Of a DNA stretch of 64,000 bases, positions 1-64,000 are shown piece by piece; the first letter of the stretch is position 1, and each line of letters starts with the position of its first letter. Where the stretch lies: NCBI GenBank assembly GCA_965112155.1, contig OZ218106.1. One strand, given 5' to 3'. The DNA is from Podarcis liolepis (Eukaryota). Both the position numbers and the translations under genes were made by a program. A model generated the notes under the pieces. That model made no database searches. It was not told the origin of the DNA and saw only the letters and a program-made list of their open reading frames with translations.

Positions 1-2947
1 CACAAGTAGATCTGGACTGGGATAATGGGCAACTCATACAAGCTGTTTCTGTATCTGCCCAAGAAGCTAAATATTCCCTTTAAGGAAGACAACATGGTCT
101 TCTGATAAATCCATTTGCAGTCTACTGCTCATTCCTTTTCAGATGTATACAGATACATGAGCAGCTTGCAGAAGTCATTCTACACAAAACGGGATAAGAA
201 GCTTTGTTATAAAGCTTTGTTTTTCCTCTGTAAATCGGAGTGTTATGATATTCAGTGCAGGGCTCTTGAGGCATAAGCTACAATTCCCTAAACACTTTAA
301 CTGTTCAAACTTTATTCATGTTAATGGAGTGTGTGGCAGTAGATTGCTCTGAGGCATGACCTACCAATCTATTAAATTCAAAAAATGTTCCAAGATCCCT
401 CATCAGTTATGGAAAATAATCCATGGAGTGGCGGCTGTAGGATGCTTGTCCTTGTAAATTTTGGCTGGGTCAGGCCTCAGTTCATTCCTAGGTAAACATA
501 CTGTCTCTGCTTTGTTTTGTTGCTTTTATTTATTCAGAGTCTAAAATATCTGGGCACTTGGCAATAATTTTTTTAATACAAAATAAAAATAAAAATCCCT
601 GCTTGCAATCTATTAGACACGACAGGAAAGGAGATAGAAAACTGTTATTAAAAACTGAAGCCAAGGAATATACTGTACACTGAAAATTGAAATCCAACTT
701 CCCAGATGCTTTGAACTACACTAACATGCTAAAATCTCTTCCGCTCCTGAACTCAAAGTCTAAGATAACTTCTACCACAGGATGTACTCTTACATCCTGT
801 GGCAGAAGTACCAGCCCCACCATTCACAGGAAAACAAGGAGGTGCTCACTGCACGCTGTGATTGTGCCATGCATGGTGAAATTCTAGCTTCCAGGTGTAG
901 TCAATACATTTAATTTCCAAGCATTTATGTTTGTTCTTTTAAAAAGCATTTTTCTACCCCTTCCAGATTATAGAGAGAAATCTTAGTGCAATGTCCTTCA
1001 ACTTGGGCCCTTAGATGCTGTAGGACTACAACTCCCATCTTTCCAGGCCAGCTGATGGATGATGGGAATTGTAGTCCAATGACTTCTGGGGAACCAAGAT
1101 TGAAGAATACTGTCTTAATGTGAATAATGTTTGGTAAATTTGTACAGATAGGAGTAACCTAGGAAGGTTGCAAGCCCTGAGAATGAAAGAGCTGAGTAGC
1201 TTTCAGGAACTTCTGCCTTTACATTATAAGTGGTTGTTTCTGCTGGGGATATGGTAATACATGCATTAATTTGAGAAGCTTCCTGAGAGGATGTGCATAT
1301 AAAGCTTACTTTGAACCTACTAAGGTTCACTCCCAGAATCTGCTTTCAATATCAAGATTCAGCTCCAGAAACAAGAGGACCCCGGAACACATGCGGAGTA
1401 CAATTTTCATTATTACATACCCCACCCCCATCCATCATATATCTGGAATTGGAGAAAGTATTCTCTGCTTCAGAGGATGTGGTTTGCAAGCAGGCTTAGC
1501 AACAGTGGTGAGAGAAATCTGAAGTGGTCTTAGGGGAGGACCCCTGGTTCGGTGGACGAACATATGTTTTGCCTCCAGGTGCCAGGTTCAATCCTGGAAC
1601 AAGCAACAGGCCACCAAGTTAAGAGTAGACAATACTGGATGAAATTGACATTAGACTGACCTAGTATAAGGCAGTTTCATGTGTTCTATCCTCTCTTTGC
1701 CCTCTACCCACAAAAAAGGAGACAGAAACATGATCTACCTCAAAGTCAGAAAGTGCTAAAGAATCATAAAGTTGAAAGGAATCTCAAAAGCTATCTGGTC
1801 CAGCTCCCTGCTGATGACCCCATGTAAATCTCAAGTACAATTGCTCTCACTATAACATTGCCAGAAGAGAAATAATAACCAGAACACAGTGAAAGGACAG
1901 AGGAATTGCATCACAAGATCTTCCCTTATGGAGAAGCGCTGTTCATTATGATCACAATCTTGGTATTAATGAACCCTAGTTAGGACAAGAGTCTCAAAGA
2001 CGACCATGACAATATATTGTATGAGTTAACAAAACATATCCTATGCGGCAAAGATGAGACCAAGAAATAAAAAGGAGGCAGCGATATTATACCAGAAGTA
2101 AACAATAAAATGTTCTTATACAGTATTTAGCAGCCCAATAATATACAATGTAGACTGACAGCCTGTGAGTGACATGTAAGTAATTGCCCTAAAGAGAGAT
2201 ATTTGCTGTAATATTTTCTACATACTGGAGTTAAAGTTGAGGGAGTGGCACACAGTTTTGCACTTTAAAAAACCTTCTAAATAGCATTACATTTGTTTTG
2301 CAACTGTTTTGCCTTGAATTTCTAACAGCTTACCTGCAATTCAACACTTCACTCACGGAGAGTAAAATAAAAATTGTCCTGTTCCTAAATATTTGGGTCT
2401 TATCTTTGTGAATAGTTACACACCAGCGTTTACATTTGTACAGGTGTCTCCCCACTTGTGCGGGAATTATGTTCCAAGCCCCTGCAGGCATAAGCTAAAA
2501 TCGCCTAAGTGGGAACACCCTCTAAAAAGTCTCTAAACACCCATTTTTTTCCTGCTCTCCAGCTCCCTCTTTTCAGGTTCTCTCTCCACACAACTCTCTC
2601 TTCAACTAGAGTTGAAGCTCTGGAGCCAGCTGAAGGCTATGCAGAAAAGCAGCTGGGGTTGTGGGGCTGCACATGTCAGCTACTAGGCAGGGAGCCTGAG
2701 GAGCCTTAACAAAGCCCTGCTGCGCCTCCGGTCTCTTTGGGGCTTCCTCCGCCCTCAATGAAGTCCTCTTTGGGATCAAACCGATTTTTAATCATTTTCC
2801 ATTTCCACTGCTTGTACGCATGACTGGTGCAGTCACTGGTGTGTGGTTTTTATGGTGGATTTTGAGTATCTTTCAGTTTGTATTCTGATTTTCCTTTTAT
2901 TATCTACCATGAGCAATACGCAGATGGAACGGTAGCATACTGGCACA

Positions 2948-2979
<32 letters not shown>

Positions 2980-3808
2980 AGCGGCTATATTCCTCAGAGG
3001 CAAAAAAGAGTACTTCTAGAAAAGGATACAACTTGAACTGCTTTCATTACAGAATTTAGCTGAATATGCTGCAATATGGTGCTTGGTATTTTTTTCTGCA
3101 CATTGACAGCCATATTCATACACTGCAATTTTCTATAGCTCTTGATCTCTGAAAGCATTTACAGATAAAATGGGGGAGGGGCATACTGCATTGAAAAACA
3201 ATTACCAACATGGCAAAGGACTTTTCTTAGTCAGAATTTGAGAGAGTGAAAAAATAATTCAAGATGCTGGGAAGCTAATAGCTAAAGAGAGAGATCACCA
3301 TGTAATCTTGCCGGCTCCACTCGCTTTTAGCCCTGGCAGTGCCTGCCATCAACTGTGACCCCTGATTGACTTTTCCCACGGGTCAACAGACCATCATAGA
3401 AAAAAGGTTCCTCACCCCTGCTGTGGAGAGTGAAGCTGCATATTCTGTTTCATACATACTCAAACAGTTAAGCTTCTATTCTACCACCAATTTCCCCCCA
3501 TTTTTACTCCTAGTCCTTGAAACCTAAACTAGCAAATTCAATACAGAAGGCTTGTCAAGAAGAGGCATGATCTGCTGAGTAAGTCCCTACATATAAAATT
3601 AGCTGCCAAGTCTTTGGATACATGAGACCAAGATTTTGAAAGAGTAATGTTTTGCATACATATTTTTTTTCCAACAGCAAGTGTCAAAGCATGAACGTAC
3701 GCAGAAAAATCACGTACACAGGAGGGAAAAATCAGCCCTAATGATACCGATAGCACATTTCTGGAAAAGCAGCCATAAATATTTCACCCTTTAGATGTTA
3801 AAACATAC

Positions 3809-3945
3809 CCTTTTAAAAGCCATTCATTTATAGGTGTGATAGATAACAGCTGAAGAAATAGCCATATTGCTGTTGGGAAGAATACAAGTGTGAAGATCTG
3901 GACAAAAAGATGCAATTTCACATGCATCAAAGCACTTGTCAGCTC
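3809..3945 (-). CDS. SLC10A7: SLC10A7 coding exon 3 ([46 protein letters not shown])
   Basis: 137 nt, TGTAG acceptor and GTATGT donor, translated by hand (not in the ORF track). Exon 4 was not found in 1-3808, so the gene continues left of the window. Confidence 0.95.
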
Positions 3946-4250
3946 CTACAAAGCAACAAGAGAAGAAGAGGTTGCAGTTTTAACAGCTGAAGTCAGTTCT
4001 ATTTTGTATTGCTTAAGTTGGTATCATTATTATATATGTCAGATACATATTGCTTCAAAAAGCCTATTCTCCAATTCCGTAAAAAAGGGTCTTTGCTTCA
4101 CTGTCCTGATGCATGCAAATTTTAAATCACCCACTTTCAAAACTAAGCAGAAGCTAGATTAATAGTAAAATACACATCCAAATTAAAAATTATAACAACT
4201 GGACAGGTGACACCTGTACCTACAATGTTAAAAAATAATAGACTTTAGAG

Positions 4251-4381
4251 CAGTCTTCTAAAACTTTGGGTCCCCAGGTGTTTTGAGTCCAACTCCCATT
4301 ATCCCTAGCCAGTATGGCCAACAGTCAGGTATGATGAGAATTACAGTACAACATCTGGTGACCCAGGGTTGGGGAAGGCTG
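4251..4381. mobile_element. Older copy of the palindromic hAT-type MITE (SLC10A7 intron 2)
   Basis: 8-bp TSD CTTTAGAG and the same core. Further degenerate relatives at about 990-1112, 32780-32845 and 63497-63630. Confidence 0.75.
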
Positions 4382-5154
4382 CTTTAGAGCTTTACATAGC
4401 AGCAAGACTTCACCAAAGGTTAGCCCTGCCTCTACCCAGAAAAAGACTAGCTAGCATATATGTGCGTGTATATAAATGGCTAGTCCTAGTGCAACAATAT
4501 TTTCAATATTTGTCAAGCTATGACCCTAAATAAACAATCCTGTTATCTAAAGCTATTCTAATTTCCCCCCCAAAAAATGACTTATCAAAAAGCCATCCAG
4601 TGTTATGTAAGGTGGCTCCAAGCCTACTTTACCACATAAATACTGCAGGCCTTGAATTCTGAGCCTCAGATTACACATGGAGAAATAATAAATTGGGAAC
4701 AAATTTACAACAGCTGGAGATAAGTGGTGATATTAAACACATGTTTACAAAAGCTGCCCACACACCAAGGTCATGCCACAATGCATAATTAGGAGCGTGG
4801 GAAAAACAGGATGTCACTGCTCTGAAATATACCTAACTTCAATAGATCACATGGGCTGTTCAGCTGATGCTGGTTCAATGCCAATTTATTAGCCACATGC
4901 CCATACTAGCAGAATCAGCTCTGAAAAACCTGTGTTACCAAAATTAGAGTCACCTGATCACAATTTTCTGGGACCCAAGTTCCATTTGAATCAATAAAAT
5001 GACTCCAAGTAAATACTTTGCAAATGACCCACTGTAGGACTGCAGATATAGACTCAACACAATCCACACAGATAATTTCCATGTTAAACTAATAGCAAAA
5101 TATCAAGTTTAATACAGAAGCAATAAGGGACCTTGTGACAGTCATTTATGGGTA

Positions 5155-5388
5155 CAGTGGTGCCCCGCAAGACGAATGCCTCGCAAGACGAAAAACTCGC
5201 TAGACGAATTTCCCTATGGGCTTGCTTCGCAAGACGAAACGTCTTGTGAGTTTGTTTCCTTTTTCTTAAAGCCGCTAAGCCGTTAATAGCCGCTAAGCCA
5301 TTAATATCCGCTAAGCCGCTAATAGCCGTGCTTCGCAAGACGAAAAGACTCGCGGAACGGATTAATTTCGTCTTGCGAGGCACCACTG
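5155..5388. mobile_element. Young Tc1/mariner-type MITE in SLC10A7 intron 2
   Basis: TA TSD; TIR CAGTGGTGCCCCGCAAGACGAA / TTCGTCTTGCGAGGCACCACTG; CpG-rich; internal GCCGCTAAGCC repeats. Confidence 0.9.
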
Positions 5389-5548
5389 TACGGATGTGAT
5401 CCATTACATCTTTTTCTCCCACTCTTGATGCATATAGTCTCCTAAAACTACAAGCACATATTGACTGCTGTTGGTACTATGCCATTAGCAGCCTGATGCT
5501 CCCCCATCAACAAAAAAAGTGAGAAAGATTAACATTCATTTGCAGTAC

Positions 5549-5631
5549 CTCAGTTTTCAACGAGAGCCCACTGTTAAAGAATATAGCTGAAACAGCTATG
5601 TATGTGATGGTGATTTCTGGTTTCAGTGGTC
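5549..5631 (-). CDS. SLC10A7: SLC10A7 coding exon 2 ([28 protein letters not shown])
   Basis: 83 nt, flanked by a TTTTCAG acceptor and GTACTG donor. Phase joins exon 1; peptide near-identical to vertebrate SLC10A7. Confidence 0.96.
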
Positions 5632-6833
5632 CTGAAAATACAAATACAAAAAATAAACAAAAATAAACCAAGACAGCCAAGATTGATTTCCACATAAGAC
5701 TTACAGGCCCCTCCACACACACACACATGATTATGTGGTTCCCACTGAAGACTATATGAGGTTAAAACCAAGCTTACTGGCTTCTTCTCTTCCCATAGCT
5801 AAGAGCAGAAGTGCAGAAGCAGCCCAGCTCTACCAGTATGCAGTCAATGCATTCAAGATCAATATGAAGGGTTATGATTCATATACAAAGGAGTGACAGA
5901 GACAAGGAAGTAATAAGATTTGGATATTGCAGAAACAAAAATCTAACAGACTTGTGATCTAAAGAATAAAAGCAAAGGCCTTCTTTAACATTAACCCCCC
6001 CCCGTAAAACCAGCTATGAAGAAAGGCCTAGCTTTTATAATTACTTCTTGTAAATTACTGTAAGTTAGATTCTGTGCTGTCCTAATGTGTATTTTCAATA
6101 GGGGAAAATAGGGGTTCATATCTGGACAAGCAGTTGAAATCCAGCTCCTATTGATTTTAATCTTTGCAGAGTAATCCAGCAAGTCCAAATCCAAAGTCAA
6201 CAATTCAATATCAAATTCACACATAATGAATGGGGGATGGGAATCACTACAAAGATGATGGTAGTGGAATACTTGAGCTACATAGTGCCCTATAGTTTAC
6301 AAGAGATGTACACAACATGGAATAGAAAGTGGGTGGGACGAGAAAGTAGTAAGGGGCTTCTCCATACTGACTAATTTCAGAGCAGTTTTAACACACAAGA
6401 GCTTGCAAACAGTGGGCTTATCCATTATCGCCCATTAATGATGTCACAAGCACTGTCCAATAGGCCCTCACACTATATGTGCAACAGCATTACGGGCAGT
6501 ACTTTTAATTGCACAGTTTGGCTAACTGGCGAAAGAACTGCATTCTCTCAGCAACAAAAAATTGTTCTTTAGTTTTGAAGAAATGAGATAACCTAGACCT
6601 CTTTGTGGTTCCTTGAGAGATGTCTGGCTCACATAATAAATAAGCAGCATGTTTCAGTGCCAGGCAAAGACCTTTTTATTCTCACAGGTCTTTTAAATCT
6701 GATGCTTTTACCCTTGTTTCACACCTGGAATGTTTTTGTTGTGGCTTTGATTTTAGTTCAGTTTTATATTAATTGTTTTAATGCTACTTTTTAGAATTGT
6801 GTTTTGTATTTCATGGTTTTTATTATATGCTAT

Positions 6834-7188
6834 GGGACGCGGGTGGTGCTGTGGGTAAAAGCCTCAGTGCCTAGGGCTTGCCGATCGAAAGGTCGGCGGT
6901 TCGAATCCCCGCGGCGGGGTGCACTCCCGTTGCTTGGTCCCAGCGCCTGCCAACCTAGCAGTTCGAAAGCACCTCCGGGTGCAAGTAGATAAATAGGGAC
7001 CGCTTACTAGCGGGAAGGTAAACGGCGTTTCCGTGTGCAGCTCTGGCTCGCCAGAGCAGCGATGTCACGCTGGCCACGTGACCCGGAAGTGTCTCCGGAC
7101 AGCGCTGGCCCCCGGCCTCTTGAGTGAGATGGGCGCACAACCCTAGAGTCTGTCAAGACTGGCCCGTACGGGCAGGGGTACCTTTACC
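6834..7188 (+). mobile_element. Sauria (Squam1/POM-type) SINE, full length, young
   Basis: tRNA-like head with B box GGTTCGAATCC; (ACCTTT)n tail; about 16-bp TSD TTTTATTATATGCTAT; CpGs retained. Confidence 0.92.
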
Positions 7189-8125
7189 TTTTATTATATG
7201 CTATATGTCATCCAGAGAACTTTAGATATTTGGCAACCAAAAATACAGTAAATATTGTGCATTTGTTATACTGTTAGCAGGAAAAACAGAAAAGCTATCG
7301 ATGTTCACATCTGGCTGATACACTGAATAAATTCAAATAATGTTCCCTCCCCACACCTCCTTAAGGTATGTGGATAGTGTTCCTTTAGGAGTGTCATTAG
7401 TCAGCTTTAGGAAGTTTTCCATTGTTGTTTCTAGCAGCACTGGCAGAACTGAAAAAGGAAGGACTGCAGGGAAAGTAAAAATTTAGAGGTACTATCACTG
7501 TTTTGACACCATGGTAATTGCTCCAGCTGTACTGTTCCTGCTGGTTCGTATGGACTAGAAGTAACTGGCATGGGATGATCATTATGGAATGACTGGTGCA
7601 CTTACTGGTAAATGGCTACTGTTCTAAGTCAGTGTTAATCACACTCAAAATGCTATGCCTCAAAGCATCCTTAGCAGGGCTGTAATGCTGGTACAATCAG
7701 TTGTAAAAACCAATTAAAAAGTGTTTCAACTACATAATTGTTTCATGAACTATTTTTATGTAAGCTGCTTAGAGACTATTTATGAAGTGGTATATAAATC
7801 TTGCTAAATGAAATAAATTTAAAAGTCCCAATTAATTGGCTAGCACTTTTTTAAAAAGCTTATCGTTAATACAATTATACAAATTGTAGGTAGCAAACGC
7901 TATCTTAGAAGAGGCTTTCTTCTTTCTCAGATACATCACACATGCACATCAACTCGAGAAAAGAAATATGTGTCTTGGTTTATAACTACTGTTTTTATGT
8001 ATATGCCAATTGTTTCACATTTAATCAAACAATCAACACAATCAATTTCTCTAACTGGGCAACAGAATGAATCCTTAGTTGACACTATTTTTGTAGACTT
8101 TTTTAAAATGTAAAGTTTGTATTCT

Positions 8126-8208
8126 ATGTTGAGATTCCTGCTTTGCAAGGGGCTGGGCTAGATAACCCTTGGGGGATCCCATCCAACTCTACAGTTCTGT
8201 GATTCTGT
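8126..8208 (+). mobile_element. CR1-like LINE 3' tail fragment
   Basis: GGGCTAGATAACCCTT...CCAACTCTACAGTTCTGTGATTCT. Similar pieces at 12337-12375/14014-14045 and 20650-20730 (minus). Confidence 0.6.
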
Positions 8209-10729
8209 TATTTATCCTGAACACCAGGCAAAAGATCCTCACATTTCACTGAACTGACATACAGGCAAATGTGGAGGTATCAACACTTTATGTCTTCCAT
8301 AAAATGCATCAGAACCTCCTGGGAACCAGTGTTTTCTCAATGGAGCAAAGCAATTCTTCATTACCAAAACAATGAAACACAACATGCTACCTACCACAGA
8401 ACAGATTACTAGCCATTATTAAGCCAGATTTCTGACCCAGGGTTAATTACAACATTTCTAAATTCAGGTGCAAAATATATGAAGTCATGGAACTGAAGAT
8501 TAAGAACCCAAGAACTTCATGTCCAGGTTCCAGCTTTCCACTGGGCAGTATAAGCCAACCTGGCAGAAAACTAGATTGGAAAGTGTGCTCTTAACCTGCA
8601 GTCAGATATAGGGAAAGAAGTGGTCTCCTGGACATAAAAGTTCCTTGATAAATGAAGAGTGATTAAATGCAACACTCAATACATTTGTAAACAATTGCTG
8701 GCCAAAAACCTCGAAAGAATAACTGCCTAAGACTAGTTAGCCCGGCTACTGAAAGGCTGTCAAGCTTACAGATGGCAGAAGACCAGTGATATATGACCGA
8801 TGCAACTGCAAGAGCCAAGTCTGGATCACCACAGATAAAATAAAAAGTCACTGAACTGAGTGGGAATTACATCAGTAAATGTGCTCAGATGCACTGAAGA
8901 GGAAAAGGTATGTGACAAAATGCCCCACTGTCCAGTTTAAAATTACCACTTTAACAGATAATCCTCTGTAAACACTGGAGCACTCCCACAGCAAAATCTG
9001 CAGAATTAAACTCATAGCATTATTTAAAATATATTTTTGTTAAGCTCAACACAAAAGTTAGCAGCCCTTCCTACCAAGCCATGTGCTATGAGACAATAAA
9101 TATTTTCTGGGATATCTAAACACTGGCCACAATTTTATTTTTATTTAGAAGATAAATAGAACAAAAAAAGCTAAACTAAGTGGTTGAATCTGCAGGCCAA
9201 GCAAGTTATAAATTTTATATAAGTTTAGCTAAAAGAGCCATTTGCCTTGCATCAATTTCAAAGCTTTTTTGTTTCCTGCCATTTTCAAAACATGACAGCA
9301 ATGTCCTATGCATGCTTACCTGGAAGCAGGATAGGTGACCAGATGAAAAAGATAAAACAGGTATCCTACAATTTTAACAAAAATCTGTGAAGATATTTCA
9401 GCAAGTGTAGCTTTGTCAGAGCTCCATCCACTTCTTACATCTTGCCACTCCATTAGGGACAAAATGAGTAGGACTTACTTTCATATATACATGCATAAGA
9501 TAATAGGGAGGGGGAATTCTATGGAAATTAAGCTAATGTGCATAAGAAAAATGTCAGCTTGCATCCCGAGGGAGGTGATCTAATTTAGCAAGTTTATTTT
9601 ACTTGCATTTAGTAAAGAAAACTTTGAAACTGCCTAGTTTGCCTTAACTGTATTTGCAATTGGGCACCCCTTCATTTTTTCTAATGAACTCCTGAAACAG
9701 AACATTTTATGCTGATAAAAATTAAGCATTTGGAAATTTTCCACCCCACATCACTGGCACACACTAATTGAGAGGATATGGCATTAAGTACTCACCAGTA
9801 CATTTTAAAATAAAAAGGAAGATGTTCCTACTCATATTTTCGACTCAGTGCTCAATATTTCATTTTGACACTTGAACAAGAACAGCTTGTACATTTATGG
9901 TATGTCAAAGGCTATTTAGCAAATCCACAAACTGAGTCTTAATATTCAAGCTTCTTTCTTTGTGCAACAGACACAGACAGTATTACTGAGTCACAGGCAG
10001 TCTATGTGCTTTATTCACAACAGTTTTTGGTGGTGTGTGCAGGACTTATCTGCTTTTAAAAGGGCCCAACGGTAATGAAGTTTGCTCTTTCCCATAATTT
10101 GAAGAAAACAAAACTAACACAACTGCTTTATAAGCTCGTTCTTGCACTAGGGGAATGGCTATACATAATTCATGCATTCCAAGTAATTCTCTCCGGAAGA
10201 GGAGGAGTAATTATCCCAGATTCAACAGAAGTAATTTTCCCAGGTGAAATGGATATAGTACGTGGAAGTAAGGAAGATGCTCCCTGTTAACAAGTGTATT
10301 TGTTTAAGTTCATTGTTAACTCAGTCCTCACGGATGTGAAAAACTACCTCCTCCGGATTATGTTTTACCAACTATTACTGTGAAAATTATTGACGCACAC
10401 ACACATTTCTGAAGGTGGGAGCATACAAGGATTACATCAAACCCAATCATTTCCTAATCTGGGAATGACTTCCCCCTCTCCATGTTCATTTACATAGCCT
10501 AATAGCAGAACAAGAGTTTCCAGCTAGTCAATGTACTTTTAAGTTTCTACACTGGCTGGGAAACAATAAAGGCGATTTGGGGAGTGAGGGAGTTAAATAT
10601 CTGTCCGCCTTTTTTTGCAACTGCTTGGTGTTTGCAGTTATCAAATTTATTATCATTTTTTTAAAGGAGTCAATGTTATCTTGTTGCTGGGACTTAAGTT
10701 TGCTCAACTCGCCCCAGAGCTCAGCCCCT

Positions 10730-12340
10730 CCTGCTTGCTGGGTGTCACCACGCGGAAGTTGGGTCGTCTCGCTCGCTCCGAGTGTGCAACGTGTCAAAGC
10801 AGCTCCTCTGCCGAAGAGTTTTGGAGCGCTAGGGAAGCTATACTGAACCTCAGAATGGCTGCAGCGGCCAAAAGAAAGAAGGGATCGGATAGCAAACCCC
10901 AAGCAGCGTGCAGATATTCGGGCCGTGGGCTTCCTCCAGTTCTGCTACGGTGTGGAGAGCGCAACATTTTGCAATGGACTCCATATACCCACAACACCCG
11001 ACTTTTTAATATATATTTAAAAATCCCAATTTCCTCTGTGTTTGCAAACAAACGAGTTGGGCATGTGTGGGGGGGGGGGCGGAATCCAGGCAGGGCTGAC
11101 ACGCATTTCATGAGGCAACGGTATGCCCACGGCCAGACTTACCCCCTTTCACCCCAAAGGCCGGCTCCAGCTTGGCCACCGTGATGACCAGGACTATTCC
11201 GAGAATGAACCAGTCTTTCCTCAGCCTGTCCAAAAAGCCCATGGTGGCGGCGGCGTGGCCGCGATACTCCCGCGGCTGCAGGCAGCTAGGAAAGGGAGGG
11301 GAGGAGGAAGGCGGGGAGTTGGTCAAGACTTCCCTTTGGCCCCTCCTGCAGAAGGGCTGTGCAGCGTGGAAGCAGCAGCAGCGGGGCTACTTAGAAGCTG
11401 CTCCCGCCGCCGCCGCCGCCGCCGGTAGTAGGAACAGTATCCAGTGACAGGAAAAGTCTCCCTGAAAGCCGCCATCACTACCACGCGCCTACTAATAGAC
11501 TCGCACGCCATGTCTGGAAGCCGGCAAGCGACGAGGTGCGGCGGCGGCTGAGGCTGGACGAAGGCAGAGAGAGGCCGGCTCCCGAGAAACGCGAAGCTCT
11601 TCAGCAGTAGTAGCAGCCGCCGCCACCGCGTCGCCGGCATATTGCGCGAAAGAGCCCGTCAGTCACACGGGAGAAAAAAGCCCGCGTCCTCTTTCCTTCA
11701 CAGCGGGGAAGGCGCGCGCGAGAGAAACTCCCGGCAGCCCCTTCGCCCGCCAGCGGCACGCGGGACAGCGAGGCCCCGCGTCTACTCGTGGGGGAGGGGG
11801 AAAGGCAACGGTAACCTCGCGAGCGGCGGTTGGTGCGGGGCTGCGCGCTTCTTCGAGACTTTACGCCCGTTCGCCGACGCGACGCGCTTGACGTGGAGAG
11901 GGCGGGGCGGAGCTTTCAGTTTCCTGGAGTGGGACGCGTTTCCCGGGAGTTGGGCTCGTGGCGAAGAGAGAGGCAGGATTGGCTGGCCGGGTTGTGCGGG
12001 GCGGGGCCTGCTTCTCGGGCACCTGAAGGTGCAAAGCGCGCCGCTATTGAGGGTTTCCATATTTTAAAGCCAGGTGGCCGCCGCTTCGGCTATGAAAGTT
12101 CTAAGGACGTGGGGAAGTGATGGCTGATCTGGACGGGCTGCTAGCGTTGGTGCAAACGGAATCCCCGGTCTGGACCCCTTGCGGAGTAGAAGCGCGTCTG
12201 CTCCCCACCACAAGAATGCATTTGGAAGCTTTACAGAGGAACGGTCTTGAAATGGTTGCAGATAAACGTTGCAAAATAACACATTGCTGTTAAACAGCAA
12301 GCAATGCGGCCCCCTCAAATGGGGGTGCGGGACGTGTGTG
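10730..12340 (-). promoter_or_regulatory. CpG-island promoter / 5' UTR of SLC10A7
   Basis: High GC and CpG density. YY1-like ATGGCGGC (about 11469-11476, minus), GC boxes (GGGCGGGG about 11900 and 12000), (GCC)7 at about 11405-11424. Confidence 0.85.
11143..11242 (-). CDS. SLC10A7: SLC10A7 coding exon 1 ([33 protein letters not shown])
   Basis: Perfect Kozak gccgccaccATGg at 11242 (minus). Peptide matches the SLC10A7 N-terminus. GTAAGT donor at 11142-11137; 100 coding nt, phase 1. Confidence 0.96.
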
Positions 12341-12375
12341 TTGAGATTCCTGCACTGCAAGGGGTTGGGCTAGGT

Positions 12376-14013
12376 CAGGGGTCTGCAACCTTTAAGACAA
12401 AAAGAGCCACTTGGACCCGTTTCCGAAGAAAAAACAACAACTGGGAGCCGCAAAACCATTGCGACATTTAAAACAAATATAACACTGCATACATTGTTTC
12501 TTAGCCCAATGTCATCCTCGTCATTATAAAAATAACTTTTTTGACACTTTTTAATTATTTTTTGTTTGACCCCTCAGAATTACTCCTCCTCATAGAAATA
12601 AACGTTATATTAACAAGTTACCTTTTTTTGAGTGTGTGTTCTTCACTCCCCTTCAAAACAGTAGCTGCAAATTGCAAAGCAATAGCAGCAAATCAGCCAG
12701 CAACAAAGACATGCTATATATGCTGTAAACAAGGTACAAAAACTAATAAGATCCACAACCATTCATAAACATATGTGTTTACATAGAGAGAGCAAAACAA
12801 AAACAAAAAAACACAAAAAGTAGCATAAAATATCATGTGCCTACAACAGTCACATTTGTTATGGTTTGAATGCTTGGTGCCCTGATACATAATTTTAAAA
12901 TTAAATAATTGAGATTACAAAGTAGAAAATTAAAAGTTGTATTTCTTGCTTCCAGGGTATTCTGTGGAGCAGGTATTTTAAAATTTATTTTAAAGACCTA
13001 TACCCCCATCTTTTGAAGAAGGTAAACTCTAAGATGGCTTGTATTTCTTTACCAATCTAGCTTCTCCAAACATAGGTCTCTGCCCCGTTGTTTTCCCATT
13101 TCAATCTTCCTAAAAGCATTTCTGTCTCAAGCAATCATCCTGTCACAGATATAAACTATTTAAACTGATTCCCCCCACCTTTCAGGCCACAAAGGTGGAA
13201 AAGGTGTTGGCGTATCAGGAGCTGGGGGGGGGGGGGAGCCACCAAGTGTGACTGAATGTGTCGAAGAACGCTAAGAGCAAAGTCCTCTTGAATCCCGGAA
13301 GCCCTCTGCCTGACGTCACAGGGTATTAACATGCCCTTACCCTCTTAATGATGTCACCATTAATGGTTATTACAGCAGCAATAATTGACTTCAAACGTCG
13401 CTTGTCCGATTGCCTGTGCGGGCAGGAGCCATTTTGAGCAGTGGGGGGAAAGCCGAAGCGAGCCAAAACTTGGGAGCCGGCCGGCTTCCTTATCAGCCGC
13501 GAACACAAACGGCGCGCGGTGCAAGGTCCGCAGCAGTAGTAGGTCACGAGGAAGGTGCTTCCCCGCGAAAACGCAGACCCGGGTGCCGCGTGAAGGGGGA
13601 CCCCGCTCCCCACCAGTCCCAGCCAGCGGGGCCGGGGGGAGCTGCTGCTGCTGGGAGCCCCCACAACCCCCGAAAGAGGACTCGCTCCAGAGATCCTGGC
13701 GGCTCCCAACCCGGGGTCGCTTCGCCGCGCGGGGCAACAATGAGTGAAAGGCGGCGCACTAAAAACAATGGCTCGCGGGGAAGGCGGGCGCGCGCCGCTC
13801 GGCCCTTGGGGAGCCTTCCTGCTGCCGCTGCCCTGCGCCCAACTCGCGAGGAGAGTGGCGCTGCCTTCTGCTCTCCGCCGCCGCCTCACAGATGACAGCG
13901 ACTGCACGGGAACAAAGGAAAATGCGCCTCCTCCCCTCGCCTCCACCCCGGAGCCGCGGCAAAGGCGTTAAAGAGCCGCATGCGGCTCCGGAGCCGCAGG
14001 TTGCCGACCCCTG
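12376..14013. mobile_element. Non-autonomous hAT DNA transposon (1.64 kb) with internal cargo
   Basis: TIRs CAGGGGTCTGCAACCT / AGGTTGCCGACCCCTG; exact 8-bp TSD GGCTAGGT; inserted into a CR1-like 3' tail. Confidence 0.92.
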
Positions 14014-15083
14014 GGCTAGGTGGACCCCTTCCGACTCAACAATGTGGATCCTGCCATCTGAGGCAGTCGCCTTACCTGCAGCCAACTGAGTGGGACTTCA
14101 GAATTAACAGTCTTAGGATTAATAGAGAAGGTGATCTACTGTAATGGGGAAACAGAAGTGTGACAAAGGAGCAGTGCTCAAATCTTAATCGTGGGTGTAA
14201 GCATATATATAAAAAAGGAAGATACCTTTGTTTATAGAAGAGCACGTTTTCTACTGGTTGTGAATCCATCTCTTGTTGGAAAAAAGGATAATTTGGGCAT
14301 TATAGGGCCAAAGCTGATGTGCTTTCAAGCGTATTCACATTAAGAGAGAAAAGTACTTCTAGGGGACAATTCTAGATCCAGGTGATCTCAGTGGCTAGGA
14401 GTACATTTTATCAGGTACAGCTAGTAAGAGATCTGAGGACATTCCTAAACTGAGATAGCTTGACCACAGTTGTCCATGCATTGATGACCTCACAACTGAA
14501 TGGCCGTGATTCACTCTGTGTGGGGCTACCCTTGAGCTTGCACAGAATGCAATGGCTAGGTTGCTTGTGAGGCAAACTACCACCTGCACATAACACCTAG
14601 TCTGTGGAATCTGCTCTGGCTGTCAATCTGCTACTGGGCTAAATTCAAGGTTTTGGTACTAATATATAAGGCCCAATGCAGCCAAGGTCCTATTTCCTTG
14701 TGGGATTGCCTTTTCTCTTATATTCCCAGTAGATCAATGCCTTCTGCAAACAGTTTCTCCTTAAGAGTCCCCAAAGTATCAGAAGCTCTCGCCATAACAT
14801 AGAGTAAGACATTTAGTGTGGCTGCTTCTGTTTTGTGGAATAGCATCCCTGTTGAGATGCAATAGGTGCCCACTAACTTTCTGGAAACAAGTGAAGGCAT
14901 TTTTGCTCCAACAGATTTTTCTAGCTGGATCAAAACACCACTTGCCTTAGGTTTAAAAACAATACAGAATGAATGTCTTTCTATAGTTTTGTTTTGCACT
15001 GTATTTAAAGCTGTTTATAGCTGTTTTTATAGTATGTTTGTAAATTGTAAAAAGCGATTCATAAATTAAATGAACAAATAAGA

Positions 15084-15127
<44 letters not shown>

Positions 15128-15365
15128 GTGTTACCTAGCAGAATTTCTCTCTGTATCCTCTGTGCAGTTTTGTTTCGAAGTGTGTGTATATTCTGAGCCA
15201 GAGGCTGATTTGCAAAAGTTTTTCTGTATTTACATTCAGACGGAGACGGGGGGACACAAAAGTTGCTGACATAGAGCAGCTGTTCTTTGGCATTTATGCT
15301 TTAGCGTATGTATATTTGTTGAAGGTGTGGCACAGCCTCTGTGTGATGGTTCACCTGTAACTATC

Positions 15366-15557
15366 AGGGATGGGCCATGACTCAGTGGTAAAGCATATGG
15401 CATTGCATGCAAAATGTCCTCGCTTCAATCCTCAGCATCTCCAGTATGGTCGAGAGAGACTTCCTGTCTGCAACCTTGAAGAGCTGCTTCCAGCCAATAT
15501 AGACAGTACTGGCTATGTGGACAGTTGGTCTGACTCCGTATAAAGTAGCTTCCTACC
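15366..15557 (+). mobile_element. Old tRNA-derived SINE with LINE-derived tail
   Basis: A/B-box-like head (GACTCAGTGGTAAAGCA...TTCAATCC) and tail GGTCTGACTCCGTATAAAGTAGCTTCC. Relatives at about 1530-1690 and 43240-43480 (reverse). Confidence 0.6.
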
Positions 15558-15708
15558 TTGCTAATTCTTGCTGCTCCCATTGAGTGGAAAGCACCACCAG
15601 TTCTTAGAGCCCGTCCTTTCAGGAGCACACATAATGCATATACCAAGCAGTATATAAGCAACAAGGAGCCATTCATTAAGAAGGAAAACATTAGCAATTA
15701 TACTGGAG

Positions 15709-15900
15709 CATAGGAGCCAGCTCCTAGGGGCAGAGGTCCCTTCAGCTACCACAATAAAATATTTGAGGGGGCTGGACCCCCCAAAAGTTGATGGGCATTG
15801 CCATTCAATTGCTGTGTGCGCGCCACGTCATGGGATCGATTGTGTGGGGTGTGGCTTACCTAACCTCCTACCCAATATTTTGTTCAGGTTGGCACCCCTG
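15709..15900. mobile_element. hAT-type MITE
   Basis: Imperfect TIRs (CATAGGAGCCAGC / GTTGGCACCCCTG); 8-bp TSD with one mismatch (TACTGGAG / TATTGGAG). Confidence 0.65.
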
Positions 15901-15926
15901 TATTGGAGAGTGAGAGACAGGAAATA

Positions 15927-16153
15927 CAGTGGTACTTCCAATTACATATGCTTCAGGTTACACACTCCGCTAACCCAGAAATAGTGCTTCAGGTTAAGAA
16001 CTTTGCTTCAGGATAAGAACAGAAATCGGGCTCTGGCGGTGCGGCAGCAGCAGGAGGCCCCCATTAGCTAAAGTGGTGCTTCAGGTTAAGAACAGTTTCT
16101 GCTTAAGTACAGACCTCCGGAACGAATTAAGTACTTAACCTGAGGTACCACTG
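15927..16153. mobile_element. Tc1/mariner-type MITE (CAGTGGTACCTC family)
   Basis: TA-flanked TIRs; repeated TTCAGGTTAAGAAC units; homologous to 29916-30146 and 32080-32321. Confidence 0.85.
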
Positions 16154-16502
16154 TAAAGGTGTAGACAGCAGTGCAAGCCTATGCATGTCTACTCAGTGAG
16201 GCTTACATGCAAGTGGCTGGGTAATAGAGTGGCAGCTTAAAGGCAGCAACCATCAAAACTTAAAACAGCTTAACTGCCCGAACAAACAATAGAAGCAAAG
16301 GATTCTGGTTGCTTGCCTCAGGGAAGATATCCATTTCTTACCATTTTTGGTCCTCCAAATTATGTTATCTGCGTTTTATACAGTCCTATATTTTGTCATT
16401 CACTTGCTTCAGATAAGTAGCAAGTGTTTGTTGGGTGAGCATCCACTAACTGCTCCTGTCCATGCATGGCTTGGGGGCACTCATTCAATTTATCTCCTAG
16501 TC

Positions 16503-16968
16503 CAGGGGTCTGCAACCTTTAAGACAAAAAGAGCCACTTGGACCCGTTTCCGAAGAAAGAAAGAAAAAACTGGGAGCCGCAAAACTCGTCATTATAAAAA
16601 TAACTTTTTTCCTCACTTTTTTTTATTATTTCTTTGTTTGACCCCTCAGAATTCTCCTCATAGAAATAAACGTTAAATTAACAAGTTACCTTTTTTTGTG
16701 TGTGTGTTCTTCACTCCCCTTCAAAACAGTGACCAGCATACATGCCCCTTACAATGTAGCGGGCGGGCAGGAAGGTGACGTCGGGATGGTGCGTGACTAA
16801 TGCACGCACCGCCCCCATGCGACGTCACAGCCAGTACAGCGCCCACCACAGTGGGGAGTGTCGGGGCGCACAATGCGCCTCCTCCCCTCGCTAGTATCCG
16901 CCCCGGAGCCACGGCAAAGGTGTAAAAGAGCCACATGCGGCTCCGGAGCCGCGGGTTGCAGACCCCTG
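16503..16968. mobile_element. Short copy of the same hAT family (466 bp)
   Basis: Same TIRs and subterminal sequence as 12376-14013; exact 8-bp TSD TCCTAGTC. Confidence 0.92.
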
Positions 16969-18026
16969 TCCTAGTCTTAGAGTTTGCCAGCCTTTTATGG
17001 CTAGAAGAGAATGCTGTGCTCTTTGAACTGGTAACTTGAGTTCACAGTTGCTCTTTCCTCCTCACAGATCAGCACTTCTCTGAGACTAGAAAAGGAAGAG
17101 ACAGGTCTGCTCTGCTAAGTCATCACAGTTGCAGGAGAGGGGGATAACAGGCAGTCTATACAAGTCTCTTAAAAAAGACTGCTTTTCACATAGCTATTTT
17201 TCAAACAATCAAAAGTGGTATACAGCCAGAATCAGAAAAGAATTAGCTTTAGGGTAATGACTAATTTAATAATTCTATAAAACCATTAGTGGCAAATAGA
17301 ACGCTCTGCTACTGAAAGCCTTGACCTGACTGGATTCTGAAACATCTGCCATTCCTTGGGGAAAGGGCACACCTATTATAAACTAAAGACAACTTAATCT
17401 CTTGTGATTTATTCTGTTTCATTATGTATGAGTTCCTGCTGAATAAGATTGCTCCCAGACTTAGGAAAATATATATGATCCTCTTCTGTACTTTACCTGA
17501 AAGTCAGTGGGCTTATTTCAATGTTAAATAAATCTCTGCTAATAAAGCATATCATAAAATACTCTCTTAGAACATGTATGTGTTGCCATTTCTTCATTGT
17601 CCTTCAGATCCTCCCTCAATATCCATTTCTGTAAAGCCTCTGGCTTAATTTCTTAATCTCCATTTTCAAACATCATCAAAATTTAGGTAGTGCATTTTCT
17701 CACATTCATCCCTGGTCCTTTGTGTCTCTTGCCGTAAGCTCCCCAACTCCTTTTGTTCCCCACATTGTCTTTTTTTTACATTGTAAGCCCCCCTGGGGGA
17801 AAAGACCTTTCCATTTTTGCCAATGAAACTCTGCAAGGCTCCATAGATACTGATAGCACAGTATAAACTCTGATCCTCCAAGCCCCAGTACTGTACTTCA
17901 TTATTATTTTTATTTGTTTGTTTTCCCTTCAGTCTTTTTCCTTTATCAAAAGATGTGATAAACCATGATGGTATCCGTGCCACATTCACTGTATTGCACA
18001 AGTCGCACTTGTTCAAAGCTGTTTTA

Positions 18027-18080
<54 letters not shown>

Positions 18081-20394
18081 CTTTCTATATACTGTATAAC
18101 AAAAATGCAAGGCAGTCACCACACAGCCCCTGTTGCATGATACAGTATGTAGCGCCACACTGTAATCCTGGATTTGCATGAAATCAGAGTGCAGCCCCCA
18201 TTGGAGAATTTATAGTGCCTCATCACAGTCCTGATTTGCATGGTCAAGGTGGGGCAGGGGAGCAAAAGAGAAGGCAGGAATAGAGAAAAACAAAGGGGGG
18301 GGGAATGCCGGTTTTGAACAATAGCAGAGGTTTGAGAAGTGTGATGGAAGGGTGACGCTAGGATGGAGAAGTGGCCATATAAACAAGGTTTGAGTACAAC
18401 AACAAGGGAGTTGGGAAAGGCTGTGTTAGCGTTGTAGTGTTAACTTCTGTGTTGTAACGATCTCTGCTACTTTTCCTTGATAAAACTGGTGTGTTTGTTT
18501 TTAAAAATGGCCCCTCAGTGTTGCTCCATCCTTGATTTTCTCAAACTTCTGCTGTTGTTTGAGTACGGTGAGAAGGAAGGAACAGTGAAAGAAAACGTTT
18601 GACTCTTTTAAACTTCTCCATTCCACAGCTTCCTCATGTGTGAAAGAGAAAAAATTCAGAGGCCTCAAATATCATATTATCATCCTGTAATGATATCACT
18701 CCAGGGCTGCAAAAAAAGGAGAAATTGTCAACTAACTGGCAAAGCACTTTACGTAGCTGTAGAGCTGTGTTCGGTTTGGTCAAGCTATGGAAGGATGTTG
18801 TTTTAAATATCTTCAAGCAGATGGTACAAACAAAATTTATTGAATATTATTAAAAATCCTTGTTTCATTAGCTAATTGGTTTAAACTGTTATTCTGCTAA
18901 AATATATCTGTTGATAGGCCTAATGAAAGTCCACTGTGGCTGGCAGAAGTGATGTGTAAAGGTTTCCTTCACTGGTGATCTGAAGTCCTTGACCTTTTAA
19001 TTCACATCTCTCTGAAGTATGCTGGCTCCTTATCCACATGACCTACCTTACGATCAAATAAGTACACAGTTAAATGATTTTCACGAACCCACCGAGGTTT
19101 TTAAGCCATACGGCAGTGGATGTCAACTGATTATGCGTTTAGACAGCAGAGATTTCAGAATAAAGGAAAGCAGCTCACAAGATAAAGAGAGCTTAAATGA
19201 AAAGAAGAGGTGGTGGTAAATAATTTAACTTGGAAAGAACAAAGATAGTCAAAAGGAACAAGATAAAGAGAGATATTAATTATGAATAGAGAAGTTGAGG
19301 AAGAAATCTAGAAATGTATGGGAGACAGGTTACAACCCATTTTTATTTCTCACAAGCACTTAATGGCATAAGTTCAGTCCCCCCCCCCCAGCCACTGAAA
19401 GGAATTGCTATTGTGTTCACACTTGCCTAAAGTAAAAATCTATGCTATATTAGGGAAATGTAACGGCAGGAATGTGGGCATACTTGAAGGTCTGCCTCTG
19501 TATGTATCTACCAATGCATTAAGATCTTCAGTGAACTCCTATGGGTGTCTCACCATTTGAAGAGGTGTAGGTAGATACCGGGACATCTCAGGGGTGGTAC
19601 CACAGCTGTGGAACGCTCTCTGACATCTCTGTTGTTGACATTTTGATGCCCATCACAAACCCTTTTAAAACAAATCCTGAACTTTTAAAATACTTTAATC
19701 CTGCTGGCTCTTTTTATATCACTTTTATGATTTAGTGACTTTTTGTCTTCCATTTGTTTTATATTTGCTTTTGGAAGAAGTCCCATGGTGTTCAATGGGG
19801 ATTATTCCCTAGTAAGTGTATTTAGGATTACAGGCTCAGTCACCCTGCAGTTAGTTCACAGATGTTGGTCTGAAATAGAGTTCCTCATCTACCGCTTGAG
19901 TAGCCTGGAGGTATACAGCGAAGAGAAGCAACCTTCTTTTTCAACTATTTCCAGATCTTAATCTTTTGCAACAAAAAAACCAGCAAATAGTCTTGTGGCA
20001 CCTGAAAATCTAACAGATTGATTATGTTGAAACTTTCCTGGAGGAGAGTTCACTTCATCTGCCACACCCTTCTTTTGTTACCATGAGTAGAATGGGGGGG
20101 GGGTGATCCTCAGAATTGAGTAAGCCCCACTGAATTCCCAGGTAAGTGGGTATTTAGGTGTGTCAGAAGAGCTAGTGGAAGAATTATTAACAGTGGAGGT
20201 GGGTGGGATGGTTCTAACTGCTGGAGTTGGGGGAGCGTTGGTTGTGAAAGTCAGAGACTGATGGACAGTGCAAAAAGAGAATTTAAACATATATATATTT
20301 AGTAGTATTTATATGCTGCTTAATCACCAAAAACAGAAACGATTTGCATGTCATGAAAGCCTTTGACTGGGCTTAACTGTCCAGGGTGTCATTT

Positions 20395-20463
20395 TGTTGT
20401 TGTTTAGTCGTTTAGTCGTGTCCGACTCTTCGTGACCCCATGGACCAGAGCACGCCAGGCACG
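20395..20463 (-). mobile_element. Severely 5'-truncated RTE/BovB-like LINE 3' end
   Basis: Minus strand ends ...GAGTCGGACACGACTAAACGACTAAACAACAACAA; 14-bp TSD CCAGGGTGTCATTT. Confidence 0.8.
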
Positions 20464-22835
20464 CCAGGGTGTCATTTACCTACTAATTTTACCTATATGT
20501 ATAAAGAATTCGAATGGCTGCTATGAATTTAGTATAGTTACGTTAGCTCAGAAATCTAGATCCCTTACTTCTTACAATGCTCCCACCACCACATGTAGAT
20601 ATAACTCTGAAAACGCCCAGTGTATCAGATTAAGTGGATGAAGTAGTCCATAGAATCATAGAATCACTGAACTGTAGATTTGGAAGGGACTCCGAGGGTC
20701 ATCTAGTCCAACCCCCTGAAATGCAGAAATATAATCTTTAAGGCACCACAGAACTCTCTGTGGTGATTACCTTTATTGTAAATGTGTGCATCCTTTCACC
20801 TGTCCAATGTGTCAGTTTGTGGTGTTAGTGCCACATACACGCCACCTGAAGCACTTAAAAAATGGCACAGCAGGAGGTTGTTGTCAGAATGGGAACTATC
20901 CTGTTTTTCTTGTTATTCCTACATACAGATAGTGGTATATAATTGAGCTTTGAAGGCATCTCCTCTCTGGGAGTGTTTGTGAGCTTTCCTCCTAGGAACG
21001 ATGAAGAATTTTTCTTCAGAACAGATCAGATGTAAAAGCAAATCCCAACTGAGCGACATTTCTCACATTAAATTTCAACGAATGACATATGCGCACCCTT
21101 GGGAGTCACTCCCATGTTTGAGACTTACATGCAAATATAACATGAGAATTAAAATATCCTTCCCCAAATGAGAGAGAAGATTCTAGAATGCAAAGTCTTA
21201 TGGAAATGGTTTTGTTACTTTAAGCGGCCCCTCCAGACTGGTGTTTTATTGTGGAAATGGTATATAAATTTATAAAGCTGGGCCAAATATTCGCGCGCGC
21301 CCCACTCATTTTTGCAGTGGTATTCTTTTGATGACAAATTTGGAAAAATCCGGAGATTTGGGGACAAGGCTTACAATTTTCAGGGAAAGGGGTTTTCTAT
21401 TCCAAACAATGGGTTCCTGTACTCCCCCCCCCCCCACAAGGTGGATCTTCCTGAGCAGCTGTCTTCTGTCAGGCAGGGAATGTACAGAGTGAGGACTTAA
21501 CTCTTTATTGCCTAAAGTACACTCTCAAGTTAGGAAAAGGCATGTCCATCGGTCCTCCATCTCTCAGCTACTCCTAGGTATGCACCTGATGAGGCAGTAG
21601 CTACCACAAAAGAGAGACCCAGCCCCTGCCCTGACCTCACCTTATGTATCTCCCCTATCTGAGCTGCATGCAAGCAGGCACAGACCCTGCCTGCATGTAA
21701 CCTGCTTCTGCTCCTCTCTCTTCAATGTTCTCCTCCTGCACCTGTTCATCCCTCTCCAGTCCTGCAGCTTCTCCTGCCTCTGTCTCTTGCCTCCGGGCTG
21801 CTACAGGTTCTCCCAGTTCACTGATCCCTTCTTCTTCCCAGTCAGTCCCAACCCCTCTTCTCCCTGTGCCCAGTTACCAGGCTCCAGCCACCACTCCTCA
21901 ATGTGCAGCCAGTCCCAGTGCAGCAGCGTTCCTTTACTTTCCAAAAGCCCCCATGAGAACAATGCTAGGTTGTGATCTAGCATCATTCCTAGAGGCAGAC
22001 TTGGAAAAATAGCTCTCCTAATTGGTCCTCCACAGTTTTGTCCTGTGAAAGAAACACAGTACTTCTTGTGGTGCTTTGTAGAGTTGCAGTCCTACCAAAA
22101 TTGCCCAAGTGGCCATTGCAGAAGGGGCATCCAAGCTATTTACATCATGTAGGAGTTTAGCTAAATGACACAGCAATAGGAGAACAAACCATATTTCGGT
22201 TAAAACCAGTGCCTCAAATTACAAGAAACAGAAACAAATAATTTGATTGAGGGATGCAGCCATCAGTTTGAACTCAGTTCTGTCAGTTAGAACATCTCCT
22301 CACATCATACTGTTGCTAAGATGATAAAAAACGCTTCCAGGTATTATAATCCAAGTCATCAGGAAGGCTTCCTTCTCCAATGCAGAGTACACAACCATCT
22401 TTTGTTTATTTAGAAAGATTCGTGGGCCACTGAAGCTTAAAACTCTCCAATACAATTATAGTTGAAAAAAGCTAAAATCCGCAAAACTGTTTGAAAGATC
22501 AATATAACTTTCAAAAATAAATATTTTTACTTCAAATGGCTTGCCACAATCTCCGATCAAGTTTCAAACAGGATCAATCACAAGCAGGGTAGAGCAAAGG
22601 GACTATTTGGCCTGGGACCTCAACCACAAACCGGGCCCCAAATTTAGACACCTGGTTAATTTTTTGGCATTTGATAAGTTTCACCGCTTGCTAATCGGAC
22701 CAAAATGAGACACACATTCATGCCTCAGAGCTACAAGTTTGAACAAATCAAATAAGTGATTGGGTAAAATTATTTTGTTGTTATTAATTGATGTAGATTT
22801 TGTCATATTAAAGAGTTAAATGTTTTTCATAAATA

Positions 22836-23046
22836 CAGTCATACCTCTTGTTGCGTTTGCTTCATGTTGTGGCTTTTCAGGTTGTGAATGTGGCAAACCC
22901 GGAAGTGTATACTCCATGCTTCGCACATGTGCAGAAGTGCTCTATCACGCTCCGCGCTTCTGCAGAAGCGCTGTTCTAGTTGCAGACTTTTCAGGGTGTG
23001 AATGGCACCCCGGAATGGATGGTGTCTGCAACTAGAGGTACCACTG
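22836..23046. mobile_element. Tc1/mariner-type MITE
   Basis: TA-CAGTCATACCTCTTGTTGC ... GCAACTAGAGGTACCACTG-TA. Confidence 0.8.
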
Positions 23047-24821
23047 TATTACAAAAAATGCAAAGGTTCTGAATGTACAATATCAGATGAACCATGATGG
23101 ATGTACCCTATCAGATCAGCTGATTATATAAACAAACTACTAGTATTTAATTTTTTATGATGTTGTCATTTTAAAAATTATTACTATAGCTAAGAGCCTT
23201 AAAGGCTGGAAGTTAGCTGGGCCTCTCTGGACCTCTTCAAAACATCTCTCCTCAGAAAACTATTTGTTTCTTTTTAATTCCATATCACCTTTTTTTTTAA
23301 GAACACGTGTGTCTCAAAATGTGTTCAATAATACCTGAAAAAAATTAGTTCCATCTTTGGACTTTTAAAAAACAGACATAATAATAAAAAACTTTTAGAT
23401 TGCATTTCGATATAAATTTAGACTTGCTTCCTGTCCAGCAGATATCCAAGCACATTACAAGTTCTATGTGAATCCTACAGCAATAATCACATTTTCTATA
23501 CAGGATCCCTTGTGGACTCTATATTAATGTTTGGCTGGCAATTTAACAGCACCTCTAGGCATAAACAAAAGTTTATTAACACAGTAAGTAAAAATTTCCT
23601 GAAGTCTGGCCTGCATTTTTAATTTTCAAATCAACACTCCAACAATGTGGATAACTTTATGCAAATATTTTTTAAAAATACTAATTTGGCAACTCTTAAG
23701 TATCATACTTTTATGCAAGTTACGTAGAGCAAAGCCTTGAGCAATGAACTTCTTTATTTGTGTTTGCAAGCCTGCTCTTTTTTGAAAACCATTAAGAATA
23801 ATAAAGAAAAACATTTTCTGTTTTGATTGAATAGTGAACATCTTGTAGGAATAAGAAAAAGGAAAAATATTAAGAGTTTTAATAAATGCTTCTTGAGAAG
23901 TCGTCACTCTGGTGACTGAGGGGAAGTAGCATGATCTCTTAATGGCATCACTGGCCTTTGATCACCATCTGGCAGATGGACATATTACCAGTTTTTAATT
24001 GCCTTGATCACGTTGGCTCTTGCTTTTTTTACTTTTTGCCTCAATGCTAAGTAATAGTCAATTTCAAAATTTGACTGTAAATTTACATGTGGAAATAGCC
24101 TGTACGTATGGGTGAAATGCCAAACGCTGTAGTCAGGAATGTGTGCAATCTGGGGAAAAAACCTTGATTTCTTGCACAAAGTAACCCAAATTCTGGGCCA
24201 AGGCAAGCTCATTCTTGCAAATATTGCAATAAGCATCTGACACTTTTGTGCCATGACACTATATATTACAGTTACCTAGAGCATGCCTTTCAGGATACAA
24301 ATCCTTCCAAGGCAGTTTACAAATAATATTATAATCTAACTTTTTAAAAGCTACCAATGAATGGAATGTAATTGGCATGTTTCTGACAAGGTAGTTGGTG
24401 GCAGAATAACCCTAGGAGGGGGAAAGGATAGTCCAGTTGGAGCAGGCTCTGACGTGATATTTAGCTGCACTCAGTGCTGTTTTTCTAGAAAAAGATTGCC
24501 AGACCTCACCATGAATACCTCCCTTTTTCTCTTATAATGACAATGATGCCCACCTGAGATGTGCCAGAACTGGGTTCCAGCAAGTTCTGGCTGAAAATAA
24601 GCCCTGGAATCCTTCACAGAGTTAGTTGAAGGTAGATGGCCATAGCAGCGGGGGGAGGGGGGAGTCCAAGTGAAGCAGGAATCTGGGGATCTTTTCACAG
24701 GGAAGTTGATGGTACATCACTCTCTCTGTGTTTGGGACTGGGGAGTCCAGGATGAGCAGGTCCTGAGGTAGTCTTTGCCTACATTTTTCTCCTGGAATAC
24801 TTCCCACGAGCGACAATACTA

Positions 24822-25248
24822 CAGTTGTACCTTGGTTTTTGAACAGCTTAGTTCTCAGATGTTTTGGCTCCTGATGCCGCAAACCTGGAAGTGACTGTTC
24901 CAGTTTGCAAACTATTTTTGGAAGCCAAATGTCTGAAGGGGCTTCCGCGGCTTCCAATTGGCTACAGGAGCTTCCACGCTTTGGTTTCCGAATGTTTTGG
25001 AAGTCGAATGGACTTCCGGAACGGATTCCATTTGACTGATAGCTGTCAACTTTCAGATTTGAAAATAAGGGATCAGCAGCCTCGAAAATAAGGGATCAGC
25101 AGCCCCACCTGTCCTGGGGACAGTCTACGGGATATCTAACAATCCGGGATAGAAGCAGGAAGAAGCGGGAAACAGTGCTGGAATAAGGGAATTTCCCGCA
25201 AAAAAAGGGAAGGTTGACAGCTATGATTTGACTTCTAAGGTACGACTG
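24822..25248. mobile_element. Tc1/mariner(pogo)-type MITE, host of the nested element
   Basis: TA-flanked; TIR CAGTTGTACCTT / AAGGTACGACTG. Confidence 0.85.
25038..25225. mobile_element. hAT-type MITE nested inside a Tc1/mariner-type MITE
   Basis: TIR ATAGCTGTCAAC / GTTGACAGCTAT; exact 8-bp TSD ATTTGACT. Confidence 0.88.
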
Positions 25249-25916
25249 TATGGGTGTTTGAAGGGGATGAGAAAATCACCATTAGAGGAGCAGAGAAGCA
25301 TGTTTCACACTCTACATTTTTATCGTACAAAACCTCTATTGACAGGCTATGAGGCGATTACCGATACTTGCTGTTCCCAGTGGAACCCACTAAAACATAT
25401 CATCAGTGGTGTACAAACTATTCTGGACAATGATGTTTCCCTCTCACTGGCCTTTGATGGTGGGCCTACTTACTTGGGGGTAGGGATGGGTGGCAGCCTG
25501 GGAGAGAGCATCTCTGTGGAAGCTCCTAATTTGTGGAATTCCCTCCCAATAGACATGCGTCTACAAGGCACCTTCATCTGCCCACTTGCAATAAGACTTA
25601 TGTCTCCCATATTGGTCTCTATGGCCACAGCAAGCACTGTAACTCTACAACGGTTTGACTTTACCACCGAAGGCGCACTCCTCCATTGTCTCCCAAGGCA
25701 GATGGATGCCAACTCAACCCAGGACGTGCATTCACTATACAGCTTTCAGGTGAATGCTTAAAACACCCAAAATTGTGGCCTTTGACACAGGAGATGTGTG
25801 TTTTCAGGTCCCACCCTATACTATTGACTGTAATTTGTATTAACTATTTTTAATGTGTATTTTAAAAGGGTTGTAACCCACCATAAGACCAACTGGTGAA
25901 GAGTAGCTAATAAATA

Positions 25917-26167
25917 CAGTCATACCTTGGAAGTCAAATGGAATCCATTCCGGAAGTCTGTTTGACTTCCAAAATGTTCAAAAACCAAATCATGGCTTCT
26001 GAATGGCTGCAGGAAGCTCCTGTAGCCAATCAGAAGCCTTGGAAGCCCTGTTGGATGTTTGGGTTCCAAAAGAATGTTCACAAACCAGAACAATCACTTC
26101 CAGGTTTGCAGCATTGAGGAGCCAAAATGTCCGAGTTCCAGGGCGTTCAAGACCCAAGGTACGACTG
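25917..26167. mobile_element. Tc1/mariner-type MITE, same family as 24822-25248 in opposite orientation
   Basis: TA-flanked; CAGTCATACCTTGG / CCAAGGTACGACTG; internal sequence is the reverse complement of the neighbouring copy. Confidence 0.85.
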
Positions 26168-28065
26168 TATAGCAAATCATCATCATCATTTTTAAATCTC
26201 TCCCAATGACAGAGTACATTTTACAAGCCAAATATTTGCTGCAGATGTATAGTTAAGCTTAGATGGGTGCTTGTAGGAGTGTGATTTGCATCCTTGTGAA
26301 TGCAAAGAGATATTACAACTAGTAATATCTATAACTAGTAATCAGGTAATGTCTGAATAGGAAGGTAGCTCATCAGAATTTTGAATAACCGTTCTTTAAA
26401 ATTCCCTGAAGATGTCTCTCGTGTTTACCTCATGGTGTTGTTGTTTTTTTGCTTCTGCTTCCAGCTCCTTTTGAGGGTTCCCATTTTTAAAAAGCCAGAT
26501 AATTGGGTGCAAAGGACTTCAGAAGTAGTATTGCCCAGTGCAGGCCTGAGGAAAGGGTTCTGTTCTAAATCCTTAACTTCCAATTCCTCCAATTTAGACA
26601 AAGGTGCACACAAGTATTGGAAGGTTGAGCCTGAAGTGGTGACATCTTTGCCTTGAAAAGCAGAGAAGATTTTTTTTTAAAAGGATATTGGTTCAGAGCC
26701 CACAAGCTTTGCATATTCATACTGCTCACAGTTGTTCAGCATTTGAAAATTCAGGTAATGAGCATACAATACTCTAGTTGCCTTTGTATTGCTTGGGGGT
26801 TTGCTGTTCTAGTAATGTCTCCACAGAAACCATCCTATCAAGTCAATTTTCCCCTTCAAATTGAATCAGTACTTGTACATTGAAGTTTTCAACATCACCC
26901 ATAAGGTTTTTAAGCCTTGTCAAATGAATCTGCATGGTCTCTAACCATGAATAAAAATGATTTCAGATATCATCTTTATTTCAAGTTTTATTTCATGGGA
27001 TTAATTTAATTGATTGTGCTGTTGGCTATGTTAAGTTGTTGCTGCAATAAAAACATTTTCCCGTTTCACAAAAATGCAGATTTATTCATCTTTTTGCATT
27101 TCTGAAGCCAACATTCGGCACCCAAAGCACCACCTTTTTATTTTTAAATGTTTTGTCACTTTTATAAATGACACACACTTTTTAATCACAAAGGGTTTCA
27201 GTCTTCAGTCTCCTATTATGGATGTATCTCCTTTTGTAGGAACAATATTCATTTTGGTCCTTTATACAAGAATTTGAAACAACTAATATTAGAGGTATAG
27301 CATGAGTGTGGTTTCATCATTCTGTGTGTACACACACAGCTGAGATTTCTCAGTACCATATCAAAAAGCCGTTGATAGAAGTCTGTGTTACCAAAGGAGA
27401 AAAAATGGTATCAAATAGTGCCAAAAAGTGGTGATTTACAAGAACCAAAGTGGCCTTTAAAGTGACTAAGCTCTAGGATCTAGACAAGCCATTTCCTTCC
27501 TCCATTTATGCTCTGGCTAGGATCCAAAGAACTGCTGTTCTGATTCCATGCTTTGGACTTGCTTTCTCCAAGAGCAGCCGCCAAGAGCAAGGAGCTTTCA
27601 TTTTTTTAAAAGGTAAGTCTCTAGCACTTTGTAGAACAAAAATTATGAAGCAGAAATCGGCAGACACCATGTGAAACAATTGCTTTTATGAGATATGAGC
27701 TTGCTCCCATCTTTCATTGTGTTTCTATCCAATGGGTGAAGTCACAGCTATGATTGATGAGTCAAGAAATTTGAAGTTATGCACAGAGAATATTGCAAAA
27801 AATGGCTTCAGAATGACCCAGGGAATCACTTCTCCAGACAATGCAGAGTTTGTAAGGCAGAGTTGGAAGGTCTGTTTTTTACTTCCTTGGTGGGTGTCTA
27901 TATTTTTTTCTCTTGACTCAGGCAGTGGAGAAGATACTGACTTTGTTTTGAAGGGAATTCCTGACTCACATAGAAGCTGCTTTTCCATTGTCTTTCCTAG
28001 TAAAGAAATGATTGCAGCCCAGAACAAATAATTTAGAAAGTGATGATTTTTAGTACAATTGTGAC

Positions 28066-28234
28066 CAGTGGCGTAGCGTGGGGGGTGCAGGGGGGGCCGG
28101 CCGCACCGGGCGCAACATCTGGGGGTTAGGGTTAGGGGGCGCAAATCCACGGGTTAGGGGGCGCAAATCCACAGGTTAGGGGGCGCAAATTACTTGCCTT
28201 GCCCCGGGTGCTGACAACCCACGCTACGCCACTG
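28066..28234. mobile_element. hAT-type MITE with internal TTAGGG-containing tandem repeats
   Basis: TIR CAGTGGCGTAGCGTGGG / CCCACGCTACGCCACTG; 8-bp TSD ATTGTGAC; internal GGTTAGGGGGCGCAAAT x3. Confidence 0.88.
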
Positions 28235-29915
28235 ATTGTGACTTGGCAGTAGCAGCAAAAATAGGATAGCAGCAACACAGGTTTAATTTCATGCAAAAAA
28301 TGACAACAGTCCCCCCCCCCATGTGAACATTTTAAAAAATTACACTGCAAATGCAATTAAACTAATCAGTATTTTAGCCATGCTGTGCAGGGAAAGTGTG
28401 TTGTGGTTAAGAATGCATGGGTTACATAAGTTCTGCAAAGTAGCCCAATGTTGCTAAATTCAATTTATATTTAAAATACAATATTCAGTCTCTCTGTGTG
28501 TGCATGTGTGTGTGTGTTTAGGGGAATGCAGTTGGATGGGCTGTTAAGTCAATTGTAGCAGCAGCAGCATGGGAGTGGAGGAATTCCATCTTTGGGGTAG
28601 AAAGAGGGTTCTTGGGGGTGGGTTGTTGTTGCAGCTATAAATACTTGAATGAGTATATTCATGGCAAAGGCTGAAATATTTATTTGCTCAAAGAATAAAA
28701 CAGTGGCTGTTTGACCTGCTCTGATAACACTGCCATAGCTATTGTGCAGTATAAATAAATAACCACAACAAATGCTTTTAACACACACTGCTTGCTTTTT
28801 AACAATTTGATCTTGAATTTATCCAAGCGGTGATATCAGAACCTTGGTTGCTATGAATCTTGACTCTCATTTGATCCCCTCCCTCTGAAGTACCATGCCT
28901 CCTATTGCACTGAGTATAGTATTGCCAGCCTCAAATCAATAGTTCTACAGTAACATCATTGGATTACAGTTCATGTCACATGAGCTGCTTGCATGGTTTA
29001 TGGTTAACATTAGGGGAAAGCAGTGCTCTTACACATTTTACAACTGTGTGGCAGGCAGAAATTCAACAGGTTAAGCCTTTTCTTATGGAAATGGCACGGT
29101 ATGGAAATGGCATTTGTTACTAGTATGTGGCGCTTAATTAATTTTTGGCCCCGCATTCCACCTGAGACAGGAGATACAAATTTGCATATGACAGAAGGTA
29201 CATCCAGAGTTGTGCCCTCTTTTGAAAGTGCAGCACAGACTCCAATCCACAGACCTAGTAAATCCTGTTGGCACCCCTGAGTTGGACATATCTAAAGTAG
29301 CTTTTTTGTATCTCAGCCTGGCTTTTACTTAACAGCTGAGGCTATGATAAACTGGGTGGGGAACACCCATCTGTGCCAGGAACACCTAAATTCATTCTCC
29401 TCCCTGCTATGCAAACAAGTTGCATATATTTGCTTGTTTTGCAAAGCTGATCCTATTTCTGCTAGCTATGTGAAAGGTCAGCTAACTATGCAAGGCACAG
29501 ATCCACGCCCAATGGAAATCCTGCACAAGTAAACCCATCCAAACCCATATTTGATCAGGCACTGAAAACATTTCAGAGTCACAAGGACTAGAACCTTGTT
29601 TGTTTAAGAAATAACAGCTGGGGGTTTTTGGGAGAGACTTTGGTCCTTCAAATTTCAGTGGCGCCCTGTGTGAGGCCAAAATTTGGTGTCCCCCGCCTCC
29701 TGTTCTGCTTAATTCACTATGCCATAATTGTGATACCCGCTAGGCTCAGGGCTCAGTGCGATGGAATTGGTCACACTACATTTGCCTCTGGGAGAGGGAC
29801 GCCAAGTTCGGCACTTAATACAAAATCTCACCACTGCAGCATGATCCCGGAACTGTGAAAGAAACAGCCCAGCTCTGCACCTAGATTTTCATATTAAGAT
29901 GCCCCTTTTAGTGTC

Positions 29916-30146
29916 CAGCGGTACCTCGGGTTAAGAATTTACTGTAATTTGTTCCGGAGGTCCGTTCTTAACCTGAAACTGTTCTTAACCTGAAGCACCA
30001 CTTTAGCTAATGGGGCCTCCTGCTGTCGCCGTGCCGCCAGAGCATGATTTCTGTTCTCATCCTGAAGCAAAGTTCTTAACCCGAGGTACTATTTCTGGGT
30101 TAGCAGAGTCTGTAACCTGAAGCATCTGTAACCCGAGGTACCACTG
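29916..30146. mobile_element. Tc1/mariner-type MITE (CAGTGGTACCTC family), reverse orientation
   Basis: CAGCGGTACCTCGGGTTA / TAACCCGAGGTACCACTG-TA. Confidence 0.85.
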
Positions 30147-32079
30147 TACAGCACTGTCTAACAGCAGCGGTGAATGTTTAAAATGGCCTAACTGCTCTCT
30201 TCATGTGTTCTTCCATGTGTAGAAAGATTAGCCAGCTACAATGGGTCCCTGAACGAAATAAAGTAACCCTTAGGTCTGTGAATAAGTTAATCAAGCCCTC
30301 TGCATCCCTGCTTTCCAGAGCACTTGTTTATAAAGATCAGCTCAACTGGAATCAGTTATTTCCTGGTCCGGCGTCCACACTGAGTGCATTTGAGGATTGT
30401 TGACATTTGTACCAGCTGCAGGAAAAGTTGTGATAGCGATCTTCCACAAACACCGGCTAGTGGAAGATCCTGGTTCTACAAGTTTCAATCTCTCTTGGAA
30501 GTCATTTGGCATAGGAAATTTCATAATTTTGTATTATGGAAAGCAGGCCTCACTCAAAGTGATGCTTTGATTAGCTGCTTTAAGCACTGTGATACTCATA
30601 CATGATTTGCAAGCCGGGGGTTAAATTCTTTCCAAATTTTTACATTTCCATAAAATTGTGCAAGGACATGAAGCCTCCCTCCACACACAGAGTTTAGGGT
30701 TTTAAAGGTCATAACTAGTACTTTAATTTAAGAAAAGTTCCTTGCCTCAAACAGAGTGTGGAACTGTGGAAGAGGTACAATGGATGGGCATATCTAACTG
30801 TTACTGCAACCTCCTTCTAAGTTTGCATGCTTTGAGATTGCAGCGGCAGTTGCTTGTGCTGTGTGGATGTGTGTAGGTCTCATCTCAGCCAGAGCTAAGT
30901 CTGGGCACAATGCCTTCTGTCTCTCCTTCTTCCCAAATATTAGTATTTGTATCACTTGAGTGCTTGGTGGATGCTCGCTAGATGGGAAAAAATTATAAAA
31001 GAGGAAGCAGCTCTAATATTTTCTTTCTGTGGCTGTTTTTAAATCCATATTTAGTATTGATGTTGCTTCTTGTATCATTTTAGGCATTTTCAGGTTACAC
31101 TGTTTTCCTGTATGCATTCATGCTTCCTAACTGCCAGGTATGAAATATCTGGATAAGGTTTTAAGTGTATTTCCTTGCCGGATTAGTCTGGATGAACACT
31201 TCCCTCTTTTACTTATTAGACTGTAAACTCCATGCTGATCACTGAAGGGAAAGTTGATTTTTCCACTATTTAAGAGTGATCAATAGAATTGACAAACTCA
31301 GATGAATTAGCTTTCCTCCTGGGGAATAAGGGCAGGCAGGTTGTGAATGCAATTGCTTCTTTTACATATACATTTGGTTTTATCAGATATCAGAATATTA
31401 AAAGTAATTGCGTTCTTTAGCTTAGATTCTTAATTTACCACTTTACACCCCCCACCAAAGCCTCTGTGGGAGAAACGTTAGGTGCCCCCTTCTGAACAGT
31501 GTGTGTTTGGGTGCAGGAGTCTGCTGCAAGATGTGGTAATAACACAAAATCTGGCTCAGCTCCTGCAAAGAAAGCTGAGCTGAATATCACACAAATACAC
31601 ACCTTCAGGGGACTATTCAAAAGGGTTATTCTGTAACTTCCAGACCAGTGGAGGCAGACATGTCCCCCACTCCCCCAAGTATGTTCCTGCCTGAGGAGAA
31701 GGGGCAAATTATATCGCCTGTGCTCTAGTCAATGTGTGTGAAATTATTCACCTATGACTGGTAAAATCATTTTGGCATCCGAGGGAGAAAATCCCATAAG
31801 CCCCTCTCCATGCAGTAGGCGAACAAGCAAACAAACAAACAAACCCAAACAAAGAATGATAAATTAAATAGCTAACAAATGTGTTGCTCTTTTATAATAC
31901 ATACCCCAAATGAGTGGTCTAATGCAGTTGTGTCTCTTTGCCTAATGGTAGGGACAAGCCTTCTTGGGAACCATACTACATCATAAAATTGCATGGCCTA
32001 TTAAGGACAGCCAAGCTGCTGCTTTGAAGCAATGGCAAGGCTTTTGTTGTTGGGAAAGGGACATCCTCAACACCTCATA

Positions 32080-32321
32080 CAGTGGTACCTCGGGTTACAT
32101 ATCCTTCAGGTTATATACGCTTCAGGTTACAGACTCTGCTAACCCAGAAATATTACCTCGGGTTAAGAACTTTGCTTCAGGATGAGAACAGAAATCGTGC
32201 TCCGGCAGCGCGGCGACAGCAGGAGGCCCCATTAGGTAAAGTGGTGCTTCAGGTTAAGAACAGTTTCAGGTTAAGAACAGACCTCCGGAACGAATTAAGT
32301 ACTTAACCTGAGGTACCGCTG
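32080..32321. mobile_element. Tc1/mariner-type MITE (CAGTGGTACCTC family)
   Basis: TA-CAGTGGTACCTCGGGTTA ... TAACCTGAGGTACCGCTG-TA. Confidence 0.87.
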
Positions 32322-33989
32322 TATTTGAAGAGAAGGCAGCTTCTTCTGAAAAATTATTAGAATCCCCCAAAATTAATCCCATGTTCAGGGTGGTGCTTTC
32401 ACCCCCCCCCCAAAGCATACAAAATATCCTAGCACTCTCTGATAAGCTAATTTAATAAAATTCATGGAAGGAACTTTTCCCATCCTTCTCCTCTCTTGCC
32501 CAGCAACCTCTGGGCTCCATCCTGCTTTGTTCAGGAGGCCCTCTCAACCCTCCAGAGATGCTGTTCAGGAAGAAGAAGGGAGTGAAGGCAACAGGAAACA
32601 TTTATTATATGAACTTCCTTAAGTTATCTTAGGATTCAAGTCTTCACAGTTTTATTTGAATTCTGATGGCAATCAAACAGTTACCAAACTGAAAATCAGA
32701 ACAAACTGCATATTGACTCCCAGCAGTTGATGTTCTATACATTTCCTCAGCCAAACTTATATAAAAAGGACAGGAAACCAGTGGTCCTCCAGAGGTTGTT
32801 GGACTCCAACATCCCATTGACCCCAGCCAGCATGGCCAATGGTCAGACCTCCGTCAAAAATCTCTTTTACATGAGATCACACCCTACCCAACTCACATAT
32901 TCAGGATATTCTTAAAGTGAATTTATTTAAGCAAACATTTGTAGGACTTTGCTTCCTTTCTCTGTATTATTTGCTTGTTGATATTAAAACCAAGGATGCC
33001 ATTCACAGATCCACAGCAAGAGACTAAGATTAAATTACATACCTCCCCAACAGTGCAGTTCAAGAGAATTCTCAGTCCTTATTATCAGTGTTCCTTTTTG
33101 TAAAGACATGCTGGGTGTCAATTGGGGCAGGGTCAGCCCAAACCATTTTGGTTCCTGAGGCAAACCACAAAATGATGCCTGCTCACCAGGGAACAAGGGG
33201 TAAGTGAAGATTAACATAAGGATCAAGTGGGGAATAAAGATCTACATCAGGAATAAGGGTAGGAGGAGACCACTAGTGCCTCCTATTCACCAAGAGGCCA
33301 CTGTAGAGGCAGTATGGGGGGGGCACTGCCAAAGAGGCAACATATCTGGCCTTCAATGAATGTGCTGCAGCTGTTGATGTCACCACAGTGGTGGTGGGCA
33401 ATGCATTCCTGAGACGCTGAATCTGCTGCCCCTGTGGAGCCTGCTGCCTGAGGCAGTCACCTCATCTTGCCTCAAGGGTGGGCTGGCCCTGAAAAGAGGT
33501 CTAAGGATGACATCAGAAAGAGTGCTTCATGCCAAAGAAACATCCAAGATATGCAGGAGAAATCTTGTAGCCTTTGAAGAAACTTGCTAGAGTTTTCCCA
33601 CAAGTTCTCTAAACGTCAGAATTCACCACCACATCCCAAATGTCTCTCCTGTTTCAAACCTTCCCTGCACCTCTCCCTCTTGGGAGCATGGATGGCTATG
33701 GGAGCTGTCATGATGAGTCTCTGCACTTCGAACTTCACCGCTGCACCTCTGCTTTCCTTCTATGTGGACTTGCATATGTATTTAGCACAACATTTGCTGT
33801 GCTGTTAAATGTTGAAAGCTGCCTCGAGCTATGAATATGTAAAGTAGATTTTTTTTAAAAGATGAAAAATAGAAGTACTCATAAACACAATGGTAGATAC
33901 CCAACTAAGTTACATGCAAAGTAAACCCTTGGAAAATAATGAACAACTTACTTATATCCACTGATTTCAGTGGGTCTACTCTGAGTAAG

Positions 33990-34346
33990 GGGATGCGGGT
34001 GGCACTGTGGGTTAAACCACAGAGCCTAGGACTTGCCAATCAGAAGGTTGGTGGTTTGAATCCCCACGACAGAGTGAGCTCCTATTGCTCGGTCCCTGCT
34101 CCTGCCAACCTAGCAGTTTGAAAGCACGTCAAAGTGCAAGTAGATAAATAGGTACCGCTCCAGTGGGAAGGTAAACGGCATTTCCATGTGCTGCTCTGGT
34201 TCACCAGAAGTGGCTTAGTCATGCTGGCCACATGACCCAGAAGCTGTACACCAGCTCCCTCGGCCAATAAAGCGAGATGAGCGCCGCATCCCCAGAGTTG
34301 GTCACGACTGGACCTAACCGTCAAGGGTCCCTTTACCTTTACCTTT
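33990..34346 (+). mobile_element. Sauria (Squam1/POM-type) SINE, full length
   Basis: Homologous to 6834-7188; (ACCTTT)n tail; 13-bp TSD TACTCTGAGTAAG. Confidence 0.92.
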
Positions 34347-36646
34347 TACTCTGAGTAAGACTGACATTAGCTTTCACCTACCACAACAAAATTTTCCAAA
34401 CATCAGCTCCTCTAAATGCATTACAAACTCCTTTTCAACCTGAGAAGCCTAACCTACATTTCATCATGAAGGGGTTTGAATAAATTTAAAGGTTTGTAAT
34501 ATAATATTACTATTGTTTTTAGCATCCGTCTGTCTCAAGAGACAATACAAGAGCATGTCATTCTTCTTCTGGAGAAGAAAAAGCCAAGGATGTTACTATG
34601 GATATTATGCCAATTTTTAATCTATTTATCTATTTTTGAATGTGAACTCATTTCCTGGAACAAGCCCTTCCAAATTTCATAACCTTTTTTAATGAAAAAA
34701 AAAGTTTCCTCCCCATGACTGCAGCTAAACTTGAAATTGTCATGGGGAGCTTTGTAAAAGGTCAAAAACAGCCAATATTTAGCTTTTCTACAAAGCAACA
34801 TATATTGTGTTGTTAATCACATGGTGAAATCTAACGCTTCTTCATGTGGAGAGATTGTTAGCACTCTAACAATGTTTACACATATTGCCAGCAGCACAAC
34901 AGACAGAGCTTAGATACCTATTAATGTATATTCAATCAGCATGAATCTGAATTCTTAAAAAATAAATGCCAATAAGGCCTAAAAATTAAATTGAAATGGA
35001 TAGTTTCAATTAGTTCAAAATGGAAGAGTTGTTTGGATCAACCTGATTTCCTCCAGGTGCTTTAGACTTCAACCCCCTGCTGGCTCCAAAACAGCCCAAA
35101 ATATCTGCACAAATTTGGTAAACACTGGCTTTGACTATGTGATGTATCTGGACCAACACAAAACCAGAACAACACCAAACAAAAATGTTTTGCATCAAAT
35201 TAATATTACAGTAAGTCAGAGGAAGGCAATGTTTTTTGTTAAGGGTAGGTAGGGATGGGGGAGAAATTATATTCAATTTGCAATTAAAGGTAAATCTAGT
35301 AAATCTGCACTTTCCAAAACAGTACGAGAACCGAAACACAGCCACTTGGGTCCACTTGGAGAGAGACACCATTGAAAACACTCCCATTTCTCCAAAACAA
35401 ACTAAAGAAAATCTCCACAATACAGAACAGGTTCACACAGCATGGAAGGGAAAAGTAAACAAACTATCCCCATCCCCACTAACCCCCTTGGCCTATCACC
35501 CACTATTCTAACACGCATCACAAATTCTCCAGATAAAAACCTGGCAAGCAAAAGGCCTACAGTGGCTAAAAGATGTATACAAAAACAATAAACCCATCCC
35601 AGCACAAGAAATGCAAGACAAACTAGAGGACACCCAAATACCTTGGCTAACACACTATCAATTGCATGCCGTCTTAAACAATCCAGCAGTAAAATCAGCA
35701 GCCACTATGCCCTTGACCAAAATCCTTCTCCTGACAGCAGAGGGACACTACAAAGGGATGGCATCCACAATATACAAAATACTGCTCCAAAATCCCACAA
35801 AGCCCCTTGACTCAATCAAAGAACAATGGGAGCATGACACAGGCTATGGACTAGAATGTGGTCTAAAATTCCCTTTAAGTCCATATCAGCCAAAAGAAGG
35901 GACCTCACTCTGAAACTCACTTACAGGCGGGGCTCAACAGCAAGAAAACTGGCACTGATACGCCCAGGAACCTCACCAAGATGTTGGAGAGGCTGCATCT
36001 CCACAGGCACAAATTTCCACATCTGGTGAGAATGCCTAAAACCCAACCCTTCTGGACAGCAGTCCTATAAGAGATATGCAAAATAACTAAACAGGTATTA
36101 GAACTCACCCCAGAACTGGTCCTACTGAACACCTTCCAAGATCATAAGGACCATTCATATAGAGCTTATAATCCACCTACTCTCAGCAGCCAGAAGCCTC
36201 ATAGCCAGACACTGGAGAGACCTGTCAGGAGTAAACATGGACCAATGGTATCAAATTGTATGGGAAACGGCCTAACTAGAAAAGCGAACCAATAAACTGA
36301 AACTGACATGGGGACAAATAGAAGAGGATGCCTTCACCCCAGTATGGCTCTCCCTTATAACAAACATGGCCCAACAAGACAAGAACCAGAATCCACCGAC
36401 AGCATACGAATCAATCTGGTTTACCTGACCCAGCAAGCCCTCCCCCCCACAAATGCAAACAACCCCCACTGCAGACAACCACAGACAAGCAACCACTCAC
36501 TACCTCTCACTACCAAGGAAATGTAATAAATGAATAGAAAGAGAACCTACCTAGTTGACGCTGAAATAAAATCCCACACGTTTGCTATATAAAAGAATAT
36601 AAGCCTCACTACCCCACCCCTCCTCTCCCCCACCTTCATACTGTGC

Positions 36647-37021
36647 TGTGGGAAAATGATTGCTTGTACATGAGAGCATGAGCAAAGTTCTTATTGTTAC
36701 AGGGTGATCTCATAGCTAGAAGCATCCTTGGAGCATGAATAGCGCGTGAACAGCTCGTGCTGTCCCATATGATTGGCTAACGTAGTATGGTCTGATCGCT
36801 CGCATGGTTTGGTACCAAGGTCTTTATCTGCTGGCTAGAACAAATTGCTTGACTTGTATTTTTTGTATCCTTACTTGGCTTGTATCTTTCTGATTTTCAT
36901 ACAATAAAAGCTGTGCTGCATTAGCCCTAGGAGCTGCCATGTTTCCCTAGGAGCAGCCATAATTCGGAACCTATCTTGGTGTGAGACTGATTTTCTTTGG
37001 ATGCCGAGCTGCAACTCGACA
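36647..37021 (+). repeat. 5' LTR
   Basis: TGTGGG...CGACA; inverted CCAAT (ATTGG, about 36772); AATAAA at 36903; no difference from the 3' LTR seen by eye. Confidence 0.97.
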
Positions 37022-37023
37022 AT

Positions 37024-37038
37024 TGGTGCCCCGTGTGA
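37024..37038 (+). promoter_or_regulatory. Primer binding site, complementary to the 3' end of elongator tRNA-Met
   Basis: TGGTGCCCCGTGTGA, 2 nt after the LTR. Reverse complement of the vertebrate tRNA-Met(CAT) 3' end ...UCACACGGGGCACCA as recalled; 15-nt match. Confidence 0.75.
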
Positions 37039-37300
37039 CTGCCTTCGAACTTCACGTTGTTTTTCAGCACTCACCAACACGTCGTTCATCCACGTAGTGG
37101 ATCCCTGGTGAGTGCTCCCGTGTGACTGCCTTCGAACTTCACGTTGTTTTTCAGCACTCACCAACACGTCGTTCATCCACGTAGTGGATCCCTGGTGAGT
37201 GCTCCCGTGTGTACAACGTTCAGCTCTCACCTCGCCCCGCAAGGGCTGCAGACGCGTCGTTCATCCACGTAGTGGATCCCCGGTGAGAGCTCCCGTGTGA
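37030..37300 (+). repeat. 87-bp tandem repeat in the ERV leader (2 perfect copies + 1 diverged)
   Basis: Unit starting CCGTGTGACTGCC at 37031 and 37118. The third copy shares GTCGTTCATCCACGTAGTGGATCCC.GGTGAG.GCTCCCGTGTG. Confidence 0.93.
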
Positions 37301-37433
37301 ATGTGATTCTGGACTACGTTACGGACTTATCAGCACTTATCTCCGCCCGGACAGGGCAAAAAGGCGACTCTCTCTCATCCTCCTACGGATCCCTCGGTAA
37401 GTGCTCCCTGCTCTTTTTGCAACTCTTGCAATC

Positions 37434-38783
37434 ATGGGAAAATCTCTCTCTGCACCACAGAAAAATTTTTTAAAAGACCTTAAATTCCTTTTGGCCAGTA
37501 ACAACCTTGCTGTTAGGAAAGCTGACCTTAAGTCCCTTATAAAAGCCCTGGACACTCACTGTCCGTGGTTTCCCCAGGACGGAAACTGGGAGTTAGACGA
37601 TTGGAAAAAAATTGGACACTTCTTTCAAAATCATCCGCAGATTGATGTAAAGGTTTTGCATGCCTGGAGTAACGTCTACAAAGCTATGTCGTGCTTAACT
37701 CCTTCAAACATTCTTCTGGCTGCTGGAACAGCTTCTTCAAACGCCCCCCCGGTTCCCGCTTTGCCTGCCTCAAACCTTCCTCCTAAACCGCCGGACATTC
37801 TCTCTCCGGCTCATCCTGTCACTCCCCTGCATTCTTCAAATTCTGCAGCACCCCCCGTTCTTCCACCTCCTCCGCCCAAGGCATCTTCTACCACTCCTCT
37901 CCAAGAATCTCTCCGTGCCGCTGCACCATTGTTGGGTTTTGACTGTACAACTCCTAATCTCTTCCCTGTGATTGCTCCTGCCGCGCCAGGGGGAGGCCCA
38001 GCCCGGCACGAACAGTTTGATTTGAGATTCATAAAGGAACTACATTCCTCTGTCAAGGACAATGGTTTACAATCTCCTTACACCCTGGGCTTGTTTGGCA
38101 CTATTTTTCAACAAAATTTGATACCAGAGGATGTTAAGCTGTTGGCCCGCACTGTAATGCAGCCTCATCAAATGATTTTGTTTATACAAGCTTGGCACTG
38201 GGCCTGCCAACGTCGTGTTGATGGGATTCGGAATAATCTTAATAATGTTGCATTGGCTAATCATCAGGCTGCTTTGGCTGCTTTGGCTGCTGGTGCCGCC
38301 CCACCCCCAGCCCCCGTCATGTTAACCCAAGCTGATGTCCTCGATGGGTTAACGGGAGGAAGCAATTTTCTTACCATTGCCCAACAGCCAACTCTCGACC
38401 CTCAGTATTGGGCAGCCACTACAGCCTCTGCCCAAGAGACTCTGGCCTCTGTCCCTGATGATAAAAATGAGCACGATGGCCAACTGGGCAGCATCAGACA
38501 GGGCCCTACAAAGCCCTATGGACAATTTGTTGATCGCTTGTACAATACCTTCAAGCGGCAAGTTCAGGACCTGGCAGCACAAGAACTGATTGTTCATGCA
38601 CATGAGGACTGTAAGCAAGTGCTGCGCCCTTTGATGACAACATCAAATATAGCCATTGCTGATATGCTTAAAGCCTGCCAGTCAGTGGGCACTGCTAGCC
38701 ACGGCCTGCTAGCCACGGCCTTGTCCTCCGCCGTGTCCCAAAATCCTGCAAAGGCTACAACCTGTTGGATTGACAGTGGCTAA
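37434..38783 (+). CDS. gag: Betaretrovirus-like Gag (MA, Pro-rich region, CA), 449 aa, truncated before NC
   Basis: MGKSLS myristoylation motif; beta-type MA motif CPWFPQDGNWELDDWKKIG; LFPV; CA start FDLRFIKELHSSVKDNGLQSPY; MHR IRQGPTKPYGQFVDRL; CQSVGT. No CCHC knuckle. Confidence 0.9.
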   Translation: MGKSLSAPQKNFLKDLKFLLASNNLAVRKADLKSLIKALDTHCPWFPQDGNWELDDWKKIGHFFQNHPQIDVKVLHAWSNVYKAMSCLTPSNILLAAGTASSNAPPVPALPASNLPPKPPDILSPAHPVTPLHSSNSAAPPVLPPPPPKASSTTPLQESLRAAAPLLGFDCTTPNLFPVIAPAAPGGGPARHEQFDLRFIKELHSSVKDNGLQSPYTLGLFGTIFQQNLIPEDVKLLARTVMQPHQMILFIQAWHWACQRRVDGIRNNLNNVALANHQAALAALAAGAAPPPAPVMLTQADVLDGLTGGSNFLTIAQQPTLDPQYWAATTASAQETLASVPDDKNEHDGQLGSIRQGPTKPYGQFVDRLYNTFKRQVQDLAAQELIVHAHEDCKQVLRPLMTTSNIAIADMLKACQSVGTASHGLLATALSSAVSQNPAKATTCWIDSG

Positions 38784-39042
38784 GGAGAAAATCCAGCGGA
38801 CCTTACCTATTACGTGCCTGGGACACCAGCTGACAGCATCTGCAGCCATTCCAGTCACGCCTCAACTACAGTTTCCTGATTTTAAACTGGTGGATTTACA
38901 ACAAATTCTTGGACAGCTGAATTGGATAAAGAGTTATTTGGACCTGCCCACCTCCACTTTGTCTCCACTATTTTCTGCCCTTAAAGGACATAAGGATCCA
39001 GCGGACAAGATCACAACCACCTCTGCAATGGAAGAGGCCCTT
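38746..39042 (+). pseudogene. pol: pol remnant: RT C-terminal palm and thumb
   Basis: GLTVAKEKIQRTLPITCLG and DLQQILGQLNWIKSYLDLPTSTLSPLFSALKG resemble class II RT motifs (GLxIAxEKIQ..P..YLG; DFQKLLGDINWIRP.L...L..LF..L.G). No YxDD, RNase H or integrase seen. Confidence 0.88.
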
Positions 39043-39644
39043 CCACAGCTGTTCCAGTGTTTCCTGGCACGTTGAAAGGCCATCTTCAACCCTATCGCGT
39101 TGGCCCCCCTTCCCCCTGGGAAGCCACCGTTTCTACCACTTATCGTTACAGTTTTGCCGCCTCTTGTCTGGGAAATGAACCTGGCTTTGAAGGATGCCCT
39201 CGTCAGACTGGCATCGCTTGGATTTTACCCCCCAGATCTTTTTTTCTCCTCCCTCAGGAGTCCTGCCCTATGATGTGTTCCCCTGAGCATGTACAGAGGG
39301 CTGTCTTGGAACTATTGTGGACTCTTGGCAAGGGAGGGGGTGAGGGATTTTAGTGTGTTCCAGTTGTTTCATTTTTGTGCTTTGGCATGGTTCCCGGACA
39401 GAAAGAAAGTTGCAATATGGTTCTTTAGCACGGCCCGCGACTACAATGGGCTCTGTTCTCGACCTTGTTGCAATCCTTTTTAGTTACAGCAAGCGGAATA
39501 TGCTTGAAGCGAAATATGCTTGGCTAGTGCCTTTTTTTAGCTGCTGAGAAAAATGATTTTTAAAAGCTTCTTGAAGCTTTGAGGTTTTTTTTGGTGGTGG
39601 TATTCTAGCATTCTAGTAAATGTTTCATTTAAGATTAGCAATAA

Positions 39645-40391
39645 TATGAAGGACAATCGTATAAGTTTATCACCTGTGTTTTGTTGCTTGCAGTAATCCC
39701 CTTTGCCTTTTCTGGAACCTACATTCTAGGAATAGTGATACCCCTGATATACAAAATAGATAAGCTCCCAGAGGTCCGTTTGCGTAACAGAAGGGAAGTA
39801 CAATCACCTATTTCTCAATATACAGGGACAGCTATCTCTAGGTCCCTTCTGCCTTCTTTAGGTGCAGCCATGAATTACCGTGATTTGCATAAATTGGCAA
39901 ACTGGACAGAAAATTTGTTTAATTCCACCATTTTGGCTTTAAAAATGATTAACAAAGAAATATCAGAAATAAGAAATGTAGTTCTTCAACATCATTATGC
40001 TTTAGATGTGATCCTTGCTTCTAAAGGTGGAATTTGTGCCTTAATTTATTCTCATTGCTGCATGTATATAACTGATCAATCGACCAATATCTCTGCTACT
40101 ATTGATCATATGGAACAAATGATAGCCCATAATCCTTTGAATCCACCTGAAGGTTTTGATCCATGGGAGTGGTTGTCTTCTTGGTTACCCAATGGAGTAT
40201 GGTTAAGAAAGGTATTATTGATTGTAATTGCATGTGTTGCTGGATTCGTCGTGGTGTGTTGTTGCATTCAATGCATACCCTCTTTGATTTCCCAATGCAC
40301 TGCATGGTGGTACCGACCACGGCCCACCACAGGGGTTACAAGAGGAATTTATGTTGCAAAGTGTAGACGCTTAGGCAATGAAGTGTACTAA
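39645..40391 (+). CDS. env: Env remnant: hydrophobic leader + SU C-terminal stub + complete gamma-type TM subunit (no in-frame ATG before 39870)
   Basis: Furin site RNRR (39783-39794); heptad region; ISD-like LQHHYALDVILASKGGIC; CX6CC (CALIYSHCC); Trp-rich MPER; TM helix; CCC cytoplasmic motif; stop at 40391 just before the PPT. Confidence 0.88.
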   Translation, partial: YEGQSYKFITCVLLLAVIPFAFSGTYILGIVIPLIYKIDKLPEVRLRNRREVQSPISQYTGTAISRSLLPSLGAAMNYRDLHKLANWTENLFNSTILALKMINKEISEIRNVVLQHHYALDVILASKGGICALIYSHCCMYITDQSTNISATIDHMEQMIAHNPLNPPEGFDPWEWLSSWLPNGVWLRKVLLIVIACVAGFVVVCCCIQCIPSLISQCTAWWYRPRPTTGVTRGIYVAKCRRLGNEVY

Positions 40392-40435
40392 GGGTCCCTC
40401 TTTTCCTCTAACAATATAAATAAGAAAAGAGGACA

Positions 40436-40810
40436 TGTGGGAAAATGATTGCTTGTACATGAGAGCATGAGCAAAGTTCTTATTGTTACAGGGTGATCTC
40501 ATAGCTAGAAGCATCCTTGGAGCATGAATAGCGCGTGAACAGCTCGTGCTGTCCCATATGATTGGCTAACGTAGTATGGTCTGATCGCTCGCATGGTTTG
40601 GTACCAAGGTCTTTATCTGCTGGCTAGAACAAATTGCTTGACTTGTATTTTTTGTATCCTTACTTGGCTTGTATCTTTCTGATTTTCATACAATAAAAGC
40701 TGTGCTGCATTAGCCCTAGGAGCTGCCATGTTTCCCTAGGAGCAGCCATAATTCGGAACCTATCTTGGTGTGAGACTGATTTTCTTTGGATGCCGAGCTG
40801 CAACTCGACA
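40436..40810 (+). repeat. 3' LTR
   Basis: Preceded by the purine tract AAGAAAAGAGGA; same sequence as the 5' LTR; followed by the TSD. Confidence 0.97.
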
Positions 40811-42736
40811 CTGTGCTCAGCACTAATGTCTCACAACAAATGAAACTGGTTTATAAGAAAGACTATACAACCTAAAAAAGAGAGACAAGGTATGTACTTT
40901 TGTAGACCAAGCAAATCTCTAATAAAAATTTAAAAAAAAAAATAAAAAGTGCTGAATTGGCTCCTCCAGAGTGTTTGCACCACACTGAAACTAGACAGAA
41001 GGTTGTAAGTTGCCCACCTCTGATCTGAATGGAAAACAGTGTGGTAAAACATCTTTATGTGGCTTTAAAATTTCTCTGTTCTCTTTTCCCTGTTGGATGC
41101 TTTGGAGCAAGTAAGGCTGTGCATCTATCTGAGGCCCCTGGTGCCTGGTTTTAGGCACTCACACAGCGCTGACCAAATTTTGGGACCAGTGAAATTAGCT
41201 TTAGTTTAGAAATGCTTCATATCACAGTACAAAACAGCTCTGTATGACTGAAGCAAGAGACTTGCCTGTAATGGGATGGATGCCTTAAGCACTTACTTTC
41301 CAGAAGAGTGTAATCACCTTATGATCATGTAATTGTGATGCTGTATAATTAACTTTCAATCCTTCTGATATGGATGATTTCCATAATGTTCAAAATTATT
41401 TTCTGCCGTCTTTTAATTTTGTTAATATTCATCAAAACCTAATAATATTTCATTCATTAGGAACTGAGTTGAATGTAGAAGGGGCTGTACATACACATCG
41501 TGTATGATTTGTTTCCCCTGATTTGCCAGCTCTGGGTGCCCAGTAGATGGGATGACTGGTTAAATGTTAAGTATTAAGTTAACAATTTTGGCTGTATTCT
41601 CAGAATGCTGCCAAAGGATGTTGGAGCAAAGTTTGTTTGTTTGTTTGTTTGTTTGTTTGTTTGTTTAAATAGAAATGCTGGGCTCAATACCTGCATAAGT
41701 GCCCTGCCATCTCCTCTGGAAGCAAGTCCAGTTCCTTAACACTGAATACAGTTGTAATTCCTCACTGGAGGAGGAAATACCATTTGCTCAAAGGAACACC
41801 ATTACAGATTATTGCTTAATATTGATTTCTTTAAAGAAGAGCCCCTGATGGAAGGCAGTTTTCTTAATAGATGGCAGAGGGCTTACAATATCAAGATCAC
41901 GGTTTTGGTCTTGGGCTGGATGGAGGCCCCAAGATAAAAACCATATGCCCCTCCCCATCTTTCTAGTTAAGCTTGCACAAGTAGGCATGGTGGTGGGTAC
42001 CATGCCCCTTTCACTTGCTTCTGAACATTTATATAGACTTTAGTTCCAGGTGACTACAGTTTGGAGCGTGCCAAGTCAGAAAGACAGTTGGAGGGAAGGC
42101 TATATAGGTTACTTAGGAACCAATAATGGCAGGACTGCCACCTTCATACCCACCTTGTGCACTTGAAAGTTTCTGACTGACTGCAGCTGGAAACAGGGTA
42201 CCGTTCTGGATGGCCCCTAGGTCCAGCAAGCCTCTTCTTAGGCAGTGTCTACACAACAAAAGCCTGCAGGTTGGTTTGCTGTCAGCAGAGTGCTGATAAG
42301 CAACCTAGTTATGCAATCTGAGCACTGGTGGAAGAGGGTTGTGCACTAATACACAACATCTGCCCCCAATGGTAGCTCAGTTTATCCCTCTGCTATTTGT
42401 TGTCTCATCTGTCGTGCTGGAGTTGGAACTCCAAGCAGTGGAGACACATACAATCTAAATAATTCCTCGGCCTAACCTGTCTTTCAGTACTGCCAGATTC
42501 ACTAGACTGTAATGATGCACAGTTTAAAAGTGGAACGATTCCGACTAAAATAGCACCTTGTTCTGTCTTTGTTTCATCCATGCCAGGACACTGCCCAGTC
42601 CTATGTTAGCTAAAAGGGATAGGCATGTTGGATATGTTCAAAGGAATCCTCAGCTATATTGCCTGTGTTTACACTGATGGTCCACGGGTGCCTTAGAAAT
42701 ATATGAAATAAATAAATGCATGGGGGTTAATTAGGT

Positions 42737-42872
42737 CAGTGTTTCCCAACCTTGGGCCTCCAGCTGTTTTTGAACTACAATTCCCATCATCCCTGACCAC
42801 TGGTCTTGCTAGCTAGGGATGATGGGAGTTGTAGTCCAAAAACAGCTGGAGGCCCAAGGTTGGGAAACACTG
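42737..42872. mobile_element. Palindromic hAT-type MITE
   Basis: Near-perfect inverted repeat over most of its length; 8-bp TSD AATTAGGT. Confidence 0.9.
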
Positions 42873-44919
42873 AATTAGGTTACAGAGCCAAATATTATAT
42901 ATATTGGCAAAACAGGTAAGAAACTACTTGCTCTCCTGCCTTAGTACAAACTCCCTGAGCACAAATGTATTTTGAATGTGTTGACTGACACATCTGCCTG
43001 ACACATAGCAGATGAATTGGAAGGATTGTCCTGACCCTCTCAACTACTGAGATATATCACAAATAAATTAGGGTGGCAGGTTCTTCACTTCCCACCAGTC
43101 CAAAAGATCTCAAGTTTCCCTTGGTGCTTTGGGTTTTCCCTAATGCTGAACTATATTATGCCAGGTTTGAGGGAAAGAGATTAAGCAGGAATAAGAGACT
43201 GTAGGACTTGTCCACCTTGACATATGGGATACCTCATCATAAGAAAACAGGAAGAGTCTTGGTGTATCAGACCAAAGGCCCATCTGGTCTAGCTAGCATC
43301 CTGTTCTCACAGTGGCCAATCAGTTGCCCCAGTGGGAAGCCCACAAGCAGGACCTGAATGCAACAGCATTCTCCCCACCCATGGCTCTAAGCATGGTTAT
43401 TCAAAGCCATATTGTCTCTGGCAGTGGAAGTAGAAAGCAGCCGTTATGGCTTGTATATTCCATGAATTCATCTGATCTTCTTATGAAGCCACCCAAGTGG
43501 GTGGCCATCAATACCCTTTCCACTTTTATCCAATTCAATGCCCCAATCACTTTGTGGGTAGTTTTTACACAGTACAAATTCACAGAGAATAATTCTTGTA
43601 GGAAAAGGTCTACATCCAAAAGAGAATGATGGGAGCACTATATGTGTTGTACATGTTGTCAGGGCTTCTTCTCTATAAGGAAATTTATGGAACTCAGTGG
43701 GTAAAGAATGACAGCAATGCAGCAATGTCAGTACTGATGTGCTCCCTTCCATGGGTGAGACCAGGGTTTATGAAGTGATTGAAATCTGGGTAATAGCTTA
43801 CTGGAAAGGTTTATACAACTAGGAATCCAGAATGCATCTTCACCTACAGAAACAAGGCCAATACAAGACTGTCCCTTCTCTCCTCTGCATCTCTTAGAGA
43901 AGCAGGGCAATCATTGTTTCTACCTGATTCCTGATTAGCAGTTTGCTCACATCCCTTCTCACGCTAAGCATATTCCACTTTCTTTGTCTAAGGTGCTGAA
44001 TGGCTATGAATAGTAAGGACAGACTATCTTTAATTATTTTTTAAATTATTAATGGTTTTGTTAGATCCTTTCACTTTTTACATTATATTTTCACTAATGT
44101 GAGTTAAATAAAAATCTACTTGATGTTTCCAGGGAGTTTCTTCCCTCCTTCCCTCCCATGCATTTTTCATCTTTTCATAACATCAGTTCAAATTCTATGA
44201 GCCATAAAAGTTGGTTTGTGACTCTGAGCAGCGGATACTCGGGTACCACTGATGAATGCAAGAGGGGCTGGGCGATTTGGGGGACTGCTAAAACACACAC
44301 ACCAATACACAAACCTTGATTCCAGCTCATAGCACCGGTTTGATGGTCTTCTTTCCACAGTCCGAAAGAATGTACTGATCGTTCTCTTGCAAGCTTCGAA
44401 ACTCCCTATCACCACCACCAAACTCCCGTTGAGGCAGAGCCTCAGGTCAGGGATATCTAGAATGCCAGAAAGTCAGAAAGGAGTTTAAAGGAGCCCACTG
44501 TGTGTCGCAGGGCAGCGAGCTTTCTAGTCAAACAAAATTGGTTCTACGGAAGACTTCTTTGGAACCCGAAAGCTTGCACTGCCCAGCAGTCTGACTTCTC
44601 CATCCTCGGAACCGTTTGGATGTCTTTAGACTGTCTCACTCCCTGTCGAATTCCTAAGCAAATGAAAAGGCTGCCAAGAAGAATAAGTAAAACAGACTAG
44701 CGGCTAAACTGAAATTCCAGCATAGGGAAGAACCATATATTTGGTGGTAGCCGCGGCGGCGGGGGTGTCCTCTGTTAAAAATCACTTTTATTTTATCTTT
44801 TAGTTATCGGTGAGAAATACTTTGGTCAAGTGCTAAGTGGCTCCGTAAACAAGAGCATGTAAATACTCCCTAGGATTTAGAATGAAGTCCAGTAACCAGT
44901 AGTTTACAAATCCAGCGTG

Positions 44920-44994
<75 letters not shown>
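44920..44994. repeat. Compound microsatellite (GTT)n(GT)n(GA)n
   Basis: Read directly. Other microsatellites: (TAAA)n 2950-2980, (CT)n 15088-15126 and 18030-18080, (GTTT)n 41631-41666. Confidence 0.95.
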
Positions 44995-46581
44995 AGGCAC
45001 CAAGTTTAAATGCATACAATTCAACGCAAACTCTCCCCAGAACACCCGGATAAATTATGCAGAGGGATTTCTGGATTTCTTTCAAGTAATTAAGTTTCGA
45101 TTTCTTGCATTTCTGTTAGTGCCAGGAAGCACAAGGCGCCACGGATTGCAAAAAGCTTCATTGATTGTTCCGTGCCTTAAGTTTGATTTCGTGACTTGAC
45201 TTAACTTCGGGAAAGGTACATTCACCCGCCAGGGGGAAGTCATCAGGGCACTCCGCTCCCACTGCCCCGCCCCTGGTAAGGGAGTCGCTCAGCTTCAACG
45301 TGAGAGCGCCTCTGAACTCGGAGGAACTTGCTTCAGGGCAAACGTCAACAGGAGGACGCTGTAAACGTTGAATATGGCGAAGGTGCTTATAGGGAAATTT
45401 GCTCAGGAAGCGGGGGGGGGGGGTTGGCGGTTGGTCCTTCATACCTGGATTTTGGCTGCAATTTGAGAAGGTAGATATGAGGAGTAACAAAAACACAGGT
45501 GAACTCGTCAGTGTTTAGAGATGGCAAAATAATTTCAGTAATCTGAACTCTGTCCAGGGAGACTAATCATTACGGGTTTCAGCGTAGATTAAATATTAGC
45601 AGAATTTATTCCTTATTTGGCACCTTACAACACGATTCTATGTTTACTCAAAAGTAACCGGCACTGAATTCAGTCGGACATAGTCCCAAGTAACTGTACG
45701 TGGGACTACAGCAGTGCAGTGCAATCCTATGCATGTTTATTTGGAAGCCCCACTGGGGTCAAGTTTACAGCCAAGGAAGCCTGCATAGATTAGAATTGCA
45801 GATTTAGGCTGCAATCCTAAACACACTTCCTTTGAACCCAGTGGGACTTGCATCCGAGCATAATTAATGTGTGTATAACTGCTTCAAAACGTCTTCAAAA
45901 CCTTCCCAGAAAGTCTGTGAAATAGATCGCGATTATACCCATTTATCAGCAGGCGCTCCGAGACTCACTTTGTGGCTCTTCCCACGGCTGCCCAAAAAGT
46001 TCATGGCAGACAAAAGTTCAAACATGAGCCAAGTCCCCCCACCCTCTCTGCCTTGTTGACCATTTCCTACTTGTAAAGGGGGGGGGGGAATGACCTGCCC
46101 GGGAACCTCCAGTGGACCCAATGCTCAGCTTGAACTCGGAGCTCTCCAAGTCCTGTTCAGATCGCAGGTTTTCAACAGGAAGCGGGGAGCTATTCTAAGC
46201 GAGCCTTCGGATTTCCATGCAGAACCAGCAGAACAGACAACGAACAGCTCATTCCTGTTTTCTCGATCTCGGCTATGTTAGGGGTTGGTATCCTGCGAGG
46301 CAACACTTGACCTGAACAAGGTCCGCTCGGTGCTAGTAGAATATTCCAAGTTGTCTTCAGGTAACAGCACCTTGAGAGGATGATTCTGGCCTCAGCGTGA
46401 ACCGGCGTGTTGGCCGAGGTGGTTCTCTTCAGGATTACTCCTGTTTGTGTTTTGTGTGTGTGTGTGTGCGCGCGCGCAAGGAAAGGAGGGAGCGAGGCGG
46501 ATCTCCTGCGGGTTGGAAGGTGGTGCGCTTATTTGCTCTTGTTTCGCACTTGCCAATAGGAAGAGGGAGCGCCGGTCGCGC

Positions 46582-46602
46582 TGCGCTGTCCAGGGTCCTG
46601 AA
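46582..46602 (-). promoter_or_regulatory. RE1/NRSE (REST binding site) upstream of POU4F2
   Basis: Minus strand reads TTCAGGACCCTGGACAGCGCA, with canonical spacing. Confidence 0.7.
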
Positions 46603-49600
46603 GCTCCTTCCAAAGTTCTCCCTCACGCCAGGCAGAGACTCCCGAGCGCAGCTCTGACTCTTTCACTTAACCAGCCAGTAACTGTCATCACCTGGCAGCC
46701 GTGCCGCGCAACATTCCTCCCCATAGGATTGCCGGTGTTAGGCAAAGAAAACGAGCAAATTATTTGAATAAATCATCTCAGAGCAGGTTTGTTGACTGGG
46801 AAAGCCGGGCTGAGCGGGGTGGGGGGAGGCAGCGGCGGAGGAACATTCCCGTGCACTAAAATAAAACTGGAGGTGCTAAGCAATGTGTGTTCATTAATAT
46901 AAAACAGGGAGGGCATCGGACAGCCGCATTTTCGATAAATAACTGCCCTGGTCATAACCGAACTCTCTATTCCTTGCTGAAAAACAAAGGCAGGACTTCC
47001 TAAAGTATAGCCTGCATCTTAATGGATTAAAATTTCATCCGGCGCATTAGGTTCGGTAAAATATGAATGTGTTGCTTTAAATTTTAATCATAAATCAGAG
47101 CAGGGATACATGAGAGGCGACAGTGATTTCTCCCCAGATGTCTGCGTGGGTCAGGCAATGAAAGGGGGACTCTAATTTTATTTAGGCAAGTCCATTTGTG
47201 CGCAGAGCCTGCAGGAAGACTAATGGCTTTGGAAGGCTTGCGAAGGCAGCCTTGCGCTGGTACCCGAGGGCTTGACGCTGCTCTGGGACAGCTGCATTTC
47301 ACATCTGTCTGAGGCCAGTCGGTGGCAGAAGCTGCTGCTAGACAAAGAGGCCTCCAAATCCAGAAGCGCCCAAAGACTCTCTGATGTGGGGAACTCAACC
47401 TAATTTCCTGCTTGGCGTTTAAAAATAATAACATCTTCAACATGCAGAACAACATATTCCTGTTGGAAGGCAAACTGTTAAGTCGTGAATACGTCGTCAG
47501 TTCAATACCAATCAGGTTCATGATGAGACAACAGTCGCCTCTTTAGACCTCCGAATTCTCCTACAACTCTGTTTTCTCATGACTATCCAAGGGAACCTTT
47601 CCCAAGCATTTGACATCCCATCCAACGAACAATTTCCCACTGATCTTAGAGAGGCCAGGAGTCAGGACTCGACCCTTTCACAGAGGTCAAAGTGCAAACT
47701 GCAACATTACATTATATGGTGCGCATCTATTCCAGAGTATTTTGTGGTGACTAAGAGATTTTAAAATGTCTGGTGCAAGGTTAGCACCTTGTTTACGTTG
47801 TCCGCTTTTGCCTGACTTTTGTCACGTGGGCTTGAAGGAAGCTATATGAATGGTGACTTAGGCTTTTTGTTTCTTTCTATGTGTTTTCTCACAGAGGAAA
47901 AAAGGGCTTATAGCTACATATCAGAACTACAGACGAATCTATGTTTAATGACAAGAGTTCCATTCCCGAGCAGAATTGGGCGGCTTAAGTCTCATTTGCT
48001 TCAGTAGGATTTGTCCCCCCAACGATACACAGGATAGCAGGCAATATAGGTCACATACTGTTGAGGGGAGAAGGTTTTGCTGAAAAGAGCGTGAATGACT
48101 AATCTACATTAGTATCGCGGATTTAGTAATTTCCCTTCTGCCCAGACCTTTGGAAAAGGAGGCCTTGGAGACTGCAGTGTTTAAATAATCTTAGCTAAAC
48201 GTAGCACCAAACAAACTTTGCCCACTTATTTCACGAGTGTTCCCTTTATTTCATTAATATATTATAATCCCTTATTTACCATAGGAAGTGGTGACAAGTG
48301 TTTAGCATTTTGGAGATCAGTTGTCAGTTGCTATTAAAATCAAGATTAATTCATATTAACGATATGCATTCTCAGTTCTCCCATGTGACAGCATACATTA
48401 AAACAACTAGTGCAAGTAATTAAACCCAATACAGGGGGTTAAATATTTTTAAAAGAGGGTTTTTAAACTCAAAGTTCACTTGAGAGCTAAGTATTAAATT
48501 GAGAATGCCCTGTTAATTATATGTTAGAAAATTAGAAGATAATTTGATTTGAGGTCTATTTGGCTGATTTGTGGGAAGCATAATTGCCCTCAGCCTTTGT
48601 TTTTAATTTTCAATAGTATCCTGAAATGCAATGTTAAACAGCTATTGCTTGCTTAGGATTCCTCGACCTGTAACACAAGTATGGAATATGACTGGCCAAT
48701 CCAAAGGCTGATGGCTAGAGAAACCTGCTTTCCACCTCTGTCCTTCAACTGTCCCTTGTAAACTTCTTTCAATGAAAATACAAAAATATTATCTACAGAT
48801 CTTTTTATTAGGCGTTTGAGATGCTCAATAGTTTAGACTAATTAGACAAGCCAAAAGCCTTTTGAAGATTAAGCAAATTGGACAACCCTTGTTAATTAGA
48901 ACATAATTTAAAGTTTGAAATTATATCACTGATGAAGTAGCCTAATTAGTATGACGATATGTTAATGGCCTACCGAGACAGCCCTGTGGAGGGCTGACAT
49001 GAACTCCTTAAAGGCTTGCAAGAATCTGCTCCCTTTCTATGTTGCCATTAATAAAAGATTTCTATAGACTTCAGCCTTTCAACGGTTACATACAATTTAT
49101 AGTACACACAATGCATTAGCCCATAGTGCTGCTCCGTGGTTTGCTCTTTTTTTTTTTTTACTATTATGAAAACTAATAAATTCGTCAAGCTGAATTAAGC
49201 ATACAAATCAGATGAGGCATAACAGATTACATATTGAAGCGCTGTGTCTCCCGAGCCTAAATGAAATTTCAATCTAATAATTCCTTCCTGGCCCGGCCAT
49301 AATTTGTTTAGAGATGTTGTTCCACTCCTTTCCAAGCGCTGTTCGCACAATAATTAAATGATACTCAAGCTTTTAACTTTGATTTATTTCATTTCTCTGA
49401 GCTGGCGACAGTGAGAGCTGATACAATGGATTTTTATTATTATTATTATTATTTCCCTGAAAATTACGAAGCCTATCGTTTGGGGTGAGAAACCTGCTGG
49501 AGCCGCCTAGTGTAAAATTAAGGCACACAAAAGGGCCAGCTGTATTGAAATAAGTCACTCAGCAGCCTTCTCCCCCTCTCTTTTACACACTCACCCACCC

Positions 49601-49699
49601 ACACCTATATATATTTTAAATATGAAACCCATCCATCATAAAACTGACAGAGCCAAGGAACTGGCTGGGCTCAGAACATCATGCGGCTTTGGGTGGCAC

Positions 49700-52600
49700 T
49701 AAGATGCCGGATTGCAAGAGGTGAAAGAGGAGGATGGTCTGAACATTTGGGGGCATCTCCTCCCCCTAGTGTCACGCTAGCCTGGAGAGGCCCATGGCAC
49801 CCGTGGAAATCCCACGTGGAACTCCTGCATGAGGCCAAGCGGAAAAGCAATGGCACGAGAGAGACAGGCTGCTGGCTGGCAGGGAGCAGAGCCATCAGCT
49901 GGTCCCAGGCTCTGCTCTGCCCCGCCCTTCGCACCCCCTCCAGCAAGCAGCTCCTCCTCCCGCAGCGCCTGGCCCCTGAAGGCGGGCAGCTTCATCCAGC
50001 CTGCAGAGCGCGACGCAGGAGACGGCAAACAAAGGTGATGGTGCGGGGGAGCGACCGAGGGGAGGCGACGGCACCACCCTCTGGCACGCGCCCACTTCGG
50101 AGGAGGAGGAGGAGAGCGGCACAGGATTCCAATTCCCAAGAGCCACCGCGGCAGGATAAAAACCAGGCGCCAGCGGCAACTCAAGGGAGTCGTGCCAGTC
50201 AGTCTCTGGGGTAGCGGGTGTGTGGCGCGGGGTGTCCTCCCGCTGCACCTGCGCAGTGAAGTCTCTCGGGGCAAACTGCCTCCCCCCCCCCACTCCGCGG
50301 TGGCTAATGAATGATAATAACTCGAATGGAAAGGCTTTCACCTTTCTCCAGACCCCTCCTTCCCTTCGCTCTCTCCGCCTCGTGGAAGAAGAAGGGTGGA
50401 CTTGTCTCTCCCCAGCCCCCTCGCGACAATATTGCAACAGCCCCAACCAGGGAGCTGCCTCAACGTATGAACACAAGCCATGGGAGATGGATACGTTAGA
50501 TTATATTCACACACACACACTCTCACAGCACTGCTCTATGGACTCCGCACAGAGGCAGAAAAAAGCGCAACCAAATACTGTATGTCATCTACATACAACT
50601 ATAGTAAACACTTTTATCCGTCCCACAGAGCTCACCTCCCAGGACAGTAAAGTTCAATCCACATCTCTCTCTCACAGAGACACACACAAATACACACACA
50701 TTCTGCTATGCTTCGAAACAGTCCGCTCTCTCCGTCTTTCAGCCCCTCAGAAAGGACCACGACGTGGCCTCACGGGGACCCCCGCTCTCTCCAGCAACGA
50801 GGTCTCCCTCACTTGCTCTCCACAGGACATTTTCTCTCGCACTTTTCCACCCCGTGTCCCCTCACTCACGCACTTACCCTCCCCTCTCCACACACCATCC
50901 TGCCAACATATTTGTGATGATATATCCCTTTCAGGTTCCCTCTTAGCATTAACGTCTAATATCTATCTCTATCTCTCTCACACGCGCAGCTCATACAATC
51001 CCTCGCTCCCTTCTCCGTCTCCCTCCTCGCGCTCCTCCAGCCCCTCGCTCGGCAGTCACACACGCGCGCGCTCTCTCGCAGGACGCATGCGTCTCGCCTT
51101 GTCAGCCCCGGCTTCGCCCGCGTCCAATGGGCGACGAGCAGAGAGAAACAGAGGGAGACAGAAAGACTCGCTCAGCCCAGTTACGCGGAGGTCTCGCTGG
51201 CTCGCGCTAGGCACCTGCCAAGCCAAGGTGTGCCGCAGCCCAGCGCTGAGGCGGCGTCCCAGCCGCCGAGGAAGGAACAATAGGGCGAGGCTAGAGCGCT
51301 CCTCCCGCCTTTTTTCCTCCCTCTTTTTGCTGCTGGGCGGGCAGGGAGGGGAAGCCGGCGGCCAAGAAAGAAGGCAGCGCTTCGGGGCTCTTGCTCCAGT
51401 TTGAGCAACAGCTGCCGGGGCTCCAAGCTGAGGGAGGCTGGGCTGGGCTGGGAGGGGGCTTCTTGGGGCGCCGGGAGCAGCGGAGGGCGGGCGGGACGAG
51501 GGGCCTCTGGCGCTTCAGGGGGAGGCGCTGGGGAGGGGAAGGAGGGGCGCTGAGGAGAGCCGAGGAAGGCAGGCAAGGAGGACTAGCAGGGAAGGGGCAG
51601 GAGGAGGAGGAGGAAGGGAAGGGACTTTCCCCAAAGAGTTGGGGGGCGTCCTAGTGACAAGGCAGCGAGAGGGGGGGCAAGGCGAGTAAAAAGCCAGCGG
51701 CGAGGCGGCTGAGGGGGCAGTTTGACGGCGGAGAGTGGCGAGAGGAAGAGGCTTCGCCGAAGGGGCAGGCAGAGGACGCGAGAGCCGGCGAGGCGCCTCA
51801 GTCTGACGGGGCGGCGGCGGCGGCCGCTGAGGCAGCAACTTCTCCTCGCGCCTTTTCCCGCCTCTTCGCCTCCTCGCCTTTCCCGCCGGCCACCATGATG
51901 ATGATGTCCCTCAACAGCAAGCAGCCCTTCGGCATGGCGCACGGAGGTGGCGGCGGCGGCGGCCTCCACGAGGCCAAGTACTCGGCCCTGCACTCCGCGT
52001 CGCCGTGCACCTCGTCCGCGGCCGCCTCCGTGCCGTCGGCCAGCTCGCCCAGCATCTCCAACGCCGGCAGCGGGGGCGCGGGCGGGCGCAGCAGCGCGCC
52101 CAGCAGCACCACCAGCAGCAACAGCACCTCGGAGGCCCTGCGCCGCGCCTGCCTGCCCACCCCGCCGGTAGGTCGCTCCGTCGCTCCCGAGTGCGGGAAG
52201 GGTGGGAAGGGGGCAGCCCAGGCGCCGGCATGTTTATTTCATGGCCAGGCAGCAAATCAACCCCGCGCGCCTCCCGCCCTCCCCAAACCCAGCGCAGGCT
52301 TCCAAGGGGCTGCCATGAATTTTTACGACCTGCGATGCTGCTGCCGAGCCGGGCTGGGAGGAGGGGGGGGGGGAAAGCGTCAGAAAGAGAGAGAGAGTTA
52401 GAGTTGCCTAACTGCCCCCCTGCTTCTTTCCCCTTCTTTCTGCCCTCGTTGCTTTCCCACTTTCTCTTTCCTTCTTCCCTCCCTCTTGCTCTTCTCTGCC
52501 TCTCTCCCTCCCTTTTTCTATACATTTCTTTCCCCATTTCTCTCTCTCTTTCCAGCTCTCTCTTTCCCCCTATTTCTATCTCTCTCCTCTCCTCCTTTTC

Positions 52601-53650
52601 TCTTTTCATCTCTCTCTCTCTCCTCATTCCCCCCCTCTCTCTCTGAGCAGGGCTGGGCTGCCTCGGATGGCACCCCGAGGAGCAAGGAGGCGAATTCCCT
52701 CTTGGCAGCAGTAATGTGTGCCTTCTATTTGCAATTGCAGAGCAACATCTTCGGCGGTCTGGACGAGAGCCTGCTGGCCCGTGCGGAAGCCCTGGCTGCG
52801 GTGGACATCGTCTCTCCCGGCAAGAGCCACCACCACCACCCGCCGCACCACAGCCCCTTCAAGCCCGACGCCACCTACCACACCATGAACACCATCCCGT
52901 GCACGTCGGCCGCCTCCTCCTCCTCGGTGCCCATCTCCCACCCCTCTGCCCTGTCCGGGAGCCACCACCACCACCATCACCACCACCACCACCACCAACC
53001 CCACCAGGCGCTGGAAGGGGAGCTTTTGGAACACATCACGCCGGGGCTGGCGCTGGGTGCCATGACGGGCCCCGACGGCTCGGTGGTCTCCACGCCGGGC
53101 CACGCTCCCCACATGGCCAGCATGAACCCCATGCACCAGGCGGCTCTCAGCATGGCCCACGCTCACGGGCTGCCCTCGCACATGGGCTGCATGAGCGACG
53201 TGGACGCGGACCCGCGGGACTTGGAAGCCTTCGCCGAGAGGTTCAAGCAGAGGAGGATCAAGCTGGGGGTGACTCAAGCGGATGTGGGCTCGGCCCTGGC
53301 CAACCTCAAGATCCCCGGGGTGGGATCCCTAAGCCAAAGCACCATCTGCAGGTTTGAGTCGCTCACCTTGTCCCATAACAACATGATTGCCCTCAAGCCC
53401 ATCCTACAAGCCTGGCTGGAAGAGGCGGAGAAATCGCACCGGGAGAAGCTCACCAAGCCGGAGCTCTTCAACGGCGCAGAGAAGAAGAGGAAACGCACTT
53501 CCATCGCGGCTCCGGAAAAGAGGTCCCTGGAAGCCTACTTCGCCATCCAGCCGCGTCCTTCCTCGGAAAAAATAGCGGCCATCGCGGAGAAACTGGATCT
53601 CAAGAAGAACGTGGTTCGGGTCTGGTTCTGTAACCAGAGACAGAAACAGA
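49700..53650. promoter_or_regulatory. CpG island covering the POU4F2 promoter and gene body
   Basis: Very high GC/CpG, especially 51000-52400; CCAAT at about 51124. Confidence 0.85.
51895..52167 (+). CDS. POU4F2: POU4F2 (Brn-3b) coding exon 1
   Basis: gccaccATG; MMMMSLNSKQ...EALRRACLPTPP (91 codons); GTAGGT donor at 52168. The MMMMSLNSKQ start and synteny with SLC10A7 identify POU4F2 among POU4 paralogues. Confidence 0.97.
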
Positions 53651-53679
53651 AACGGATGAAATATTCCGCTGGGATTTAG
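52714..53679 (+). CDS. POU4F2: Putative short POU4F2 isoform starting in the intron (MCAFYLQLQ + exon 2)
   Basis: In-frame ATG 27 nt upstream of the exon 2 acceptor. The 9-aa leader matches the mammalian Brn-3b short-isoform N-terminus as I recall it. Confidence 0.65.
   Translation: MCAFYLQLQSNIFGGLDESLLARAEALAAVDIVSPGKSHHHHPPHHSPFKPDATYHTMNTIPCTSAASSSSVPISHPSALSGSHHHHHHHHHHHQPHQALEGELLEHITPGLALGAMTGPDGSVVSTPGHAPHMASMNPMHQAALSMAHAHGLPSHMGCMSDVDADPRDLEAFAERFKQRRIKLGVTQADVGSALANLKIPGVGSLSQSTICRFESLTLSHNNMIALKPILQAWLEEAEKSHREKLTKPELFNGAEKKRKRTSIAAPEKRSLEAYFAIQPRPSSEKIAAIAEKLDLKKNVVRVWFCNQRQKQKRMKYSAGI
52741..53679 (+). CDS. POU4F2: POU4F2 coding exon 2 (POU-IV box, poly-His, POU-specific domain and homeodomain); spliced protein 403 aa
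   Basis: TTGCAG acceptor at 52740. SNIFGGLDESLLARAEALAAVD, H11 tract, DPRDLEAFAERFKQRRIKLGVTQ, KKRKRTSI...VRVWFCNQRQKQKRMKYSAGI*. Confidence 0.98.
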   Translation, partial: SNIFGGLDESLLARAEALAAVDIVSPGKSHHHHPPHHSPFKPDATYHTMNTIPCTSAASSSSVPISHPSALSGSHHHHHHHHHHHQPHQALEGELLEHITPGLALGAMTGPDGSVVSTPGHAPHMASMNPMHQAALSMAHAHGLPSHMGCMSDVDADPRDLEAFAERFKQRRIKLGVTQADVGSALANLKIPGVGSLSQSTICRFESLTLSHNNMIALKPILQAWLEEAEKSHREKLTKPELFNGAEKKRKRTSIAAPEKRSLEAYFAIQPRPSSEKIAAIAEKLDLKKNVVRVWFCNQRQKQKRMKYSAGI

Positions 53680-55340
53680 AGTCTTTGGAAACCTTTCTGC
53701 TTAGAATTTTTTTAAAAACCCCAGAAAAGTAAAATAATAAGTAAACACTAACATTGCAAGGAGACTTTTCCACTTCGATTTCCGGAAGAGAAAGGAAGAG
53801 GCCAGAGTTCATCAAGAGGGTCAGACTGAGACACACACACACTGAGAGAGAGAGAGAGAGAGAGAGACTTTGACTGGAGAAGTAAATTGTCAAGTTGAGA
53901 AAGTTGGCAGCAGAAATAATTGGACTTGAAAGCTCAGACTTTTTGAGCAGGCATCAAAGACAGACTGATTGTGTGAAAGCAGATAAGAAATCTTTATAAA
54001 GGACCGAAGACGTATCAAGTAAGAGTTGTTTTTATTCTTAAAGACATCGTCTTTGTTCAGATGTAAGAGTACCCTTTGCAGCTATTTTTCAGGAAAAAAT
54101 AATAAACCGATTAGAGAGACTGAAACTTTAATCTAGAGTTGAAACTTATACCGTAAGAGAGGCGTCTCAAAAGTATTTTGATTTTTTTAAAAAATAAGAT
54201 GGCAGGTTTTCTGCGATTACACTGCATATTATAAATATATATATATTTTTACTGTGGCTATTATCTGTTTCCTTCTCTTAAGTGATAATGTGGAAGGAAA
54301 GCGCTGATCCTGCTGTGTTCACAGATCTTTTAAGAGCTATTATTAGATTACTGCCAAACAACCCCTTGTAAATTATTGATTTATCTCTCTAGTAACTTCA
54401 TTTTGTGCTCATCCTAATTAATTGCACCTCTTTCATCAAAGTCTAGATAAAAAAAAGTTAAAAGGAAAAAAAGTATGGTTAGTGTAAATTCATTATTTTC
54501 CGTTGGTTGGTAGCGTTTACGAACTTTAAACTTTTTATTACTATTTAAGAAGGAGGAATCCTTTTGGCCATCTGTATATTTTCACCTGAATTGAAACTGT
54601 TTCTCCAGCAAATATTTGTAAGGCGTTCTCACTCTATAGTGGCTGTCCTGCGTTGTTTGTGTAGAATGACTCACTTGTCCAAGGAGGTATTTGTTGACTG
54701 CGTTACATATTTAATGGGGGGATTCCCCAGATCGTCCCCACCACACGCTGCTTAAAAAGACGCCCCTTGAGTAGGCGACAGGGTGGTGGGTTCTGTTGCT
54801 TTTAGATTTCCTTTCATCTAAGTAGCTATCTGTTCTAGATTTCAACGCTATTTCTCGTCAGTGTTCGGGTCTCCTAGTTACTCTTTATTTCCTTTGATTG
54901 CTAGAGGGTGTTTTTCTCTCGCTTTTGCATTATTTTCGGAGGTTTTGTTTGTAGAAAAGCCAAAACGATATTAGGGAGAGCAAAGGAGAGCGAGAGAGAT
55001 CGGGCGCGCAAGAGATAAAAAGGGAGAATGCACTGTTTGTAAATTCACATTGTTCGGTACAACTCTTTTGAAACAAACCCTCCCCGAGGTACTTAGATTG
55101 TGGTACCGTTGTGTATTGTAAATAATTCATTCAGAATTGACGCACATACAGTTATATTCTTACAGATTTCGCTGCATTGCTGTTATGTTCGAAAGGCTCT
55201 TTGAAGTCCTACTTCTGTACATTATGACGATTTCTTTGGTTTTGTTAATAGAAAGTTTATTTATTATGGTAATGTATTGATTTATTTAAAATGTTGTTGA
55301 ATTGTCTTTCATTAAAAAAAAGATTTTAACGTTTTATTGA
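53680..55340 (+). other. POU4F2: POU4F2 3' UTR (approximate end)
   Basis: AT-rich, TE-free stretch after the stop codon. Candidate poly(A) signals AATAAA 54101 and ATTAAA 55311. Confidence 0.55.
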
Positions 55341-56973
55341 CAAAAAAAACCTGTTTCCCGAGTTCCTTCCCCCCCTCCTCATTTTAGATTGTGTTATTGA
55401 ATTTGAACTCTTTCCAAAACGCTACAGAGACTTGTAATTCGAACTCGCTTCTTTGGAAACAGATTTCACTTGAATCAGTGGGACTTACTTTCAATTCATT
55501 GGGTTTAGGATCAGCTAGTCAAGGTATGAGTTATTTCTTTGAGTAGCCCTTTCTATTGACCCAAAGTATTTCAAACTCCTGGCGTGTATTCAGACTAGGA
55601 GAGAACCACAGATCTCTGTACTGGCATTTATTTTCTGGACCTTGCAAGGATTACGTTATTGCTTTCCTCCTGCGCATCGTATGTAAATCTATAACATTTC
55701 CTTGATGGGCTTCAGTGTATTGTGGCTGTAGATAGCCAGATTGCAAAAACCCGGGGCATGGAAAATGACTATGGCGCTTTGGGACTTTGGAAGGGAGCTA
55801 TTCAATTAGCCCGTCTTCGTAGCTGGACTCTGGGAATGATGACGAGGGCAGGTTGAGTCCCCAGAGCTCAGCGCCACCACCGCAGTGCCAAGCGCATAAG
55901 CAGCAAGATCAAGAGACAGACAGAACCGGGGAGGAGGAGAGGAGAGAGGGGGTAAAGAAGAAGAAGAGAAAGGCTTGCCCGCTTATTTGTCCTCATTTCC
56001 TTTACTGCTTAAAGTGCTTCAAAGACATGCGGGGGTGGGGGTGGGGAATCAGCTGCAGCATCACAGCTAAACAAATCTAACCAATAGCGGAGCCAAGTTT
56101 CAAATGTAGGCTGCTGCAATCCTAAACAGACTTAATACGAAGTAGGCCCTACTGAACACAGGCTACTTTTCGAATGAAAATGCACAGGGTTAGGCAGGTT
56201 AGGAGTGCAGAGATTTCTACAAGATGTTCAGGTGGAGAACTTTTCATGTGCTCCTAACCTAGAACAAGACACACTTCTGTGGGAAGACCGAAGACGCCCC
56301 AGGGAAAGATCTGAAAAAAGACAGCAGATTTTCTTTCCCTCACCCCAGCACCCACAGACAAACCGCTGCTGTAGCTCCCCTTGGGTTTGATAAGCGGCCA
56401 CGAATTGCCCCGGATCAAGAGCTAAATTTAAATGATGCCATGCGATCAAAAGATCGCCCAGAAGGAGCTATATAAATACCCGACAGAACTATGCTGTCCT
56501 GGTAAAGAACTAGCAGCCCATAGAAAGCTTTGTATCTGGTGTGTTGTGTCTCCTTGGAATCAAACCGAGGTGTGCAAATTGGCAACCTTATTGCCTAAGG
56601 AGACACGTCTTTGATGTAGCGAGTTTGAATGGGGGCGGGAGGGGGGAGCTGTTTTCTGCTGGAATTTTAAAGCTCTGGTGAGCTTATCTACATCCCCCCT
56701 AAAATGGTGTTAGGGTGATAACATGAAGTCTTCTTGTCATTGCCATTCTGGAGCCGGTTCTGTGGCCTATGAGAGACTGGTCTGTGAGCAAAAAAAAAAG
56801 GTTCCAGTATTTTTTTAAAAAATATTTTATTTGTTTTTTTACGTACAAAAGTTAGCGAGTGGAAACAGCCTCACCACCCTTCCCTTTCCACCCTTTCTTC
56901 CGCCCACCTTTGATTTTTCGGTGACAATGATGATATTGCCACTGCAGCCGATCTGCTCCCTGCCGCCAGTGCT

Positions 56974-56994
56974 TTCAGCACCAAGGACAGCTCC
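56974..56994 (+). promoter_or_regulatory. RE1/NRSE (REST binding site) downstream of POU4F2
   Basis: TTCAGCACCAAGGACAGCTCC versus consensus TTCAGCACCNNGGACAGCGCC. Confidence 0.85.
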
Positions 56995-59900
56995 TCGGCG
57001 CTCTCTTGCTCTCAGTTCAATCTTGCCAGTTTGCCAGAGGCTGTCTCTTCCCTTTCACAGAGGGAGACAGCGAAGAAGAGAGAGGCAATGAGAGAGAGAG
57101 AGAAAGAGAGGGGGCGACGGAGTGAGCTGGGAAGGAGGGGTGGGTGGAGGAAGGGAGATGAATGTGGCAGCTTTTTGCTACTGGGACTCAGCAAACTAAA
57201 CGAAGTTTCATTTGATCTTAGAATATACGCTCACGTGCGAACCTACTGCAAATACGTTTAAGAAAACAAAATACCGAGAAAGGGGGAAAGATTTGCAACG
57301 GAGGCGCAAAATATTGGCAACGAAGCCACTTAATATTTTGAGCTGACACAAATCCATAGGCTTTGTACATATGACACAGAGAAGAATAAAGGGCGCTACC
57401 CCCCACCGCCGACAGTACAAGAGTTGATATCTCGTTGCTGAAATGATGCATCATATTATAATGGTGTAATTTCACCATTAATCGATCAAATAAATCTTTC
57501 TTCGCGTTATGTTAATTCAGAGCCCTATTGCTTCCAAGCACAAAGTATTTCTCTTTCATTTGCTTATTAGGTGTAATCAGGAAGGCATTCGAAGGAACTG
57601 TGTTTTCCTTGATCTCTTGTTTTTCTATGAATGCAGGTTCCTTGCCTGATAAACTGATACAGACAAAAAAAAACACCACCCTGATTTTGTTGGCTACAGT
57701 CTATTTCGATTTTCTAGAAAGTAGCGGCGTCTGACGCTAAAAGGAAGAAGTTAGTCGGTTCTTTGTAACGCCACCTTTTAAGATTCGCCTGTCGGTACCG
57801 AAATATTATTATTGATACACTTTGAACGGCTAAGAAGTGCTTCCTAGGAGCCTGATAGTCTTTCAATCAAAGCAGATGGCCCATATGCTGAGAGATATTT
57901 TTGACAACACTCAAAAGGGCGCAGCAGTTGCTGCTAGGGATAGTTGTTAAGACATGGAAATATGATCCCGGGGATGGAGTTGGCTGAGGTGGTGGACACA
58001 GAAAGTATAGATTGGAGTTGCGCACACACTTGAAAAAAAAAGGGGGGGGACCAGTGCTTTGGACAAAGCGTTCGGAGTTTCGTCTTTATTGGCAGACAGC
58101 TTCTGTAATAGGGGTCCATTTTTCTCCGTTTCCACGTTAGGTCGATCAAAAAGGACACACACACACACACACACTGTTGATGGGGGTGGGGATTGTCAAC
58201 AAAGAAGCAGAACTTCAGTGCACATTCTCTGTGTCTAGAACTGAGTTTTACCTACACATTTCTGCTGCAGCTGATTCTTTAAAACTGAAAACTAAATCTA
58301 TGAGGACAGAGTTGATGTTGGTGCTACTGACGATGAGCATTATGATTATTTTATTTTAATAAAAGTATCTCACGTCTTAATCTGGTGAGGATAGGAAAGG
58401 CAGCCTCAACATTTACTATTTACTAGTCAACTATTTACTAGTTCAATAGTGTAGATTTTTTTCAGGCATCGGGGAGCGCCAGCGTGCGACAAATGTATTT
58501 TGGCAAGAAAAGAATTCAGCAAAAGGCGCTGTCCAAAATATAGCTCTTTTAGTGATAATTTTTTGGTCCACAAGGGATGGATGAAATATTAGCAGACCCC
58601 CTTATTTTTCGTTCTATGTGTAATGGGGGATCCTGTTCGGAAATCTTGCAACTCGGTTGAATCTGGAACTTGAGTATAGCTAACAGTGAGGAAGAGCAAA
58701 GACGAGGAAGAAGAATAGCGACTATACTGTATAGCTCTGAAGACAGGACAAGCCCCGAAAAAGCACGAGCCCCAGTGACTAAGGACTGTAGAGGAGGGGG
58801 GGGGGGGTTGTCCAGAGACCTGCGCAAGGCGAGACGAAGTCTTTGCACTTCCTCTTGGCCCTCTTAAATGAGCCATTCACTTAAAGGCTATTAATAAATT
58901 ACACGGCGAATTATTAAATCCAGATAATTACAAGGAATAAGTAAGTAATCATTCGTTATCTCAGCTAATTACTGTGGGTCACAGTGAGCTGGAATGTGAA
59001 ACTCTCCTCGGGAATTGAAATTAACTTCGCGCAGCGAGGCTTTGCTTGACATCCCTAGTCTGCAGGCGCGTGGCAGCTCCCCTGCGAGGCCCGGCCTCGC
59101 TATTTAACTTGCAGAGAATGGAAATAAAATTAAGTGGCGATAATAGGAAGCTGCTTAGAAAGTCAAAACGCAGAGAGGCAGAGACAGAGGAGAGAGAAAG
59201 ATTGCCTCTTTTTTTTAAAAAAAAGCAATCTGGAAACATCAACCAATCCTATATTTTTATATCTATATTATATGTGAGCTAGGCCTGGAAGCCGAAAGTA
59301 TCCTACGGTCACGCCTTTAATCACCTATTAAAGGCAGATGAAACCGGGGCGCCAAGATCGAGGGCGAAGGAGCGTCCTCCCTCCTTTCATACTGCAAAAA
59401 AAGGGAAGGGCTCTTGGAACCGAGAGCGCTCAGGGAAGCAGCGTGCGCTTTGTTTTGAAGACAATAAAAGCCTTCATCTGGCAACTGCGAGAACCTAATG
59501 AGGGAGCAGTGTCGCCTCTTCTGTGGATCTTTCGCCAAGTCTCGCCCAGAGCTAATGTCAGGATTCCCCACCATCTCCTTATTCAACACGACCCCCGCCC
59601 CCCCTTAAAGCGTAAGTGTATTTTTGTAACGAGCAAATCTACAGTGCGCACTACTAGGTGATCACCTCCGTTCCTTTCTCTACATCTAATGTTTTAGTGC
59701 GCGCACACACACACACGCTGTGGATGGGAAGAGCATGTTTTTAATCACATATTGGAGAAGAAAAAGGAGGAAAATCTGGGGCTTTTTATCAGTTGTAATT
59801 AGGTGGACAGTCTTCCTCCCCTTTCCTTGCTGGAGCCTGGGATGATAATTAAAATTTAATGAAGCCTGGGACTGGAGGGAGCCTCGTCTGGGGACTCTGG

Positions 59901-62900
59901 CATGGAATATTTTAACTGTACATTTACACCCAATGTCTGGTTTCAAAGACGTGACTGCTTTTAATCTCGAATTAGAAAAACCACAGACCTGAAATGAAAC
60001 ATTAGACGCTTTTTCGGCTTCTTTCCCCTTCCTAGAGTCCTGTCACCAATCGTGTTTCCCTTTTTTGTCCAGTAACACACACACACTCTCTCACACACAC
60101 CCTTACCTCGCTTCTCCAATTACACGTGCGTTAATAATACATGGCTTTGATAGGGAACGGGATTCTGGTGCTTTTGGATTTTCTCGCTCTCTTTTTCTAA
60201 ATGGGGTTAATGCAATATTAATCGGTTGCGGCTGTTCTAAGAATGCGCAGGGTTTTTCAGGAACAAATCGATGAAGGCTGGGGATGGCAAGAGCAAAGGC
60301 AACCTCTCTCCTTGCGGTGTAATCTCGCTTTCAAACGCTCCCAAAGCTTTGGGTGAGTAAGATTGTCAGTTCTGTTTGTGTTCCTTTGACGAGACGCCTG
60401 TTCGCGCAGGTAGAGCGAGCGAGGGAGGCGAGGCAGCGGCCTGGCTCGTGGGTTGGAGGGAGAAGGAAGGAAGGAAGGAAGGAAGGAGGGGACGCCTCTC
60501 CAGGCTTTGCTCTGCTGCTGAACATTAATCACAGCAAACCGCGGCCCCCCCAACAGCAAAGTCCCCACCGCTGGGAGAACCACAGCCCCAGAACTGGGTT
60601 GAAGGCAGGCCCAAAGCCTGTACAGCTTAGCTAACTGTCTCGCCGCCTTCGCCGTACACTTTCCAACAAATGCCTCTCCACAAGAGACCCCGGCCCTTAA
60701 GTTCCCAAATCAGTCACTCAGAATTAAGGGCTGTTTTAAGGCCATTGCCTCTTAATAACCGCGGCCATTTGAATTCTAAGTTGGCCTCGCCATTTCCCTT
60801 CCAAGGAAATGCCCTGGAGAGCTCAATACATATATTATGCTTGCTTTTTTTTTAAAGGACATGAAACTTGCATATTCTTGGGCGAGAAAAAGCATGACTC
60901 AATTTGCGCCCTGGCCCCTTCCTTACTTCCCAGTCTGGGTTGAGAACGGTCAGTTTTAGGTCCAGATTTGTCAACATGCTTCCGGAATTAAACGTGGTCT
61001 GCATGGTATCATTTACTGCTCTTATATTCCGCCTTTCCTTTAAGGAAGTCAAGGCGGCGAAAGTGCTCCCCTCCCTGCATTTCCTCACAACAACCCTGTG
61101 AAGTAGGTTGGACTGGAAAGTAGTGGCCCAAGGTCGCTCAAGGACTTCATGGCTAAGAGAGGGGTTTTTGAACTTGGGTCTCCAGTCCGACACTTCAACC
61201 CCACCCCAAAATATAAGCTTTCTTCTGGACTTTCCCTTGTTGCTGCGACATAATCAACACGACATTTTCGAATGTGCTATGATAATCTCTTCTTCTTGGT
61301 TAACAGACACCTATCCAAGCGTCAGAGCCCTCTGAGATTATTCACTGTGAGTAATTTAACTGCAGCTTTCTGATTTTACCGTCGTGTAGCATACGGATGT
61401 GAAACCAACAAAATAGTCCTGGAGAGAGGACTTGACTACACGGTGACATCGAAAAGACAACTGTCTGGTGAGTTCATGGGCAACTTCTGAGCGCTGGCTG
61501 AAGAGAAGGTAACACTCTGTTCCTTTTCCCAAACGACACACTCCAAAGTCAAATGGAAAAGAACTGTCTCTGTGTGCGTGTGTTTGAGAGAATCCTGTAG
61601 GATTTGCACCCCCAAACGGTTAGTTGCTCTCTGTTTCTTAAACTTTGGTTGGACATTGTCTCGGGTCTTCCCCTAATGCAGCAAGTTAATCCCGCCCTGC
61701 TGCATATATTCCTGCCCGACAGAGGCTTGGCTTTAAATTAAACCAATGAGCCTCAGGCGGGAGCAAAACGGCGGAGGCGTAGCTGAGAAGAACCGATGCA
61801 GAACCGCAGCCGGGGACAGCGCCATCCACTTTAATGAGAAAAGGAACCGGGCCTTGGGCATTAATAAGACAGAGATCACTGGTCACTCATTCATTCAAAG
61901 CTTGCGAGCCCTTCGGGGCAGAGCCTCTTAGCTCCCTCTCCCTTCAAAATAAATACTGTTCAGCACTAACATTGTCACCCCTCCCCCCACAACGGCTGAC
62001 ATAATACCATGTGGGGTTTGTAGCTCGGTTCTGCTTCAAGTATAATAGTTGCCCTAGCACTACAGACTCGGGCCGCTATGATATTCGTGTCTGTGGATGT
62101 GTGTGTGTGTATCAATTAACGTGAGAGCGAGTCCCTCTCAATGCCATTTGCTAGAATTGCCGGAGAGGGGAAGGTAAGGGCCTTGATGAAAACAACCCAG
62201 GCCTCCACCCAACCCCCATTTTAATCAAATCTTGTCCTCTTACAAAACAAAAAAAACCCCACACGTTATTTAAGAGACGGTTCCTTTTCTGTTCTCCATG
62301 TTAAAGTGAGCACAACTCAGGTCAAGTGAAAGGCTGCAGAAAGGTGAAAGAAAGATGAAAGACTGTAATAAAGGGCAACTTCCATATTCCTTACTCGGGA
62401 GAGAGTCAATTTAAGTCAGTAGGCTTACTTCAGAAGTAAATGTTTTGAGGTTAAGGGCACCCTGGCGAACTTTATCAGTTCTCCTATGCTACAGAAATGT
62501 CTCAGATAGAAGGCAAACAAAACAGCAAATTTAGCAGTGAAGCTATTGCCTGTTGACTAAAGCTCAATAAATGAGAGCATCCCATTTCTGGGGGAGGGAC
62601 ACGTCGCCCCCCCCTTTGATTGCCCCCCTTGCACTTTTTTTGGTAAGACTTAAATACGCCATACCAGTAAGTTACTTGGGAGTAATTACCCATCACAGAG
62701 ATCTTTAAGCAGCTCCTTAACAGAGCACCGCACCCCTTCAGGAAGCAAGGTCAAATTATTGGCACCCGAGTCCCTTCTTCACCTTTAAAAAGGATAGTGG
62801 TTGTTCATTTCAACGCTCCTTCGCCTGCGTCATATCATGAAGAGAAGGGCACTGTTTGATGGTTAACTAAGACAGCAACCTTCTGTAAAAACAGGTCATT

Positions 62901-64000
62901 ATGTTGACCAAAACGACGGAGGAGGATGAATTTCTTTTGACCTTAACAGCAAATTGCAATCCTAAAGATCTTTGCCCGGCGGTGAAGGGAGGCTTGCTGG
63001 GCTCGGGATTCCACATAAGCATATCGATCTCGGGTTCCTTTCAACTTAGTGACCTGGGCTCCTCTAAGGCAGCCAGGGTAGGCTGTAAAAATCAATTCTC
63101 TGAACTCCGATCTTGCTTCCCTCTTTAGCACAGATATTATTGGACCTTCGCTACCCCCGGGAAATGAGGACAAAGTGAAGGGTATATTGAGGATGTGCAC
63201 AAAGCAAGGGGGCGCTATTCTGGGTTTTGATCTCCTTTTGCCTCCCCTTGCAGCTTGTGGCTTGGCTGACTTGCTGGAGCTATCTTCCTTGGAAGCACAT
63301 GGGTGCCCTGAAGCTGCTCCTCACTGTACTTCTCGGAACCTGCGGTAAGTTCACATCGTCTGCGCTAGTGGGGAATGACTGATTTGAATGAACGCTGGGC
63401 TTGAGTGTCTGGTTCCTCCCAACTCCATGTTCCCACGGGTCTGATTCATGTCCCAGAGGAGATATTCAGCGGCGGAACACAGTCACAGAAACAGTGCAGG
63501 TAGGGGAACCTTTGGCCTTCCGGATGTTAGAACTACAACTCTCCTCAGTTCTAGCATGCAAGGCCAGGGATGAAGGGAATCGCCGTTCAGCAACATGTTT
63601 CTGGATGGCTACAGGTTCCTCACGCCTGTCTTAGTGCAACAAGCTAAATAGTGTGCTTAGAAATGAGGGCATTTCCCCACCTCTGGTTCCATTCCGGCTT
63701 CACAAAACCTCACGAGGCAGGCAACAGACAAGGCCAAATAGAATCGCGGATCTATAAGCAGAGCGGACTCGGAGCACACATTTCAGAGCCCCCTCCTCTG
63801 GGGTTGCCTTGACCAGGAGGAATCGATCATCAGTTAGAATTACCACCGGCTGGGGGAGTTGTTCCGTGTTTCGTTTCAGACAGAGGATAACAAGGCGAAC
63901 GCCCCTGTCCGTTTTTTCCCCCTTTTTTTCTGAGGCTCTAATAAAGGCAAAAGCGCAGGTCCCAACAGAAGGAACCCATCCAGCAAAAGTTAAGGGCTTT

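Follow-up and report, generated by a model that had tools for sequence, protein, structure and literature searches.

A compact provirus with identical LTRs

The 64-kb window (the whole stretch of DNA that was analysed, 64,000 nucleotides, with zero Ns) contains a 4164-bp provirus whose frame, PBS and leader are made up of the following features; the TSDs, LTRs and polypurine tract (PPT) were read directly from the sequence.

36641..36646, + strand: 5' target-site duplication (TSD), CTGTGC
36647..37021, + strand: 5' LTR, 375 bp, TG...CA, polyA signal at 36903
37024..37041, + strand: PBS; the 15 leading nt of 18 equal the tRNA-Met PBS and the final 3 differ
37030..37300, + strand: leader with tandem repeats, an identical pair of 87-nt units and a diverged third (62%, ungapped)
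37396..37402, + strand: splice-donor-like GGTAAGT just 5' of gag (motif match only)
40418..40435, + strand: PPT preceding the 3' LTR
40436..40810, + strand: 3' LTR, same sequence as the 5' LTR
40811..40816, + strand: 3' TSD, CTGTGC

The two LTRs are equal at 375 of 375 bases, both run from TG to CA, and CTGTGC flanks both ends of the element (an exact 6-mer is expected by chance at about 2e-4). With paired LTRs, TSD, PBS and PPT all present, this is a genuine provirus, inserted by a retroviral integrase as its TG...CA ends and 6-bp duplication indicate. An earlier, sequence-only reading of this DNA had given 375-bp LTRs, an exact 6-bp TSD and 4.16 kb in total, all of which hold, and the LTR alignment it proposed returned 0 mismatches. 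Its observation of retained CpGs was likewise borne out (observed/expected 0.51 in the element; 5-kb flanks, 0.20 and 0.28). Its description of the provirus as very young stands as to the identical LTRs but not as to a precise age: LTR identity as assembled would set only an upper bound of about 2 Myr. The window contains no second copy of the element or of its flanks. A LINE identity of the flanks was considered and rejected, as translation in six frames gave no Pfam family match (one weak, unrelated hit) and no Atlas match. The LTR of the provirus sits ~11 kb upstream of a POU4F-type gene.

We compared the PBS with the tRNA-Met and tRNA-Lys sequences given in a published table (PMC1084362), and it differs from the Lys sequences listed there. 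Every repeat unit of the leader bears the same hairpin and donor-like motif. Folding of the leader is weak (z = -2.08; 5 of 100 shuffles were equally good), and searches with Rfam and ARAGORN returned no match.

A truncated, recombinant gag joined to the end of RT

37434..38783, + strand: open gag, 449 codons, MA and CA, with a Gly2/Ser6 myristoylation-type start
38770..39041, + strand: RT remnant (palm end and thumb), 87% identity to Pol of P. lilfordi

The gag frame carries Gag_p10, Gag_p24 and Gag_p24_C domains, and its MA matched the M-PMV matrix. It contains no CCHC motif, no NC and no PPxY/PSAP; two NC zinc knuckles are found in 5/24 gag relatives and none in the provirus. The tail of the frame is RT-derived sequence in an off-frame reading. 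Recombination is also evident in gag, where a breakpoint falls near aa 343-370 (permutation p<=0.0005): informative sites are P0001-like at 67:6 and then P0008-like at 5:13. Such recombination normally arises between co-packaged RNAs. One of 24 lacertid gag-bearing models, P0008 (XP_077783262), ends at the same gag/RT join, but is otherwise unlike the provirus gag (MA 65/90, and without ~77 aa of CA); a different truncated ending is common to 14 of the 24.

The RT remnant (RVT_thumb at about 38770-39040) abuts the end of CA on its upstream side and SU directly on its downstream side. Mapping on P0017, P0047 and P0048 confirmed the earlier statement that NC, protease (PR), most of RT (fingers and palm), RNase H and integrase (IN) are missing. 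Two candidates here were discarded: a by-eye integrase lookalike after the RT thumb is SU (pol score 47.7 vs a shuffle maximum of 53.5, n=15), and TAL-effector matches to the RT remnant are only sums of non-significant repeats.

We considered whether the truncated Gag might be functional, either as a cis-acting aid or as a dominant-negative restriction factor. By analogy, the fusion protein of mouse IAP 1Δ1 is described as acting in cis (PMC6466679). The 449-codon frame is open, the Gly2/Ser6 start is retained, and the three small gaps that separate gag from its relatives are all in-frame (chance ~1 in 27). Against this, the single gap in the RT remnant is in-frame too, although that remnant is untranslated, and protein databases are biased towards open frames. 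The product would have neither NC nor a late domain, and one gap takes 6 aa out of the C-terminal domain of CA, by alignment in the helix after the MHR. We regard a function for this Gag as unlikely.

An untranslatable gamma-type env

39039..39239, + strand: SU remnant 1, P0034 aa 61-127, 95.5% identical
39270..39454, + strand: derived segment like the N-terminus of P. muralis P0040, 53/61 codons, one frame change
39451..39609, + strand: T-rich 159 nt, no significant alignment to SU
39610..39690, + strand: SU remnant 2, P0034 aa 296-322, in a frame that differs from that of TM
39696..40391, + strand: SU C-terminus, furin site and 198-aa TM, with no start codon or signal peptide

More of SU survives than the "nearly all missing" of the sequence-only reading: alignment to the 657-aa P0034 recovers 127 of 436 codons (29%), a share that rises to 43% when the P0040-type segment is counted. 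That segment is unlike the corresponding stretch of P0034 and aligns to P0040 (XP_077783312) with a score of 266 against a shuffled maximum of 53 (n=60); its type occurs in 1/15 P. muralis env models examined, and the other type in 3/15. The T-rich stretch that follows did not pass as eroded SU, with protein scores of 23-30 against a null of ~30 and 21/100 shuffles as good at the DNA level; its leading 95 nt did better at the DNA level (2/100 shuffles as good), in one of six tests.

The signal peptide once placed at 39660-39710, and with it the supposed SP-SU junction, dissolves on inspection, being SU read off-frame. The 248-aa frame begins with a hydrophobic stretch that overlies the off-frame SU remnant at 39610-39690, and it has no Met upstream of the furin site. 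P0034 aa 1-60, where that protein has its hydrophobic N-terminus, are matched nowhere in the window. The native env leader has evidently been lost, with RT joined straight to SU.

TM is the block closest to its relatives, its identity to P. muralis reaching 97.5%, with a TLV_coat domain, an ISD-like stretch, CX6CC and a membrane anchor; its stop lies three codons earlier than that of its relatives. An alpha- or filovirus-type env, suggested by a single-sequence PDB ranking, was rejected. Alpha-type Env has a Cys-flanked fusion loop and no CXXC; here there is no cysteine loop, TM has no cysteine before aa 81, relatives carry CXXC, and a profile search ranks syncytin-2 and syncytin-1 first. By the gamma-type definitions in PMC9967133 (CX6CC, ISD, CXXC), the provirus has CX6CC, the ISD and a furin site, and CXXC is seen only in relatives (as CWxC in full-length env relatives, deleted from the provirus). 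These motifs and the syncytin ranking uphold the gamma-type call made earlier. Group 1 of the EnvR supergroup (Podarcis) is described as having CX9CC in TM (bioRxiv 2024.03.17.585361), whereas CX6CC was found in the provirus and in 19/19 relatives checked. TM groups in a squamate clade of lacertid and snake sequences, and in a snake (P0022) this env clade also accompanies a class I pol.

Class II affinity and lizard relatives

Domain content and trees identify the provirus, on sequence grounds, as a class II (beta-like) ERV with a gamma-type env, the architecture previously proposed. RVT_thumb is present in the provirus, and the relative P0017 has YMDD and no GPY/F. The best IN matches were 3jca/7usf (MMTV) at 190 bits, against 147 bits for 5ejk (RSV). 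The Betaretrovirus combination of a Gag_p10 matrix and two zinc knuckles is split, with the matrix in the provirus and the knuckles in relatives only. In the pol tree the provirus lies in a 10-row reptile clade of turtle, snake and lizard rows (92/96, not starred), with 4 mammal-associated rows apart (81/76); this tree of 30 rows, which has no MPMV, MMTV or JSRV reference, and the env tree of 19 comprise named non-human records only.

The suggested likeness to type-D betaretroviruses is one of architecture only. A tRNA-Lys primer is typical of Betaretrovirus and type D, whereas this PBS is Met at 15/18 nt. dUTPase (PF00692) had no match in P0017 (E<=0.01) or in P0049, P0024 and P0002 (E<=10), although a degenerate remnant is possible; P0049 and P0017 also lack a G-patch motif, with no Pfam match. 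In PMC1224870, dUTPase before protease serves as a betaretrovirus marker, and G-patch is lacking in some betaretroviruses. As the relatives have neither dUTPase nor G-patch and fall in the reptile pol clade, and TM in a squamate one, type D is not established.

The nearest relatives are Podarcis gene models, supporting a Podarcis-type lizard as host, where the earlier reading had placed the element in a lizard: of 14 gag matches 12 are named, all 12 Podarcis, and env matches are 6/8 Podarcis and 2/8 snakes. These models (XP_077783262, XP_077779349, XP_077783312, CAI5761955 and others) belong to the same family as the provirus; their automatic names ("ERV group K-like", "PABLB Env-like", "syncytin-like") are annotation only. 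All are protein models, not DNA; the P0008 ending and the other shared truncations could be predicted introns in place of genomic deletions. We found no description of this lizard virus family in the literature searched.

Full-domain relatives exist (P0017), 657-aa env frames persist in P. muralis, and complete-looking models occur in P. lilfordi at 74-87% identity. The intact, possibly still active helper put forward earlier is hypothetical for the likely host, as no P. muralis pol was among the 120 of 250 matches listed.

Probable deletion before integration and mobilization in trans

The provirus retains its cis signals (LTRs, PBS, leader and PPT) but cannot supply NC, protease, an RT active site, RNase H, integrase or a translatable Env, and is in this sense non-autonomous. 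These data suggest that its RNA was probably deleted and recombined before integration and moved by a complete family member within about the last 2 Myr. The RNA would already have been deleted and recombined at the time of packaging, and Gag-Pol of the complete member would have packaged, reverse-transcribed and integrated it; an element defective at integration implies mobilization in trans. In wall lizards, a set of defective family genomes that recombine with one another probably gave rise to the provirus, among other products.

The proposal that the element was deleted when it integrated gains support from the P0008 join, the P0040 segment, the recombinant gag, and 11 coding lesions plus a leader duplication set against 0 LTR differences. 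Its closest block, TM, differs at 5/198 aa, which would predict ~9 LTR differences had the changes arisen in place, a rough figure that applies to the sampled relatives and would shrink given closer, unsampled copies. One join (gag/RT, in 1/24 gag models) and one segment (in SU, in 1/15 env models) recur in other protein models, and no relative model shows the provirus's combination of lesions.

Some joins could instead be splice junctions, if a spliced subgenomic RNA with a packaging signal was reverse-transcribed. The gag/RT join falls at a GT-containing Cys codon that, by alignment, adjoins an RT Gln codon in relatives, and the leader and position 39257 show donor-like and acceptor-like motifs. 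Neither the small in-frame gaps nor the replaced stretch of SU resembles splicing, and the GT-AG rule is checkable only with the DNA of relatives known here as protein models. We give this origin little credence; a spliced origin of the P0008-type join would still place it before integration and require trans-mobilization.

Slightly less credible is loss of the interior of a full-length provirus after integration, with the LTRs made alike by gene conversion or assembly collapse. LTR identity is known from the assembly alone, the two 87-nt leader units are likewise 100% identical, and none of the protein models showed the entire 4.16-kb structure a second time. This account leaves the P0008 join, P0040 segment and gag breakpoint unexplained, and requires 11 separate lesions together with full LTR homogenisation; the window holds no N. 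An L1-made processed copy of viral RNA is hardly conceivable, for although the flanks resemble a decayed LINE 3' end by eye, the element has complete identical TG...CA LTRs and a 6-bp TSD, and its junction lacks a poly(A) tail.

Relation to known elements

Both concepts have precedents, deleted ERVs that move in trans in IAP 1Δ1, ETn and EAV-HP, and a reptilian pairing of class II pol with gamma env in PyERV, and the provirus leaves general principles unchanged. As described in PMC3747184 and PMC4607243, chicken EAV-HP (blue-egg insertions) and ART-CH are, like the provirus, class II elements with identical LTRs, a 6-bp TSD, gag/env remnants and no pol (for EAV-HP, PMC3747184), inferred to move with a helper. 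They are avian and alpha-related, whereas the provirus is from a lizard, its relatives' env has CXXC, and there is no Cys-flanked fusion loop. Mouse IAP 1Δ1 and ETn/MusD are likewise class II and internally deleted or non-coding, and their trans-mobilization by coding copies is experimental in the account of PMC6466679, where ours is inferred; unlike IAP 1Δ1 and ETn, the provirus keeps env remnants, and its relatives 657-aa env frames.

PyERV of Python molurus, likewise from a squamate, combines a beta-like class II gag-pol with a gamma-type env (PMC3758190), and no dUTPase was detected in it (PMC1224870), as in the provirus relatives. The review PMC3758190 calls its env typical of a murine gammaretrovirus, a comparison by description, whereas the provirus TM falls in the lacertid/snake clade; no Python pol row was among the named matches listed. 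With MPMV/SRV type D the family shares a Gag_p10 MA and a gamma-type env, and, in relatives, zinc knuckles and PPxY/PSAP; it differs in the relatives' lack of dUTPase and G-patch, the Met-type PBS, the reptile pol clade and the other env source.

The provirus suggests that wall lizards, hosts with little published retrovirology, carry a young, multi-copy class II ERV family, and its env clade is seen in squamates alongside pol of either class, I or II. More speculatively, and with considerable doubt, a class II retrovirus whose gamma env is specific to squamates might still be active in wall lizards and be parasitised by recombining defective genomes whose leader hairpin/donor units were multiplied for packaging or dimerisation, like defective-interfering RNAs, and the provirus might be a polymorphic insertion of an ongoing burst. 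If insertions are polymorphic, they would offer population markers and a natural helper/parasite system in a well-sampled wild vertebrate.

A young provirus with identical LTRs

The 4,164-bp element at 36647-40810 begins and ends in an exact repeat running TG...CA, with 375 of 375 bases identical in a window sequence that contains no N, and CTGTGC flanks it on both sides. The LTR identity and 6-bp target-site duplication that the sequence-only reading had seen by eye are upheld. CpG o/e reaches 0.51 over the element as a whole and 0.97 in its leader, against 0.20 and 0.28 in the two 5-kb flanks. At 1.98e-9 substitutions per site per year (PMC8760935), 0 differences in 375 bp place a 95% upper bound of ~2.0 Myr on its age. 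The element is young, as had been proposed, but for "very young" the LTR identity gives only this bound, and current activity is at most possible.

36647-37021, plus strand: 5' LTR
37030-37300, plus strand: leader units; their first 8-mer is that of the PBS 3' half (4 copies); three hairpins, donor-like motifs
40436-40810, plus strand: 3' LTR

The PBS agrees with the tRNA-Met PBS at 15 of 18 bases (table in PMC1084362), and a purine tract lies directly 5' of the 3' LTR. The leader carries an 87-nt unit in two identical copies plus a third, diverged one, with one and the same hairpin in each; this repetition possibly reflects template slippage, perhaps also the reason for the incomplete PBS match.

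Gag, RT and env remnants

In the 449-codon gag, Pfam recognises MA, CA-N and CA-C; the next frame contains RVT_thumb and the env frame TLV_coat. Gag extends to the first NC cysteine and is then fused to RT just 5' of the thumb, five off-frame residues closing the frame. The RT remnant (~90 codons) joins SU directly at aa 61 of P0034, a 657-aa env relative used for numbering, so connection, RNase H, integrase and env leader are absent. SU persists as aa 61-127, 296-322 (in a different frame) and 424-456, or 127 of 436 codons, rising to 43% once a segment matching the P. muralis model P0040 is counted; the earlier statement that nearly all of SU is missing therefore does not hold. The CXXC region is deleted. 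A signal peptide proposed earlier overlaps the 296-322 remnant in another frame, and no Met precedes the furin site in the env frame; a functional Env is therefore unlikely.

Smaller lesions are three in-frame gaps in gag relative to its relatives, loss of the PPxY and PSAP found in gag relatives P0002 and P0003, a one-codon gap in RT and a TM stop three codons early. Together with the larger breaks this brings the coding lesions to 11, and the leader duplication comes on top of these. Within env, a T-rich stretch of 159 nt (39451-39609) did not align significantly with SU, with pol or with other parts of the window.

Relatives in Podarcis and other squamates

A gag search returned 14 clusters, all 12 named ones Podarcis; an env search returned eight, six from Podarcis and two from snakes. 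At 50% clustering, 15 of 1192 env matches reached 1e-30 or better; ten were examined, and the six named were all Podarcis or snakes (a further three matches already carried names). Identity in TM is 92.8-97.5% with 12 P. muralis models, across most of the protein, and 84% with P. lilfordi, and gag aa 181-285 is identical to P. muralis P0001 at 105/105 residues. These similarities point to P. muralis or a near relative as the host. One env cluster of 23 spans at least 8 chromosome-scale contigs among the 15 members listed. P. lilfordi P0017 carries MA, CA, NC, PR, RT, RNase H, IN and Env, and two P. muralis env models of 657 aa have a hydrophobic N-terminus, by eye a signal peptide. Of 250 pol matches, the 120 listed included none from P. 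muralis.

In the literature searched, mostly outside subscription journals and at the level of listings and abstract openings (for one search the first 20 of 654 records), this Podarcis family was not found described. It is lacertid and apparently undescribed; both its ingredients are already known. Class II gag-pol combined with a gamma-type env has been described in PyERV, in birds, in IAP and in type D viruses (PMC3758190; PMC9967133), and class II ERVs in reptiles (PMC8922424). Class II elements that carry deletions and are mobilised in trans include IAP 1Δ1 and ETn (PMC6466679), ruminant families (PMC11831830) and EAV-HP, whose LTRs are identical and which lacks pol (PMC3747184, PMC4607243).

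Probable deletion before integration

The element is a real class II provirus, young, defective and recombinant, for which mobilisation in trans is most likely. Its RT-derived gag end recurs in one of 24 lacertid gag-bearing models, Podarcis P0008 (XP_077783262), which alone of the 24 also has the element's variant at a nearby CA position; P0008 is a separate element (MA 65/90). In SU, 39270-39454 agrees with P0040 in 53 of 61 codons (score 266, shuffled maximum 53) and does not match P0034. Three of 15 env models have the P0034 type, among them two subfamilies ~80% identical in SU, so the P0040 type is probably the derived one. Informative sites in gag change from P0001-like to P0008-like around aa 343-370 (p<=0.0005, 2000 permutations), and three other parent pairs also gave p<=0.002.

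Deletion in place after integration is the alternative. Had the internal differences arisen in place, the two LTRs should differ at ~9 to 56 positions, where none differ; this is a rough figure, inflated by unsampled relatives. The relatives are known as protein gene models, so the shared gag ends may be predicted introns. The shared join, the P0040-like segment and the gag breakpoint nonetheless favour the earlier proposal of deletion before integration, qualified by that caveat. An active virus accompanied by a defective swarm is rather improbable.

Another truncated gag ending, which retains one knuckle, is common to 14 of 24 models (P. muralis P0001, P0004-7, P0009-10, P0012, P0023, P0028-32); these may form a larger defective subfamily or else have a predicted intron in common. 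Eleven gag models have a CA N-terminal gap in common, and P0008 has a similar one. Zootoca vivipara P0100 (XP_034972146) likewise passes from the CA end straight to the RT thumb, with NC, PR and the RT core missing, through either parallel deletion or a gene-model artefact.

Classification

In a 31-row pol tree, built without classified reference viruses and with the window row occupying just 11% of the columns, the RT remnant sits in a reptile clade (92/96) separate from bird and mammal-associated rows. Its companions there are P. lilfordi (98/91), Zootoca (100/100) and the turtle Natator (95/98). The integrase of a relative scored best against 3jca and 7usf, then 5ejk, structures of MMTV and RSV, respectively. 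Structural markers are those of PMC1224870. The class II pol and CX6CC TM agree with the earlier call of beta-type gag/pol with gamma-type env, but its type D parallel is one of architecture: dUTPase and G-patch were undetected in the relatives examined and the PBS is Met-type. The element, although built like a beta-type recombinant, should not be assigned to Betaretrovirus or to type D.

TM has CX6CC and lacks the cysteine-flanked loop; relatives have CXXC. Judged by these motifs it is of the main gamma type, neither alpha-like (features from PMC13568524) nor of Podarcis EnvR group 1, defined with CX9CC in bioRxiv 2024.03.17.585361, a source that may itself list this env. In the snake gene model P0022 (XP_058032621, Ahaetulla prasina), an env of the same clade follows a pol of class I type (MLVIN_C, GPY), direct evidence that the clade has moved between pol classes. 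In another gene model, P0321 (Pseudonaja textilis), the clade's env comes after a dUTPase piece.

Genomic surroundings

10000-14000: second CpG island, o/e 0.77-0.86, probably a promoter region
~35000-36640 and 40817-40950: flanks resembling, by eye, a decayed L1-type LINE 3' end (unconfirmed)
42736-42873: MITE-like inverted repeat, 59-nt arms, 97% complementary, 20-nt spacer
51800-53679, plus strand: POU4F-type homeobox gene (Pou, Homeodomain)

The putative LINE flank has AATAAA and an A-rich tail on the right side of the provirus. The homeobox gene lies in a CpG island and has the orientation of the provirus, whose 3' LTR is ~11 kb upstream of it.
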